Shown in pieces: positions 1 through 62,170 of a stretch of DNA of 62,170 nt. Below the pieces are notes generated by a model. That model worked only from the letters and a program-made list of their open reading frames with translations. It searched no databases and was not told where the DNA came from. Position numbers and translations under genes: made by a program. This DNA comes from Candidatus Sericytochromatia bacterium (GTDB taxonomy: Bacteria; Cyanobacteriota; Sericytochromatia; S15B-MN24; UBA4093): positions 1 through 62,170 of the forward strand of contig JAKFCT010000094.1 of NCBI GenBank assembly GCA_036676495.1. Direction: 5' to 3'. Every line of letters starts with the position of its first letter. The stretch's first letter is position 1.

Positions 1-435
1 GTCGTCACGGCGGGCCTTGCGATCTACGACACCATGCAGTACATTAAGCCCGATGTCTCGACGATCTGCATGGGCCAAGCGGCCTCGATGGGTGCATTCT
101 TGCTGAATGCAGGCGCACCCGGCAAGCGGATCGCGCTGCCCAATGCCCGCATCATGATCCATCAACCTCTGGGCGGCGCTCAGGGTCAGGCGACCGATAT
201 CGAGATCCAGGCCGCCGAGATCCTGCGCCTCAAGCGTCGGTTGAATGAGCTGATGGCCATTCATTCCGGCCAGGATCTCAAGAAGATTGAGAAGGATACC
301 GACCGCGACTTCTTCCTTTCCTCCGAGGAAGCGAAGGAGTACGGTCTGATCGATGAGGTCCTTGTGCCCAAGATCGGCGCCGATAAGGTGCCGATGCCGC
401 CGGCCAAGGGAACGGGAGGGGCCAGTGCCACCTAA
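1..435 (+). CDS. clpP: ATP-dependent Clp protease proteolytic subunit (5' truncated by window)
   Basis: Frame is open from base 1 ([13 protein letters not shown]); motifs [20 protein letters not shown]; directly upstream of clpX. Confidence 0.97.
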
Positions 436-1720
436 ACCACCAAAGTACGACGACAACAAGGGCCAGCCGAAGTGCTCGTTCTGCGGTAAGACGCAGGATC
501 AGGTGCGCAAGCTGATCGCGGCCCCGGGCGTCTACATCTGCGACGAATGCGTCGACCTCTGCAACGAGATCCTCGATGAGGAGCTCTACGAGGGGCAGCG
601 CAACGCCGAAACCCCGGCCGTGGAAATGGGGGAGATCCCCAAGCCCAAGGCCATCAAGAAGAGCCTGGACGCTCACATCGTCGGTCAGGACCTGGCCAAG
701 AAGGCGCTCTCCGTGGCGGTCTACAACCACTACAAGCGCATCTCGGTCAAGGACGTCGAAGGCGACGAAGTCGAGATCGCCAAGAGCAACATCCTCTTGA
801 TCGGGCCCACCGGCTCGGGCAAGACGCTCTTGGCCCAGACCCTGGCTCGCATGCTCAACGTGCCCTTCGCCATCGCGGATGCCACCACCCTCACGGAGGC
901 CGGCTACGTGGGCGAAGACGTCGAGAACATCCTCCTGCGCTTGCTGCAGGCGGCGGACTACGACGTGAAGCGCGCCGAGCGCGGCATCGTCTACATCGAC
1001 GAGATCGATAAGATCGCCAAGAAGTCCGAGAACCCCTCCATCACCCGGGACGTCTCGGGCGAGGGAGTCCAGCAGGCCCTCTTGAAGATGCTCGAAGGCA
1101 CGGTCGCCAACGTGCCGCCCCAGGGCGGCCGGAAGCACCCGTACCAGGAGTTCATCCAGATCGACACGACGAACATCCTCTTCATCGTGGGGGGAGCCTT
1201 CGTCGGACTCGACAAGGTCATCGAATCGCGCGTCGGCAAGAAGTCCATGGGCTTCGGCTCGGACGTCAAGGCCAGCGAACAGAAGGACCTGGGCGCGCTC
1301 TTCCGTGAGCTGCAGCCCGAGGATCTGCTGAAGTACGGCCTGATCCCCGAGTTCATCGGCCGGATCCCGGTCACCGCAACCCTCGAGCCCCTCGATGAGG
1401 AAGCGCTGGTCAAGATCCTCAGCGAGCCGAAGAACGCCATCTCCAAGCAGTACAAGCGGCTCTTGGCGATGGACGACGTCGAACTCGACTTCACCCCGGA
1501 GGCGCTCCAGGCGATCGCCGCCGAGGCCATCAAGCGCAAGACCGGCGCCCGAGCCCTGCGCTCGATCGTCGAGGAGCTCATGGTGGACGTCATGTACGAG
1601 GCCCCGTCGCGCAGCGATCTCACCAAGATCACGGTCACCAAGGAGATGGTGGAGAACAAGAACTTCGCCAACATCCTGATGATGCCCGACGGAAAGCTTC
1701 AGCAAAAGGAAGCCTCATAG
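425..1720 (+). CDS. clpX: ATP-dependent Clp protease ATP-binding subunit ClpX
   Basis: C4 zinc finger CSFC..ICDEC, Walker [29 protein letters not shown]; GTG start at 425 after GGGAGGG, overlapping the clpP end. Confidence 0.97.
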
Positions 1721-1734
1721 CCTCCTGATGCCCG

Positions 1735-1772
1735 CGTGCGGACCCCTCCGGGGGTCCGCACGTCGCGTTTTT
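1735..1772 (+). terminator. Intrinsic terminator-like hairpin between clpX and lon
   Basis: 12-bp stem cgtgcggacccc/ggggtccgcacg, followed by ttttt. Confidence 0.6.
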
Positions 1773-1818
1773 GGGGACCCTCGCTCGAAGGGTTCCCCTC
1801 ACCCCGGAAAGGATCCCG

Positions 1819-4251
1819 ATGCCCCGTAGGAAGCCTCTGCCCCCCCCTCAGCCCCCCCAAGCCCCCGTCGTCCCCCTCCGCGAGATGGTCGTCTTCCCCC
1901 AGACCGTCGTCCCCCTCCTGATCGGCCGCGAACGCTCCATCGCCTCCGTCCAGACGGCCATGAAGGGCGACAAGCGCATCGTCCTCGCCCCCCAGCGCGA
2001 CTCCTCCGTCGACGCCCCCGGCCTGGACGACCTCTGTTCCGTCGCCACCCTCGCCGAGGTCCTGCAAGCCCTTCCCCAACCCGACGGCACCCTGCGCATC
2101 ATCGTGGAGGGCAAGGAACGCGTCAAGCTGACCCGCCTTTCCGACGAGGACGATCTCACCGCCTCCTACGACGCCCTCCCCCTCGTCGTCGCTCCCTCCA
2201 CTCCGGAGATTCAGGCCCTCATCCGCGTCGTCGTCGAACAGCTCGGCCGCTACCTGGAACTCAACCAGAAGATTCCCGCCGGCATCCGCAACGTCGCCAT
2301 GGGCACTCTCGAATCCTTCGAAACCCCGCAAGAAGAGGACGAAGCCGGCACGCTCGCCGACCGGATCGCCTCGGTCCTCATGCTCAAGCCCGCCGACAAG
2401 CAAGACCTCCTTTTGACGCTCGACCCCGCCGAGCGCCTCGAAAAGCTCGCCAAGCTGCTTGCCGCCGAACTCGAAGCGCTCGCGCTCGACCATGAGATCC
2501 ACTCCCGGGTCCGCCAGACCATGGACAAGACCCAGCGCGAGTACTACCTCAAGGAGAAGCTGAAGGTCATCCAGACCGAACTCAACGGCGGAGACGAGCG
2601 CCAATCCGAGGTCGCCGAGCTGCGCGCCGCCCTGACGCGCGCCAAGCTTCCCGATGAGGCCATGCAACGCGCCGAGCGCGAACTCAATCGCCTTTCGCGC
2701 CTCAGCCCCTCCTCGGCCGAGACCGGCGTCATCCGCACCTACCTCGAAACCCTCGCAGCCCTCCCCTGGAGCAAGCGCAGCCGCGAGCGGTTGGACCTCA
2801 ACCACGCCGAGGACGTGCTCGACAGCGATCACTTCGGCCTGGAGAAGGTCAAGGAGCGGATCCTCGAGTTCCTCGCGGTCCGCAAGCTCCGCAAGGGCCA
2901 ACCCACCACCGTCCTCTGCCTCGTCGGCCCTCCGGGCGTCGGCAAGACCTCGCTCGCCCAGTCGGTCGCCAAGGCCCTCGGCCGCGAGTTTGTCCGGGTC
3001 AGCCTGGGCGGCGTCCACGACGAAGCCGAGATCCGCGGCCACCGCCGGACCTACGTCGGAGCCATGCCCGGCCGGATCATTTCCGCCCTGAAGCAGGCCG
3101 GCACCAAGAACCCGGTCTTCCTGCTCGACGAGATCGAGAAGATGGGCCGCGACCACCGGGGCAACCCCCAGGCCGCCCTCCTGGAAGTGCTCGACCCCGA
3201 GCAGAACAAGGCCTTCTCGGATCATTACCTCGAGACGACCTTCGACCTCTCGGAGGTGCTCTTCATCTGCACGGCGAACTCCACCCACCCGCTCTCCAGC
3301 CCGCTGCTGGACCGCATGGAGGTCATCCGCATCTCCGGCTACTCGGAGGATGAAAAGCTCGCCATAGCCGAGCGCCACCTCTTGCCCCAGGTGATCGCCA
3401 AGCACGGCCTTCCCGCCAAGGCCCTGAAGATCGGGGACGAGGAGCTGCGGCACGTCATCCGCGGCTGGACCCGCGAGGCCGGAGTCCGGCAGCTGGGACG
3501 CGAGCTCGCGAAGCTGGCCCGTAAGACGGCCCGCGCGGTCGTCGCCAAGGATCCCAAGCCCAAGATCACGGTCGACTCCCTGTCCAAGCTGCTGGGAGCC
3601 CCGCGCTTCAAGCTGAAGCACGATGTGCGGCACCCCGAGGTGGGCGTCGTCAACGGTCTCGCCTGGACCGAGATGGGCGGCAAGATCATGACCGTCGAGG
3701 TCATCGCGGTGAAGGGCAAGGGCACGCTGCAGCTGACGGGCCAGCTCGGAGACGTCATGCGCGAGTCGGCCCAGGCGGCGTTCACCTATGTGAAGGCGCA
3801 TCACGAGGAGCTGGGAGTGCCCGAGAAGAGCCTGACGAGCTTCGACCTGCACCTGCACGTGCCGGCCGGGGCCGTTCCCAAGGACGGGCCGTCGGCGGGC
3901 ATCGCGATCACCATGGCGATCGCCTCAGCGCTGTCGGGCCGGCCGATCCGCTCGGACATCGCCATGACTGGTGAGATCACCCTGCGCGGCCGGATCACGG
4001 CCATCGGGGGCCTCAAGGAGAAGCTGCTCGCCGCCCGCCGGGCTGAGATGCACACGGTCATCATCCCGGTCGAGAACGTGCCGGACCTCGAGGAGATCCC
4101 CGAGGACGCGCTGGAAGGCCTGCGGATCCTCCCGATGGAGCATCTCAGCGAGGCGCTCGACCTCGGCTTGCTGCCTGCCCTGGAGAAGACGGTCGCGCCG
4201 CTGGTCGAGCTGGTCGAAGACGCCCCCGAGGCGCAGCCGACGGTGAACTGA
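1819..4251 (+). CDS. lon: Lon protease (endopeptidase La)
   Basis: LON N-domain (PLREMVVFP), Walker A GPPGVGKT, RGHRRTYVGAMPG, catalytic PKDGPSAG and GGLKEK. Confidence 0.97.
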   Translation: MPRRKPLPPPQPPQAPVVPLREMVVFPQTVVPLLIGRERSIASVQTAMKGDKRIVLAPQRDSSVDAPGLDDLCSVATLAEVLQALPQPDGTLRIIVEGKERVKLTRLSDEDDLTASYDALPLVVAPSTPEIQALIRVVVEQLGRYLELNQKIPAGIRNVAMGTLESFETPQEEDEAGTLADRIASVLMLKPADKQDLLLTLDPAERLEKLAKLLAAELEALALDHEIHSRVRQTMDKTQREYYLKEKLKVIQTELNGGDERQSEVAELRAALTRAKLPDEAMQRAERELNRLSRLSPSSAETGVIRTYLETLAALPWSKRSRERLDLNHAEDVLDSDHFGLEKVKERILEFLAVRKLRKGQPTTVLCLVGPPGVGKTSLAQSVAKALGREFVRVSLGGVHDEAEIRGHRRTYVGAMPGRIISALKQAGTKNPVFLLDEIEKMGRDHRGNPQAALLEVLDPEQNKAFSDHYLETTFDLSEVLFICTANSTHPLSSPLLDRMEVIRISGYSEDEKLAIAERHLLPQVIAKHGLPAKALKIGDEELRHVIRGWTREAGVRQLGRELAKLARKTARAVVAKDPKPKITVDSLSKLLGAPRFKLKHDVRHPEVGVVNGLAWTEMGGKIMTVEVIAVKGKGTLQLTGQLGDVMRESAQAAFTYVKAHHEELGVPEKSLTSFDLHLHVPAGAVPKDGPSAGIAITMAIASALSGRPIRSDIAMTGEITLRGRITAIGGLKEKLLAARRAEMHTVIIPVENVPDLEEIPEDALEGLRILPMEHLSEALDLGLLPALEKTVAPLVELVEDAPEAQPTVN

Positions 4252-4253
4252 TC

Positions 4254-4778
4254 ATGAAGGCCTTCCGTTACTGCCCCTATTGCCGCACCGACCTCGTCAC
4301 GGAGCATCAGGAGGGCCAGGATCGCCAGCGCTGTCCCGGCTGCGGGGAGTGGTTCTACCGGAACTCCAAACCCTGCGCCGGGGCGCTGGTCGTCGACGGC
4401 CAGGGACGCCTGCTTCTGGCCCGCCGGGCCATCGAACCCTTCAAGGGGAAGTGGGACATCCCCGGCGGCTACCTCGAAGACGGCGAGCACCCCGAAGCCG
4501 GGGCGATTCGCGAGGTCCTCGAGGAGACTGGCCTCCGGGTCCGGATCACCGGCTTCGGGGGCATCTACATGGACACCTACGGAGCGGCGGGAGTCTCCAC
4601 GCTCAACGTCTTCTACGATGCCGAGGTCGACGGGGATATTCCCGGCACGCTCGCGGCGCAGGACGACGTCTCGGAGCTGGCCTGGTTCGCGCCCGAGGCT
4701 CTGCCGCTCGAGGACTTCTCGTTCGAGAACGGCAAGCGGGCGATCGCCGACTGGATCGCCCGTCGAAACTTCCGCTGA
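4254..4778 (+). CDS. Nudix hydrolase with N-terminal zinc ribbon
   Basis: CPYC...CPGC; Nudix box GGYLEDGEHPEAGAIREVLEETG. Confidence 0.92.
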   Translation: MKAFRYCPYCRTDLVTEHQEGQDRQRCPGCGEWFYRNSKPCAGALVVDGQGRLLLARRAIEPFKGKWDIPGGYLEDGEHPEAGAIREVLEETGLRVRITGFGGIYMDTYGAAGVSTLNVFYDAEVDGDIPGTLAAQDDVSELAWFAPEALPLEDFSFENGKRAIADWIARRNFR

Positions 4779-4834
4779 TTATTTCCGCTTCATTAGACGA
4801 GCGATCGAAGTTCGAGCCCCTTCTTAGGCATTTA

Positions 4835-4867
4835 AACCGACGTGATGCAAATTGCATCACGTCGGTT
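4835..4867. repeat. Perfect 16-bp inverted repeat with 1-nt spacer
   Basis: aaccgacgtgatgcaa-a-ttgcatcacgtcggtt, between convergent Nudix and S8 genes. Confidence 0.85.
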
Positions 4868-4962
4868 CTGCTTTGCGAACAGCCACTCCCTATCGCCAGT
4901 TGGAGGAGTTATCGGGAAGCAGGTCAAGACTGCTGGTTACCTAGTAGCTTTTCACACAACCT

Positions 4963-7041
4963 CTAGTTTAATGTCCACTGCCACCCATTTTTCCAACCAG
5001 ACGAAGTGTCCCCATTGCCATAAGTGGGATGATATTGGGAGCCATCCGCTTTTACTCCATTGGCAACACCTGTTACCTGGAAACTCCAAAGCCGTCTGTT
5101 CTTGAAAATGCTAGTCGCACCTGCCCAAGGACCGCCACTGTTATACGTCCAGGTCTGAATTGCGGTTCCGACCGGAAAGTTCTTCATTGGGTTGTACGGG
5201 AACCATCCTTGATTTTCACCTCCACCGGCAGCCAAACGGATTTGTGCGTAATCATCAGATGCAGGCATGTAGACTGTAAATGGATTATTCGGATCATAGG
5301 ATGAGGCTACTCCTACTGCTGCACCTGCGTTGAGGACCCTGACCTTTCTAATCCCATCCTTTGTGCTAGCGTATCGGCTTTCCATCCATCGTTCATTACC
5401 CCATGCCAAATCTGCCGTACCGATTAGAATATCTCGTACCTCTGCAGGACTAATGGTGTACGTTTTTACCAGAGCCGCAGCGGCAGCAACTAGCGGTGAA
5501 GCAAACGAAGTGCCAGATATAGGCGTGCGGGTTGCAGCCTGACCGTTATTATGGCTTCCTGCAGTGATATCTACCCCTGCAGCAGTAATATCAACTCGGT
5601 CTCCCCAATTCGAGAAATTTGCTCGATAGTTGTTTTTATCAACGGCACCAACAACAATTGCACCCGTATAAATGTTCGGGTCATAATTAATGAAATTATC
5701 TCCGTTACCTGCCGAGATAACCACCGTCACACCCGCATTCCAAGCCCTATAAGCGGCGTCTCTAAATCCCGTGTCATGCTCTAGCGTTACTCGGCCTCCA
5801 AAGTTGTATGAAAGGTTTACTACTTTAGCCCCTCTGAGGACAGCATAATCTAAGCCGCGAGTTAGGTTTATTGCCGATGAGCTATAATATACATCCCCGG
5901 TCTTAATGGGAATTATTTTTGAAGCAGGCGCTCCCCCAGTCAGCCCAAACGAATTGCTGTCCGCTGCACCCACAAGATGAGATGTATGGGTGCCATGGTA
6001 AGGATCACCACCTGTATAGCCATCTTCCCAAGTAACATTTAAGCTCGACCCTAAGCCCCACCACGCCTCAAAAAAACAACCCCGACTGTCCCAATCCCAC
6101 ACGATACCGTCTGTGCTGTCAGTTTCAAAACCATTGTCTATTACGGCTACAGTAACCCCGCTTCCCTTTGTCTGTTTCCAAGCTTCGCCAAATGAGTGTC
6201 GATTCCACCACCATATGCTAGATGGATAAGCACCGATCAAATCCTCTGTGTTACTATAATCCATTGATTGCCACGTTGCTAAGCTTGGAAAATATGAATC
6301 ATTCGCCGGCGGATTGTAAGAAACAGCCGCAAGTTCTGCGTTAATGACTATTTCCGCTGTCTTAACCCCAGGCAAGTGATTCAGTTCCTTAACAAGGCTA
6401 ATTGCAGCCTGTTTATCGAATGAAGCAAGCTTAAATATGGCATATGATTGCCTATTTGGGATATCGATTCCAGCTCTCTGCTCTAGCATTACTTCTTCGA
6501 GGTCAGGATCTATAGATACGTGGTCGTATTGTGGGTATATGTGCGAGAATTCGTGTTTTGCTAATACAGAATCAATCGCCTTTAGGTTGTTTGAATGACG
6601 TTTCCCTGCAGAAATGCCATTATTGTTTTGCTTCCCTCGAATATTGCCAGCTCCTTGCTTAACACGAACTTTCAATTCGTCATCAAATAGAACTCGAATA
6701 TAGTGCGGACGTTCGTCCGCTAGTATTTGTTGAATTTGGGAATCAGTTTGCCGAATATCAAACCGCGGTTTAACTTCTTCCGTGATGACCCTGAAATCTA
6801 CAGACTTGGCCGCGCCCCTAGGTTCCTCATTGGGATCCTTAGTTGCCATTGCTTGATTTTGAAAACCGTGCCCGACGCTTGTACCGCCAGATGGGCTGGG
6901 GTCACTATGGTCTGGGTGCCTCGGCTGAAAAGGACCACCAGTACATCCTAGTATGAGAGTGGCACTGGTCAGCACCCATGATACAAGCACTCGTTTTACG
7001 TTTGCGACATCAACGTTTGACTCGTTTTTCATTTGCAGCAT
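4963..7041 (-). CDS. S8 subtilisin-like serine peptidase, probable lipoprotein
   Basis: Catalytic motifs VIDNG, HGTH, SAGN, GTSFASP; lipobox-like ILGC; exact start uncertain. Confidence 0.85.
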   Translation of the reverse strand: MLQMKNESNVDVANVKRVLVSWVLTSATLILGCTGGPFQPRHPDHSDPSPSGGTSVGHGFQNQAMATKDPNEEPRGAAKSVDFRVITEEVKPRFDIRQTDSQIQQILADERPHYIRVLFDDELKVRVKQGAGNIRGKQNNNGISAGKRHSNNLKAIDSVLAKHEFSHIYPQYDHVSIDPDLEEVMLEQRAGIDIPNRQSYAIFKLASFDKQAAISLVKELNHLPGVKTAEIVINAELAAVSYNPPANDSYFPSLATWQSMDYSNTEDLIGAYPSSIWWWNRHSFGEAWKQTKGSGVTVAVIDNGFETDSTDGIVWDWDSRGCFFEAWWGLGSSLNVTWEDGYTGGDPYHGTHTSHLVGAADSNSFGLTGGAPASKIIPIKTGDVYYSSSAINLTRGLDYAVLRGAKVVNLSYNFGGRVTLEHDTGFRDAAYRAWNAGVTVVISAGNGDNFINYDPNIYTGAIVVGAVDKNNYRANFSNWGDRVDITAAGVDITAGSHNNGQAATRTPISGTSFASPLVAAAAALVKTYTISPAEVRDILIGTADLAWGNERWMESRYASTKDGIRKVRVLNAGAAVGVASSYDPNNPFTVYMPASDDYAQIRLAAGGGENQGWFPYNPMKNFPVGTAIQTWTYNSGGPWAGATSIFKNRRLWSFQVTGVANGVKADGSQYHPTYGNGDTSSGWKNGWQWTLN

Positions 7042-7370
7042 CCTTGCCTCGTTTTTACTATTAACTTCTGACCATCAATCGTTATTAAGTATTGTGCCCA
7101 GCGGTACGATAGTTTAACCACTGGTAATCTCTTGACTCGGACGACACTGGAGACTTAGCGGTAGCGTTCGCGAACGGCTGGTGGCTCGCAGAGCAGGGGA
7201 GCGTCGTTTAGCCGATTCAGGGTTTTAGGGGATTTGGAATCCGGATGTGGCCGGGTGAATGGCTCCACCCTATATTCTTTTTCCTATCCCCAAGTCAGAT
7301 TCATCTGCATTTCCGCTAGTTTGAAGAACCGTTTGAGGTTCAGGGATAGCGTTCGGATATTCAGCAGTAG

Positions 7371-7402
7371 AAGACCCGCCGGGGTGTAAGCCGGCGGGTC
7401 TT
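7371..7402. terminator. Hairpin inside the island
   Basis: aagacccgccgg / ccggcgggtctt 12-bp stem. Confidence 0.4.
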
Positions 7403-7681
7403 TGGTTCGAGAGGTTGGTGATGTGTTTGTGATTTATAGGATGCCATGGCCTGGCATTGGCGGCTGTTGGTAGGGCCTCATCGCTGGAGTGAGGCGACGT
7501 ACCCCCGGTTGGTCGGTTAAGCGAATAAACGTTGCTGACGGATCCGGTGGAGGAGAGCATGGCGGTGAGTGCCCCGAGGAATGGAGGTCCGCCGTGCTGA
7601 AGCCCACCATTGAAAGCGAATCGAGCCCCGAGAAGGTCGCGCCGAAGCCCTTTATCAAGGAATCATTCGCCATGAAGCTGA

Positions 7682-7859
7682 ATGCCCTGGGACAACAACC
7701 GAATAAAGCGCACATTTCCAAGACTTGTCGTGGGCGGGAAGAGGCAGTATGACTCGAAGTCTTTTCGCGGCACGGAAGTGGGCGCGTACCTCTACACCCT
7801 ACTGGAATCCGCCGAGTTAGCAGGTGTCGAGCCCAGAACTCACCTATATGCCATGGTCG
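7682..7859 (+). pseudogene. IS66-family transposase (TnpC) C-terminal remnant
   Basis: PWDNNRIKRTFPRLVVGGKRQYDSKSFRGTEVGAYLYTLLESAELAGVEP resembles the IS66 C-terminal pattern DNNxxERxxRxxxxGRKNxxxxxSxxG...YSLxESAKLxGxxP, with decayed residues. Confidence 0.7.
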
Positions 7860-8101
7860 ATTCTGCTTTCGAAGTGACGTTTTCCCGAGAAATTCGTCTA
7901 CGTCAAAGGTTAGGTTTGACTCACAGATTGTTTAACCTGGCCACACGAATTCCAAGATCATCCCATTGGGCGCAATTTGGCCCGGCGACTGAGTCACAGG
8001 ACCATTCTACTAGTTCAAAGGGACTTCGACTCGGCATAGACATTCGAGGCTTTGAAAAATCGGAGAAACGCCTTCACGCCTGAACGTCTTTTTCGAGGGT
8101 G

Positions 8102-9166
8102 TCAGTGATCCCGGTAGTACCGCTTGATATCCATGGAGATCCGTTTGATCTCTTGCTGACGGTCACGCTGAAGGCGGGCATCCTGTCGGCGCGCGTGGTG
8201 GGCCTGCTCGCGTAACAGTTTTCGATAACTATCCAGGCGCTCAGGAGTTAGCATTCCCTCGTCGAGGGCTGCCTGAACGGCACAGCCCGGCTCGGAAGCA
8301 TGGGCGCAGTCCTGGAAGCGGCAGGCTTCGGCCAGGGCCTCCACGTCGGAGAAGGTGGCTTTGAGGCCGCTCGCTCCGTCCCAGAGGCCCAACTCGCGCA
8401 TCCCGGGAGTGTCGAGTATCAAGCCGCCTCCCGGCAAGGCGTGCAACTCCCGGCGGGTGGTGGTGTGACGGCCACGGCCGTCCGCCTCGCGGATGCCACC
8501 GGTGGCGAGGAGGTCGCCGCCGAGCATCCGGTTGATGAGGGAGGACTTCCCGGCCCCTGATGAGCCGAGGAGGCCGGCGGTTCGGCCGGGGGCGATCATG
8601 TCCCGAACGGGATCGATCCCCTCTCCGGTCAAGCTGCTGGTGACAAGCACCGGAGCGAAACCAGCGAGCGTCGTGGCCTCCCGCACCTGGGAGTCGAGAT
8701 CCTCGGCGAGATCCGCTTTAGTCAGAAGGACCACTGGTTCTGCGCCGGATTCCCAGGCCAGGACCAGATAGCGCTCCAGGCGCCTCAGGTTGAAATCCTG
8801 ATTGAGGGCCATGACCAGGAAGACCAGGTCGAGGTTGGCGGCAACGATCTGTGCCACGTGGGCCACGCCGGCCGCCTTGCGCGTGAAGGAGCTGCGGCGC
8901 GGCAGGACCGCGTGGATCAGCCCCTCGTTCTCACCGAACGGGGCAAAAGCCACCCAGTCTCCCACGACCGGGAGGTCGTCTCGTTGGCCGGCTTCGTAAC
9001 GAAGCTTGCCGGCAAGCTGGGCAAGGACGACTCCGTTCTCGGCAAAGAGCTGATAGCCGCCACGAAATTCGCTTGCTACCCGAGCGGGCAGAAGCGGCGA
9101 GGTCTCGAGGGTGTCAAATTGAGCCTGGAAGCGATCGTTCCAGCCCAGGTCGCTTAATGAAAACAC
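8102..9166 (-). CDS. rsgA: Ribosome small subunit-dependent GTPase A
   Basis: Circularly permuted GTPase motifs TKAD, GSSGAGKSS, GRHTT, DTPG; Zn site CRFQDCAHASEPGC; GTG start after GGAGG. Confidence 0.93.
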   Translation of the reverse strand: MFSLSDLGWNDRFQAQFDTLETSPLLPARVASEFRGGYQLFAENGVVLAQLAGKLRYEAGQRDDLPVVGDWVAFAPFGENEGLIHAVLPRRSSFTRKAAGVAHVAQIVAANLDLVFLVMALNQDFNLRRLERYLVLAWESGAEPVVLLTKADLAEDLDSQVREATTLAGFAPVLVTSSLTGEGIDPVRDMIAPGRTAGLLGSSGAGKSSLINRMLGGDLLATGGIREADGRGRHTTTRRELHALPGGGLILDTPGMRELGLWDGASGLKATFSDVEALAEACRFQDCAHASEPGCAVQAALDEGMLTPERLDSYRKLLREQAHHARRQDARLQRDRQQEIKRISMDIKRYYRDH

Positions 9167-9211
9167 GGATGCCTCCTGCAATAGGTCGCAGGGGCCCGAA
9201 AGCGCGAAAGT

Positions 9212-9289
9212 CTAAGGCTTCAGGGACGCCTGCGACGATGGGCGAGTGGAACTGGTCGACACAAGGACCGTCATCAGTTGAGTTGACAT
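9212..9289 (-). CDS. Putative 25-aa leader peptide of rsgA (MSTQLMTVLVSTSSTRPSSQASLKP)
   Basis: Strong SD AAAGGAGGG; lies between a canonical promoter and rsgA; overlaps alternative hairpins. Confidence 0.55.
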   Translation of the reverse strand: MSTQLMTVLVSTSSTRPSSQASLKP

Positions 9290-9320
9290 GAGCGTCCCTC
9301 CTTTCATAAATTGCCCGCCC

Positions 9321-9349
9321 AGCATAGCGACGTGGCCGGATGCTGTCAA
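9321..9349 (-). promoter_or_regulatory. Sigma70-type promoter for leader-rsgA
   Basis: TTGACA-N17-TATGCT on the minus strand. Confidence 0.7.
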
Positions 9350-9470
9350 GCGAGAGGTGCCAGTGATTAGTGGCCCCGGCCAGATGCGAGTCATCTTCGA
9401 CGCTTGGCAGCGGCAACGAACCCGCTCATAATGAATCAAGCAAGCGTTGAGACAGAAAGGGAATGCAATC

Positions 9471-11276
9471 TTGAGGCTACCTTACTACCTGCTGGCCGGC
9501 ATCCTGGCCGTCGGATCCGTCACCGCTCCCGCCGCGACCGCCATCGCCGCGCCGACCAAGGCCAATGCCAAGGCTGCGACCAAGGCCCCCTCGGCCCATG
9601 AAGCGTTGCACGGCCTCTTCAAAGCCGAGTGGGACTACATGATGGCCCAGGACCCGCTCACGGCGTCGGTCATGGGGGACTACCGCTTCAACGATCGCTG
9701 GAAGGACCTCAGCGCTGGCGCACGCCAGGCTCGTGCCCGCCACTACCAGGACACCCTCAAGCGCTTGCGGGGTATCGATCGGAGCCGCCTCGACGCGGCG
9801 GATCAGCTCAACTACGACCTCTTCGAGCGGGAAATCGCCCTGCTGATCGAGCAAAGCGCCCTCGGCGCCGAGCGGATGCCCTTGAGCCACCGCGACGGCA
9901 TCCACGCCGCGCACGACATCGCGGACTTCATCCGCTTCGAGACGGTCAAGGACTACGAGGACTGGATCGGCCGCATGAAGGCCTTCCCCGCCTACATAGA
10001 TCAAACGCTCGCCCTCATGCAGGAAGGCAAAGCCGCCGGCCTCATGCCGGCCAAGGCCATCATGAGCCGGATTCCGTCCCAGCTCGCGCTTCAGTTGCCG
10101 GCGTCGCCGGAGGCGAGCCCCTTCTACAAGCCCTTCACCAAGATGGCCGCAGGCATTCCGGCCGCTGAGCAGGAGCGCTTGCGCCAGCAGGCCCGCGCCG
10201 CCATCCGCGAGAGCGTCATTCCCTCCTACCGGAAGTTCGAGGGTGTCTTCACCCGCGAGTACCTGCCGGCGAGCCCGGAAAAGGTGGGGCTGAGCAACCT
10301 CCCCGGCGGCCGGGAGCTCTACACCTTCTACGCGCGTTACTACACGACCACCGACATGTCCCCCTCGCGCATCCACCAGCTCGGCCTCTCCGAGGTCACT
10401 CGGATTCGCCGCGAGATGGAGGCCATCATGGCCGAGGTCGGCTTCAAGGGCTCGCTGAGCGAGTTCTTCGCCCACATGAAGCGCCAGAAGCAGTACTTCC
10501 GCGCCGATGCAGACGCCCTCCTGATGGAATACCGCGCGCTGTCGCGCCGGATCGACCCGCTGCTGCCCAAGCTCTTCAAGGTCCTCCCGCGCGCGCCTTA
10601 TGCCATCGAGCCCATCCCCGCGGATCTCGCTCCCAACTCGAGCGCAGCCTATTACATGGGGCCTTCGCCTGACGGAACGCGCCCCGGCACCTTCTACGTC
10701 AACCTCTACAAGTCCGAAGAGCGCCCCACCTACGAGATGACGCCGCTGGCCCTCCACGAGACCGTCCCCGGCCATCACCTCCAGATCGCGCTGGCCCAGG
10801 AACTGAGCGAGCTTCCCGATTTCCGGCGCTACGGCGGCTATACCGCCTACATCGAGGGCTGGGGCCTCTACTCGGAGTCCCTGGGCGAGGAACTCGGCCT
10901 TTATGCGGATCCCTACGTCCGCTTCGGCAAGCTCAACATGGAGATGCGGCGGGCCCTGCGCTTGGTGCTCGACACCGGCCTCCACCACGAGGGCTGGGAT
11001 CGGAAGAAGGCGATCGCCTTCTTCCTGGAAAACGCCGCCAAGACCGAACTGGAAGCCACCAACGAGGTGGACCGCTACCTCGGCAACCCCGGCCAGGCCC
11101 TCTCGTACAAGGTGGGTGAGCTGTCGATCAAAGACCTGCGCGCACGCGCGACGGCAAAGCTCGGCAGCAAGTTCGATTTGCGCGAGTTCCACCACGTGAT
11201 CCTGAGCCAGGGCGCCTTGCCGCTCGACATCCTCGAGAAGCGGATGGTCGAGTGGATGGAGAAAGCGGCCCGCTAG
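9471..11276 (+). CDS. DUF885 family secreted protein (putative metallopeptidase-like)
   Basis: Signal peptide; HETVPGHHLQ, EGWGLYSE, PGQALSYKVG motifs; TTG start; TTGGCA-N17-CATAAT upstream (9404-9432). Confidence 0.88.
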   Translation: MRLPYYLLAGILAVGSVTAPAATAIAAPTKANAKAATKAPSAHEALHGLFKAEWDYMMAQDPLTASVMGDYRFNDRWKDLSAGARQARARHYQDTLKRLRGIDRSRLDAADQLNYDLFEREIALLIEQSALGAERMPLSHRDGIHAAHDIADFIRFETVKDYEDWIGRMKAFPAYIDQTLALMQEGKAAGLMPAKAIMSRIPSQLALQLPASPEASPFYKPFTKMAAGIPAAEQERLRQQARAAIRESVIPSYRKFEGVFTREYLPASPEKVGLSNLPGGRELYTFYARYYTTTDMSPSRIHQLGLSEVTRIRREMEAIMAEVGFKGSLSEFFAHMKRQKQYFRADADALLMEYRALSRRIDPLLPKLFKVLPRAPYAIEPIPADLAPNSSAAYYMGPSPDGTRPGTFYVNLYKSEERPTYEMTPLALHETVPGHHLQIALAQELSELPDFRRYGGYTAYIEGWGLYSESLGEELGLYADPYVRFGKLNMEMRRALRLVLDTGLHHEGWDRKKAIAFFLENAAKTELEATNEVDRYLGNPGQALSYKVGELSIKDLRARATAKLGSKFDLREFHHVILSQGALPLDILEKRMVEWMEKAAR

Positions 11277-11980
11277 CGGAGGTTCGCCTCGGTTCGGCGG
11301 CGGTCGAAGGCGATGACGCCGTCCACCACCTGGATCTGCCGGTCAGCCTTCGCCGCGATCTCGTCGTCGTGCGTGACGATGACGATGGTCTGACCGGTCC
11401 GGCGATTGAGATCCCGCAACAGGTCGTAAATGGCCTGGGTGTTGACCGTGTCCAGGTTTCCGGTCGGCTCGTCCCCGAAGAGCACACTCGGGTGGTTAGC
11501 CAGCGCGCGAGCGATGCTCACGCGCTGCTGCTGACCGCCCGAGAGTTGTTTGGGGAGGTGTCCGAGGCGATCGCCGAGGCCCACGGCCGTGAGCACCTCT
11601 TCGGCGCGCGCGGCGGCTTCCTTGCGGCTCATCGCCTCGGAGGCCAACAAGGGCATCATGACGTTCTCCAGCGATGAGAACTCGGGCAAGAGGTAGTGGA
11701 ACTGATAGACGAAGCCGATTTGCCGGTTCCGCTTGCGGGTCAGTTCATCATCCGACATCTGGGAGAGGTCCTCTCCGTCGAAGAGCAATTGCCCGCGGGT
11801 CGGATGGTCGAGCCCTCCGAGGAGGTAGAGCAAGGTCGACTTGCCCGAGCCGCTGGGGCCGGTGATGGCCACGAACTCGCCTTTCTGGATGTCGAAGGTC
11901 AGGTCCCTGAGGATCGGCGCCGGGGGTGCGCCCGGCAGGACCAGGTCCTTGCTCATCTCGCGGACGGAAATCAGGCTCAT
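11273..11980 (-). CDS. ABC transporter ATP-binding protein (LolD/MacB-like)
   Basis: GPSGSGKS, LSGGQQQRV, GDEPTGNLD, VTHD. Confidence 0.93.
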   Translation of the reverse strand: MSLISVREMSKDLVLPGAPPAPILRDLTFDIQKGEFVAITGPSGSGKSTLLYLLGGLDHPTRGQLLFDGEDLSQMSDDELTRKRNRQIGFVYQFHYLLPEFSSLENVMMPLLASEAMSRKEAAARAEEVLTAVGLGDRLGHLPKQLSGGQQQRVSIARALANHPSVLFGDEPTGNLDTVNTQAIYDLLRDLNRRTGQTIVIVTHDDEIAAKADRQIQVVDGVIAFDRRRTEANLR

Positions 11981-13239
11981 GACTCACCTCTCAGAACATC
12001 GATCGGACGCAGCTGGCTGGCGCGCCGGGCCGGTCCGACGCTGGCGATCAGGCAGATGACGAGCGCGAAGAGGGCCGTCATCAGGTAGGTATTAGGGTTT
12101 TGATCCATGGTCAGGGTCTTGCGGACTGCGTACTCGGACTCTCCCGCCACCGGAACCAGCGAGAGCAGGGTGGTGACGATGAAGCCGAGTCCCGCGCCGC
12201 TGGCCGCTCCCACCAGGCCAATCAGACCTCCCTCGATGAGGAAGACGCTCAGGATGCGCGCCCGCGTGAAGCCGATGGTGCGCAACAGGCTGATATCTCG
12301 GCTCTTGCCCAGAACGACGGTGATGAGAACGTTCGCGACGCCGAAGCCCGCCACGACGATGGTGAAGACCACCAGCAGCGTGGCGATGGTCGCGATGGTC
12401 TTGAAGAGCGAGATGATGTTCGCGTTGGTCTCGCGCCAGGTATCCACCTTGAGGCCCGTGCGGGCGGACAAGGCGGCCTTCAGGTCGTCCACGGCCTCGA
12501 GGTCGTGCGCCGTGAAGTTCAGGCCGGAGACGGAGCCCGAATCGAGCTCCTCGAGGATCTGCGCCTGCCTCAGATGGACGTAGCCCTTCTCGTCGAGGGC
12601 CTTGACCCCCGTCGCGTAGGTACCGACCACCCGGGTCGCGATCACGCGGCCGCTGGGACTGATCAAGCGGAGGCGATCGCCGACGCTGACGTCCAGGTCC
12701 TTGGCCGCCGCCGACCCGAGCATGATGCCCAGAGGATTGGCCCGGAAGGCCTCGAAGCTTCCCTCCTTGACCCGCTTGGCCAGCTTGACGATCCGGTCCT
12801 CGCGGTCGGGAATGACCCCACTCAGCAGGAGGGGCTTGGTCTCCGCGCCGCCTGCCGCGATCACCTGGCTGGTGACGAAGGGGGAGACGGTCTCGAGGCC
12901 CGGAATCTCGCGCGCCTGGCGCTCGCGTTCGGTGTAGGCCCGCATGAAGCCGCGCTCGGTGGGCTCACCGCGATCCGTGAAACCGACCAGGGCCTCGGGC
13001 CAGGTCTTGGCGGCCAGGTTCGTCGAGCTCTCCTCCTCGGTCTTCTCGCCGGTCATCACCAGGTGCGGGGCCGCGTCGACGATGGTCTCGGTGAAGCTGA
13101 CCAGGAGACCGTTCATGAGGCCCGAGATGACCAGGAGAACCGTGACCCCTACGGCGACCCCGCCCACCGTGAGGCTGGTCTGGCGGCGCTGTCCCAGGAG
13201 GTGCCGGAAGGCGATGGAAAACAGGTATCCGATCCGCAT
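11977..13239 (-). CDS. ABC transporter permease (FtsX/MacB/LolE-like)
   Basis: N-terminal TM, large periplasmic domain, three C-terminal TMs. Confidence 0.88.
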   Translation of the reverse strand: MRIGYLFSIAFRHLLGQRRQTSLTVGGVAVGVTVLLVISGLMNGLLVSFTETIVDAAPHLVMTGEKTEEESSTNLAAKTWPEALVGFTDRGEPTERGFMRAYTERERQAREIPGLETVSPFVTSQVIAAGGAETKPLLLSGVIPDREDRIVKLAKRVKEGSFEAFRANPLGIMLGSAAAKDLDVSVGDRLRLISPSGRVIATRVVGTYATGVKALDEKGYVHLRQAQILEELDSGSVSGLNFTAHDLEAVDDLKAALSARTGLKVDTWRETNANIISLFKTIATIATLLVVFTIVVAGFGVANVLITVVLGKSRDISLLRTIGFTRARILSVFLIEGGLIGLVGAASGAGLGFIVTTLLSLVPVAGESEYAVRKTLTMDQNPNTYLMTALFALVICLIASVGPARRASQLRPIDVLRGES

Positions 13240-13240
13240 C

Positions 13241-14491
13241 TCAGTACCCCCGGAAGATCGCGACGGGCGTGAGCTCCGCCGCCTTGCGACTCGGCCCGCG
13301 GCTCGCCACGGTGGCGATCACAATCGAGAAGCCCAGCGTCAGCCAGTAGAACCAGGGTTTTTGGGCCATCGCAATCCGGCCCGACTGGATGAAGGCGGCA
13401 TCTCCGTAACTCAAGGGAGCCATGCCGACCAGCGTGCTGAGGCCCCAACCCAGTAGCCCCCCGATGAGCGAGCCGAGGAGACCGATCAGCAGGCCTTCGA
13501 GCGCGAAGATGGTGGTGATGCCCTTGCGCGTGACTCCCAGGGACTTCAACACGGCGATGTCGCGGACCTTCTCGAGGACCACGGTATTGAGGACGTTCGA
13601 GATCCCGAAGCCGGAGACCACGAAGGTGAAGAGCACCAGGATCAGCGTGGTCTGGTTGTTGCGGCGGAAGCTCGCGAGCACGGTCTTGTTGGTCTCCTCC
13701 CAGGTATCCACGCGCTGGCCCAGCGCGGCGCGCAGGGACGCGGCGACGGGGGCCACCTTGCGGGGCTCGACGGTCCGGGCGTTGATGCCGCTGATCGTTT
13801 CCTTGCCGAAGCGGCGGATGGTCTGGGCCTGGCGGATGTTCATGTAGGCGCTCATCTCGTCGATGTTCTTGATGCCGGCCTTGAAGACGCCCGCGACCCG
13901 AAGGGTCCAGAGCCGTCCTTCGGGGTCCACCAGCCTGACGCGGTCGCCGGGCTTGACGCCCAGGTTCTTGGCCAGGAGGCGGCCGACGAGGATGCCGTCG
14001 GAGGTCTGGTTCAGCGCGTCCCAGCGGCCGTCGATCATCTTCTCGGAGAGCGTCGAGACCTGGGCTTCGCGGTCCGCTAGGACGCCGTTGGCGACGATCG
14101 GGCGGAAGCGGGTTCCGTAGCGCAGGATGCCGCGGACCTCGACGAACGGAGAGGTCGCGACGATGCCCTCGGTCCCGCCGATCCGCGCGTCGAGGACGAA
14201 GCCGTTTGACAGCTTGTCGGGCACGGCGCGGCGGCCCTGGCGCTTCAGGGCCACGAGATCCGCGTCGACCAGCCGCTCCTTGGCCGCCACGAGGGGTTCC
14301 GCCTTGACGACCAGGTGCGGGGAGGCCTCGATGATCGTGTCCTCGATGTCCGTGATCAGGCCTTCGGTCATCGACAGGGTGGTGATCAGTATCATGGCCC
14401 CCACGGCGACCCCCAGCACCGTCAGCAGCGTCTGCCGCCGACGGGTCAGGAGGTGCCTCAAGGCGATGAAGAGGTGGAAGCGCGTCGGCAT
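13241..14491 (-). CDS. ABC transporter permease (FtsX/MacB/LolE-like), paralog
   Basis: Same topology; EKVRDIAVLKSLG motif. Confidence 0.88.
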   Translation of the reverse strand: MPTRFHLFIALRHLLTRRRQTLLTVLGVAVGAMILITTLSMTEGLITDIEDTIIEASPHLVVKAEPLVAAKERLVDADLVALKRQGRRAVPDKLSNGFVLDARIGGTEGIVATSPFVEVRGILRYGTRFRPIVANGVLADREAQVSTLSEKMIDGRWDALNQTSDGILVGRLLAKNLGVKPGDRVRLVDPEGRLWTLRVAGVFKAGIKNIDEMSAYMNIRQAQTIRRFGKETISGINARTVEPRKVAPVAASLRAALGQRVDTWEETNKTVLASFRRNNQTTLILVLFTFVVSGFGISNVLNTVVLEKVRDIAVLKSLGVTRKGITTIFALEGLLIGLLGSLIGGLLGWGLSTLVGMAPLSYGDAAFIQSGRIAMAQKPWFYWLTLGFSIVIATVASRGPSRKAAELTPVAIFRGY

Positions 14492-15775
14492 CTAGGGACG
14501 GTCCTGAACCTTGGCGGCCAGCGCTTCGTAGCGGACGCGACGACCTTCGCGCAGGCCCTTGACCGCCGAAACGACGACCGCGTCACCCGCCTGGAAGGTA
14601 TTGCCCTTCACCTCGATGCGGTTCCCGTCCTGGATGCCGGCCTCGAGCGCGATGCGCGAAACCTTGCCATCCTCGGCGACGCGCCAGAGGTAGCTCGATT
14701 CGCCTTCCCGGACCAGGCCGGCCACGGGCGCGGTGAGGGTGCGGCGGCGATCGGTGACGAGGTTGACCGTGGCGGTCATCCCTTCGAGCAGACCCGCGGG
14801 AACGTTCTCAAGCCTCACGATCACCTCGGCGGTCTTGGCGACCGGATCGGTCTTGGGGATCACGCGATCCACCTTGCCCGGGATCGTCTGGTCCGGCTTG
14901 GCGTCGAGGGCGACCAGAGCTTCCTGGCCGGGTTTCACCTTGAGGATGTCCACCTCGTCGATGGCCGTCTTGATGATGAAGCGCCCGGGGTCGACCATGG
15001 TCGCGAGTGCGGTGCCCGGCGAGACCGAATCGCCCTCCTGCACCAGGTAGCTCGAAATCAGGCCCTTGAAGGGCGCCGTCACGTCGAAATCACCCAGTCC
15101 CTGCCGGGTCCGCGAGAGCTGCGCCTCTCGCTGCGCCAATTGCGCCTGGGCCACGGCCAACTGAGCCTCTGAGGCAGCGATTTGTTCCTTGCGCGAACCC
15201 CGCTCAAGTACCGCCAGCTGGGCTTCAGCCAGCTTGACCCGGGCGCGGTCGGCGGCGACGCGCTGCGTCAGGCCGTCCACTTCCGCCTGGGTGGCGGAGG
15301 CGCTGCTCAGGAGGCGCTCGCTGCGCGCCAGTTCGAGCTCGGTGCCCTTCAGATCCGCCTTGGCTTGCTGCAAGGCCGCCTTGGCCTGGTCGATCTCCTC
15401 GGCTCGCGCGCCGCGCTGCAAGAGTTCGAGGTTGCTCAAGGCCTGGGCGACCGAGGCCTTGGCCTGCTTGACGTTGGCCTCGGCTTCCGAGATGGAGAGC
15501 TGCTGGGTCCTGGAATCGAGGGAAATCAGGACCTGACCGGCTTCGAGGCGATCGCCCGCCTGAAAGGGAAGCGCCCTCACGCTTCCCGTCACGCTCGAAC
15601 GCAACGTGGCAGAGCGCTCGGAAGCGACCACCCCGGTCGAGTAGATGGCCTCGACCACGTCCCCGACTTCCAGGCGGGTGACGCTCACGACGGGTTCCCG
15701 GCGGAGGCCATAGGCCGCTCCCCCGGCGACGACGATCACGGCAGCGGCGACGAGGCCGACTTTCTTCGCTTTCAC
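14492..15775 (-). CDS. Efflux periplasmic adaptor (membrane fusion protein)
   Basis: N-terminal anchor, lipoyl half-motifs, long alpha-hairpin, APFKG..GDSV, IDEVDI. Confidence 0.88.
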   Translation of the reverse strand: MKAKKVGLVAAAVIVVAGGAAYGLRREPVVSVTRLEVGDVVEAIYSTGVVASERSATLRSSVTGSVRALPFQAGDRLEAGQVLISLDSRTQQLSISEAEANVKQAKASVAQALSNLELLQRGARAEEIDQAKAALQQAKADLKGTELELARSERLLSSASATQAEVDGLTQRVAADRARVKLAEAQLAVLERGSRKEQIAASEAQLAVAQAQLAQREAQLSRTRQGLGDFDVTAPFKGLISSYLVQEGDSVSPGTALATMVDPGRFIIKTAIDEVDILKVKPGQEALVALDAKPDQTIPGKVDRVIPKTDPVAKTAEVIVRLENVPAGLLEGMTATVNLVTDRRRTLTAPVAGLVREGESSYLWRVAEDGKVSRIALEAGIQDGNRIEVKGNTFQAGDAVVVSAVKGLREGRRVRYEALAAKVQDRP

Positions 15776-15779
15776 TTGC

Positions 15780-17111
15780 TTATCTCTCCTGACGGATCAA
15801 ACGTTCGGGGGAAATTCCGAGGGCCTTGGCGAGCGCGATCTCGCTGCGACGCAGCGCCAGGCGCGAGGCTTCGAGGTCGTGACGGGCCTGGAGGCTGTCC
15901 ATCTCGGCATCGGTGAACCCAGTCAAGGTCAGAGCGCCCTCCGCCCGGATGTTCCGGGCAAGGCGCCGCGCCTCCTCGGCCAAGGCCAGTTCCTGGCGGC
16001 GCAGCTCTTGCTGGGTGGAAGCGGCCTCCCAGTCGGCATGCGCTTGCTTCACTTCCTGGACGACGGCGCGCAAGAGCGCGTCACGATCCGCCCGGCGCTT
16101 GGCGCTCATGGCATTGGCGCGGTCGATGCCCGCCTGGGTCTTCAGGCCGTCGAAGGGAATCCAATTGGCCTGAAGCCCGAAGATCGCGCCGCGATTGGCG
16201 GAGTTGTCTCCGAGCTGGCTGGTGGTGCCGAAGGCCGAGACGGTCGGCAAGTAGCCGGCATGCGAGGCGCGCGCTTGCGACTCGGACGCCGTTTCGAGCA
16301 AGGCCTGGGCCTTCAGGTCGAGGCGCTCCTGCAAGGCCATGGCGAGGGCCTCGGCCTGGGTCATGCGCGGAAAATTCCAGTCCAGGGGCATCGTGCCGAG
16401 GGAAGGAAGCTCGGCGCCCAGGGTCTCGTTCAGGAGATCGTGAGCGAGGGATGCCGCCCGGCGCGCGTCGGCGAGCTGACCTTGCAGGCGCGTGAGCTGG
16501 ACCTTGGCTTGAAGCTTGTCGAGCGAACCAGCCGAGCCAGCGGTCGCCCGTGCCTCGACCCAGTTCAAGCGGGTTTCAGCCTTCTTGACGAGGGCCTCAA
16601 CGGCTTGGAGGGAGGCCTGCCGTTGCTGCCAGGCGCCGAGGGCGTCGAGGGCCTCCATGGCGGCCTTGCGGCGAGCCCGCTCGAGCTCCAGGGAGGTGGC
16701 CTCGGCCTGGCGAACGGATGCCTGGTACCCGTTGACGTTTCGGAAGCCCGCGAAGATCGGCTGGGTCAGGGTGACCGAGCCGAGCACCATGGCCTCGCCG
16801 GACTTGGCGAAGGTCATGCCGGCGACGCCGCCGAAGCCGCTCTGCGGGCCGGTGCTGGGGATGCCGAAGACGGCCACCGGAGAGCCGTCGAGCGACAGGG
16901 CGTTCGCGGAGACGGAGAGCTGGGGAAGAAAGGCCCCGCGAGCATCCTGGACCTGGGAGGCATCGGCGTCGTAGGCCGCCTGGGCGGAGCGGACGGCGGG
17001 GCTATTGGCGATCGCCCGCTGCATCACGTCCGTGAGCGAGAGCGGGCCGGCCAGGGCGCTGGGCGCATAGAGCCCCAGACCGAGCAGGGTGAGCAGGGAT
17101 TTGGGGTTCAT
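15780..17111 (-). CDS. TolC family outer membrane efflux protein
   Basis: Signal peptide; duplicated LPxLS / PIFxG repeats; position in efflux operon. Confidence 0.85.
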   Translation of the reverse strand: MNPKSLLTLLGLGLYAPSALAGPLSLTDVMQRAIANSPAVRSAQAAYDADASQVQDARGAFLPQLSVSANALSLDGSPVAVFGIPSTGPQSGFGGVAGMTFAKSGEAMVLGSVTLTQPIFAGFRNVNGYQASVRQAEATSLELERARRKAAMEALDALGAWQQRQASLQAVEALVKKAETRLNWVEARATAGSAGSLDKLQAKVQLTRLQGQLADARRAASLAHDLLNETLGAELPSLGTMPLDWNFPRMTQAEALAMALQERLDLKAQALLETASESQARASHAGYLPTVSAFGTTSQLGDNSANRGAIFGLQANWIPFDGLKTQAGIDRANAMSAKRRADRDALLRAVVQEVKQAHADWEAASTQQELRRQELALAEEARRLARNIRAEGALTLTGFTDAEMDSLQARHDLEASRLALRRSEIALAKALGISPERLIRQER

Positions 17112-17911
17112 TTCGACTCCTCGCGGGAAAGGGCACCGGAAGGGGGGATCGAAGCGGGGATGGAGGGGTGAGCGGGAGGGGAGTCCGAGGGCTCGAATTG
17201 CAAGCGGGAGAAGAAGCCCTCCTTGGCGAGCTGCTGGGCGACCCGAAGCAGTTGCTGGTGATAGAGCAGCCGGACGAACTCCTCGGCTTCCGGCAGGAGG
17301 GCGCGGCTGCGGGGATCCGCACCTTCTCCGAAGAGCTTCGAAACGAAGAGTTCGAGGTGCGTGCGCGCGAGGCTCGCGACCTGGTCCTTAAGGGGGCCGA
17401 GCTCTTCAGGGCCGACGCCGGCGCGCATGAACTTGCCGGCAAGCCCCGCCAGCGCGACGGCGTCCTCGTCGTAGAGCAGGACGGAGTCTCCCTCGTTGAA
17501 CGGGCCGATCAGCTCGCTCTCTTCCATGGCCGAGATCTCGCCGGCGCTGAGGCCGGTGTGCTCGATGAGCGCCGGAAGGTCCATGGGCACGAAGCCTTGC
17601 TGGTAGGAGAGCGGGCGGTAGAGCCACTCGGTTTGCTCGAGGTGGCGGGCGATCTCATCGACGGAGAGGCCGGATTGCAGGTAGCGGCGGACCGTATCCA
17701 GGCTGAACGCCCGCTTGCTTTGAAGATGCTTGATCAGGCGGATGCGCGCGAGGTCCTCGTCATCGAAGAGGCGATGCCCCCCTTCCGTGCGCCGGGGCTG
17801 CAGGAGACCCTGCTTTTCCCAGTAGCGCAAGTTCGAGGCCGTGAGGGGAAACTCCCCCTCGAGCAGGGTGACGACCTCCTGGATGGTGTAGCTCGATCGC
17901 TCGCGGGACAT
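17108..17911 (-). CDS. MerR family transcriptional regulator with a second HTH-like segment
   Basis: LRYWEKQGLLQPRRTEGGHRLF; ATG at 17911 after AGGAGG; overlaps the TolC start. Confidence 0.85.
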   Translation of the reverse strand: MSRERSSYTIQEVVTLLEGEFPLTASNLRYWEKQGLLQPRRTEGGHRLFDDEDLARIRLIKHLQSKRAFSLDTVRRYLQSGLSVDEIARHLEQTEWLYRPLSYQQGFVPMDLPALIEHTGLSAGEISAMEESELIGPFNEGDSVLLYDEDAVALAGLAGKFMRAGVGPEELGPLKDQVASLARTHLELFVSKLFGEGADPRSRALLPEAEEFVRLLYHQQLLRVAQQLAKEGFFSRLQFEPSDSPPAHPSIPASIPPSGALSREESK

Positions 17912-17928
17912 GCCCCCTCCTGAACTTA

Positions 17929-17980
17929 AACCTGAACTGAGTACCAGGTTGAGGTTAAAGCCCAGACTTAAAGCTGTCAA
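17929..17980 (-). promoter_or_regulatory. Promoter and candidate MerR operator of the efflux operon
   Basis: TTGACA-N17-TAACCT (minus strand); imperfect inverted repeat aacctgaac-N10-gttgaggtt at 17929-17956. Confidence 0.55.
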
Positions 17981-18153
17981 GCAATTGGGTCGAAGTTTAA
18001 CCTTCGCCCTCCGCCCCCTGCGGGGAACGTCGTTAATGGCGAAAACCCGCTCGTTACGTAGTTTCTGACGTACCCCCGCCTCGAGCAACCAGCTAAACTT
18101 TCCTTGGCGCTCTGTACGGGCGGTCGCGACGAACGTAATGAGGACCTTCTATA

Positions 18154-21003
18154 ATGGCGACCTTTCATCCGCAAGATGGGCACTCGCTCGATACCGAGCT
18201 GAGCTTTTACCGGACGCTCTACCTCTCCATGCCGGAATTCGTCTGGATGAGGGACTTGCAAGGATGCTACCTCGCCGCCAACCCCTCCTATTGCACCTTC
18301 ATGGGACGCCCGGAGGCGGAGATCCTCGGGCAGTCCTGCGAGGAGCTCTTCCCGGAGGAAACCAGCGAGCGGCTGCTACGGCAGGATCGCGAGGTCGCGG
18401 AGGCGGCGCAGCCGCGTCAGTACGAGACCTGGATCGAGGGCGCGGGGGGGAATCGAATCCTTGCGGACATCGTCAAGGTGGGCGTACGCCGGGACGACGG
18501 CACGCCCATCGGCGTACTTGGGCTCGCGCGGGACGTCGCGGAGCGCCGGAGCGCCGAGGAGATCCTGCGCGCCAGCGAGGAGCGCTACCGCAGCTTCTTC
18601 GCGGACAGCCGGGCCGTCATGCTCCTCATCGACCCCCAGGATGGCCGGATCGTGGATGCCAACGACGCGGCATGCGCCTTCTACGGCTACGACGCCGCAC
18701 AGATCCGCCAGCTGCGCATCCGCGACATCAACATGCTCTCGCCCGAGGAAGTGGCCCACGAGATGCGGCGCGCGCGCGAGCAGTCCCGCGATCACTTCTA
18801 CTTCACGCATCGGCTCGCCGACGGGCGCATCCGGGACGTCGAGGTCCTCTCCGGGCCCCTGACGATTGGAAGCCAGACGCTGCTTTACTCCATCATCCAC
18901 GACATCACCGATCAGCGGCGCGCCGAGGCCCAGGTCGCCGCCTCCGAGGCCCACTATCGGAACGTCGTGAACCAGGTCCAAGACGTCATCTTCCAGACGG
19001 ACGAGAAGGGCCGTTGGACCTTCCTCAATCCCGCCTGGGAGCGCATCACGGGTTTCTCCCTCTCCGAGAGCCTCGGCAAGTCCTACCTGGACTTCATCCA
19101 CCCCGACGATCACGAGCTCGCAGGGACGATCTACGATCGGCTCTTCTCGGGCCAGGCGGAGACCCTCTCCCACGAGATCCGCCTGCTACACCGAGACGGC
19201 GGCCTCCGGGTCATCGAGGGTTCCGTGAGGGCCACTTCCGGCAGCGTCGGCAGCTCCGGCACCCTTCGCGACGTCACCGAGAAGCGCAGGGCCGAGGAGC
19301 AGCAACGCCTGGCGGCCAGCGTCTTCGACCATGCCCATGACGGGATCGTCATCACGGACCCCTGCGAACGCATCCTCGACGTCAACGACACGTTCTGCCA
19401 GTTGACGGGCTTCTCCCGCGAGGAGGTCCTGGGGAAGACCCCGCGCATCTTGAGCTCGGGCCGGCAGTCCCCAGAGTTCTACTCCCGCATGTGGGAGAGC
19501 CTCAGAAGCCATGGGCACTGGCAGGGCGAGATCTGGAACCGCCGGAAGAACGGCGAATCGTACGTCGAATGGCTGACCATCACCGCGGTGCTGACTCCCT
19601 CCGGCGAGATCAGTCACTACGTAGGCGTCTTTTCGGATATCACCCAGTCCAAGCGGCATGAGCAAGAACTCGACACGGTCGCCCACTACGATGCCTTGAC
19701 CGGGCTTCCCAACCGCAAGCTGCTTAACGATCGCGTCGCGGCCGCCCTGGATAAAGCCGCAGCATCCTCCAAGAAACTGGGAATCGCCTGCCTGGACCTC
19801 GATGAATTCCGGGCCATCAACGACAAGCTCGGACACCGGATCGGCGATCTCCTGTTAACGGCGATAGCGCAGCGCCTCACGGCCTGTCTGAGGCCCCAGG
19901 ACACCGCTGCTCGACTGGGCGGAGACGAGTTCGTCGTGCTGCTGGGCGAACTTGAATCCATCGATGAGGCCGAACATGCGCTCAAGCGCATCCTCGAAAC
20001 CATTTCCCAGTCGCTCCAGCTGGAAGGACACCCGATCGAGGTGAGCGCCAGCATCGGCTTCACCCTCTACCCGTCCGACGGAGACGACGTCGACACGCTC
20101 TTGCGCCATGCGGATCAGGCGATGTACCACGCCAAGGAACTGGGGCGCAATCGCTACCATCTCTTCGACCCGGAGCACGGGCGCCGCGTCCAGGTTCACC
20201 GGGACGTCCGGGTGCAAATCGAAGGCGCACTCGAGCGCAACGAGCTGGTCCTCTTCTACCAGCCCAAGGTCGACATGCGCACGGGGCGCGTGCTCGGCGC
20301 GGAGGCCCTGATCCGCTGGAACCACCCGGAGCGGGGGCTGCTGGGGCCGGGCGCCTTCCTGCCCCATATCGAGGACTCGGATCTGATCGTCAAAGTCGGC
20401 GCCTGGGTACTCGAGGAGGCCCTGCGCCAGATGGCGGACTGGCACCGAAACGGCCTGCACCTGCCGGTGAGCGTCAACGTCGCCCCGCGGCAGCTTCAAA
20501 CCCCGGACTTCTGCAAGCGGCTCGCTCAGTTGATGGCCACCTACCCGGACCTGCCGAGCAACATCCTACAATTGGAGGTGCTGGAATCGACCGCCCTCGA
20601 CGACATGAAGCGGATCGGCGAGATCATCCAGCAATGCCGGGAACTGGGGGTCACGGTGGCGCTCGACGACTTCGGCACCGGTTACTCCACGCTCACGTAC
20701 CTGAAGCGGATTCCCGCCGATCAGCTCAAGATCGACAAGTCCTTCGTGGGCGACATGCTGGGAGATCCGGAAGCCCAGGCCATCGTCGAGGCGGTGATCG
20801 GCCTGGCGGAAGCATTCAAGCGCACGGTGATCGCCGAAGGAGCCGAAACTCCGGAGCATTGCGCGATGCTCCTGCGCATGGGATGCGACGTAGCCCAAGG
20901 GTACGGCATCGCCAAACCCATGCCCTCGGCCGACGTGCCGGGCTGGGTCGCGGCCTTCAAGCCCCATCCCCTCTGGACGACGTCGTTCGCCGCCAGCGCC
21001 TAG
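18154..21003 (+). CDS. Multi-PAS GGDEF-EAL c-di-GMP enzyme
   Basis: Four PAS/PAC segments; RPQD I-site + GGDEF; EAL and DDFGTGYS intact. Confidence 0.93.
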   Translation: MATFHPQDGHSLDTELSFYRTLYLSMPEFVWMRDLQGCYLAANPSYCTFMGRPEAEILGQSCEELFPEETSERLLRQDREVAEAAQPRQYETWIEGAGGNRILADIVKVGVRRDDGTPIGVLGLARDVAERRSAEEILRASEERYRSFFADSRAVMLLIDPQDGRIVDANDAACAFYGYDAAQIRQLRIRDINMLSPEEVAHEMRRAREQSRDHFYFTHRLADGRIRDVEVLSGPLTIGSQTLLYSIIHDITDQRRAEAQVAASEAHYRNVVNQVQDVIFQTDEKGRWTFLNPAWERITGFSLSESLGKSYLDFIHPDDHELAGTIYDRLFSGQAETLSHEIRLLHRDGGLRVIEGSVRATSGSVGSSGTLRDVTEKRRAEEQQRLAASVFDHAHDGIVITDPCERILDVNDTFCQLTGFSREEVLGKTPRILSSGRQSPEFYSRMWESLRSHGHWQGEIWNRRKNGESYVEWLTITAVLTPSGEISHYVGVFSDITQSKRHEQELDTVAHYDALTGLPNRKLLNDRVAAALDKAAASSKKLGIACLDLDEFRAINDKLGHRIGDLLLTAIAQRLTACLRPQDTAARLGGDEFVVLLGELESIDEAEHALKRILETISQSLQLEGHPIEVSASIGFTLYPSDGDDVDTLLRHADQAMYHAKELGRNRYHLFDPEHGRRVQVHRDVRVQIEGALERNELVLFYQPKVDMRTGRVLGAEALIRWNHPERGLLGPGAFLPHIEDSDLIVKVGAWVLEEALRQMADWHRNGLHLPVSVNVAPRQLQTPDFCKRLAQLMATYPDLPSNILQLEVLESTALDDMKRIGEIIQQCRELGVTVALDDFGTGYSTLTYLKRIPADQLKIDKSFVGDMLGDPEAQAIVEAVIGLAEAFKRTVIAEGAETPEHCAMLLRMGCDVAQGYGIAKPMPSADVPGWVAAFKPHPLWTTSFAASA

Positions 21004-21021
21004 CCGCTGAAGCCGCAAGCC

Positions 21022-21058
21022 GCTGCGGGGCCCCCCGGAATTCGGGGGGCCCCGCAGC
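21022..21058 (+). terminator. GC-rich hairpin
   Basis: 15-bp stem right after the stop codon; weak U tract. Confidence 0.55.
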
Positions 21059-21149
21059 CTTGGGCGATTTAGCGTTTCCACGCAAGTTTCGGGGCCTCCG
21101 GGCGGACTAGATTATTAAGATCTGATGCGAGCTGTTTTAAAGGACGGTT

Positions 21150-21749
21150 ATGAATATGCAACGCGGGTGGGCCTGGGGAGTCGGGGCGCTGCTGGCGCTC
21201 ACCGTGACGGGATGCGGAGTCGCGGGAAGCTTCGTGATTCCCGAGGGACAGGCCCCGGGGGGGCAAGCCGAGGGCTCGGGACTGTTCTCGCCCAAGCTTC
21301 CGGCGAACCGGGTGCTCACGGCCGACGAGCGTCAAGGGGATTTCGATCGCTTCATGGCAGTGGCGACGGGCGATGCCCGGCGCTGGAGCGCCAAGGCCGT
21401 GCTGACGGGCGCGCAGGCCACGAGCGTGGACGCCACGGGCGGCAAGGCCGGAGGAACGACCTACGTCTACAATTTCGCCTCGGGCAAGGACGGGCTGGCC
21501 GTGACGATCACCGCCAACGCCGTGACCTTCGCGAAGGCCAAGGCCGGAGTGCCGCTTGAATCCGGCACCCTGATCAGCGGCGCGCGCGCCATGGAAGCCG
21601 CCCTCGCTGTCGGCACGTTCTCCAGCGAGGGCTACGTGCTGCTGCTGGGCACGGCGCCAACGGGCCCCGTCTACGTGGTCCGCGAGTTCAAGCGGGAGGG
21701 TGCCGCCTCCGTGACGATCGACGCCCGCACGGGCCAGGCCTACCGGTAA
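21150..21749 (+). CDS. Hypothetical lipoprotein
   Basis: Lipobox VTGC; host-like codon usage; ends 10 nt before the subtilase. Confidence 0.7.
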   Translation: MNMQRGWAWGVGALLALTVTGCGVAGSFVIPEGQAPGGQAEGSGLFSPKLPANRVLTADERQGDFDRFMAVATGDARRWSAKAVLTGAQATSVDATGGKAGGTTYVYNFASGKDGLAVTITANAVTFAKAKAGVPLESGTLISGARAMEAALAVGTFSSEGYVLLLGTAPTGPVYVVREFKREGAASVTIDARTGQAYR

Positions 21750-21759
21750 GGAGTTTCCG

Positions 21760-23133
21760 ATGAGAGCATTCCACCTCCCGCTCGCCCTCGTGCTCGCCGG
21801 CTCCTTGGCCGGTTGCGGCCTCCAGACGGCAACGACCCCCGGCATGACGGCCGACGCCACGACCTCCATGTCCGCGGCCCGCAAGGCCGGACAGGTGGAG
21901 GGCGACGCCGTGATCGTGAAGGTGAAGCGCACCGGGGACGCCGAGGCGATCGCCCGCGAGCACGGCCTCCAGGTCACCCGCAACATCCCCTCGCTGGGCA
22001 TTGCCGAGCTGCGCGCCGCCAACGCCGGAGCCGGCTGGCTGGACCGCAAGCTCCATGAGCTCTCCAAGGATTCCCGCGTCGCCTTCGCCGAGCCCAACCT
22101 GGCCATCAAGCTGAAGAACACGCGGTCCGCCAGCCTGCCGGACGGAACCGCGACCGAGGGCCCGAACGATCCCTTGCGGAAGTTCCAGTACAGCCTCGAC
22201 GCGATGAACGTCCCCGAAGCCTGGAAGACCACCCAGGGCAATCGCCAGATCGTGGTGGCCGTGATCGACTCGGGCGTGGACGCCGGCCACAAGGACCTCA
22301 AGGCCAACCTCACCTCCAACGGCTACGACGCCTACCACAGCCGGCAAGGCACCAAGTACGCCGATACCAACACCGTGAGCCGCTTCGGGGGGCCCTTCAC
22401 CTCCTTCGGCCACGGCACGCACGTGGCCGGCATCATCGGAGCGGTCGGCGGCAACAACCGCGGCATCGTGGGCGTGGCCCCCAACTGCACGATCATGCCG
22501 ATCAAGATCTTCCCCAGCCTCGTCGACTCCCTTCGCAAGAAGCCGACGGGCGGCGAGGATACGTCGGCCATCATCGCGAGCGCCGTCGCCGAAGGCATCG
22601 CCTACGCCGCCGACCACGGCGCGAGCGTCATCAACATGAGCCTCGGCTTCCCCTACGAGAGCCAGGCCTTGTCCGCCGCTGTGGACTACGCGCTAGCGAA
22701 GGGCGTCACCGTCCTGGTCGCGGCCGGCAACGAGCGGATGGAAGGCAGCCCGGTCAATACCCTGGCCAACCTCCCGGGCGTGATCGGCGTCGGGGCGACG
22801 GACGAAGACGACAAGGTCACCTTCTTCTCGAACAAGGGCAAGTACGTCTCGGTTTCCGCGCCCGGCTGGCGCATCATGTCGACCATGCCGAGCGTCTTCA
22901 ACGGCCTGATCTCCGAGCCGTACCAGTACATGGACGGGACCAGCATGGCCTGCCCGAACGCCGCCGGCGTCGCGGCCCTGATCAAGAGCGTGAACCCCGC
23001 GCTCACGCCCGCCCAGGTCAAGGAGATCCTCGAGAAGTCCGCGGACGATCGCGGTCCCCAGGGCTTCGACGAGAACTACGGCCACGGCCGGGTCAACGCG
23101 GCCCGCGCCGTCGCGATGGCCGCCAAGCGCTAA
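21760..23133 (+). CDS. S8 subtilisin-like serine peptidase, lipoprotein
   Basis: LAGC lipobox; VIDSG, HGTHVAG, AAGN, GTSMACP. Confidence 0.93.
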   Translation: MRAFHLPLALVLAGSLAGCGLQTATTPGMTADATTSMSAARKAGQVEGDAVIVKVKRTGDAEAIAREHGLQVTRNIPSLGIAELRAANAGAGWLDRKLHELSKDSRVAFAEPNLAIKLKNTRSASLPDGTATEGPNDPLRKFQYSLDAMNVPEAWKTTQGNRQIVVAVIDSGVDAGHKDLKANLTSNGYDAYHSRQGTKYADTNTVSRFGGPFTSFGHGTHVAGIIGAVGGNNRGIVGVAPNCTIMPIKIFPSLVDSLRKKPTGGEDTSAIIASAVAEGIAYAADHGASVINMSLGFPYESQALSAAVDYALAKGVTVLVAAGNERMEGSPVNTLANLPGVIGVGATDEDDKVTFFSNKGKYVSVSAPGWRIMSTMPSVFNGLISEPYQYMDGTSMACPNAAGVAALIKSVNPALTPAQVKEILEKSADDRGPQGFDENYGHGRVNAARAVAMAAKR

Positions 23134-23147
23134 TCAAGCCCTCCATT

Positions 23148-23187
23148 CAAGCCCCAGGGCCCGGTCATTGCCGGGCCCTGGGGCTTG
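23148..23187 (+). terminator. Hairpin terminator
   Basis: 17-bp perfect stem caagccccagggcccgg. Confidence 0.6.
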
Positions 23188-23240
23188 TCAGACTCCGGAG
23201 ATTCGGCTAATATCTAATTAGATAAACACCTAATTAGATA
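23185..23240 (+). promoter_or_regulatory. Promoter with palindromic operator (candidate ArsR/SdpR site)
   Basis: TTGTCA-N17-TAATAT; tatctaattag-N8-ctaattagata at 23211-23240 overlapping the -10. Confidence 0.65.
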
Positions 23241-23270
23241 GTCACCGAACCCTTTGGCAAGGAGTCCCCC

Positions 23271-24149
23271 ATGGCCCGATCCGCCGATCTCAAGACCGCA
23301 TTTCGTTACGTCGCGGTCGTCTTCGTCCTCACCTTCGCGCTCGATGCCGTCGTTTACCTCAAGGGCGGCCTGTCGAACCCGCGCATGTTCCAGATCCTGG
23401 TCGGCGCCCAGATGCTGATCCCGGCGCTGATCGCCGTGATCTTCCGGGCTTTCGGCAAGGAGGGCTTCAGGCAGACGGGCCTCGCCCTCGGCAAGAAGCG
23501 CTACTACCTTTACGGCATCGGCGTGATGCTGGGATTCCTGGGTCTCAGTTTCGGCCTCTCGGCCCTGACTCCTTGGCTCACGCTGGATGGCAGCCTAAGC
23601 AAGTTCCAGGAGATGATGAGCCTCCTGACCGAGCAGACGGGGAAAGCCGCGCCGTTCAGCACGGAGACGTTCGCGGCCCTGATGGCCTTGCAGGTGGTGT
23701 TTCTCGGAGCGATCCTGGGTTTGCCGGCCTACTGGGGCGAAGAGTACGGCTGGCGCGGATACTTGCTTCCCAAGCTCATGGGCCTGGGCAAGGCCCGCGC
23801 CATCGCCCTGCATGGCGTCATCTGGGGACTCTGGCATGCCCCGGTCATCGCCATGGGCTACAACTACCCCGGCCACCCGGTGGCGGGCATCCTCGGCATG
23901 ACGGTTTTCTGCGTCCTGATGGGCGCGGTCTTCGCATGGCTCTACTATGCTTCGGGCAGCATCTTCGTGCCCTGCCTGGCGCACGGAGTCATCAACCAAG
24001 GAGCGACCTACCTCTTCATGTTCGTCTCGGGCCACCACGCCTTGCTGGGCGGTCCGCTCGGCCTGATCGGCTTCGCCGTCCTGGCCACGCTCGTCGGACT
24101 GCTCGTCCGGGTCAAGGCCTTCGACGTGGTCGGCCAGCCGCTACGTTAG
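23271..24149 (+). CDS. CPBP (CAAX/Abi) intramembrane metalloprotease
   Basis: GEEYGWRG, WGLWH, LAHG motifs; multiple TMs. Confidence 0.9.
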   Translation: MARSADLKTAFRYVAVVFVLTFALDAVVYLKGGLSNPRMFQILVGAQMLIPALIAVIFRAFGKEGFRQTGLALGKKRYYLYGIGVMLGFLGLSFGLSALTPWLTLDGSLSKFQEMMSLLTEQTGKAAPFSTETFAALMALQVVFLGAILGLPAYWGEEYGWRGYLLPKLMGLGKARAIALHGVIWGLWHAPVIAMGYNYPGHPVAGILGMTVFCVLMGAVFAWLYYASGSIFVPCLAHGVINQGATYLFMFVSGHHALLGGPLGLIGFAVLATLVGLLVRVKAFDVVGQPLR

Positions 24150-24164
24150 GAAAAGGAGGACGTG

Positions 24165-24455
24165 ATGGCGCTCAACGAGGTCTTCAAGGCGATCGCCGAC
24201 CCCAACCGGCGCGAGATCCTGACCCTGCTGCGGCAACACCCCCGGACCGCCGGAGAGCTGGCGGAGCGCTTCGACCTGACGAAGCCCACCGTCTCCCACC
24301 ATCTCAATCAACTCAAGGACGCCGACCTCATCTACGGCGTGCGGGACGGGACCCGCATCACCTACCACCTCAACCTCACGGTCTTCGAGGAGCTGGTGGC
24401 CTCCCTGCTCAGTCTCTGGAAAGGAGAGCAAGATGCGCCTGACGGTCAAAAGTGA
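24165..24455 (+). CDS. ArsR family repressor, SdpR-like
   Basis: FKAIADPNRREIL..TAGELAERFDLTKPTVSHHL; YHLNLTVFEE; adjacent to SdpI-like gene. Confidence 0.88.
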   Translation: MALNEVFKAIADPNRREILTLLRQHPRTAGELAERFDLTKPTVSHHLNQLKDADLIYGVRDGTRITYHLNLTVFEELVASLLSLWKGEQDAPDGQK

Positions 24456-25086
24456 AATCCTGCCGGTGCTCTTCGTGCTCGCGACCTGGGGGGTCGCCGT
24501 CGGGTTCTGGTCCCAGCTTCCCGATCCGATGCCGACCCACTGGGGCCTCGACGGCCAGCCCGACGCCTGGATGCCCCGGTTCTGGGGAGCCCTCGTCGGC
24601 CCTCTGACGGCGACGTTCGTCTACGTGATGATGACCCTCAGCCCCTACCTCGATCCGCGTTCCCGCAACTGGGCCGCGATCGCCGACCTTTATCCGACGC
24701 TCAAGGCCAGTGTCAGCGCGCTGATGCTCTTCATCACCTACCTGGCCCTCTCGACGGCCGCCTCCCCGGATCCCAGGCTCCCCGCCGGCCGGCTCATGGT
24801 GGGGATCGGCCTGCTCTTCATCGTCCTGGGCAATTACCTCCCCAAGGTGCGCTCGAACTTCTTTTTGGGAATTCGCACGCCCTGGACGCTGTCCAGCGAC
24901 GAGGTCTGGGTCCGGACCCATCGGTTCGCCGGCAAGCTGATGGTTTTCCTCGGACTCGCCATCATGCTCGCCGCATGGTTGCCGCCCGCCTGGAGCTTCG
25001 GCGTGGTCGTGGGATCGGCAATCTGCTTGGTGGTCGTGACCTTCGGCTACTCGTACTGGCTGTATCGCCGGGAGACGCGGGGCTAA
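24433..25086 (+). CDS. SdpI/DUF1648 family immunity membrane protein
   Basis: LPDPMPTHW..GQPD; GNYLPKVRSNFFLGIRTPWTLSSDEVWVRTHR. Confidence 0.9.
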   Translation: MRLTVKSEILPVLFVLATWGVAVGFWSQLPDPMPTHWGLDGQPDAWMPRFWGALVGPLTATFVYVMMTLSPYLDPRSRNWAAIADLYPTLKASVSALMLFITYLALSTAASPDPRLPAGRLMVGIGLLFIVLGNYLPKVRSNFFLGIRTPWTLSSDEVWVRTHRFAGKLMVFLGLAIMLAAWLPPAWSFGVVVGSAICLVVVTFGYSYWLYRRETRG

Positions 25087-25259
25087 TCCCCCGTCGGAAC
25101 GGGCTGCCGCGGGCCGGGATCCTCGACGATGCTGACGTGGTTGGGGTTCATGGTGCAAAGGTAGATCAGCTTCCCGGGCCCCGCCGCGAAACGCAGCCGG
25201 GACTTCAGCATCATCGGAGAGTCGCACTTCGAGCAGCTCACGGTCATGACGGGCCTCAT
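25083..25259 (-). CDS. Small putative zinc-ribbon protein
   Basis: CSKC...CTMNPNH pattern; GC-ending codons; start uncertain. Confidence 0.5.
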   Translation of the reverse strand: MRPVMTVSCSKCDSPMMLKSRLRFAAGPGKLIYLCTMNPNHVSIVEDPGPRQPVPTGD

Positions 25260-25432
25260 CGGGTTCTTCGAAAAAGGTGCTTGCCCGTCTAGCATGCAAT
25301 CCGCTGAGATTGCGCCGTGTATCTCGCCGCACAGCCCGCATGTGAGCCTGGTCACACGTACCCAAAGCAAGCGGCCTGCCGGATCCGGCAGGCCTCGAAT
25401 GCTGTCGCGGGCTTGCGCCCGCGGCGATGAGG

Positions 25433-25891
25433 TTAAACGTTGCGGGCGGCCTTGACGGCCGCGACCGCCAGCTGGTCGACGCGGTCGTTGTACACGTTGC
25501 CGGCATGGCCCTTGACCCAGGTCCAGCTCACGCGATGCTGCTGCACGGCCCGATCGAGGCGTTCCCAGAGTTCCCGGTTCGCCACGGGCTCTTTCTTGGA
25601 GTTCACCCAGCCGTTTCGCTTCCAGCCTTTGACCCAGCTCGTGATGCCATCGATCACGTACTTGGAGTCACAGAACATCATGATCTCCACGCCGGGCTTG
25701 GAGAGGGCCTCCAGGGCCATGATGGCGGCAAGCAGCTCCTGGCGCTGGTTGGTCGTGTTGGGATCCACCGGAGAGACCAGCTCGCGCTCCTTGACGAGGG
25801 TCGCCCCCTCGTAGGCCAGGAGGAGGGCGGCCGCGGCTCCGGGGCCGGGATTTCCGGAGCAGGCTCCGTCACAATAGGCTTCGATTCGCAT
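25433..25891 (-). CDS. rnhA: Ribonuclease HI
   Basis: DGACSGNPGPG, TTNQRQEL, DSKYV, WVKGHAG..NDRVDQLA. Confidence 0.95.
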   Translation of the reverse strand: MRIEAYCDGACSGNPGPGAAAALLLAYEGATLVKERELVSPVDPNTTNQRQELLAAIMALEALSKPGVEIMMFCDSKYVIDGITSWVKGWKRNGWVNSKKEPVANRELWERLDRAVQQHRVSWTWVKGHAGNVYNDRVDQLAVAAVKAARNV

Positions 25892-25988
25892 GGCGCCTAT
25901 CATAGCACAAGCGTGCGTTGAAGCACGCGTGGTAGAATCGAAGGGCGCGATCGCGCCTCAGAATCCCCCTTTACCCAGAGAGGACCGC

Positions 25989-28652
25989 ATGGAGACGAAG
26001 CCCACGACGGAGAAATCGACGCTTTCAATGGCCACCGCCTACGAGCCGCAGCGGGTCGAAGATACCTGGATCGACCGCTGGCAGGAGCTCAAAGTCTACG
26101 CCATGGACCTCGATCAGAGCAAGAAGCCCTTCTCGATGGTCTTGCCTCCGCCCAACGTCACCGGCAACCTCCACCTCGGCCATGCCACCAACGGCACCAT
26201 CCAGGACGTGCTCGCCCGCGCCAAGCGGATGCAGGGCTTCGGAGTCCTCTGGCAGCCCGGCACGGATCACGCCGGCATCGCCACCCAGAACGTCGTCGAG
26301 CGCAAGCTCCGCACCGAAGAAGGCAAGACCCGCCACGACCTCGGCCGGGAGGCCTTCATCTCCAAGGTCTGGGAGTGGAAGGAGCATTACGGCAACACCA
26401 TCATCCACCAGTTCAAGCGCCTGGGCACCACCATGGACTTCGACCGCTGGCGCTTCACCATGGACGAGGGCTACACCCAGGCCATCCGCGTGGCCTTCGT
26501 GCACCTCTACGAAAAAGGCCTGATCTACCGCGGCAACCGCATCATCAACTGGTGCCCCCGCTGCATGACCTCGCTTTCCGACCTCGAGGTGGTCCACAAG
26601 CAATCGGACTCGACGCTCTACCACGTCCAGTACCCGCTGGCCGACGGCTCGGGCTCCATCACCATCGCGACCGTCCGCCCCGAGACCATCGTGGGCGACG
26701 TGGCGATCGCCGTCCACCCCGAGGACGACCGCTACCGCGCCTTCATCGGCAAGCAGGTGCGCGTCCCCATGACCGACCGCACGGTGCCCGTGATCGCCGA
26801 TGGGGCCGTCGAGCGCGAGTTCGGCACCGGCGCCCTCAAGATCACCCCCGCCCACGACATGACCGACTACGAGATCGGCCAGCGCCACGGCCTGCCCACC
26901 CTCGACGTCCTCACCCCCGAAGGCTTCATGAACGACCTCGCCGGCGAGCGCCTCGCCGGTCTCGACCGCTTCGAAGCCCGCAAGGTCGCCGTCCTGGACC
27001 TCAAGACCGACGGCGTGCTCCTCAAGGAAGAGGACTACACCAACAACGTCAGCCATTGCGATCGCTGCGGCACGGTCGTCGAGCCCCGCCTCTCCGACCA
27101 GTGGTTCGTCAAGATGGAGCCCCTGGCCGGTCCCGCCATTCAGGTGGTCGAGGACGGCAAGATCGACTTCCACCCCGACCGCTGGAGGGGCGTCTACCTC
27201 GACTGGCTCCGCAACATCAAGGACTGGTGCATCTCGCGCCAGCTCTGGTGGGGACACCGGATCCCGGTCTGGACCTGTGAGGACGGCCACCAGACCGCCT
27301 CGGTCACCGATCTGTCGACTTGCCCCACGTGCCAAAAGCCCGCCGAGCAGGATCCCGACGTCCTCGACACCTGGTTCAGCTCCGCGCTCTGGCCCTTCGC
27401 GACCCTTGGCTGGCCTGAGAAGACCCCGGAGTTCGACTACTTCTATCCCACCAACGTGCTCTCGACCGCTCGCGACATCCTCTACCTCTGGGTGGCCCGC
27501 ATGGTCTTCAGCTCGGAGGAGTTCCTCGATGAGATCCCCTTCCAGCACGTGGTGATCCACGCGACCATCCTGGACGCCAAGGGGCAGCGCATGTCCAAGT
27601 CCAAGGGCACCGGCGTGGATCCGCTCGACATGATCGCCAAGTACGGCGCGGATGCCTGCCGCTTCTGGTTCGCCGGCGCGGGCACGTCCAGCCAGGACGT
27701 GCGCTTCAGCGAGGAGAAGCTGGAGGCGGGCCGGAACTTCGCCAACAAGCTCTGGAACGTCAGCCGCTTCGCCCTCATGAACCTTCCCGAGGGTGACCAG
27801 GCCCAGGCGGGAGCGCTGACGCTGGCGGATCGCTGGATCCTCTCGCGCCTCCACCGGACCATCCAGACCGTCACCGAGGCCATCGACTCGTTCACCATGT
27901 CCCAGGCGACCGACGCCCTTTACGAGTTCATCTGGGGCGAGTTCGCCGACTGGTACATCGAGCTGGCGAAGTCCCGCATGCAGCAAGGAGACGAAACCGT
28001 CCGCGCCGTCCTGCGCGAGGTGCTCTACTCCACCCTGCGCCTGATGCACCCCTTCATGCCGTTCGTGACCGAGGAAATCCACTCCACCCTGGTGGAGCGT
28101 GGGCTCGTCCCGACGCATGAAACGCTGCTTCAGACCGCGTGGCCCGTGGCGGACGCCTCCAAGATCGACGAGGCGGTCGAAGCCGAGATGGCCGCCATCA
28201 TGGAGGCCGTGCGCGCGGTCCGCAACATGCGCGCCGAACTGGGCATCGAGCCTGCCAAGCGCGCGGAGCGCCTGGTCATCCAGGCCTCGGCGGCGTCCGC
28301 GGAGCTCTACCGCAAGGGAGCGCCCTACCTCGCGCACCTGACCCGCACCGAGGCCGTGGAGGTGACCACCGAGGCCCAGGAGATCCCGCTCGCCGCCTCG
28401 GGCGTGGCGGGAGACGCCACCCTGCTGCTGCCGCTGGCGGGGCTGTTGGACATCTCCAAGGAAGTCGAGCGCCTTCGCAAGGAGGAAGCCAAGCTCCAGG
28501 GCGAGCGCGAGAAGCTGGCCGCCCAGCTCTCCAACGACGCCTTCCTCGCCAAGGCTCCCGAGCAGGTGGTCGCGAAGCTTCGGACCCGTCAGGGCGAGGT
28601 CGCGCAGGCCCTCCAGACGGTGGCCGGCCAGATCCAGCGCTGGCAGTCCTAG
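25989..28652 (+). CDS. valS: Valine--tRNA ligase
   Basis: PPPNVTGNLHLGH, DWCISRQLWWGH, RMSKS, C-terminal coiled coil. Confidence 0.98.
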   Translation: METKPTTEKSTLSMATAYEPQRVEDTWIDRWQELKVYAMDLDQSKKPFSMVLPPPNVTGNLHLGHATNGTIQDVLARAKRMQGFGVLWQPGTDHAGIATQNVVERKLRTEEGKTRHDLGREAFISKVWEWKEHYGNTIIHQFKRLGTTMDFDRWRFTMDEGYTQAIRVAFVHLYEKGLIYRGNRIINWCPRCMTSLSDLEVVHKQSDSTLYHVQYPLADGSGSITIATVRPETIVGDVAIAVHPEDDRYRAFIGKQVRVPMTDRTVPVIADGAVEREFGTGALKITPAHDMTDYEIGQRHGLPTLDVLTPEGFMNDLAGERLAGLDRFEARKVAVLDLKTDGVLLKEEDYTNNVSHCDRCGTVVEPRLSDQWFVKMEPLAGPAIQVVEDGKIDFHPDRWRGVYLDWLRNIKDWCISRQLWWGHRIPVWTCEDGHQTASVTDLSTCPTCQKPAEQDPDVLDTWFSSALWPFATLGWPEKTPEFDYFYPTNVLSTARDILYLWVARMVFSSEEFLDEIPFQHVVIHATILDAKGQRMSKSKGTGVDPLDMIAKYGADACRFWFAGAGTSSQDVRFSEEKLEAGRNFANKLWNVSRFALMNLPEGDQAQAGALTLADRWILSRLHRTIQTVTEAIDSFTMSQATDALYEFIWGEFADWYIELAKSRMQQGDETVRAVLREVLYSTLRLMHPFMPFVTEEIHSTLVERGLVPTHETLLQTAWPVADASKIDEAVEAEMAAIMEAVRAVRNMRAELGIEPAKRAERLVIQASAASAELYRKGAPYLAHLTRTEAVEVTTEAQEIPLAASGVAGDATLLLPLAGLLDISKEVERLRKEEAKLQGEREKLAAQLSNDAFLAKAPEQVVAKLRTRQGEVAQALQTVAGQIQRWQS

Positions 28653-28757
28653 CGCCTGCGGCTGTTGCGAAAGGCAGCGAGCGTTAGCGGTGAGCCAGAT
28701 AGCGAAGGCATGACAAGCATAGCTCGCTGACCTGAAGCAACGACGATCGCTCTGAGA
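28650..28757 (+). ncRNA. Unassigned structured RNA-like element, copy A (valS 3' region)
   Basis: Homologous to 39570-39677, with compensatory changes in a rod-like stem. Confidence 0.6.
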
Positions 28758-28771
28758 ATTACCCCTAACAA

Positions 28772-28815
28772 CCAAACAGCGAGGCCGGGAGCAAGCTCCC
28801 GGCCTCGCTGTTTGG
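28772..28815. terminator. Probable bidirectional terminator
   Basis: 21-bp perfect inverted repeat between convergent valS and MCP. Confidence 0.7.
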
Positions 28816-28836
28816 AATGACCGTGAAGGGTAAGGC

Positions 28837-30858
28837 TTAGCGGCCTGCAGCCAGCAGCCCGGAGGCCGGAACGCGCGCCTGAAGCTCCGGGGCCGCAGCG
28901 GCCCCATCCTTGAAGAAGGAGATGGCGTCCAGCAGCAGGTGCGCCTGGGATTGCAGATCCCGCGCGGCCTCGGAGACTGCCGCCGTGGCGTGGCTGGACT
29001 CCTGGGCCTGGCGATTGATGTTCTCGGCAGAAACCACGACCTGCTCGCAGCCCTTCTTTTGCTCGGTGGTGGCGAGGCTGACCTGCTGGGTGAGCACGTT
29101 CATGGATTCGACCGTCCGGATGATCTGCTCCGATCCGATGGCCTGCTCGCGGGTGGCCGAGCTCACCTGGTGGGTCAGCTGGTTCATGGTGCCCACGGCC
29201 TGCGAGATCTGGGCGGCGGCGCGGTTCTGCTCGCTGGTCGCGTGGGAAATCTGTCCCATGAGCTGGGTGACCTGCGAAACGGCTCCGACGATCTGGTTGA
29301 GGGTCTCCCCGGCGCTCTGGGCGAGCTGGGTCCCCTCGGCGATGGCGCTGCTACCCTGCTGGGTGCTGGTGATGGCCTGCTCGGACTCCTTCTGGATGCC
29401 CTTGATGAGAGTCGCGATCTCGCCGGTGGCCTTGGCGGAGCGCTCGGCGAGCTTGCGGACCTCGTCGGCGACCACCGCGAAGCCGCGGCCGTGCTCGCCG
29501 GCCCGCGCCGCCTCGATGGCCGCGTTGAGGGCCAAGAGGTTGGTCTGCTCGGCGATGTCGTCGATCACCGAGATGATCTCTCCGATCTCCTCGGAGGACT
29601 TGCCCAGCGCCTCGATGACGTGGACGACGTCGCCCATGACCCGGTTGATGCGGGTCATGCCCGAGATCGTCTGGTCCACCGCCATGCGGCCATCCTGGGC
29701 CACCTGCGCCGCGCGATCGGCAACGGAGTTGGCCTCCTGAACGTTGAGCGCGACCTGTTGCACCGAAGCCGCCATCTGCTCGATGGACGCCGAGGTCTGC
29801 GAAACGGCGGCCGAGAGGGTGTCCGCGCTGCCGGCCACCTGCTGGATGCTGGCTGCCATCTGCTCGATGCTGCTCGACGTCTCCTCGACGCCGGTGGCCA
29901 GGGACTGCACGTTGCCTGCCACTTGCTGCACCGAAGCGGCCATCTCCTCCATGGACGAGGAGGTCTCTTCGACCGCCGAGGCCTGGGCCTGCGAGGAGCG
30001 CGCCATCTGGCCCGAGGTCGCGCTGATCTGGTCGGCTCCCGTGGCGACCGAGTCGGCGACCTGGCGGACCTGGCCGATGGTGCCACGCAAGCGGGCAATC
30101 ATCTCCTGGAAGCTGTTGGCCATGTCCTCGAGCTCATCCCCCGTCGTGACGTGCAGCTGCTGATCCAGGTTGCCCTGGGCCAGCGCATCGGCGGCGCGCG
30201 AGACGATCCGCAGGCCGCGGGTGATGGAGGTCGTGAGGTAGGCGCCGATGGCGATCGCCACCACCACGGCGACCGCGATGGCCCCGACGATCAAGACGAT
30301 CGAGAACGAGAAGATGTCGCTGGCGCGCTTCTTCGCGCTCTCGGCGCTGGCCATGTTGTAGGCGACGAGGGCGTCGAACTGCTCCTTGAGCTTCAAGAAC
30401 AAGGGATAGGTCTCGTTCTCCACCATGGCGGCCGCTTCGGCCTTCCGGCCCGAACGGCTCAGGGCGAGCATCTGATCCAGGTTGGAGAGGTAGGCCGACT
30501 TGGCGCGCGTCAGGGTCTCCAGGCGGCTCTTCTCCTCGGGAGAGTCGACGATGCCCTCGTAACGGCTGAGGTTGCTTTCGAGGGTCGCGCGGAAGTCGCC
30601 CATGTTCTTCTCGACCGACGCGAAGCCGGCCGGGGCGTTCGTGATGTAGACGTGGCGCAGGGCGAGCCGCTGCAAGTCGCTCGTCGCGGGAGTCGCGTTG
30701 CCCAGGTAGGTGGTGGCGGTGAGCCAGTGATCGGTCAATTCCCGGCTGGTGGCATTCAGCTGGTTGAGCTGCTGGAGCGAGAACAAGCCCGCAAGCAGCG
30801 TGACCAACGCCAACGCCATGAATCCGCCAATCAGTTTCTTGCCGACGGTGAGTCTCAT
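28837..30858 (-). CDS. Methyl-accepting chemotaxis protein (4HB sensor, HAMP)
   Basis: Two TMs; [38 protein letters not shown]. Confidence 0.96.
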
Positions 30859-31039
30859 CGAACCTCCTCTTCTCGGGTCATTCCACGCCCGCGCGCCGCG
30901 CGCGATCCACGCGCCGCGACACCTGGCGGCGATTTTAAAGTATGCGCCAATAACGGCGCGACCTTGAAGAGGACATCCGAATCAAATACGTAGTTATTAC
31001 GGACTAATTTCTGCCTTGGGAGCGCCAAACCAGCTTCGG

Positions 31040-31056
31040 TGCAAGAAAAGCGCCAG
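31040..31056 (-). promoter_or_regulatory. Candidate sigma54 (-24/-12) promoter upstream of the MCP
   Basis: CTGGCGCTTTTCTTGCA on the minus strand matches TGGCRC-N5-TTGCW. Confidence 0.5.
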
Positions 31057-31239
31057 TTCCGTAGAAACCCCGCTTATAAGTAAATGACCATGCGCCTATC
31101 CTGATGTCAGCACATCAAGTCTCGTGGGCTTTTCCGGGGGACAGCGGCGACGTGAAGGCCATCACCCTTGCGTTCCAACCTGCCGACCAGCGCCAGGAGA
31201 CGCGGTTTCGCGCGATGCGTCGCGCCAGAGGGGATCCCA

Positions 31240-31851
31240 ATGCTGCCGAATTTGACCATGCCGACCGTGCTGGTGACCGAAGATGATCCGGACTTTCGCA
31301 TCCTGCTGAGCGACTGGCTCGTGGCCTCGGGCTACCACGTCCACACGGCCGCCAACGGCAGCGAAGCCCTCGCCATCGTCAAGCAGCACCCCGTGGACGT
31401 GGTGATCACGGACCTCAAGATGCCCGGCCTCAGCGGACTCGACCTCCTGGCCATCCTCAAGCAAATCGAGCCGGAACTCGCCGTCCTTTTCCTCTCGGGA
31501 CAGGCCAACATGCAGGAAGCCATCGAGGCCCTGCGCGAAGGGCGCGCCTTCGACTTCCTGCTCAAACCGCTGGAAAGCCTCGGACAGCTCAACCTCGCCA
31601 TCGAGAAGGCCATGCTGAAGAAGCAGCAGCCTTCCACGCGCCAAACCGGCGACATGGGCTCGCCACTGAGCAGCCGCGAACGCCAGATCATCGCCCTGGT
31701 CGCCGAAGGCTGCGAGAACCGCGAAATCGGCGAGCGGCTCTGCATCAGCGAGAACACCGTCAAGAACCACCTCGCCCGGATCTACGAGAAACTCAAGGTC
31801 TCCAACCGGGTGCAGGCCGCCTTGAGCTGCGAGCGGATGGGCTGGCTCTGA
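31240..31851 (+). CDS. Response regulator, REC + LuxR HTH
   Basis: ITDLKMPG; LSSRERQI..ISENTVKNHLARIYEKL. Confidence 0.93.
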   Translation: MLPNLTMPTVLVTEDDPDFRILLSDWLVASGYHVHTAANGSEALAIVKQHPVDVVITDLKMPGLSGLDLLAILKQIEPELAVLFLSGQANMQEAIEALREGRAFDFLLKPLESLGQLNLAIEKAMLKKQQPSTRQTGDMGSPLSSRERQIIALVAEGCENREIGERLCISENTVKNHLARIYEKLKVSNRVQAALSCERMGWL

Positions 31852-31897
31852 AACCGCCTCAGGAACACCGTTTCAAGCCCCCGATCCCGCCGAGAGT

Positions 31898-31927
31898 TTG
31901 ACGTAACGCCTTTCTGACTGGTATCAT
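31898..31927 (+). promoter_or_regulatory. Sigma70-type promoter of the speD-speE-speB operon
   Basis: TTGACG-N18-TATCAT with extended -10 TG. Confidence 0.55.
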
Positions 31928-31997
31928 CGTAGTTCCGCCCGCACCAGGGCGGCTTTGCTTTCATCCCCCTCGCATTTCGAGATGGAGGCTGCGCGCA

Positions 31998-32432
31998 TTG
32001 ACTGCTACGCTTTCCCAGACCCTTTCCCCGCAAGCCCCGGCGACGTCCGCGCCCATGTACCTGGGCCGCCAGATCCTCGCCGAGTACTACGGCTGTGACT
32101 CCGACGTCCTCCACGACAACCGCCGCATCGAGGAGCTCATGCTCGAGGCCGCGCGGCAAGCGAACATGACGATCGTCGAGAGCGTCTTCCACCACTTCAA
32201 TCCCTATGGCGTCAGCGGAGCCGTGATCATCTCCGAGTCCCATATCACCATTCACACCTGGCCGGAGTACCGTTACGCGGCGGTCGATCTCTTCACCTGC
32301 GGCGAAGAGGGAGATCCCCAGGCCGCCTTCGGCTACTTGCTCGAAGGCCTTGGCGCCAGCCACCACTCGGTCTCCGAGATGAAGCGCGGCTACCTTCCGG
32401 TGCTTCAACGCGAAGCAATGCTCGGCAGCTAG
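31998..32432 (+). CDS. speD: S-adenosylmethionine decarboxylase proenzyme
   Basis: [21 protein letters not shown] (self-cleavage site), DLFTCG; TTG start after GGAGG. Confidence 0.93.
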
Positions 32433-32443
32433 CAGGAGGAACG

Positions 32444-33316
32444 ATGGACCTCTGGTTTACCGAGACGACTGGCGACGCCGGCCTGACCCTCAAGGTGAAG
32501 GAGACCCTCTTCCGGGGTCAATCCGAGTTCCAGGAAGTCGCCATCCTGGACACCTACGATTACGGCCGCATGCTCACGCTCGACGGGCTGGTCATGACCA
32601 CCGAGCGTGACGAATACGTCTACCACGAGATGATCGCGCACGTCCCCATGAACGCCCACCCGGCCCCGCGGCGGGTCCTGGTGGTCGGCGGCGGCGACGG
32701 CGGGACGGTCCGCGAGGTGCTGCGCCACCCGGAGGTCCAGCAGGTCGACCTCTGCGAGATCGACGCCATGGTCATCGAGCAATCGCGCATCTGGCTGCCG
32801 AGCATCGCGGGCGCCCTCGACGATCCGCGCGTCACCATCCACGTCCGGGACGCCATCGCCTTCGTCGCGGAAAAGACCCAGGCCTACGACGTCATCCTGA
32901 TCGACTCCACCGATCCGATCGGCCCCGGCGAAGGCCTCTTCACCGAGGCGTTCTACCGGGACTGCCTGCGCGCCCTCGCGACCGACGGCATCCTCGCCGC
33001 GCAGACCGAAAGCCCCTTCGCCATGCCCGCGGAGTTCACGCGGGCCTACTCCAAGCTCTTCAAGGTCTTCCCGAGCGTCTCCTGCTACTACGGAGCCATC
33101 CCGACCTATCCCGGCAACTTCTGGACCTGGTCGTTCTGCTCCAAGCAGCACGACCCCTTCACGCAGCTTGAGACCAAGGACCTGAGCGCCCTGGAAGAAA
33201 CCTGCCGCTACTACAACCGGGAGCTGCACCGGGGCGCGTTCGCCCTTCCCAGCTTCGCCCGGCGGATGCTCGACGCGATCAGGCAAGGCACCGATGCTCC
33301 CCCGTCCCTCGCTTAG
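32444..33316 (+). CDS. speE: Spermidine synthase
   Basis: YHEMIAH, VLVVGGGDGG, CEID, DSTDP. Confidence 0.95.
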   Translation: MDLWFTETTGDAGLTLKVKETLFRGQSEFQEVAILDTYDYGRMLTLDGLVMTTERDEYVYHEMIAHVPMNAHPAPRRVLVVGGGDGGTVREVLRHPEVQQVDLCEIDAMVIEQSRIWLPSIAGALDDPRVTIHVRDAIAFVAEKTQAYDVILIDSTDPIGPGEGLFTEAFYRDCLRALATDGILAAQTESPFAMPAEFTRAYSKLFKVFPSVSCYYGAIPTYPGNFWTWSFCSKQHDPFTQLETKDLSALEETCRYYNRELHRGAFALPSFARRMLDAIRQGTDAPPSLA

Positions 33317-34220
33317 CCGATACCTGGCCTCGCTCGAAGCGACCGGGGTCGGAACGACCGAGGCCGAAACGACCGAGGCCGACACCGTCATGGTCGGCCT
33401 GCCCTTCGACGGCACGTGCTCGTTCCGACCCGGCGCGCGCTTCGGCCCCGCGGCCCTGCGTGACGTCTCCTTCGGCATCGAGACCTACTCCCCTTACCTG
33501 GATCGCGACCTCGAGGACATCCGCTTCGCGGACCTCGGCGACCTCGACCTCCCCATCGGGAACCGCGAGAAGGTCCTGGCCGAGATCGAAGCCTTCGCCC
33601 GCGCCCACTCCGACCGCAAGATCCTGGGCATCGGCGGCGAACACCTGGTCTCGTACCCGTTGATGAAGGTCATGGCCGAGCGCCACCCCGATCTCCAGAT
33701 CGTCCAGTTCGACGCCCACTGCGATCTGCGCGAGGACTACCTGGGAGAGGTCTACTCGCACGCGACCGTCATGCGCCTGATCGCCAACCACGTCGGCCCC
33801 TCCAACCTCCACCAGCTGGGCATCCGCTCGGGAACCCGCGAGGAGTTCCAGTACGCGCGCCAGCACGGCACGCTCGTCCCGGCGCGCCAAGCGGACGTGG
33901 AAGCCCTGCGGCCCCGGCTCGAAGGCAAGCCCGTCTACCTCACCATCGACCTGGACGTGCTGGATCCCTCGATCTTCCCGGGAACGGGCACTCCCGAGCC
34001 CGGCGGCATCACCTTCGACGTCTTGATGGCGCTCTTGAAGCGGCTCGACGGCCTCAACCTGGTGGGCGCCGACCTGGTGGAACTCTCCCCGCACTACGAC
34101 GCCAGCGGAGTCTCCAGCCTCGTCGCCGCCAAGGTCGCCCGCGAGGTCCTCTTGATGATGAGCCCCCTTCGCGGCCCCGCAGGCACTGCCGAGCGGCTCT
34201 CCGAGGTCTCCCGGGCCTAG
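33294..34220 (+). CDS. speB: Agmatinase
   Basis: GGEH, FDAHCD, DLDVLDP..PGTGTPEPGG; in the polyamine operon. Confidence 0.93.
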   Translation: MLPRPSLSRYLASLEATGVGTTEAETTEADTVMVGLPFDGTCSFRPGARFGPAALRDVSFGIETYSPYLDRDLEDIRFADLGDLDLPIGNREKVLAEIEAFARAHSDRKILGIGGEHLVSYPLMKVMAERHPDLQIVQFDAHCDLREDYLGEVYSHATVMRLIANHVGPSNLHQLGIRSGTREEFQYARQHGTLVPARQADVEALRPRLEGKPVYLTIDLDVLDPSIFPGTGTPEPGGITFDVLMALLKRLDGLNLVGADLVELSPHYDASGVSSLVAAKVAREVLLMMSPLRGPAGTAERLSEVSRA

Positions 34221-34673
34221 CTACCCGCCGCGGGCCATGGCGCTCGCGGCCAGCACCATCCCTACCAATAGCCCCACCTGAACCTCGCTGATACTCCCGA
34301 AGAGCCGGGCGCGATCCGTCGCAAACGGCTTGCCCTGGGCCTGGCGCACGCGCCAGGTGATCAGCGCCAGCATCGGCCATAGCTCGAGGACCCCGATCGC
34401 GGCGAAGAGCCCCATCTTGACGTCGAAGGCGGTGCTTGCCAGGTAGTGGGCCGTCCCCTTCTCCAGTCCTCCGAACGCCCGCCACAGGCCCGTACCGACC
34501 CAGAGCAACGCGGCCAGGCCCCAGAGGTTGTCGGCCAGAAAGACGCGCTTCAAGCCGGAGCCGTCGAGCTCTCCGCGCAAGGCTCTCCCCCGCGCCCAAA
34601 GCGCCCCGAGCCCCATCCCGAGGGCCAAGAGATGGGACGCCGCGACCAACCAACGCACGAGGTGGAGTTCCAT
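34221..34673 (-). CDS. DUF2214 family membrane protein
   Basis: ADNLWG..TGLWR..EKG..YL..KMGLF; four TMs. Confidence 0.8.
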   Translation of the reverse strand: MELHLVRWLVAASHLLALGMGLGALWARGRALRGELDGSGLKRVFLADNLWGLAALLWVGTGLWRAFGGLEKGTAHYLASTAFDVKMGLFAAIGVLELWPMLALITWRVRQAQGKPFATDRARLFGSISEVQVGLLVGMVLAASAMARGG

Positions 34674-34694
34674 GTGCCGCTCCTTTCCGTATAA

Positions 34695-34735
34695 TGGATA
34701 GTAGCGCTATCCAACATCGGATAGTAAAGCTATCC
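34695..34735. promoter_or_regulatory. Tandem palindromic operators GGATAG-N5-CTATCC
   Basis: tggatag-tagcg-ctatcca (34695-34713) and ggatag-taaag-ctatcc (34719-34735), between divergent DUF2214 and MerR genes. Confidence 0.7.
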
Positions 34736-34754
34736 ATCCAAAGGAGTCAAGCCC

Positions 34755-35450
34755 ATGAAAGTCTCCGAGCTGAGCCAGCGTTCCGGCACTCCGGTGGCAA
34801 CCCTTAAGTACTACCTGCGCGAGGGGCTCTTGCCGCCGGGCGAGCGAACGGCCTCCAACCAGGCGAGCTACACGGAGAGCCATCTGCGGCGGCTGCGGCT
34901 GATCCGCATCCTTCAAGACGTCGGCGGCCTCAGCCTCGGCGCGATTCACGAGGTGACCCGCCTGCTCGACGAGCCGGAAGTCGAGACCATGACGGCCCTG
35001 GGAGCGGCGCTGGACGCGCAAGGCAAGCGGCCTCCGGAACGGGAAGCGCGAGAGGCCTCACCCGATTGGCATGCAGCCGCTCGAGAGGTCGATGCCTTCC
35101 TGGAACAGGTGGGCTGGCCCACGCGGAGCGAGTCGACCGCCCGAAAGCGCCTGGTCGACGCCCTCGTCGCCTTGCGCGAAACCACTCCGGACCTGCCGGT
35201 CACGGCCTTCTTCCCCTACGTGCGCGCCGCCGGAGAGATTGCCCAGGGCGAGGTCGCCCACGTCATGGGCGCGCTGGAGGCGGGGCCCGCGGAAGCCGTC
35301 GAGGCGGTGGTCATGGGGACGGTCCTCTGGGAGCCGGTCTTCACGTCGCTGCGGCGCATCGCGCACGAGCAGCTCAGCCGCCGCGTCCTGCGCTCAGCCC
35401 AGCCCCAGCACCCACGCCCAAAGGGGCAGGGTCAAGACGCTCAGCAATAG
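34755..35450 (+). CDS. MerR family transcriptional regulator
   Basis: MKVSELSQRSG..TLKYYLREGLLPPG..Y..HLRRLRLIR. Confidence 0.9.
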   Translation: MKVSELSQRSGTPVATLKYYLREGLLPPGERTASNQASYTESHLRRLRLIRILQDVGGLSLGAIHEVTRLLDEPEVETMTALGAALDAQGKRPPEREAREASPDWHAAAREVDAFLEQVGWPTRSESTARKRLVDALVALRETTPDLPVTAFFPYVRAAGEIAQGEVAHVMGALEAGPAEAVEAVVMGTVLWEPVFTSLRRIAHEQLSRRVLRSAQPQHPRPKGQGQDAQQ

Positions 35451-36314
35451 GCTCAGGGCGACGGCGTCGACCACCAGCTTGGAGTCCAGGCGGTAGGCGA
35501 TCGCCATGCTCACGCACGAGAGCGCGCTCGGCATCGCCGACTGCAGCACGGCCACCTGGAAGTCGACGCGCGGCATCGCCAGCAGCGGATAGATGACGAG
35601 GCCCAAGAGCGGCATGGCCACGAGCTTGTAGGCGCTCACGCCCAGGGCGGCCGGCAGGGTCTCCTTGACGCTCTCGACGGTGAGCGTCGCCCCCAGCCCC
35701 ACGAGGAAGAGGGGCGTCGTGGTCGCCCCGAGCCAAGCCAGCCCCGTGACGAGGAGGTCGGGCAAGGGCACGCCCTTGAGCAGGAAGCCGATGAGCAGAC
35801 CCCAAAGGGGAGGGAAGGCGAGCACGCGCATGACGAGCGCCCGGGCGGAAGCCGTCGCGCCTCCGCCGCCCCACTGGGCGATCGCCACCGCGATGGTGGC
35901 GAAGAAGATCCCGTTGGCGAGCTGATCATAGAAGATCGCCCGCAGCAGGCCCGGATCCCCCAGCAAGGCGCTCACCGCAGGGTAGCCCACGAACGTGACG
36001 TTCCCAAGGACTGCCGGAAGGAAGAGCGACGCTCCCATGCGCGGGGAGAGCTTGAACGCCTTGAAGAGGGCAAGGGCGATCAGACAGCTGAGCAGCAAGG
36101 AAATCCAGCTTGCGGCCGGCAGCCAGAGGAGCTGAAGCTCGAGGGGCGGGGAACGGTGAAGGCCCGCGATCGTCAACGCCGGAAGCGAGACGTTGAGGGC
36201 CGTCCAGCTGATCGCCCGCACCCTTTCCGGCGTGAGGAGACCGAGACGCCTCGAGAGATGGCCCAGCGCGGCGAAGGCGAAGAGGATGGCGAAGACGGGA
36301 AGCAGCGCAAGCAT
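35394..36314 (-). CDS. AEC (auxin efflux carrier) family transporter
   Basis: About 10 TMs; GNVTFVGYP, YKLVAMP, SAMPSA. Confidence 0.88.
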   Translation of the reverse strand: MLALLPVFAILFAFAALGHLSRRLGLLTPERVRAISWTALNVSLPALTIAGLHRSPPLELQLLWLPAASWISLLLSCLIALALFKAFKLSPRMGASLFLPAVLGNVTFVGYPAVSALLGDPGLLRAIFYDQLANGIFFATIAVAIAQWGGGGATASARALVMRVLAFPPLWGLLIGFLLKGVPLPDLLVTGLAWLGATTTPLFLVGLGATLTVESVKETLPAALGVSAYKLVAMPLLGLVIYPLLAMPRVDFQVAVLQSAMPSALSCVSMAIAYRLDSKLVVDAVALSLLLSVLTLPLWAWVLGLG

Positions 36315-36328
36315 GGAGACCTCGGGCC

Positions 36329-37228
36329 CTACTCCCGTTTGGCGCGCGTGACCACGAAGACGATGTCCGCCAGGCCCGCCGGAGGCGGATCCATGGCGGC
36401 CTCGCGCGGCAGGACCGTGGCGAGGCCTTGGCGCAAGCCCGGATCGCGGCGCCGAAGCTGCGCGGGGACACCCAGGCCCTCGTCCGAGTGAAAGGCTCCG
36501 TTGACGTGAAGGACCAGGGGAGTAGGTCCCGCCCCCTCGAAACGCTGGGCGATCGCCTCGGCCATGGTGGCGTCCTTGAGGCACTGGGCCAGGTACATCC
36601 GCGCGATCTCGGCTTCCCCGACACCGGGATGGCTGCCCATCATCTCCTGGAAGCGCTCCCAGAGGCGATCCCGGGGAGCCTCCACCTCGGAGGCGGCCCA
36701 GCGGCGCTCTTCGAGCGGCAGGGTGTCCAGGGCATCGAGGCCTTGCTTGGCGACCGCGGAGGCGATGCGGCGCGGGACGTTGGAGGCGAGGACCGGGAGG
36801 CCATGGGCCTTGGCGTACTCGACGAGGGGACGGTAGTCCGTGGCGTAGTTCGGCCAGGGGCGGGAACGGGCGAGGAAGTCGGCCTCGGAGATCGTGCCGT
36901 TCAGGTAGGCGTCGAGGACCGGCTGGACGTCACGTTCGAACATCTCGAGCGAGAGGACGAGGGGCTTGCCGGAGGCCTGGTGCAGGGCCTCGAGCATGGC
37001 GCGCTCCAGGCGGTGGGTGGCCGGATCGTCGTGCTGCTCTCCGAGGAAAACGACGTCTGCGAGGCTGAGCTGGCGGACGGCGTCGTCCCAGGTGAGTTGG
37101 CGATCGCCCGCATGGGCGGCGATCAAGCCGGTCGGAGGCTCGGCGGCCCAAGCGACCGGAGCGCTCAAGGCGAGCAGGAGGCCGAGGATCGCGGCGAGCC
37201 GCCTAGTGCCCGGTCTTGCGGATGGCAT
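36329..37228 (-). CDS. ChaN family (haem-uptake-like) exported protein
   Basis: GEQHDD, LEMFERDVQ, WPNYATDYRPL, QCLKDATMA, NGAFHS. Confidence 0.85.
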   Translation of the reverse strand: MPSARPGTRRLAAILGLLLALSAPVAWAAEPPTGLIAAHAGDRQLTWDDAVRQLSLADVVFLGEQHDDPATHRLERAMLEALHQASGKPLVLSLEMFERDVQPVLDAYLNGTISEADFLARSRPWPNYATDYRPLVEYAKAHGLPVLASNVPRRIASAVAKQGLDALDTLPLEERRWAASEVEAPRDRLWERFQEMMGSHPGVGEAEIARMYLAQCLKDATMAEAIAQRFEGAGPTPLVLHVNGAFHSDEGLGVPAQLRRRDPGLRQGLATVLPREAAMDPPPAGLADIVFVVTRAKRE

Positions 37229-38882
37229 GGTTTCGCAACGCCTTGCTGCCCTGCTTCGCTGGCTGGGCGGCCTTGGCGTCCTTCGTCTGAAGCGGCAAGG
37301 TGAACCAGAAGGTCGAGCCCTGGTTCACGTCGCTGCGGGCGCCGATCTGGCCCCCATGCCGTTGGATGATTTCCTTGCAGATGTAGAGCCCCAGTCCCGA
37401 GCCGGCCGTCTGGTTCTCGTTGACCCGGTAGAAGCGGTCGAAGACGTGGGGCAGGGCGTCCTGGGGGATGCCGATCCCCTGGTCGTGAACCTCCACCTGC
37501 CAGGAATCGTCGAGGCGCTGGGCGTTCAGGGAGATGGTGCCGCCTTCGGGGGAGTACTTGACCGCATTGGAGATGAAGTTGACGAGGACCTGGGAGAGGC
37601 GGTCGGGGTCGGCGTGGACCATGGCGCGGGAGGGCTCGACCTTGAGCTCGAAGCGATGCGTGCTCTTGTGGCGCATCTCGAAGGGCTTGAGGCAGCCCTT
37701 GATGAGGGCGTCCATGCGGAAGCGCTTGAGGTCCAGGCTGAGGCGGTTGGACTGGATCTTGCTCAGGTCGAGCATGTCGTTGATGAGGCGGCCGAGGCGC
37801 CCGGTTTCGGAGTGGATCAGCTCCAGGAGGGGAAGCTGCTCCATGCGCTCCATGGGGCGGGTGATCATCATCTCCAGGAAGCCGGAGATGGTGGTGATGG
37901 GGGTTTTGAGCTCGTGGCTGACGGTAGCGATGAACTCGTCCTTCATGCGGTCGATCTGGGCTTCGATGGTGACGTCGCGGACAGAGAGGACGCCGCCGGT
38001 GATGCGGCCGGAGGCCTCGACGATGGTGGTGAAGTTGATCGAGACGGGGATCTCGCGATCGCCCTGCTGGACGGTGGCGGGGCAGCGGGCGGTGAAGGGC
38101 TTGCCCTCGCGCAAGGCGCGGTTGAAGTCCGCGAAGAGGTCGGCGTGGCGATCGCTGGTCTTGAGGAGGTCGTCCCAGTAGAGGGTGTAGAACTCGGCGT
38201 CGGGAAGGCCGCAGAGGTTGCGGAAGGCGTCGTTGAAGCTGACGATCAGGCCCCAGGAATCGACCTTGAGGAGGCCGTCCACCATGCTGGAGACGATGGC
38301 CTCCAGCTCCGCCCGGCGGGCCGCGTTGGAGCGGGCGTACTCGAGGTTTTCGAGGTGGATGGCCATCGGCAGGGCGACGATGCCCAAGAGCGGGGTGTCT
38401 TCGTAGGTGAAGGGGCCGTTTCGCTCACTCCGGAAGAAGCACATGCCGCCGATGAGGCGGCCGTCGCTGACGAGGGGCACTCCCACCATGCTCATGGCGT
38501 CCTCGCTGGCTCTCGAGGGGGCATTCTTGGAGCGGTCGCCGGGCCGCCGGGCCTCGGGGCGAATCGTGCGGGTGATGGTGGGGCGCTGCTCGCGGAAGAT
38601 CTCGTTGTAGAACTCATGGAGCTGCTCCTGATCCATGGTCTCCTCATGGAACGAGGCTCCGGACTCGGCGAGGAGGCGGAGGTTGGAGAGGTCGGACGCG
38701 GACAGGAGGAAGCCTCCGTCGGCCTCGAGGAACTCCGCGAGCTCGCCGAGGACCTGGGAGAGGGCGCCCTCGAGGTCGCCGCGCTGACCGAGCTTCGCGA
38801 AGAGCCCGTGCAGGAGGCCGATGAGGCGGATCGCGCTCATCGTGGCGACGGAAGGAGGGGTATCCGGGGACGTGGGAAGCAT
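37203..38882 (-). CDS. Sensor histidine kinase (GAF-PAS-HisKA-HATPase)
   Basis: VSHELKTP, NAVKYS, DQGIGI, GSGLGL. Confidence 0.92.
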   Translation of the reverse strand: MLPTSPDTPPSVATMSAIRLIGLLHGLFAKLGQRGDLEGALSQVLGELAEFLEADGGFLLSASDLSNLRLLAESGASFHEETMDQEQLHEFYNEIFREQRPTITRTIRPEARRPGDRSKNAPSRASEDAMSMVGVPLVSDGRLIGGMCFFRSERNGPFTYEDTPLLGIVALPMAIHLENLEYARSNAARRAELEAIVSSMVDGLLKVDSWGLIVSFNDAFRNLCGLPDAEFYTLYWDDLLKTSDRHADLFADFNRALREGKPFTARCPATVQQGDREIPVSINFTTIVEASGRITGGVLSVRDVTIEAQIDRMKDEFIATVSHELKTPITTISGFLEMMITRPMERMEQLPLLELIHSETGRLGRLINDMLDLSKIQSNRLSLDLKRFRMDALIKGCLKPFEMRHKSTHRFELKVEPSRAMVHADPDRLSQVLVNFISNAVKYSPEGGTISLNAQRLDDSWQVEVHDQGIGIPQDALPHVFDRFYRVNENQTAGSGLGLYICKEIIQRHGGQIGARSDVNQGSTFWFTLPLQTKDAKAAQPAKQGSKALRNHAIRKTGH

Positions 38883-38973
38883 GCGACCTCGCCTGCGATT
38901 CAGACCGCCGAAGACGGCTGTCAGGAAGCCGTTAAAAGGGTATAGGATCCATGTATACCACAGGAAAGGAGGG

Positions 38974-39156
38974 ATGACGATGTTACGCCCGAGTGACCTG
39001 GTGGGGAGGCAATTCCTGGTCCAGGCCCAGACTCCCATGGGGGTCTACCAGCGACTCATCAAGGCCTTCGACGCGCAAGACGCCCGGGAGCAGATGATGG
39101 CCTACCTCACGTCGGAAGGAATCCCGTACCACGATGTTAGCATTCAACCGTTCTAA
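38974..39156 (+). CDS. Small hypothetical protein (60 aa)
   Basis: Strong SD AAAGGAGGG; followed by its own terminator. Confidence 0.7.
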   Translation: MTMLRPSDLVGRQFLVQAQTPMGVYQRLIKAFDAQDAREQMMAYLTSEGIPYHDVSIQPF

Positions 39157-39197
39157 GGGCGCGCCCTGCCTGCCGTCCGCCCTCGGCAGTCCCCGCT

Positions 39198-39231
39198 AGC
39201 CGGTCCCCGTCGAGGGACCGGCTGCTTTTTT
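39198..39231 (+). terminator. Intrinsic terminator
   Basis: 10-bp stem + T6. Confidence 0.8.
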
Positions 39232-39246
39232 CGCGAAGAAGAGTGG

Positions 39247-39275
39247 TTGACAAGGGTTAAAGGCTGGGATAACAT
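39247..39275 (+). promoter_or_regulatory. tRNA promoter
   Basis: TTGACA-N17-TAACAT. Confidence 0.75.
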
Positions 39276-39294
39276 TGGGATTGCGATTGCGCAA

Positions 39295-39367
39295 GGGGCT
39301 GTAGCTCAGTTGGTAGAGCGCTTCAATGGCATTGAAGAGGTCAGGAGTTCGATTCTCCTCAGCTCCA
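39295..39367 (+). tRNA. tRNA-Ala (GGC)
   Basis: Cloverleaf; acceptor GGGGCTG/CAGCTCC with G3:U70; anticodon GGC; CCA not encoded. Confidence 0.97.
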
Positions 39368-39386
39368 CTTTAAAATTCCATAACCC

Positions 39387-39459
39387 GGGGACATAGCTCA
39401 GTTGGTAGAGCGCTTCAATGGCATTGAAGAGGTCAGGAGTTCGATTCTCCTTGTCTCCA
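39387..39459 (+). tRNA. tRNA-Ala (GGC), acceptor-stem variant
   Basis: Same body as the first copy; acceptor GGGGACA/TGTCTCC with G3:U70. Confidence 0.96.
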
Positions 39460-39462
39460 CTA

Positions 39463-39496
39463 GACCGGCGGTTTAACGACCGCCGGTCGTTTTTTT
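39463..39496 (+). terminator. Intrinsic terminator of the tRNA pair
   Basis: 10-bp stem gaccggcggt/accgccggtc + T7. Confidence 0.85.
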
Positions 39497-39569
39497 CCAG
39501 GATTCCTCGGGCCGTCCCCCCCATCAGGCGCGGAACGCGGTACACTGGTCAGCGGCAAACTCAGTTGGT

Positions 39570-39677
39570 TAGCGCCCGCGGCTGTTTCGTAAGGCAGCGA
39601 GCATTAGCCGTGACTGCACTATCAGGGGGTGAGATCGATGAGGCTCGCTGACCTGTAGAAACAACGTTAGCTTTAGA
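39570..39677 (+). ncRNA. Unassigned structured RNA-like element, copy B (speA leader)
   Basis: Homologous to 28650-28757; lies between a -10-like TACACT (39541-39546) and the speA SD. Confidence 0.6.
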
Positions 39678-39689
39678 GGGAGAGACGGG

Positions 39690-41615
<1,926 letters not shown>

Positions 41616-41634
41616 GCGGAAACATTCCCGAAAG

Positions 41635-41672
41635 CCACGAGCCGCGGACGCTGACGCGTCCGCGGCTCGTGG
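41635..41672. terminator. Hairpin between convergent genes
   Basis: 17-bp perfect stem. Confidence 0.6.
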
Positions 41673-41692
41673 TCGTTTGGATCCCTCGGGCG

Positions 41693-43432
41693 CTAGAGGG
41701 CGCCCAGGGGTTGCCGGCGGAAGGGATCTTGGGAGAGCAGGTCCGCGAACTGCGCCGCCGGTACAGGCCGGCTGTAGAAGAAGCCCTGGATCTCGTCGCA
41801 GCCCAGCTTTGCGAGCTGAGCGAGCTGCTGCTCCTCTTCGACTCCCTCGGCCACCACCTTCAGGTCGAGGTGGTGCGCCAGGTCGATGATGGCGCGGACG
41901 ATGGCCTCCGAGCTGCGATCGGTATCGAGGTCGCGGATGAACGTGCGATCGATCTTGAGGGCCTGGATGGGCAGGCGCTTGAGGTAACTCAGGGAGGAAT
42001 AGCCGGTGCCGAAATCGTCGATCGACAGGCGGACGTTCAGGCCGTTGAGCTGCTCGAGCAGTTCGACCGCGACGTCGAGGTTCTCCATCAAGAGCGACTC
42101 CGTCAGCTCCAGATCCAGCTGCTGAGGGGCCAGTCCCTTCTCCGAGAGGAGGTTCCGGACGGTCTCGGCGAGCTCCAGGTGCTTGAGGTGTCGCGCGGAA
42201 AGGTTGATGGCGATCCGGACCGGCTGCAAGCCGGCCTCCTGCCAATCGAGCGCCTGCTGGCTGGCCTTCTCGAGCACCCATTCGGTGATGGGGACGATCA
42301 GGCCCGTCTCTTCCGCGAGCGGGATGAACTGGGCGGGACTCACGAGGCCGAGGTCGGGGTGATTCCAGCGAATCAGGGCCTCGGCGCCGACAATCCGGCC
42401 GTCCTCGGGCGAAACCTGGGGCTGGTAGTGGATCAGCAGCTCATCCTGCTCGATGGCCTTGCGGAGGCTGTTTTCCAGGGCCAGGCGCTCGGCGGCGCGG
42501 GACGTGGCGTCGGGGGCGAAGTGCTGGTAGCTGTTGCGGACCTGCTTGGCCCGGTACATGGCGGTCTCGGCGTTCTGGACCAAGGACTCCGCGTCCTCGC
42601 CGTCGTGCGGGTAGACGCTGATGCCCGCGCTGGCGGTGAGGACGAACTCCTTCTCGTCGAGCAGGAAGGGCTCTTCCAGGGCCTCCAACAGGAGACGGGC
42701 CGTCTTGGGGGCCTCATGGACGTCGGCGAGGTCGCGCATGACCACGGCGAACTCGTCTCCGCCCATGCGCGCCAGGGTGGCGTCCTCGGGCAAGACCTCC
42801 GCCAAGCGCTCGGCGACCAGGGCGAGGATGCGATCGCCTCCGCCGTGCGTGAAGGACTCGTTGATCCGCTTGAAGTGGTCGAGGTCCAGCAGGATCATCG
42901 CGGCGTAGCGCCGGTAGGCGCGGGCGACTCCGATCGATTGCTGGAGCCGATCCAGGATGAGGGCCTTGTTGGGCAGCCCCGTCAACGGATCGACCGTGGC
43001 CATGGCGCAGAGCATCTGCTCGGCATTGCGGCGGAAGGTCGCATCGCGGACTCCCGTCACCACCACCACCCCATGCGGGGTTTGCAGGGGGCTCAGGCAG
43101 ATCTCCACCGGCACCTCACTGCCGTCCTTGCCCAGTCCGACCGTTTCGAGGGGCTGCCCCATGGGGCGGTTGTAGGGACGCTCGGCATAGCGGTTGCGAT
43201 GGACCTCGTGGCTGCCGCGCAGGCTCGCCGGGATCAAGGCTTCCACGGGCTGTCCCGTCAGCTCGCCGGGCTCGTAGCGGAAGATCCGCTCGCATTCGCG
43301 GTTGCTGTGGAGAATCCGTCCTTGCCCGTCCACCAGGAGCACTCCCTCCGGGACGGCCTCGAGGAGGACCTCCCAGTCGAGCTGCGAGAGACTTTGAATC
43401 AGCGGGGACTCCGTGAGACTTTCCGGGGTCAT
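41693..43432 (-). CDS. PAS-GGDEF-EAL protein
   Basis: Single PAS; RMGGDEF; AEALIRW; DDFGTGYSSL. Confidence 0.93.
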   Translation of the reverse strand: MTPESLTESPLIQSLSQLDWEVLLEAVPEGVLLVDGQGRILHSNRECERIFRYEPGELTGQPVEALIPASLRGSHEVHRNRYAERPYNRPMGQPLETVGLGKDGSEVPVEICLSPLQTPHGVVVVTGVRDATFRRNAEQMLCAMATVDPLTGLPNKALILDRLQQSIGVARAYRRYAAMILLDLDHFKRINESFTHGGGDRILALVAERLAEVLPEDATLARMGGDEFAVVMRDLADVHEAPKTARLLLEALEEPFLLDEKEFVLTASAGISVYPHDGEDAESLVQNAETAMYRAKQVRNSYQHFAPDATSRAAERLALENSLRKAIEQDELLIHYQPQVSPEDGRIVGAEALIRWNHPDLGLVSPAQFIPLAEETGLIVPITEWVLEKASQQALDWQEAGLQPVRIAINLSARHLKHLELAETVRNLLSEKGLAPQQLDLELTESLLMENLDVAVELLEQLNGLNVRLSIDDFGTGYSSLSYLKRLPIQALKIDRTFIRDLDTDRSSEAIVRAIIDLAHHLDLKVVAEGVEEEQQLAQLAKLGCDEIQGFFYSRPVPAAQFADLLSQDPFRRQPLGAL

Positions 43433-43527
43433 GGTGGTTACTCCTCCTAGCGACGCCTACTGCCATGATGGCGGCTGGCAGCCCCCTTCGCAGGGGCCAA
43501 ATGATTCAATCTCATGGGCGCGATGGC

Positions 43528-46119
43528 TTAATCTGTGGTTCGCCTCTCCCCCGACTTCGGCAAGCGGAACCAGAAGTGGCTCCCTTGCCCGGACTCCCCC
43601 GCGCTCTCGACGCCGATTTCTCCGCCGTGCGCCTCGACCAAGGCCTTGCAGATCCCGAGCCCCAGGCCGGTCCCGCCGGCCTCCCTTCCCGCCTCCAGCT
43701 GCACGAAGGCCTCGAAAAGCTTGGGAAGGTCTTCCGGGGCGATGCCGACCCCGGTGTCCCGGATGCGGCAGATCACGTGCCCCGGCGCGTCATGCAGGCT
43801 GACCCGGATCTCCCCGCCGGCGGGGGTGAACTTGATGGCATTGCCCAGCAGGTTGAGCAGGACCTGGGTCAGGCGCTGCTCATCGGCCCGGATCTCGGGA
43901 ATCCCCGGCGGGATCTCGCGCTGCAGGTGCAGTTGCTTGCGATCGAGCAAGGGGGTGAGCAGTTGCAAGGCGTTCTCGAGGGTAGCCGGAAGGCTCATGG
44001 GCTTTCGGACCAGCGTGAGCTTTCCGGCCTGAATCTGGCTCATGTCCAGCAAATCGCTCACGAGATGCAGCAAGGTCTTCGCGGCGCCGCGAATCTTCGC
44101 CAGGTAGTCCTTCTGAGCGGGGCTGACGGCCCCGATGACTCCCTCGCTGAGCAGCTCGGCAGCTCCCGTGACGATGGTCAGGGGGGTCTTGAACTCATGG
44201 GAGAGGGTGTTGATGAACTGGGTCTTGAGCGTGTCGCTCTGGCGCAAGGTCTCGATTTGCTCGCGCTGCAACCGCTGGTAGCGCGCGCGATCCGTGACGT
44301 CGACCCCCAGCACCAGCAAGCCCGTCACCTCTCCGTCGTTGTCGAAGACCGGGGTGAGGCTGAAGTCGAAGTACGCGTTCGGGCCCTCCTGGGCGGCCAC
44401 GGAGAGGGCGACGTCGCGGACCTCCGTGGGGGCATGCGTCTCCAGGATCCGGCGCAGCTCGGGCAGCAGCGCCCCGCGCAGGTCGCGGACGATCGAGTCG
44501 GCCAGATCCGCGCTGAGCTCGGCGAGTGAGCGTCCGAGCAACTCTCCGGGCCCGAGTCCGAAGCGCCGGGTGAACTCGGGGCTGATACGGCGAATCACCA
44601 TCCGCGTATCGAGGTACATCAAGGTTCCGGGCAGGTGCCTGATCAGCCCTTCCATGAAATTCCGCTCGAGCGCGAGCTCGGATGCATGGCGCTCGAGCTC
44701 GCGGTTGGCCACCTTCAATTGCTGGGTGCGCCGGATGACCTCCGCTTCGATGCGCTCGGCTTGGGCCTTCAGGTTCTGGTTGGCGAGCTCCAGGGCGTCC
44801 TTCCGACGGGCGAGCTCGTCCTCGGCGTGCTTGCGGGCGGTGATGTCCTCGAGCATGAGCAGGACCATCGGCGGGCTTTCGCCGGGGATCGGCAGCCTGG
44901 TCGCCGAGGCGCGGGCCCAGGCGATCGATCCGTCCGGAAGGGCGTAGCGTTGCTCGGCGTCGAAGTGCGGCTGCTCGCCTCCGAGGACCTCCTGAAAGCG
45001 GAGGGCCGCCTCGTCGCGAACCTCGGGATGAACCATGGCGAAGAGCGCTCCGGCATCGCGTCGGCAGGGCGGATAGCCGCGGAGACTCGAGGCCAGGGGG
45101 TTGCAGTCGAGATCGCAGGGGGGACTGCCGAGGAAGCGCAAGAAGGCCGGGTTGCAGTTGAGGATGCCTCCCAGGTGATCGACGAGGGCCATGCCGATCG
45201 GCGCGGATTCGAAGATGACGCGGAAGTTCTGCTCGTTCTGGCGGTGGTCGGCGATCGCCTGCTTGAAGCGGATCGACTGGCCGAGATGAGCTCCCAGGGT
45301 TTCCAGCAGGGCCTTGAGCTTCGCGTCTGGCGGAGGCATCGCGTGGCTGAGGAACGTGGCCACGCCCACGATCTCGCCCTGGTCTCGCAGCGGGAAGCCG
45401 ATGGCCGCCCTCAAGCCGGCGCGCGTGGCCGCCTCGGCCCGCACGAACTGCGTGTCGTCGGCCAGGTTCCCGAGCCAAATCAAGCGGCCCTCGTTCCAGA
45501 CCCGGCCCGGCAGGCTGGCTCCCATGGGGACCAGCAAGTGCTTGCCGAACTCCGCAAAGCTCGCCAACTCCGTCACGGGGCGATGCCAGGCCTCGATCAT
45601 GCGCATGGCCTTGATGGCCGGGTCGATCACCCAGACTTCTCCGACGGACCAGCCGAGGCTGTGGCAAATCGCCTCCAGGAAGCGGCCGATATTCTCGCCG
45701 GGGGACAGCGATTCGAGCATGGAATGGGCGACCGCCTGCTGAATTCGGAGGTTGCGCTCGGACTGCTTCCGGCCGCGGATGTCGCGCGACAGATCGAGCC
45801 AGACCGGCTCCGCCGCGTCGCGTCGCGGGAGGATCATGCGCGTCACCGCGACGTCGATCAGCCGACCGTCGCGGTGGCGCCGGAAGGTCTCGAAGCGCTC
45901 GGGAAGGGAGGCCATGGGCGTGGAGAGGGGGGCCGAGTCTGCGTAAAGCATGGAAATCGGGCGGTCCAGGATCTCATGCGTGCGGTAGCCGTAGAGGGCT
46001 TCCGCGGCGGGGTTCCAGTGGAGGATCCGCGCGTCGGCATCGACCAAGGCGACGGCGTCGTGGGTGAGGTCCAGGAGCGCCTCCAGGGTGGCGGCGGGCA
46101 GGCCCACGGGGGGATTCAT
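43528..46119 (-). CDS. Sensor histidine kinase (PAS-GAF-PAS-PAS-HisKA-HATPase)
   Basis: LSHEFKTP, NAIKFT, DTGVGI, GTGLGL; start uncertain. Confidence 0.92.
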   Translation of the reverse strand: MNPPVGLPAATLEALLDLTHDAVALVDADARILHWNPAAEALYGYRTHEILDRPISMLYADSAPLSTPMASLPERFETFRRHRDGRLIDVAVTRMILPRRDAAEPVWLDLSRDIRGRKQSERNLRIQQAVAHSMLESLSPGENIGRFLEAICHSLGWSVGEVWVIDPAIKAMRMIEAWHRPVTELASFAEFGKHLLVPMGASLPGRVWNEGRLIWLGNLADDTQFVRAEAATRAGLRAAIGFPLRDQGEIVGVATFLSHAMPPPDAKLKALLETLGAHLGQSIRFKQAIADHRQNEQNFRVIFESAPIGMALVDHLGGILNCNPAFLRFLGSPPCDLDCNPLASSLRGYPPCRRDAGALFAMVHPEVRDEAALRFQEVLGGEQPHFDAEQRYALPDGSIAWARASATRLPIPGESPPMVLLMLEDITARKHAEDELARRKDALELANQNLKAQAERIEAEVIRRTQQLKVANRELERHASELALERNFMEGLIRHLPGTLMYLDTRMVIRRISPEFTRRFGLGPGELLGRSLAELSADLADSIVRDLRGALLPELRRILETHAPTEVRDVALSVAAQEGPNAYFDFSLTPVFDNDGEVTGLLVLGVDVTDRARYQRLQREQIETLRQSDTLKTQFINTLSHEFKTPLTIVTGAAELLSEGVIGAVSPAQKDYLAKIRGAAKTLLHLVSDLLDMSQIQAGKLTLVRKPMSLPATLENALQLLTPLLDRKQLHLQREIPPGIPEIRADEQRLTQVLLNLLGNAIKFTPAGGEIRVSLHDAPGHVICRIRDTGVGIAPEDLPKLFEAFVQLEAGREAGGTGLGLGICKALVEAHGGEIGVESAGESGQGSHFWFRLPKSGERRTTD

Positions 46120-46230
46120 GACCCGCGCCGATCGGGCCAACGCGCGTCATGACCGGCGCTCGCGGCATTGGTGAATCGGCTAAACAAGGGTATAGTGGAA
46201 TCAAGTCCCATGGTGACCTCGGAGAACAGC

Positions 46231-46842
46231 ATGTCCAGTACCATACTATTTGTCGATGATGAAGCAGACATCAGGGAAATCCACGCAACGTGGCTGCGCA
46301 ACTCCGGCTACCAGGTGTTGACGGCGAGCAACGGGATGGAGGCGATCGCCCTCGCCAAGTCGACGGCGCTGGACGTGGTGATCACGGACCTCCGGATGCC
46401 GGGACTGTCGGGCCTGCACCTCTTGACCCTGCTCAAGGAGCTCTCTCCCCAGCTCGAGATCATCATCCTCTCGGGCCAGGGGACCATGGACGACGCCATC
46501 GCCGCCCTGCGCGAAGGACGCGCCTTCGACTTCCTGCGCAAGCCCCTCTCGGACCTGGGCCAGCTCAACCTGGCCATCGAGAAAGCCCTGAACCGCCGCG
46601 AGCACCTCGCGGCGATCCAGGGAGACGTCCGGTCGAGCGCATTGGCCTCCGAGACCCTCAGCAAGCGAGAGCTCGAAGTCATCACGCTGGTTTCTCAGGG
46701 ACTCGAGAACCGGGAGATCGGGCAAAAGCTCTGCATCAGCGACAAGACGGTCAAGAACCACCTCGCGCGGATCTACGAGAAGCTGGCGGTGACGAACCGA
46801 ACCAAGGCCGTCACCGTTTGCCAGCGAATGGGTTGGATTTAA
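46231..46842 (+). CDS. Response regulator, REC + LuxR HTH
   Basis: VDDE, ITDLRMPG, ISDKTVKNHLARIYEKL; divergent from the HK. Confidence 0.93.
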   Translation: MSSTILFVDDEADIREIHATWLRNSGYQVLTASNGMEAIALAKSTALDVVITDLRMPGLSGLHLLTLLKELSPQLEIIILSGQGTMDDAIAALREGRAFDFLRKPLSDLGQLNLAIEKALNRREHLAAIQGDVRSSALASETLSKRELEVITLVSQGLENREIGQKLCISDKTVKNHLARIYEKLAVTNRTKAVTVCQRMGWI

Positions 46843-46843
46843 A

Positions 46844-47902
46844 CTACTCGGCGAGCCCGTTCTGCGCGTAGTAGGCCGCCAGGGACTGCACCTGGTAGCG
46901 GTCGCGGCCGGTGGCGTGAACCGCGAGGCGTTCCGGCATGCCGCCGGACAGCGGCGAGACCGTGACTTCCATCGCCTCGGCGTACCCCCACTTGACCTCG
47001 GCCCGGGCCCAGTCGAAGGTGGGAAGCTTCTCTCCGCCCTTCGTCCGGGTCTCGACGTCCTGCTGGGCGGCGACCAGGGCCTCCAGCTTCCAGGTGGCGC
47101 GCTCGGTCCGGGGAATCGTCACCGTCTGGCCTGCCTTCAAGTACTTGCCGTTGACGGCTTGGAGATCCTTGACGTAGGCGTTGATCTCGGAAGACGAGGG
47201 GACGCCGTCGGGGCGGGTGGTGGCGGCGAAGCGGCGCGCCAGGCCCCAGTAGGTGTCTCCGGCCTTGGCCGTGATCCGCAGGGGCTGCTGGGAGGTGAGC
47301 GTCACCTCGCGGGGGGCTTCGGGGGCCTTCAGGGGAGCGATCTCGTAGAGGGAGCCGCCCGAGGTCGGACCGTATTCCCGGATGGCGAAGCCTTGCCGGC
47401 GATCGCCCTTGAGCGCGGGGACCGTCACCTCGATGGACTCGGCGTAGCCCCACTGAGCGTCGGCCTGGGACCAGTCGAACTCTGCGGCTTTCTTGCCGAG
47501 GTGCTTCTGGGCCGCCACCATGGCGGGAAGCTTCCAGGTGGCATGGTCCGTCATCGGCAGCACGAGGGCCTGGCCGACCCGGATCGTGGAGGACTTGCCG
47601 TTGGCGGCTTGGAGATCCTTGACGTAGGCGTTGATCTCGGTGGGCGAGGGGACGCCGTCGGGGCGGGTGGTGGCGGCGAAGCGGCGCGCGAGCCCCCAGT
47701 AGGTATCGCCGGCCTTGGCCGTGAGGGTGAGGGAGTCCTGGTCGGCGACCTTGACCCGCGCGGGGGCGGCGGCCATGGTCAGGGAATCGGCGTTCAAGCG
47801 GACCGGCGGGGCGGCCGGAGCGGACGGGGCAGCATTGAAACGGGAAGGGGACGCGACATTACGAACGGGGGCCGCCTCGGGGCGGGCGAAGAACAGGTTC
47901 AC
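46844..47902 (-). CDS. Protein with two tandem LysM-like + unknown-domain modules
   Basis: AKAGDTYWGLARRF...NG..GQxxxxP occurs twice, 150 aa apart; GTG start after GGAGGA. Confidence 0.75.
   Translation of the reverse strand: MNLFFARPEAAPVRNVASPSRFNAAPSAPAAPPVRLNADSLTMAAAPARVKVADQDSLTLTAKAGDTYWGLARRFAATTRPDGVPSPTEINAYVKDLQAANGKSSTIRVGQALVLPMTDHATWKLPAMVAAQKHLGKKAAEFDWSQADAQWGYAESIEVTVPALKGDRRQGFAIREYGPTSGGSLYEIAPLKAPEAPREVTLTSQQPLRITAKAGDTYWGLARRFAATTRPDGVPSSSEINAYVKDLQAVNGKYLKAGQTVTIPRTERATWKLEALVAAQQDVETRTKGGEKLPTFDWARAEVKWGYAEAMEVTVSPLSGGMPERLAVHATGRDRYQVQSLAAYYAQNGLAE
47143..47724. repeat. Intragenic direct repeat (47143-47274 and 47593-47724)
   Basis: Near-identical 132-nt blocks offset by 450 nt. 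Confidence 0.9.
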
Positions 47903-48056
47903 GGATCCTCCAAAAGGCACGTATCACAGGGATACGGGGTTATCCAGCCCCGGAGCTTAAGTCTTGCTTAAAGAGTTCTAAACCCGCCCGGGTGGCCTCC
48001 GGAAGGGATGCTTGGTAAAGTGAAGCGGATCCCCGAGACGAAGAGGAGGAAACCCG

Positions 48057-49100
48057 ATGCTCCCGACTCCCGCCTATGCGGCCCCCGCGGCGAACGCCCC
48101 CCTGGCTCCGGCCGTCATCGAGCGCCGGACGCCCGGTCCTCACGACGTGCTGATCGACATTCGCTACTGCGGCGTCTGCCATTCCGACCTCCATCAGGTG
48201 AAGGACGAGTGGGGCGGCGCGCGTTTTCCCATGGTGCCCGGCCATGAGATCGTGGGCACGGTGGCCCAGGTGGGCGCGGAGGTGCGCCGCTGGAAGGTCG
48301 GCGACACGGTGGGCGTGGGCTGCTTCGTGGACTCCTGCCGGGTCTGCGAGGCGTGCGAGGCCGGCGAGGAGCAGTACTGCGAGCGCGGCATGACCGGCAC
48401 GTACAACAGCCTGGAGCGCGACCGGAAGACTCCGACCTACGGGGGCTACTCCAGCCGGATCACGGTGGACGAGCGCTACGTCGTGCGGGTTCCGGAGTCG
48501 CTTCCGCTCGATCAAGCGGCTCCATTGCTTTGCGCGGGCATCACGACCTACTCTCCGCTGCGGCACTTCGGGGTGAAGGCGGGGGATCGGGTGGCCGTGG
48601 TGGGGCTCGGCGGCCTGGGGCACATGGGGGTGAAGCTCGCCAAGGCCATGGGCGCGCATGTGACGGTGCTCAGCCATTCTCCCGGCAAGCGCGAGGATGC
48701 GTTGCGGCTGGGGGCGGACGATTTCGTGGCCACGGGGGAGCCGGAGGCGTTCCGTCGGAATGCCAAGCGCTTCGACGTCATCCTGGACACGGTCTCGGCG
48801 GAGCATGACTACAACGCTTACTTGAGCCTCTTGAAGCGGGACGGGACCATGGTGCTGGTCGGGCTTCCCGAGGCGATGCCCCTGGAGGCGTCGTCGCTGA
48901 TCATGGGGCGGCGGCGGCTGGCGGGCTCGTTGATCGGCGGGATCCGGGAGACCCAGGAGATGCTGGATTTCTGCGCGGCGCACGGGGTGACGGCCGACGT
49001 GGAGGTGATCGCCATCGCGGACATCAACACGGCATACGAGCGGATGCTGAAGAGCGACGTCCGCTATCGCTTCGTCATCGACCTTTCGACCCTGCAGTAG
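48057..49100 (+). CDS. Zn-dependent NAD(P)H alcohol dehydrogenase (CAD/YahK-like)
   Basis: CGVCHSD, GHEIVG, structural Cys cluster, [15 protein letters not shown]. Confidence 0.95.
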
Positions 49101-49256
49101 CGATCGCGGGGCGTTCGGGAGCTTGCTCCCGTGCAAAGGGTCTCGGCAGCGCGCGGTCGCGCGGCGCCGAGACCCTTTGTCAAAAGCATCTCATCCCACG
49201 CGTTCGCGAACATGTCACAGTGGGGGGCGCGCCCATCGACTTGGAGGGGAAGCGGC

Positions 49257-50306
49257 ATGCGCATCGGAATGATCGCTCCGATCTGGGAGACGACGCCTCC
49301 GACCGGCTACGGCGGCATCGAGCGGGTGGTGGACATGCTGGTCCGCAACCTGCGCCTGCGGGGTCATGAGGTGGCGTTGTTCACGACCGGGGACTCTCCG
49401 GGCGCGGAGGAGGGGTGCTGGACCGAGCCCCGGGCCCTCCGGCACCTGGGCTTCGATACGTGGAGCGCGCAGATGGCCGAGGCCATGCACCTGGCCAACG
49501 CGTTCGCGCGCCATCAAGCCTTCGATCTCATGCACAACCACGTGGGGCCCATGGGCAACGCGTTCGCGGAGGCCTGCGGGGCGCGGGTGCTCTCGACCCT
49601 TCACGGGCCGTTCAACGCGGAGAATCTGCGCTATTTCCTGGCCTACTCCCACCAGCCCTTCGTGAGCATCAGCGACGCTCAGCGCGAGGGCTGCCCCGAA
49701 CTGACCTACATGGGGACGGTCTACAACGGCATCGAGACGGAGACGTACCGTTGCGGCCGCAAGCAGGGCTACTTGCTCTTTTTGGGGCGGCTTTCCCCCG
49801 AGAAGGGGACGCACCTGGCGATATCGGCGGCCCAGCGTGCGGGGTTGCCCCTGGTGGTGGCCGGCAAGGTCGATCCGTTCGATCAGGGTTACTTCGAGCG
49901 CGAGATCGCCCCACGGATGGACGGGGCTCAGGTGCGCTTCATCGGGGAGGTGGCCGGGAGGGCGAAGCGCGAGGTGCTGGAAGGGGCGATCGCCCTTTTG
50001 CATCTCGTCCAGTGGAGCGAGCCTTTCGGCCTGACCATGGTGGAGGCCATGGCCTCCGGGACCCCGGTGATCGCCATGCGCCACGGGTCGATTCCCGAGG
50101 TCGTGAGCCCGGGGCGCACGGGCTTCATCGTGGAGCGCCTGGAGGAGGCGGTGGAGGCGATCGGGCGGCTCGAGGAGATCGAGCCCGAGACCTGCCGGCA
50201 GGAGGCCGTCTTGCGCTTCGACGTCTCCCGGATGATGGACGGCTACCTGGACGTCTACGAGCGGCTGGTCGCCGGTCCGCTCGTTCGGACCCGGGAGGCG
50301 CATTGA
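49257..50306 (+). CDS. Glycosyltransferase family 4
   Basis: PPTGYGGIE, GRLSPEKG, EPFGLTMVEAMASGTPV. Confidence 0.92.
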   Translation: MRIGMIAPIWETTPPTGYGGIERVVDMLVRNLRLRGHEVALFTTGDSPGAEEGCWTEPRALRHLGFDTWSAQMAEAMHLANAFARHQAFDLMHNHVGPMGNAFAEACGARVLSTLHGPFNAENLRYFLAYSHQPFVSISDAQREGCPELTYMGTVYNGIETETYRCGRKQGYLLFLGRLSPEKGTHLAISAAQRAGLPLVVAGKVDPFDQGYFEREIAPRMDGAQVRFIGEVAGRAKREVLEGAIALLHLVQWSEPFGLTMVEAMASGTPVIAMRHGSIPEVVSPGRTGFIVERLEEAVEAIGRLEEIEPETCRQEAVLRFDVSRMMDGYLDVYERLVAGPLVRTREAH

Positions 50307-50331
50307 CGCCTCATGGCCGGAGGAGGCCCGC

Positions 50332-52587
50332 ATGAACGAGCGTCAATTCCAAAGCTCGGAGATCAGCGAGGACGAAGGAGAGCTCCTCGAGATCGACCAG
50401 GAGCTCACGGACCTCATCCGCTCGGGCATGCCGGCCCTCTTGACGGGCTGCCGGCATGATCCGGAGGTGCTCAAGCAAGGGCGGCTCTTCCTGGTCTCGG
50501 ACAAGGACGGGGAGGTCAGCACCGGCTGCAAATGCGGCATGGGCCTCTACCACGAGGACACCCGCTTCCTCAGCCAGCTCACGCTGCGCTTGTCCGGAGA
50601 GACCCCCACGCTGCTTTCGGGCTCCACCGAGCGCACCAACTTCGGGCATATCGAGTTCGTCAACCCGACCCTGACGCTCGAGGACGGCAAAACCGTCCGC
50701 CAGGAGACCATGCATCTCTCGCTGGCCCGCGCGGTCTCGGACTTCTTCCGCGAGCAGGTCACGCTGCTCAACTTCAACGTCTTCGAGGTCTCGCTGCGGC
50801 TCAGCCTCGAGTTCCGGGCGGACTTCGCGGACATCTTCGAGGTGCGCGGCCTGCACCGGCAGCGCCACGGCGTCTTCTACAAGCCGCGCCTCAAGGACGA
50901 CAGCATCACCCTCGCCTACCGCGGGGAAGACCAGGTCCTGCGCCAGACCCGGATTCGCTTCAACCTTCCGCCCGCGGAGATCGCTCCGCTGGCGAGCGAA
51001 CAAGGCGCCGTGGGGGCCGTCGCGCACTGGGACCTCGTCGTGCCTCCCAACGGCGGCAAGGCGCTCATCGACTACCAGATCGACACGCTCGAAGGGCCCG
51101 AGCCGCCCCCGGAAATCCAGGGCTTCCCGGCCGTGATCCAGCGGGTCTCGGAGCTGGGGGTGGCCTCCCAGTTCTTCCAGACCGCGATCCAGACCGACAA
51201 CGCCGTCTTCAACCTGGTCCTCGATCGCAGCATCCGGGACCTGGTCGCGCTGACCTCCCGCTATCCGACGGGGCCCTTTCTTTCGGCCGGCATTCCCTGG
51301 TTCACCAGCCCCTTCGGACGGGACTCGCTCATCACGGCCCTTCAGACCTTGATGCTGGGGCCGGAAGTGGCCAAGGGAGTGCTACGCTTCCTCGCGCAGT
51401 ACCAGGGTAAGACCGAGGACGCCTTCCGCGACGAGGAGCCCGGCAAGATTCTCCATGAGTTCCGCTACGGGGAGCTGGCGCGCCTGGGCGTGATCCCGCA
51501 TACCCCTTACTACGGCACGGTCGACGCCACGCCGCTCTGGCTCATCCTGCTCAGCGAGACCTACCGCTGGACGGGGGACGCGAGCCTGGTCCATGAGCTC
51601 TGGGAAGCCGCCGAAGGCGCTCTCCTTTGGCTGGAGACCTACGGGGACCAGGACGACGACCTCTTCGTGGAGTACCTGCGGCGCAGCCCCAAGGGCATCG
51701 GAAACCAGGGCTGGAAGGACTCCTTCAATGCCGTGATCTTCCCGGACGGCAGGCTGGCGCAGGCCCCGATCGCCCTCGTCGAGGTCCAGGGCTACGTCTA
51801 CGACGCCAAGCGGCGGGCCGCCGAACTTTGCCACTTGGTCGGCCAGGAGCTGCTGGCCAAGCGTCTCCTCCAGGAGGCCGACGAGCTCAAGACCCGGTTC
51901 AACGAGGCCTTCTGGCTGGCCGAGGACGGCTTCTACGCCATGGCCCTGGATGCCGACAAAACCCCGGTCAGGACGCTCACCTCCAACCCGGGGCATGCCC
52001 TGTGGAGCAACATCGTCGCTCCCGAGCGGATTCCCGGCGTGGTGAAGTCCCTCCTGGATCCCGCCATGTTCTCGGGCTGGGGCATCCGCACGCTCTCCGC
52101 CGAGAGCCCCGTCTATAACCCCATCGGCTACCATATCGGCACGGTCTGGCCGCATGACAACGCCCTCATCGCCAAGGGCTTCGCCGATCAAGGCTACAAG
52201 CGCGAGGCCAACCTCCTCTTCACGGCCATGTACGACGCGGCCATCCGCTTCAACTACTACCGTCTCCCCGAGCTCTTCTGCGGCTTCGAGCGCGTCGGCG
52301 AGCTCGACAAGCCGATTCCCTACCCCGTCGCCTGCTCACCCCAGGCCTGGGCGGCCGCCACCCCCCTCCTGCTCCTGCAGGCGGCCCTCGGCTTGCAGGC
52401 AGATGCCGCGCACCGGACCCTCAAGGTCAACATCCCCGCCCTGCCCGATTGGCTGGGCCGGGTGACCCTGCGCGGCATGCGCATCGGCGACGCCATGGTG
52501 GACCTCGAGTTCATCCAGGTCAACGGGACCACCACCACCCGCATCCTCAACAAGCAAGGAGACCTGAGGGTCCTCATCGAGGGGTGA
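50332..52587 (+). CDS. Amylo-alpha-1,6-glucosidase / glycogen-debranching-like protein
   Basis: AGIPWF..FGRDS, EEPGKILHE, NQGWKDS, YHIGTVWPHD, ACSPQAW. Confidence 0.9.
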   Translation: MNERQFQSSEISEDEGELLEIDQELTDLIRSGMPALLTGCRHDPEVLKQGRLFLVSDKDGEVSTGCKCGMGLYHEDTRFLSQLTLRLSGETPTLLSGSTERTNFGHIEFVNPTLTLEDGKTVRQETMHLSLARAVSDFFREQVTLLNFNVFEVSLRLSLEFRADFADIFEVRGLHRQRHGVFYKPRLKDDSITLAYRGEDQVLRQTRIRFNLPPAEIAPLASEQGAVGAVAHWDLVVPPNGGKALIDYQIDTLEGPEPPPEIQGFPAVIQRVSELGVASQFFQTAIQTDNAVFNLVLDRSIRDLVALTSRYPTGPFLSAGIPWFTSPFGRDSLITALQTLMLGPEVAKGVLRFLAQYQGKTEDAFRDEEPGKILHEFRYGELARLGVIPHTPYYGTVDATPLWLILLSETYRWTGDASLVHELWEAAEGALLWLETYGDQDDDLFVEYLRRSPKGIGNQGWKDSFNAVIFPDGRLAQAPIALVEVQGYVYDAKRRAAELCHLVGQELLAKRLLQEADELKTRFNEAFWLAEDGFYAMALDADKTPVRTLTSNPGHALWSNIVAPERIPGVVKSLLDPAMFSGWGIRTLSAESPVYNPIGYHIGTVWPHDNALIAKGFADQGYKREANLLFTAMYDAAIRFNYYRLPELFCGFERVGELDKPIPYPVACSPQAWAAATPLLLLQAALGLQADAAHRTLKVNIPALPDWLGRVTLRGMRIGDAMVDLEFIQVNGTTTTRILNKQGDLRVLIEG

Positions 52588-52722
52588 TCCCCGCCATTCC
52601 CGGGCCATGCCGGCGGTGCCCATGCGCTATACTAGTACAGATGGGCCATTCCCTCCCCAACCTCAGTCGGGGCGAGGGTCCCGCGGCATCGCCGCGGCCA
52701 TGGCCACTTCAGGAGACCAACC

Positions 52723-53148
52723 ATGACCAGCACCCCTCCCAAAACGTTACCCCCCCGTCCCCCCTACCTGAAAGCCATCTTCCGGGGCTTCATGCTGCGC
52801 TGCCCGCGCTGCGGGGTCGGGCCCACCAGCGAGAAGCTCTTGAAGCTGTATCCGGCTTGCTCGAATTGCGGGCAGGCCTTCAAGCTGAAAACGGGTGAGT
52901 TCACGGGCGGGGTCTACCTCGGCTACTTCCTGACCATCATCCTGGTCACGATCGTCTTCCTGATCCTGATCGGGCCCTTCAAGATGGGCATCGACCAGAC
53001 CTTGTGGGTGCTGGTCCCCCTCGGCGCCATCATTCCCTTCCTCACGCACCGCAACACCGTGGGCATGTTCATGGGAATGCTGATCGCCAACGGCGCCATG
53101 GACTACTTCTCGGAGGCGCCCGACGGCGGCGCCCCCTCCCAGCGCTGA
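52723..53148 (+). CDS. DUF983-like protein
   Basis: RCPRCG...CSNCG followed by two TMs. Confidence 0.75.
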   Translation: MTSTPPKTLPPRPPYLKAIFRGFMLRCPRCGVGPTSEKLLKLYPACSNCGQAFKLKTGEFTGGVYLGYFLTIILVTIVFLILIGPFKMGIDQTLWVLVPLGAIIPFLTHRNTVGMFMGMLIANGAMDYFSEAPDGGAPSQR

Positions 53149-53255
53149 CGTCCGCGGCTTTTCGTCCCGGGCGCTTCGGGGTAAGAAGAACGGGTCGCCG
53201 CCACGTCCGGCGTGAGCCCCCATGCAGTCCCCATCGAGATAGGAACCCACCCCCC

Positions 53256-53954
53256 ATGCGCTATGCCCTGATCACCGGTGCGTCGAGAGGACTCGGAAGA
53301 GCCCTCGCTATGGCCTTGGCCGAGCGCGGCTGGGGCCTGTGGCTGACCGCGCGCAATGCCGAGGACCTGGCGCGGGTTCGCGACGAACTCCGCGAAACGA
53401 CCTGGGTCGAGGCGATCGCCGGAGACGTCTCCGACCCGGGACACCGCGCCCGCCTCGCGGGGGCCGTGGCGGAGGTCGGCGAGCTCGATGCCCTCGTCAA
53501 CAATGCGGCCATCCTCGGAGCCAGCCCCCGGCCGCTGCTGCTGGACCATCCCCTCGACGACCTCGTGCGCATCATGCAGATCAACGCGCTGGCCCCTCTG
53601 GCCCTCGTGCAGGCGCTGCGCGACGCGTTGCCCGCGGGAGCGTGCATCCTCAACGTGAGCAGCGACGCGGCCGTCGACTGCTACCCGGAATGGGGCGGCT
53701 ACGGCGCGAGCAAGGCCATGCTGGATCACCTCACGGGCACCCTGGCACTGGAGAACCCGCAATGGCGCGTCTACTGGGTCGACCCCGGCGAGATGCGCAC
53801 CCAGCTCTACCAGGAGTCCCGCCCCGGAGAGAATCTCGACTACCTCTACCCGCCCGAGATCAGCCTCCCGGTCTTCCTCGACCTCCTCCATGGCGATCAG
53901 CCAAGCGGGCGCTACTTCGCCCAGGACAGCGCGGTCCTTTACCCCGCGTTTTGA
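53256..53954 (+). CDS. SDR family oxidoreductase
   Basis: TGASRGLG, NNA, YGASK. Confidence 0.9.
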   Translation: MRYALITGASRGLGRALAMALAERGWGLWLTARNAEDLARVRDELRETTWVEAIAGDVSDPGHRARLAGAVAEVGELDALVNNAAILGASPRPLLLDHPLDDLVRIMQINALAPLALVQALRDALPAGACILNVSSDAAVDCYPEWGGYGASKAMLDHLTGTLALENPQWRVYWVDPGEMRTQLYQESRPGENLDYLYPPEISLPVFLDLLHGDQPSGRYFAQDSAVLYPAF

Positions 53955-53958
53955 GGCC

Positions 53959-54007
53959 CTTTCACGCAAGAACCCCGGCCACTCAGGCCGGGGTTCTTGC
54001 GTGAAAG
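53959..54007. terminator. Probable bidirectional terminator
   Basis: 22-bp perfect stem between convergent genes. Confidence 0.7.
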
Positions 54008-54014
54008 TTCTCGT

Positions 54015-54344
54015 CTAGGCCTTGGTCTTCATCAGGGCCTGGATCACGGCGTTGACCTGATTGCCCAGGGTGACGACGATCTCGCCCATGATGGTGAAGC
54101 TCTGCTTGGAGAGCGTGCCCTTGATTTCTTCGGTCTTTTCCAGCGTCTCGGTCAGTGCGGCGAGCGCCTGGCGAAGCTCGGCCTCGACGTTGGCAGCCCC
54201 CTCGGAAAGGACCTTCTCGGCTTCCTGTCGGGCTTGCTCGGCGTACTCGAAAAGCTCCCAGAGGCGGCCGTTGAGGTCGAAGAGCAGTGAGTTCACGCCC
54301 TCGTGGATCGAGGCGATGCTGAAGCCGGACTCGGTCTGTGTCAT
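54015..54344 (-). CDS. Hypothetical helical protein
   Basis: AAGGAG SD before ATG; host-like codon usage. Confidence 0.7.
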   Translation of the reverse strand: MTQTESGFSIASIHEGVNSLLFDLNGRLWELFEYAEQARQEAEKVLSEGAANVEAELRQALAALTETLEKTEEIKGTLSKQSFTIMGEIVVTLGNQVNAVIQALMKTKA

Positions 54345-54433
54345 GCGGATCTCCTTGAGCATTTGGGGGTCACTTGCTTACCATGGGGGTTATACCCATC
54401 GCACGACGGGTTTTCCCGTGAAGGAGGTCAGCC

Positions 54434-55222
54434 TTGGATCTCGGATTGAAGGGCCGCCGCGCCCTCGTTTGCGCCGCCTCGAAGGGGCTGGGTCGCGCCA
54501 TCGCGACCTCCCTCTCGGAGGAAGGGGCCGAAGTGGTCATCTGTTCCCGCAATGCCGAAGCCCTCGTGGAAACGGCCCGCGCCATCCAGGCCCGGACGGG
54601 AAACCCCGTCTTTCCCATCGCCGCGGACCTGAGCCGGGTCGAGGACGTGGAGCGCCTCCTGGAATCGGCCGTCACGGCCCTGGGTGGCATCGACATCCTG
54701 ATCAACAACTTCGGGGGTCCCCCGGCCGGGGGGCTGGACCAGGTGAGTGAAGCGCAGTGGCGCGAGGCGCTCGAGATCGGGATGATGTCGGTCATCCGGC
54801 TCACCCAGCGGGTGATTCCGGGGATGCGCGAACGCGGCTGGGGGCGCATCATCACGGTCTCCTCGACGACCGTCCTGCAGCCCTCGGAGGCGCTCTTGAT
54901 CTCGAGCACCGTGCGCTCGGGAACGGCCGCCTTCATGAAGGCGATCGCCGCGGGACTCGCCAAGGACAACATCCTCGTCCACACCGTCTGCCCCGGCCCC
55001 ACCCGCACCGACCGGATGGTTTACCTGGCGGAATCCCTCGCCGCTCAAAAGGGCACCCGTCCCGAGGACGAAGAGCGCGGCATGACCGCGGACATCCCCA
55101 TGGGCCGGATGGGCCGCCCCGAGGAGCTGGGCGACCTGGTCGCGTGTCTCGCGTCGGATCGCCTCAGCTACGCGACGGGCTTGACCCTGGCGGTGGACGG
55201 CGGGCAGGTCAGGTGCCTTTAA
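54434..55222 (+). CDS. SDR family oxidoreductase (atypical)
   Basis: MDLGLKGRRALV.AASKGLG, NNFGGPP, VDGG. Confidence 0.9.
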   Translation: MDLGLKGRRALVCAASKGLGRAIATSLSEEGAEVVICSRNAEALVETARAIQARTGNPVFPIAADLSRVEDVERLLESAVTALGGIDILINNFGGPPAGGLDQVSEAQWREALEIGMMSVIRLTQRVIPGMRERGWGRIITVSSTTVLQPSEALLISSTVRSGTAAFMKAIAAGLAKDNILVHTVCPGPTRTDRMVYLAESLAAQKGTRPEDEERGMTADIPMGRMGRPEELGDLVACLASDRLSYATGLTLAVDGGQVRCL

Positions 55223-55223
55223 A

Positions 55224-56129
55224 TTAGCCCAGTTGGTTCTGTTCGAGGTAGCGCTTGTTGAGCATCGACAGCGCCAGGGTCATGGCGAAGAGCACCATGC
55301 CGATGGAGCTCGCGTAGCCCATGTTGAGGCTCTCGAAGGCCTGCTGGTAGAGGTAGTAGACCATGGTCGTGGACGCTTCCAGCGGACCGCCCTTGGTGAG
55401 CACGAAGATCTCGGCAAAGACCTTGAGAGCGTTGATCGAGCTCACGATGCCCACCATCGCCATGTGCGGGATCATCAGGGGCAGGGTCAGGTAGAGGTGC
55501 TGCTGCCAGCGCTTCGCCCCGTCGAGATCGGCGGATTCGTAGACTTCCTGGGGAATCCCCTGAAGGCCCGCCAGGTAGATCACCATGTAGTAGCCGAGGC
55601 CCTTCCAGACGGTCACGGCCATGACGGCGCCCAAGGCCGTCTCGGGCTGACTCAACCAGGGGACGGGATGTGCCATCAGCCACGGGAAGGCGCTCTGGGC
55701 CACCCAGTTCACCAGGCCGTTCTCGGCGTAGAGCCACTTCCAGGTGAGGCCGACGACCACGATGGGGATGACCACCGGCAGGTAGTAGGCGGCGCGGAAG
55801 AAGCCGATGCCGCGCATCGGCACGTTGACGAGAATGGCGATGAGTAGCGGCAGGATCACCAGGGCGGGCACCACTCCCAGGAGGTAGATGAGCGAGTTGA
55901 CCAGCGCCGTCCAGAAGGTCGGGTCGCTGGCCAGCTGCATGTAGTTCGCGAAGCCCACCCAGCGCCAGGCCCCTCCGAAGTCCGACTCCGCAAACGAGTT
56001 GAAGACGGCCATGACCGCCGGCAGAATCCAGAAGATGCCCAGCACCAGGCCTGCGGGCAGCAGGAAGAGGTAGGGGGCGAGGTTCACGCGGCGTTTGCGG
56101 GACTGGGCGGGCTTCAGGAGGGTGGCCAT
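55224..56129 (-). CDS. Sugar ABC transporter permease
   Basis: Six TMs; EAA-like loop YESADLDGA. Confidence 0.92.
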   Translation of the reverse strand: MATLLKPAQSRKRRVNLAPYLFLLPAGLVLGIFWILPAVMAVFNSFAESDFGGAWRWVGFANYMQLASDPTFWTALVNSLIYLLGVVPALVILPLLIAILVNVPMRGIGFFRAAYYLPVVIPIVVVGLTWKWLYAENGLVNWVAQSAFPWLMAHPVPWLSQPETALGAVMAVTVWKGLGYYMVIYLAGLQGIPQEVYESADLDGAKRWQQHLYLTLPLMIPHMAMVGIVSSINALKVFAEIFVLTKGGPLEASTTMVYYLYQQAFESLNMGYASSIGMVLFAMTLALSMLNKRYLEQNQLG

Positions 56130-56130
56130 C

Positions 56131-57384
56131 TTACTTGCTCAGAATCCGTTCCCAGTCGGCAGCAGCCTTCGCGAGGGCCTCCTCCGGGGTCGTCTTACCG
56201 AGGGCGGCACTCTGGAAGGCTTGGTTCAGGGCCTTGGCCAGCTCGTCATGTCGCGGCAGGGGCGGGACCAGCAGCTCCGCGCGCTCCAACTGCTGAGCGG
56301 CAATCTGGCGGGCGCGATCCTCGAGCGTGGGCGCTGCCGGCAGCTTCGTGAAGTACTCCGCCTGGGCTGCGGCCTTGACCGACGGGAGGATGGGAACCAG
56401 CTTCGAGAAGGCGAGCTGGTTCTCGGCGTTGGTGATGAACTGCGCGAGGGCGATCGCCTCGCTCTGGTGCTTGGCGCCCTTGGGGACGACCAGGTTCATG
56501 ACGCCCACTCCGACCTTGCCCGACTTGCCGGAGAGCTGGGGGCCGACTTCGAGCTGGGCGTAGAGCGCGGGGGCGTTCTGCTTGATGAGGGTGAGGAACT
56601 GGGGACCTGCCGGAAGCACCGTGGTCTGGCCTGCCTGGAAGCGGTCCACCACCTCGCGGTGGTCGAGACTGAGGGATTCCTTGGCGATCGCCCCGTTCTT
56701 GTAAAGTCCCACCCAGAAGGCGAAGGATTCGCGGCCCTCGGGCGAATCGAAGGCGGCATGCTTCCCGTCCGCGCTGAGCAGCGTCACGCCGTCCATCGAA
56801 AGCAGCTCCATCAGCTTGTTGCCGTCTCCGAAGCTGGGCAGGAACGGCTGGAAACCCGCTTTTTGAAGGGCAGCGGCATGGGTCGAGAGCTCCCGGTACG
56901 TCATGGGCAGGCCCGTCACTCCCGCTTTCGTGAGGTTCCCGCGGTTGAAGACCGAAACCTGGGTGCTCAGGTACCAGGGCAGGCCGAAGAGCTTTCCGTC
57001 GATGCGGGTGGCGTCCAGGGAGGCCGGATAGTACGCGGAGAGCACGTCGGCGGGAAGGGTCGCGCTCAGCTCGACCAGGGCGCCTTGGCGGGCCAGCTTG
57101 GAGGAGAAGGCGGGGTTGAGGTTGATGAGATCGGGAGGGTTGCCGCCCGCGACCGAGGAGAGGGCCTTCTGCTCGATGGCCGAGGCGGGAAGGTCCACCC
57201 AGTCGACGTCCACGCCGGGGTGCGCTTTCTCGAACTCGGCGATGGTCGCTTCCATGTAGCCCGTGAACTGGGGCTTGAGGCCCATGGTCCAGAACTCGAC
57301 CTGGTTGCCGGAATCGCTCGCACAGGCGGAGAGCACGCTGACGCTGAGCGCGAGGGCGAGAAGCGGGAGTTTGCGTGGGAACAT
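56131..57384 (-). CDS. Sugar ABC transporter substrate-binding lipoprotein
   Basis: Lipobox LSAC; FEKAHPGVDV, PPDL, LPWY. Confidence 0.9.
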   Translation of the reverse strand: MFPRKLPLLALALSVSVLSACASDSGNQVEFWTMGLKPQFTGYMEATIAEFEKAHPGVDVDWVDLPASAIEQKALSSVAGGNPPDLINLNPAFSSKLARQGALVELSATLPADVLSAYYPASLDATRIDGKLFGLPWYLSTQVSVFNRGNLTKAGVTGLPMTYRELSTHAAALQKAGFQPFLPSFGDGNKLMELLSMDGVTLLSADGKHAAFDSPEGRESFAFWVGLYKNGAIAKESLSLDHREVVDRFQAGQTTVLPAGPQFLTLIKQNAPALYAQLEVGPQLSGKSGKVGVGVMNLVVPKGAKHQSEAIALAQFITNAENQLAFSKLVPILPSVKAAAQAEYFTKLPAAPTLEDRARQIAAQQLERAELLVPPLPRHDELAKALNQAFQSAALGKTTPEEALAKAAADWERILSK

Positions 57385-57395
57385 GAGCGACTCCT

Positions 57396-58208
57396 CTAAC
57401 CGTTTTTGGAGGACGGGGCCTCGTTGAGCAAGTTGAGCGGGACGATGACGACCAGGTCGTCGGTGATCTCGACCTTGACCGATTCCTTCATCACCAGCTG
57501 TTCGAGCACGATGCCCCGCCCGTCCGGGGTGGTGACCATGTCTCCGACCCGGGGAAGCTCGGCCTTGATCTCCTTGTACATCTCGTGCTCGTAGGAGAGG
57601 CAGCACATCAGCCGGCCGCAGAGCCCGCTGATCTTGCTGGGGTTCATGGGCAGGTTCTGCTCCTTGGCGAGCTTGATGGTGATGGGCGCGAACTCCTTGA
57701 GGAAGGTCGAGCAGCAGAGCTCGCGGCCGCAAACGCCGACTCCGCCCAGGATCCCGGCGGCGTCGCGCACGCCGATCTGGCGCAGCTCGATGCGAACCCG
57801 CCGGAAGATCGAGGTGAGATCCTTCAGGAGGGCCCGGAAATCCACGCGGTGATCCGCGGTGTAGTAGAAGGTGAGGCGCGAGAAGTCGAAGGTGTAGACC
57901 GTCTCGATCAGCTTCATTGGCAGGCCGTGGGCCTGGATCTTCTCTCCGCAGAGGCCGTGAGCCTTGACCTCCTCGGTCCACTTCGAGTCGAGCTGCTTGA
58001 GGTCCGCGGTGCTGGCCTTGCGGATGAGGCGCGCCGTGGGAAGCTTGCCATGCTCCGTGACCACGGCCGACGGCAGCACGATCACCGGGGAGCATTCGAG
58101 CCCCTTCTCGGTTTCGTAGACGACGAAGTCCTGGCGCTGAAGCGACTCGTCCTGAGGATCGAGCAGGCGCAACTCGCCGTTTCGCAGTCGAATTCCGATG
58201 GTCGACAC
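57396..58208 (-). CDS. PSP1 domain protein (YaaT/RicT-like)
   Basis: RVDFRALLKDL, IELRQIGVRD, CGRELCC, KISGLCGRLMCCL. Confidence 0.93.
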   Translation of the reverse strand: MSTIGIRLRNGELRLLDPQDESLQRQDFVVYETEKGLECSPVIVLPSAVVTEHGKLPTARLIRKASTADLKQLDSKWTEEVKAHGLCGEKIQAHGLPMKLIETVYTFDFSRLTFYYTADHRVDFRALLKDLTSIFRRVRIELRQIGVRDAAGILGGVGVCGRELCCSTFLKEFAPITIKLAKEQNLPMNPSKISGLCGRLMCCLSYEHEMYKEIKAELPRVGDMVTTPDGRGIVLEQLVMKESVKVEITDDLVVIVPLNLLNEAPSSKNG

Positions 58209-58245
58209 GGTCGATCCTTTCTAGAGAGCCGCGAGCCCGGGAGGG

Positions 58246-59229
58246 CTAGCCTCGCGAGGTGCGCTCCACGTCACGCGCGGTCGGGGCCAGGTCCCCGGCA
58301 AGCACGGTCCACGCCAGCTTGGCGTTGGCGTGGCTCAGGAGTTGCCTCCGGTGTTTTTCCAGCCGCGAGAGCACCCGCAGCCAGTAATCCCGGGGCAGAC
58401 CCCGGTGCATGGCCTCGGCGTCCCCGCAGCGGCTGACCAAGTCGTCGCGCCGGGTTTCGGCCCAAATGATGATATCACGAACCTGGATGAGGAGCGATTC
58501 CACCGCGCGCTGCTGGGCCTCGGCGTCGAGCGCGGAAAGGCGCTCCGCTTCCGCGAGCCGGTCGGTCATGGTGGAGAGCGCGATCAGGCGCGGGGCTTCC
58601 GCCGCCGCATGCTCGGACTCGGTCAGGGCCCATCCCAGACGGCCATCCGCGAGCGCGCCCAGCTCCTTGGCGCGGGCCGAATCGAGCCCCCGACGCAGCA
58701 GCTCGCTTTCGATCACGGGGCGCGCGACCGGTCCGAACGGCATGATCTGACAGCGCGAGACCAAGGTGGGAAGCACCGTGTCCACGCTGGATCCCAGCAA
58801 GATGATGACGGTCCCCGGCACGGGCTCCTCGACGGTCTTGAGCAGCGTGTTGGCGCCCTGGACGTTCAGGAGATCCGTGGAGACGATGTAGACCTTCCAC
58901 TTCCCGCGATGTGCCTTCCAGCCGGCCTCCTGGACCAGCTTCCGGACGTCCTCCACCGAGAAGACCTTCTTGCCCTCGGAGGGCATGGCGATCCGGACGT
59001 CGGGATGATTGCCGTGATGGATGGCGAGGCATTCCGGGCAGGCGCCCTCCCCGTCCAGGCAGCCTTCCCCCCGCTCGCAGTTGAGGGCGAGCGCGAAGGC
59101 CTTGGCGGCCGTTTCCTTGCCGACGCCCGCGGGGCCGACGAAGAGATAGGCATGATGCGGGCGGGAGAGGGCCGCCCGCAAGGAGCGGACGGCCCTCTCT
59201 TGACCCAGGATGGAATCGAACGCGTTCAC
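58246..59229 (-). CDS. holB: DNA polymerase III subunit delta'
   Basis: HAYLFVGPAGVGK, Zn cluster, HPD, ANTLLKTVEEP, SRC; holB-yaaT order. Confidence 0.9.
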   Translation of the reverse strand: MNAFDSILGQERAVRSLRAALSRPHHAYLFVGPAGVGKETAAKAFALALNCERGEGCLDGEGACPECLAIHHGNHPDVRIAMPSEGKKVFSVEDVRKLVQEAGWKAHRGKWKVYIVSTDLLNVQGANTLLKTVEEPVPGTVIILLGSSVDTVLPTLVSRCQIMPFGPVARPVIESELLRRGLDSARAKELGALADGRLGWALTESEHAAAEAPRLIALSTMTDRLAEAERLSALDAEAQQRAVESLLIQVRDIIIWAETRRDDLVSRCGDAEAMHRGLPRDYWLRVLSRLEKHRRQLLSHANAKLAWTVLAGDLAPTARDVERTSRG

Positions 59230-60192
59230 TTAGCCTTCCGAGCCCTCGCGGAAGAACTGCAGCCCGCCACCCGGGGTGGCGAAGCAGACGACCCGGCGGC
59301 CGCCGTCCTTGCGGGCGAGGTCCAGGCGGCGCGTCGAGAGCTGGACGAGCGCGCGGGGGCTGGTGGTCTCGACCGTCGAGCTCACGCCGGCGAGCGGCTC
59401 CAGGATGGGGGAGATCCCCACCAGCTTGCGGGCGAAACGCTTGAGGACCTCCACCGCCGCCTCCGCCGAGGTCGAGGGGAAGTAGAAGAGCAGGTCGAAG
59501 TTGTCCCAGCGTACCGCCCAGTCGGTCTGACGGATCACCTGGCGCACGGCCTGGCCGATCTGCGCGAAGGTGGCGTTGAGCTCGTCCGCGGGCATGGTCC
59601 GGGCGAGCGCCTGGAAGTTGTCGAGCGAGATGAGGGCCACCGCGCCGGTCTCCTTGGAGCGGACCAGGCGCTCGCACTCCTCGCGGAAGCGCTCGTTGAA
59701 GTACTGGCGGTTCCAGAGACCGGTGAGCTTGTCCGTGGAGGTCCGCTTGGCGACCTCGTCGGCAAGCTGGTTGCTCAGGAAGGCGAAGCCCATGGGAGTG
59801 GCGAGGATCCGGCCGAGATGCTGGAGGTAATCGGCATCGGCCTTGGAGCTCTGCAAGAGAAGCAGGCCGAAGGTCTGACGATTGGCCTGGATGGCGACCT
59901 TGTAGCCGCCGCCCACCATCGGGATGGGGGCGAAGTCCCCCTCCTGCATGAGGTCTTCGATCTCGCCGCTGGAGGTGAAGGGCTCGAAGGTGGCCGGAGC
60001 CTTGCCGCCGAGGGCGACGACGCCATCCGGAGCCGGGAGCCAGGCCGCGGCCTGCACGTCCGGGGCATGGGCGGCGAGGGCCTCACGAATGGAATTGGCC
60101 AGGTACTCCCAGGAGGTCGCCGCGGGGATTTTCGTGGCGACGCCGATGAGACTCTGCATATCCTCTTGCGCCAGCTGGGTGAGCGTTTCCAT
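59230..60192 (-). CDS. Degenerate GGDEF-domain protein with retained RxxD I-site
   Basis: DKLTGLWNRQYF; RQTD-WAVRW-DNFDL in place of RxxD-x5-GGDEF; GAF-like N-terminus. Confidence 0.8.
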   Translation of the reverse strand: METLTQLAQEDMQSLIGVATKIPAATSWEYLANSIREALAAHAPDVQAAAWLPAPDGVVALGGKAPATFEPFTSSGEIEDLMQEGDFAPIPMVGGGYKVAIQANRQTFGLLLLQSSKADADYLQHLGRILATPMGFAFLSNQLADEVAKRTSTDKLTGLWNRQYFNERFREECERLVRSKETGAVALISLDNFQALARTMPADELNATFAQIGQAVRQVIRQTDWAVRWDNFDLLFYFPSTSAEAAVEVLKRFARKLVGISPILEPLAGVSSTVETTSPRALVQLSTRRLDLARKDGGRRVVCFATPGGGLQFFREGSEG

Positions 60193-60449
60193 TCGATCCT
60201 CCATCTTTGACATGGCTGCGTCGTCGGAAGCTAGGACGGGTGCTTGCCGCAGGCGCTCCAAACACGGCTGCGTCGTAGGGAGTCGTTGTGCCGCCCTCGG
60301 GCAGTTTTGGCGCCCGAGGTTATCAGAATGGTAAAGGAATTCCCTCAGCCTTGCAAGTTGAAAGCAGCGGCCGTTCGGCCTTGGCGGGCTGGAGCGAGGG
60401 GTGATAAACTAGCGAAGTCAAGCCGCGACGTTGTCATGAGGACGCTCGT

Positions 60450-61271
60450 TTGAAATCAGCAAGCCCCATTGGGCTCTATGACTCCGGACTCGGAGGGCTC
60501 TCCGTCGTCCGGGAAGTTTTCCGCCAGCTGCCTCACGAGGCCGTGCTGTACTTCGGGGATACCGCCCGGGTTCCCTATGGAGGCCGCTCCGTCGAGGAGC
60601 TGATCGCGTTCAACCAGGAGATCCTCGCGATCCTGCTGGAGCGCGGGGCCAAGGCGATCCTGGTCGCCTGCAACACCTCCAGCGCGGTGGCGCTCGAGGC
60701 CCTCGACGCCCACTGCCCCGTCCCGATCCTGGGGTTGATCGAGGCCGGCGCCCGCGCCGCGGTGCGCTGCGGAGCCAAGATTGGCATCATCGCCACCGAA
60801 GCGACCATCGCGAGCGGGGCGCATGCCCGGGCGATCGCCTCCATCCGCCCCGACGCCGAAGTCCTCCCCCTCGCCTGCCCTCGCCTCGTTCCCATGATCG
60901 AGGCTGGTGACTGGAACTCCGAGCACGCCGCCGCCGTCGTCATCGAATCCCTTGGCCCCCTCCTCGACGCCGACCTCGACGCCCTGGTCCTCGGCTGCAC
61001 CCATTACCCGATCCTCTCCGGGCTCATCCAGAGCATCGTCGGTCCCGGCGTCAAGCTGGTCGATCCCGCCCAGGAAGCCGTGAGAGCGCTGGGGGAGATC
61101 CTGGCCGGCCACGAATTGCTGGCCGAGCCCGCCCCCGCGCCCGAGCATGCCTTCCTGGTGAGCGGAGACCCGGAGGCCTTCACCCATAACGCCACGCGGC
61201 TCTTCGGGACACTCGCCGCCACGGTCTCGCACCACCCCGTGCGCAGCCTGCTCGACGCCAAACACGTCTAA
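60450..61271 (+). CDS. murI: Glutamate racemase
   Basis: DSGLGGLSV, DTARVPYG, ACNT, LGCTHYP. Confidence 0.96.
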   Translation: MKSASPIGLYDSGLGGLSVVREVFRQLPHEAVLYFGDTARVPYGGRSVEELIAFNQEILAILLERGAKAILVACNTSSAVALEALDAHCPVPILGLIEAGARAAVRCGAKIGIIATEATIASGAHARAIASIRPDAEVLPLACPRLVPMIEAGDWNSEHAAAVVIESLGPLLDADLDALVLGCTHYPILSGLIQSIVGPGVKLVDPAQEAVRALGEILAGHELLAEPAPAPEHAFLVSGDPEAFTHNATRLFGTLAATVSHHPVRSLLDAKHV

Positions 61272-61277
61272 CCCTCT

Positions 61278-61323
61278 CAAGACGATGCCCGCCCTTCCTC
61301 ACGGAAGGGCGGGCATCGTCTTG
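61278..61323. terminator. Probable bidirectional terminator
   Basis: 21-bp perfect stem between convergent genes. Confidence 0.7.
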
Positions 61324-61340
61324 GAGCGAGTTGCCTCGCG

Positions 61341-61793
61341 TTAGTGGACCTGATCCATCAGGAAGTCGTAAGCCAGCGTGACGACCTGCTGCTCTTCCTT
61401 GGTGGTCGTGTGGTAGTTCAGAGAGCCGAGCTCGCGAGCGACCTTGAGCAGGCTCGCCTCGTCCTGGAGCACGTCGTGGCCGTTCAGGACCATCTGGGTC
61501 GGACGGTAGCCGCTGCGGTAGACCACGCGATCCTGGGTGGCCACGCCATCGAGGACCAGCTGACGGAACTCGCGGGGAGCGTTTTCGCGGGTCACCCAGT
61601 ACATGACGACCAGACGCATGGTGTTCGGGGACTCGACGCGCTTGAATGCCTTGTAGATCTGGACCTGGGGGGCGGTTTCCAGCGCGGAGGCGGCGGCCTT
61701 GAGGCCGGTGGTCGTCTGCGGGGCGAAGGGGGAGGTGCCGCAACCGGCCAGCAACGACGCCGTCAGCAGGGAAAAGACGAGAATACGCTTCAT
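61341..61793 (-). CDS. Hypothetical lipoprotein
   Basis: MKRILVFSLLTASLLAGC lipobox; AAAGGA SD. Confidence 0.78.
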   Translation of the reverse strand: MKRILVFSLLTASLLAGCGTSPFAPQTTTGLKAAASALETAPQVQIYKAFKRVESPNTMRLVVMYWVTRENAPREFRQLVLDGVATQDRVVYRSGYRPTQMVLNGHDVLQDEASLLKVARELGSLNYHTTTKEEQQVVTLAYDFLMDQVH

Positions 61794-62170
61794 GCAAGAC
61801 CATCCTTTATCGAATCGCGGGTTTCGGATGGTTCGGCAACGTTGATGATCCATCGTCGGTTATCCCAGTGAATAAGCAACCCTCTAAGCATAAGGACGTT
61901 TTCCGGTCACTTAGTTAAGCCGAGATTAAGGCGCGATAAAATAATGGTAAACCTTTATCCGTACGAGGTTTTGCAAGCAGGCCTCACGCGCAAGGGAAAA
62001 AAGGGCTCGGTCCTCCACGGGTAAGGAAGGGCTCGGTCCGGTCGGTACGGTCCTCCGCGGATCTCGAACGCTTCCCCAGGCTGGAGTTTGGATGAGAGCC
62101 TGGGCCTGGGGATCCGGGCCTTGCTGAGGAGGCCTGGTGGTCGGGGCCCCTGTCTCTTCGGGCCAAAGCG

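Follow-up and report, generated by a model that had tools for sequence, protein, structure and literature searches.

The Correia elements (CREE/NEMIS) of Neisseria duplicate TA at their target, RUP of Streptococcus pneumoniae is mobilised by an IS630-type transposase, and the modules of BOX (boxA, boxB and boxC) are not TA-bounded hairpin units. Correia elements are small, non-coding and bounded by inverted repeats; they come in two size classes, 104-108 and 153-157 bp, the larger of which differs from the smaller in an internal segment, exceed 100 copies per genome, lie mostly between genes and often just 5' of them, show target duplication, vary in presence from strain to strain and have no known mobilising transposase (PMC2649163, PMC10969869). 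Elements of the IS630 family target TA dinucleotides, which are duplicated on insertion, and ISY100 inserts almost exclusively at TA (PMC2170065), and IS630 prefers TA within CTAG (a work in the reference list of PMC2170065). RUP is listed as a MITE of 107 bp that has terminal inverted repeats and duplicates its target, and BOX, of the same species, is modular with a variable number of tandem internal units (PMC3184786). The repeats of the REP/BIME and REPIN-RAYT systems are GC-rich extragenic palindromes of high copy number, single or clustered and often at gene ends (PMC3733652).

We analysed a window of 62,170 nt from Candidatus Sericytochromatia, whose genome (G000) is a 4.1-Mb MAG of 92% completeness; G001 and G002 are the other two genomes of the same genus. 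Sericytochromatia are the non-photosynthetic sister group of cyanobacteria and, to our knowledge, are known solely from metagenome-assembled genomes. Two stretches of the window, copies A and B, are very probably copies of a non-coding, palindromic, dispersed repeat of MITE-like character that has multiplied in the intergenic DNA of a single genus. This repeat family of a Sericytochromatia-type lineage has apparently not been described before, MITEs as a kind being known. It resembles the Correia elements in being small and non-coding with inverted-repeat ends, in its two size classes (63 and 105 nt), high copy number, mostly intergenic placement and variable presence between genomes, in a putative target duplication and in that no mobilising transposase was found, and it differs from them in host lineage and base composition (66% GC here); the Correia elements are a functional analogue only, and a relation in sequence is not expected. 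With BOX it shares modularity and tandem internal units, the sequences being unrelated. The features of the window to which we refer are as follows.

25890..28652, plus strand: valS, valine--tRNA ligase (NCBIfam NF004349, 1153 bits)
28650..28754, plus strand: copy A, a long-form unit (107.4 bits over 28648-28756 with the covariance model)
28774..28813, no strand assigned: GC-rich hairpin with the convergent valS and chemotaxis-receptor genes on either side, kept in G001
39295..39488, plus strand: two tRNA genes and a terminator, upstream of copy B (Rfam RF00005, 69 and 68.7 bits)
39541..39546, plus strand: TACACT, a -10-like box upstream of speA (TACACT, TACACT and TAAACT in the three genomes of the genus)
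39570..39675, plus strand: copy B, a long-form unit within the leader of speA (101.6 bits over 39568-39677 with the covariance model)
39676..41615, plus strand: speA, coding sequence from the ATG at 39690 together with the Shine-Dalgarno region (GAGGGAGAG) before it (NCBIfam NF003763, 924 bits)

A preliminary description of this DNA had reported a twice-occurring structured RNA motif, and its account of the two copies holds up well. The arms are identical at 39 of 44 positions (28650-28693 versus 39570-39613) and at 25 of 30 (28722-28751 versus 39643-39672), and the alignment shows that the middle is unlike beyond TTAGCsGTGA. Both copies fold into the rod that had been proposed, with GUUGC/GCAAC or GUUUC/GAAAC, a 3x3 loop, AGG/CCU, a bulged A and CAGCGAGC/GCUCGCUG. 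Their minimum free energies are -41.8 and -37.6 kcal/mol, and the z-scores against dinucleotide shuffles of this GC-rich sequence are only -1.74 and -1.44. The NCBIfam matches place valS upstream of copy A and speA, which encodes a biosynthetic arginine decarboxylase (ORF 39690-41615), downstream of copy B, as had been claimed. Copy A starts on the TAG stop of valS, its 5' flanking TA (28650-28651) being part of that codon; the element proper opens with GCGCCTGCGG and closes with GATCGCTC (28752), and on the 3' side the flanking dinucleotide, formerly TA, is now TG (28753-28754). Copy B has a TA on either side, at 39570-39571 and 39674-39675, and lies between the TACACT box and the speA Shine-Dalgarno sequence. 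The box, to judge from its sequence in the three genomes, is host DNA and not part of the repeat. The hairpin at 28774-28813, where a simple terminator scan made no call, is probably a two-way terminator outside the repeat, and a terminator-like site at 39463-39488 lies behind the tRNA genes. Neither copy matches any Rfam family at gathering or permissive thresholds: over the whole window only the two tRNAs reach the gathering thresholds of Rfam 15, and permissive scans of the two copy regions return nothing beyond sub-threshold rows at chance level. Comparison of copy A with plasmid and phage collections gave no match.

The motif occurs twice inside the window, where the covariance model finds two copies only, but genome-wide the element is present at about 100 loci. 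We counted 84 places in G000 by BLAST, 88 left-arm matches in fuzzy arm scans (2 in the reversed-genome control), 96 covariance-model matches and 100 element clusters. Because the element recurs at so many loci, the resemblance between copies A and B is far above chance, and it reflects membership in a repeat family, not kinship between two RNA genes. A TA-bounded, imperfect hairpin of 63 nt forms the basic unit, and the element occurs in three arrangements, as this short hairpin, as a 105-nt long form to which both window copies belong, and as head-to-tail arrays with a 55-nt period. The long form has about 46 additional bases in the hairpin loop, with a conserved UAGCCGUGA motif and stems that differ by subfamily, and the arms are correspondingly 2 nt apart in 41 units and 46-47 nt apart in 28. 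Near-identical 55-nt units form the arrays in G000 at C10:4100-4315 and C47:50534-50790, and five units are found at L114; the junctions inside arrays are unlike the canonical element ends. A CRISPR array was considered for these places and rejected, the units abutting head to tail with a 55-nt period and no unique spacers. The consensus has 16 base pairs and the entire unit is one long hairpin, in which the terminal inverted repeats are imperfect because the outermost 13 nt pair only in part. Units of 63 or about 105 nt are too short to encode a transposase. When the 100 clusters are compared with gene calls, 90 lie outside genes, 7 inside (by a crude caller) and 3 at contig edges. The orientation of the element relative to genes is random, with 25 clusters in the same and 33 in the opposite orientation between tandem genes, and a further 20 and 12 clusters are located between convergent and divergent genes, respectively.

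A covariance-model search of this and related genomes, a step proposed in the preliminary description, finds the element in six genomes. Within the genus it is abundant, with 49 matches in G001 and 89 in G002; in sister genera it is rare (1 match in G003, 2 in G005 and 7 in G008), and 25 other relatives searched with the same model contain none. An exact-pattern search of a genome contig collection placed 58 of 62 stretches in two MAGs that bear the name Candidatus Sericytochromatia. Neither G001 nor G002 has the element at its orthologous valS or speA site. At valS, G002 has the same TAG stop and G001 has TGA. Upstream of speA, a stretch of 109-120 nt in G000 that includes the element is replaced by 4 or 25 nt in the two congeners, which have an identical Shine-Dalgarno sequence and start codon and also the promoter-like box. 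In addition, two further public runs, X2 and X3, yield contigs in which position 39565 is followed directly by 39674 and which thus represent the empty speA site. In the opposite direction, 35 element sites of G001 and G002 could be placed in G000, and 26 of them fall short of the filled length there by 45 nt or more; plain absence is seen in 10 of the 16 clean alignments inspected. Four "empty" G000 sites (units 0, 4, 13 and 37) retain 6-26 nt of the 5' end of the element, which looks like deletion of an older copy and not like a virgin site. Such presence and absence at orthologous sites, as read from the alignments, is what is expected of a mobile element.

The element ends read TA-GCGCCYGCGGCTG... 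and ...GCTC-TA. A strict 5'-end pattern matches 81 times, against once in the reversed-genome control; TA stands before GCGCC in 50 of these 81 ends, and the 5' TA is preceded by C or T in 57. At the other end, the base after the 3' TA is G or A in all 41 strict 3' ends, a set chosen for its terminal TA. Among 21 empty sites tested, 15 junctions are too diverged to read and 6 are usable; five of the six fit a single TA and one fits a 3-bp duplicate, an invariant 2-bp TA being ambiguous as a duplication. The empty and filled speA junctions do not correspond to a clean TA insertion. Gene calls end exactly at a terminal TA in 28 of the 100 clusters and at 16 of the 41 strict 3' ends. The many copies in random contexts that the preliminary description had associated with a MITE- or REP-like repeat are therefore present, while the target-site duplication named alongside them is represented by five of six usable sites with one TA.

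Insertion sequences are often missing from assemblies, and this bears on the search for a parent transposase. Profile searches of G000 detect neither DDE_3 nor DDE_Tnp_4 and find a single broken DDE_Tnp_1 fragment, the sole such match; Transposase_1 gave no match in G000 and likewise none in control genomes, so this profile is uninformative. One DDE_3 fragment is present in G001, without element-like ends. Ten pairs of 5' and 3' ends, in G000 and in collected element loci, lie 0.4-3 kb apart, and the four inspected enclose ordinary-looking ORFs, none of them transposase-like. The element shares TA flanks and a YTAR/CTAG-like context with MITEs derived from IS630/Tc1-mariner elements, and its usable empty sites mostly have one TA; it differs from them in that searches of G000, G001, G002 and G008, all of them incomplete MAGs, revealed no IS630-type transposase whose ends match. 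Because the assemblies are incomplete, the missing parent is weak evidence of absence. A single Y1 transposase gene (Y1_Tnp) is present in G000, on C48, and the repeat that flanks it is a different one, GT[GA]G followed by GGGCGGGCC-N6-GCCCGCC, with 27 copies and none in the control.

Taken by the usual marks of a MITE, the element is small (the kind measures under about 300 bp) and without coding capacity, has many and mostly intergenic copies, forms a hairpin with imperfect inverted repeats and is present or absent at orthologous sites. TA stands at both ends as a putative target-site duplication, and no parental insertion sequence or transposase sharing these ends was found in the incomplete MAGs searched. 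Most likely, a transposase acting in trans would move the element by cut-and-paste into TA dinucleotides. The preferred targets would be YTAR/CTAG, and TA would be duplicated in the manner of IS630/Tc1-mariner elements. With G as its first base and C as its last, an element that enters a TAA or TAG stop codon at the TA restores a TAG stop for a gene reading into it from either side. Insertion at gene ends would then do no harm, as copy A, placed on the stop codon of valS, exemplifies. Copy B adds about 105 nt of hairpin to the speA leader in this species only, and a possible effect on speA expression would be a by-product. As copies of a mobile repeat, the hairpins that follow valS and precede speA are ordinary, junk-like insertions and not a dedicated RNA for the control of speA. 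Simple transposition does not account for the head-to-tail arrays, and the TA at the ends is equally compatible with an element that carries its own TA and lands beside a TA.

The preliminary description had favoured an undescribed ncRNA family, a speA cis-regulator with a decoy derived from the valS 3' UTR, and a functional structured RNA of this kind, or a set of sites selected to be bound by RNase III or another protein, would agree with several properties of the element. Compensatory changes keep the stem at pair 20/92 (UA in 34 and GC in 24 of 58 long copies), at pair 35/76 (CG in 31, AU in 16 and GC in 9) and at pair 29/82 (AU in 52 and CG in 2), and the diverged G008 copies replace GUUUC/GAAAC by UUUCC/GGAAA and AGG/CCU by GGG/CCC. 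The top strand carries a purine-rich 3x3 loop and a G.U pair, and in Neisseria RNase III binds or cleaves Correia elements that form part of transcripts (PMC2649163). The covariation is thus real, as had been claimed, but it separates repeat subfamilies: the counts reflect few subfamilies and not many independent events, and because paired terminal inverted repeats are expected to co-evolve in the same way, covariation alone is no proof of RNA function. The element is conserved at neither locus within the genus, both sites being empty in G001 and G002 and the speA site also in contigs of X2 and X3; it sits at about 100 unrelated loci in both orientations to the flanking genes and to transcription and has no Rfam match. 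No promoter-like site was seen inside copy A or beside it, and the one near copy B is that of the tRNA genes. In one RNA run, 0.05 of the sampled words are present, and contigs touch a repeat arm and part of speA, with the leader not continuous. A riboswitch or cis-regulatory leader of speA was rejected for want of a conserved position upstream of the orthologous speA genes in G001 and G002, and a dedicated speA regulator is largely refuted by the empty orthologous sites. We therefore regard a functional structured RNA as very unlikely, and it was the closing hedge of the preliminary description, a dispersed structured repeat, that proved correct. Quite unlikely, too, is that the element is more than a passive MITE, namely a functional single-stranded module that serves as a recognition structure for mobilisation or as a signal for RNA processing or stability adopted by the host. 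The strand-asymmetric hairpin, with its purine 3x3 loop, bulge and kept G.U pair, is retained in more than 200 copies in six genomes, and the mobilisation system could be neither a known DDE transposase nor a RAYT. If the element were such an RNA signal, the copy in the speA leader might change polyamine synthesis in this species.

Spread as single-stranded DNA hairpins by a RAYT-like tyrosine (IS200/IS605-type) transposase, with the clusters comparable to BIMEs, would make the element a REP or REPIN. Hairpin form, high copy number and clustering are common to both, REPs possibly act as RNA hairpins as well (PMC3733652), the top strand folds better than the bottom one in 49 of 58 long and 34 of 40 short copies, and the U.G pair is retained in 53 of 58 long copies. 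Apart from the broken DDE_Tnp_1 fragment no DDE transposase was found in G000, and one Y1 transposase is encoded there. However, this sole RAYT gene pairs with its own, classic GT[GA]G-tagged REP and is not bounded by the element, and spread by RAYT was rejected on this ground. The element has no conserved GTAG tag, and membership in the CGTC-tagged REPs was dropped since bottom-strand CGTC occurs in a minority of copies (23 of 58 long, 5 of 40 short). With 63-105 nt and a long, interrupted stem, it also falls outside the description of tagged REPs as 20-40 bp with a stem of 8-9 bp (PMC3733652). Its orientation relative to GC skew is unbiased (27 versus 37), a comparison that is uninformative here because only 47% of gene calls are co-oriented with the skew. 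A REP- or REPIN-type origin is accordingly unlikely in our view. Recombination or local duplication only, with no transposition and with the TA ends as part of the unit, would explain the near-identical 55-nt units of the arrays and their deviating internal junctions, and would agree with the transposase not having been found. Single copies dispersed across dozens of contigs in unrelated contexts, and the sharp TA boundaries of presence and absence between congeners, are not producible by local duplication, which makes this explanation highly improbable.

The MITE-like reading averts a false annotation, since a well-folding, covarying motif of 105 nt beside speA resembles a riboswitch and is a repeat. 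Literature on Sericytochromatia and repeats, judged by titles and the openings of abstracts among the matches listed, contained nothing on repeats of these genomes, and the family is apparently the first record of a high-copy mobile repeat family in a Candidatus Sericytochromatia-type lineage. Its sites are presence/absence markers between close species, and natural alleles with and without the element, such as those of the speA leader, suit a study of the effects of hairpins on expression. In addition, arrays are located at the ends of contigs C1 and C11, so that the repeat family explains some of the contig breaks.

The preliminary description had reported a structured motif in two copies, and our alignment and folding confirm both its matching stretches and the shared rod. 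The copies and the genes beside them are as follows:

25890-28652, valS, flanking copy A
28650-28754 (+), copy A of the repeat, after valS
39570-39675 (+), copy B of the repeat, in the speA leader
39690-41615, speA, biosynthetic arginine decarboxylase, flanking copy B

Window positions 28650-28693 and 39570-39613 are identical at 39/44 positions, and 28722-28751 and 39643-39672 at 25/30. Both copies adopt a common interrupted rod (minimum free energies, -41.8 and -37.6 kcal/mol; fold z-scores against dinucleotide shuffles, only -1.74 and -1.44). Comparison with Rfam, proposed in that description, gives no family match to either copy: at gathering thresholds the window yields two tRNAs and nothing else, and permissive scans of both copy regions give no meaningful match. 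A methyl-accepting chemotaxis protein gene (28837-30858, minus strand) is convergent with valS; the 3' half of this gene has numerous paralogous matches in two genomes of the same genus (G001 and G002) and one of a sister genus (G008), and the gene therefore belongs to a large lineage family. Directly past the speA stop, a GC-rich perfect hairpin, CACGAGCCGCGGACGC-TGA-GCGTCCGCGGCTCGTG (41636-41670), is likely a terminator. It is no copy of the repeat; the CCGCGGC core is common to both by chance.

We searched the window's own genome, G000 (4.14 Mb, 106 contigs, 65.9% GC, 92% complete), for further copies. Either copy as query finds dozens of matches on many contigs; blastn places the element at 84 sites, a fuzzy left-arm scan gives 88 matches compared with 2 in a reversed-genome control, and arm clustering resolves 100 loci totalling approximately 7.9 kb. 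With a covariance model trained on 58 distinct long copies, G000 yields 96 matches, of which only copies A and B lie inside the window, so the motif occurs twice within the window, as described, but at about 100 loci genome-wide. The short form (41 units, ~63 nt, arms 2 nt apart) folds as GUUKC-GNA-AGG-CAGC / GCUG-N-CCU-GNA-GMAAC, and the long form (28 units, ~105 nt, arms 46-47 nt apart) includes copies A and B. The 46-nt insert differs among long-form subfamilies, which all contain UAGCCGUGA, and in variant units a GCGCCTGCGGCTAGGGTTGGGAAAGCG module precedes or replaces the left arm. Head-to-tail arrays have a period of 55 nt (for example, C10:4100-4315 and C47:50534-50790) or 73 nt; the 55-nt short units are nearly identical within arrays, and the internal junctions, such as ...GAGAGGC-TA-GAAACA..., are unlike the canonical ends. 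Because the start of contig C1 (C1:1-124) and the end of C11 (C11:35416-35540) carry the same array unit, arrays probably broke the assembly, and the true array is probably longer.

At the speA locus, the sequence to either side of copy B aligns with G002 and G001, which match the window in the upstream tRNAs, the TACACT/TAAACT box, the Shine-Dalgarno sequence and the start codon but have only 4 nt and 25 nt, respectively, where G000 has an element-bearing stretch of 109-120 nt. The valS genes end in ...TCC TAG (G002) and ...TCC TGA (G001), directly followed by unrelated spacer without the element, and the G001 spacer contains a terminator-like hairpin as in the window. Contigs from two public sequencing runs of other studies (X2 and X3) connect 39565 with 39674, carrying ATC in place of the 108 nt between; their many differences from the window mark them as relatives. 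A short-form copy lies just past two tRNA genes upstream of speA in G002 (C44:41438-41502), with none there in G000, and is a further presence/absence difference at this locus. We also sampled 47 element loci of two named MAGs; 44 had sufficient flanks, and 35 had both flanks placed in G000. At 26 of these 35, G000 falls at least 45 nt short of the length that an element-filled interval would have. Among 16 clean-flank sites that were aligned, 10 show plain absence, 2 a variant or remnant, and 4 other sequence or junctions too diverged for reading. Four "empty" G000 sites (orthologous to loci L062, L067, L082 and L114) retain 6-26 nt resembling the element's 5' end (TAGCGC...), the 5' end every time; judged from the sequence, these may be deletions of older copies or excision leftovers.

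The canonical element starts with TA-GCGCCYGCGG and finishes with ...GCTC-TA. Of 81 strict 5' ends (1 in the control), 50 have TA directly before GCGCC, and 57 have C or T at the position before that; in 41 strict 3' ends, the TA is followed by G 33 times and by A 8 times. We asked which of several junction models fits each empty G000 site ungapped. Of 21 sites, 15 were too diverged and 6 were usable (no more than 6 mismatches in 26), of which 5 are explained by a left flank joined to the right flank through one TA and 1 by a 3-bp version. TA-duplicating transposition is known for IS630/Tc1-mariner elements (PMC2170065), and the reference list of that paper cites an IS630 preference for TA in CTAG. 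The pattern is what such transposition would leave, although sequence alone does not prove a fixed 2-bp flank to be a duplication.

Most insertions lie between genes. With our rough codon-usage caller (3298 calls, 87% coverage), 90 of the 100 clusters lie between calls, 7 within a putative call and 3 at contig edges. The intergenic clusters lie between tandem genes (25 in the same direction, 33 opposite), convergent genes (20) or divergent genes (12). A gene call ends exactly at a terminal TA in 28/100 clusters (distances 6 or 10), and at 16/41 strict 3' ends and 7/81 strict 5' ends. Because the element begins with G and finishes with C, its junction with the flanking TA gives TAG when read inward on either side, so insertion at a stop-codon TA preserves a stop. 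TA density is 11.8 per kb inside gene calls versus 23.4 outside, and stop codons make up, by a rough estimate, ~14% of non-disruptive TA sites, the observed share being about twice that. GC skew sign in G000 fails to follow gene orientation, with just 47% of gene calls co-oriented, so replication direction is poorly indicated by skew in this assembly.

We then weighed the RNA reading. RNAalifold predicts 16 pairs from the 58 long copies, and 3 show two-sided changes: 20/92 (UA 34, GC 24), 35/76 (CG 31, AU 16, GC 9) and 29/82 (AU 52, CG 2). The U.G pair 16/96 is retained in 53/58, and in 49/58 long and 34/40 short copies the top strand gives the more stable fold, with a mean advantage of 3-4 kcal/mol. 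These observations indicate a constrained, mildly strand-asymmetric hairpin. The covariation announced in the preliminary description is present, but it is no proof of RNA function, because the counts track few subfamilies rather than many independent events, and inverted repeats recognised as a pair co-evolve likewise. An RNA selected for leader or 3' UTR action should be co-oriented with genes, and the lack of co-orientation argues against it. For a dedicated speA regulator or valS 3' RNA, as had been proposed, one would expect conservation at the two loci; both lack the element in G001 and G002 and the X2/X3 contigs skip copy B, leaving the ncRNA reading unsupported. The alternative offered there, a dispersed structured repeat, is supported by the ~100 G000 loci, either orientation and empty orthologous sites.

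Searches for a mobilising transposase in G000 found no DDE_3 (IS630-type) or DDE_Tnp_4 match and one broken DDE_Tnp_1 fragment. The mariner Transposase_1 search matched nothing anywhere, controls included, and is uninformative. G001 contains a DDE_3 fragment without element-like ends, and G002 and G008 contain none. Ten pairs of 5' and 3' ends lie 0.4-3 kb apart, and the four inspected all enclose ordinary-looking ORFs. Because MAGs often lack insertion sequences, the absence of a transposase here is weak evidence. G000 has a single Y1 (RAYT-type) transposase gene, a 160-aa ORF in the region C48:5780-6450 (L061:1150-1900 in the extracted locus), but a REP/RAYT-type origin of the element is opposed by the neighbours of this gene: three copies of a second, classic REP family (head GT[GA]G, then GGGCGGGCC-N6-GCCCGCC; 27 copies in G000, 0 in the reversed control) flank it in what looks like a textbook REP-RAYT pair. 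The element also lacks a conserved GTAG or CGTC tag as defined in PMC3733652.

Apart from a known parent element, the element has the descriptive features of a MITE, target-site duplication being a possible one. It is a MITE-like family, apparently not described before, of a lineage that has received little study. Its closest analogues by behaviour are the Correia elements of Neisseria. Like it, they come in two size classes, number more than 100 copies, often lie 5' of genes and have no known transposase; they also duplicate their target, as the element here may do. Once transcribed, Correia hairpins are RNase III binding or cleavage sites (PMC2649163; PMC10969869). RUP and ERIC-type TA-flanked MITEs are also close (PMC3184786). 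By sequence the family would fall outside Correia, RUP and ERIC-type elements. The family is useful for annotation and assembly, and leaders with hairpin insertions, such as that of speA, are a natural experiment.

The family is concentrated in one genus. We scanned one genome per prokaryote species with an exact 22-position pattern and obtained 62 stretches, 58 of them in two MAGs that bear the title Candidatus Sericytochromatia bacterium and 4 singly in unrelated taxa, roughly chance level for such a pattern. These relatives suggest that the organism of the window is likewise of Sericytochromatia type. Plasmid and phage collections gave no match. Across 31 genomes, the covariance model finds 96 matches in G000, 49 and 89 in its two congeners, 1, 2 and 7 in three genomes from sister genera of the same family (G003, G005 and G008), and none in the 25 remaining relatives. 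The long-form copies of G008 (loci L209, L210 and L211) are few and diverged, with arms changed on both sides, and paired changes (UUUCC/GGAAA, GGG/CCC) keep the hairpin. The few diverged copies in sister genera indicate that the family is older than the genus and was amplified only there. A metagenome scan recovered 71 further stretches.
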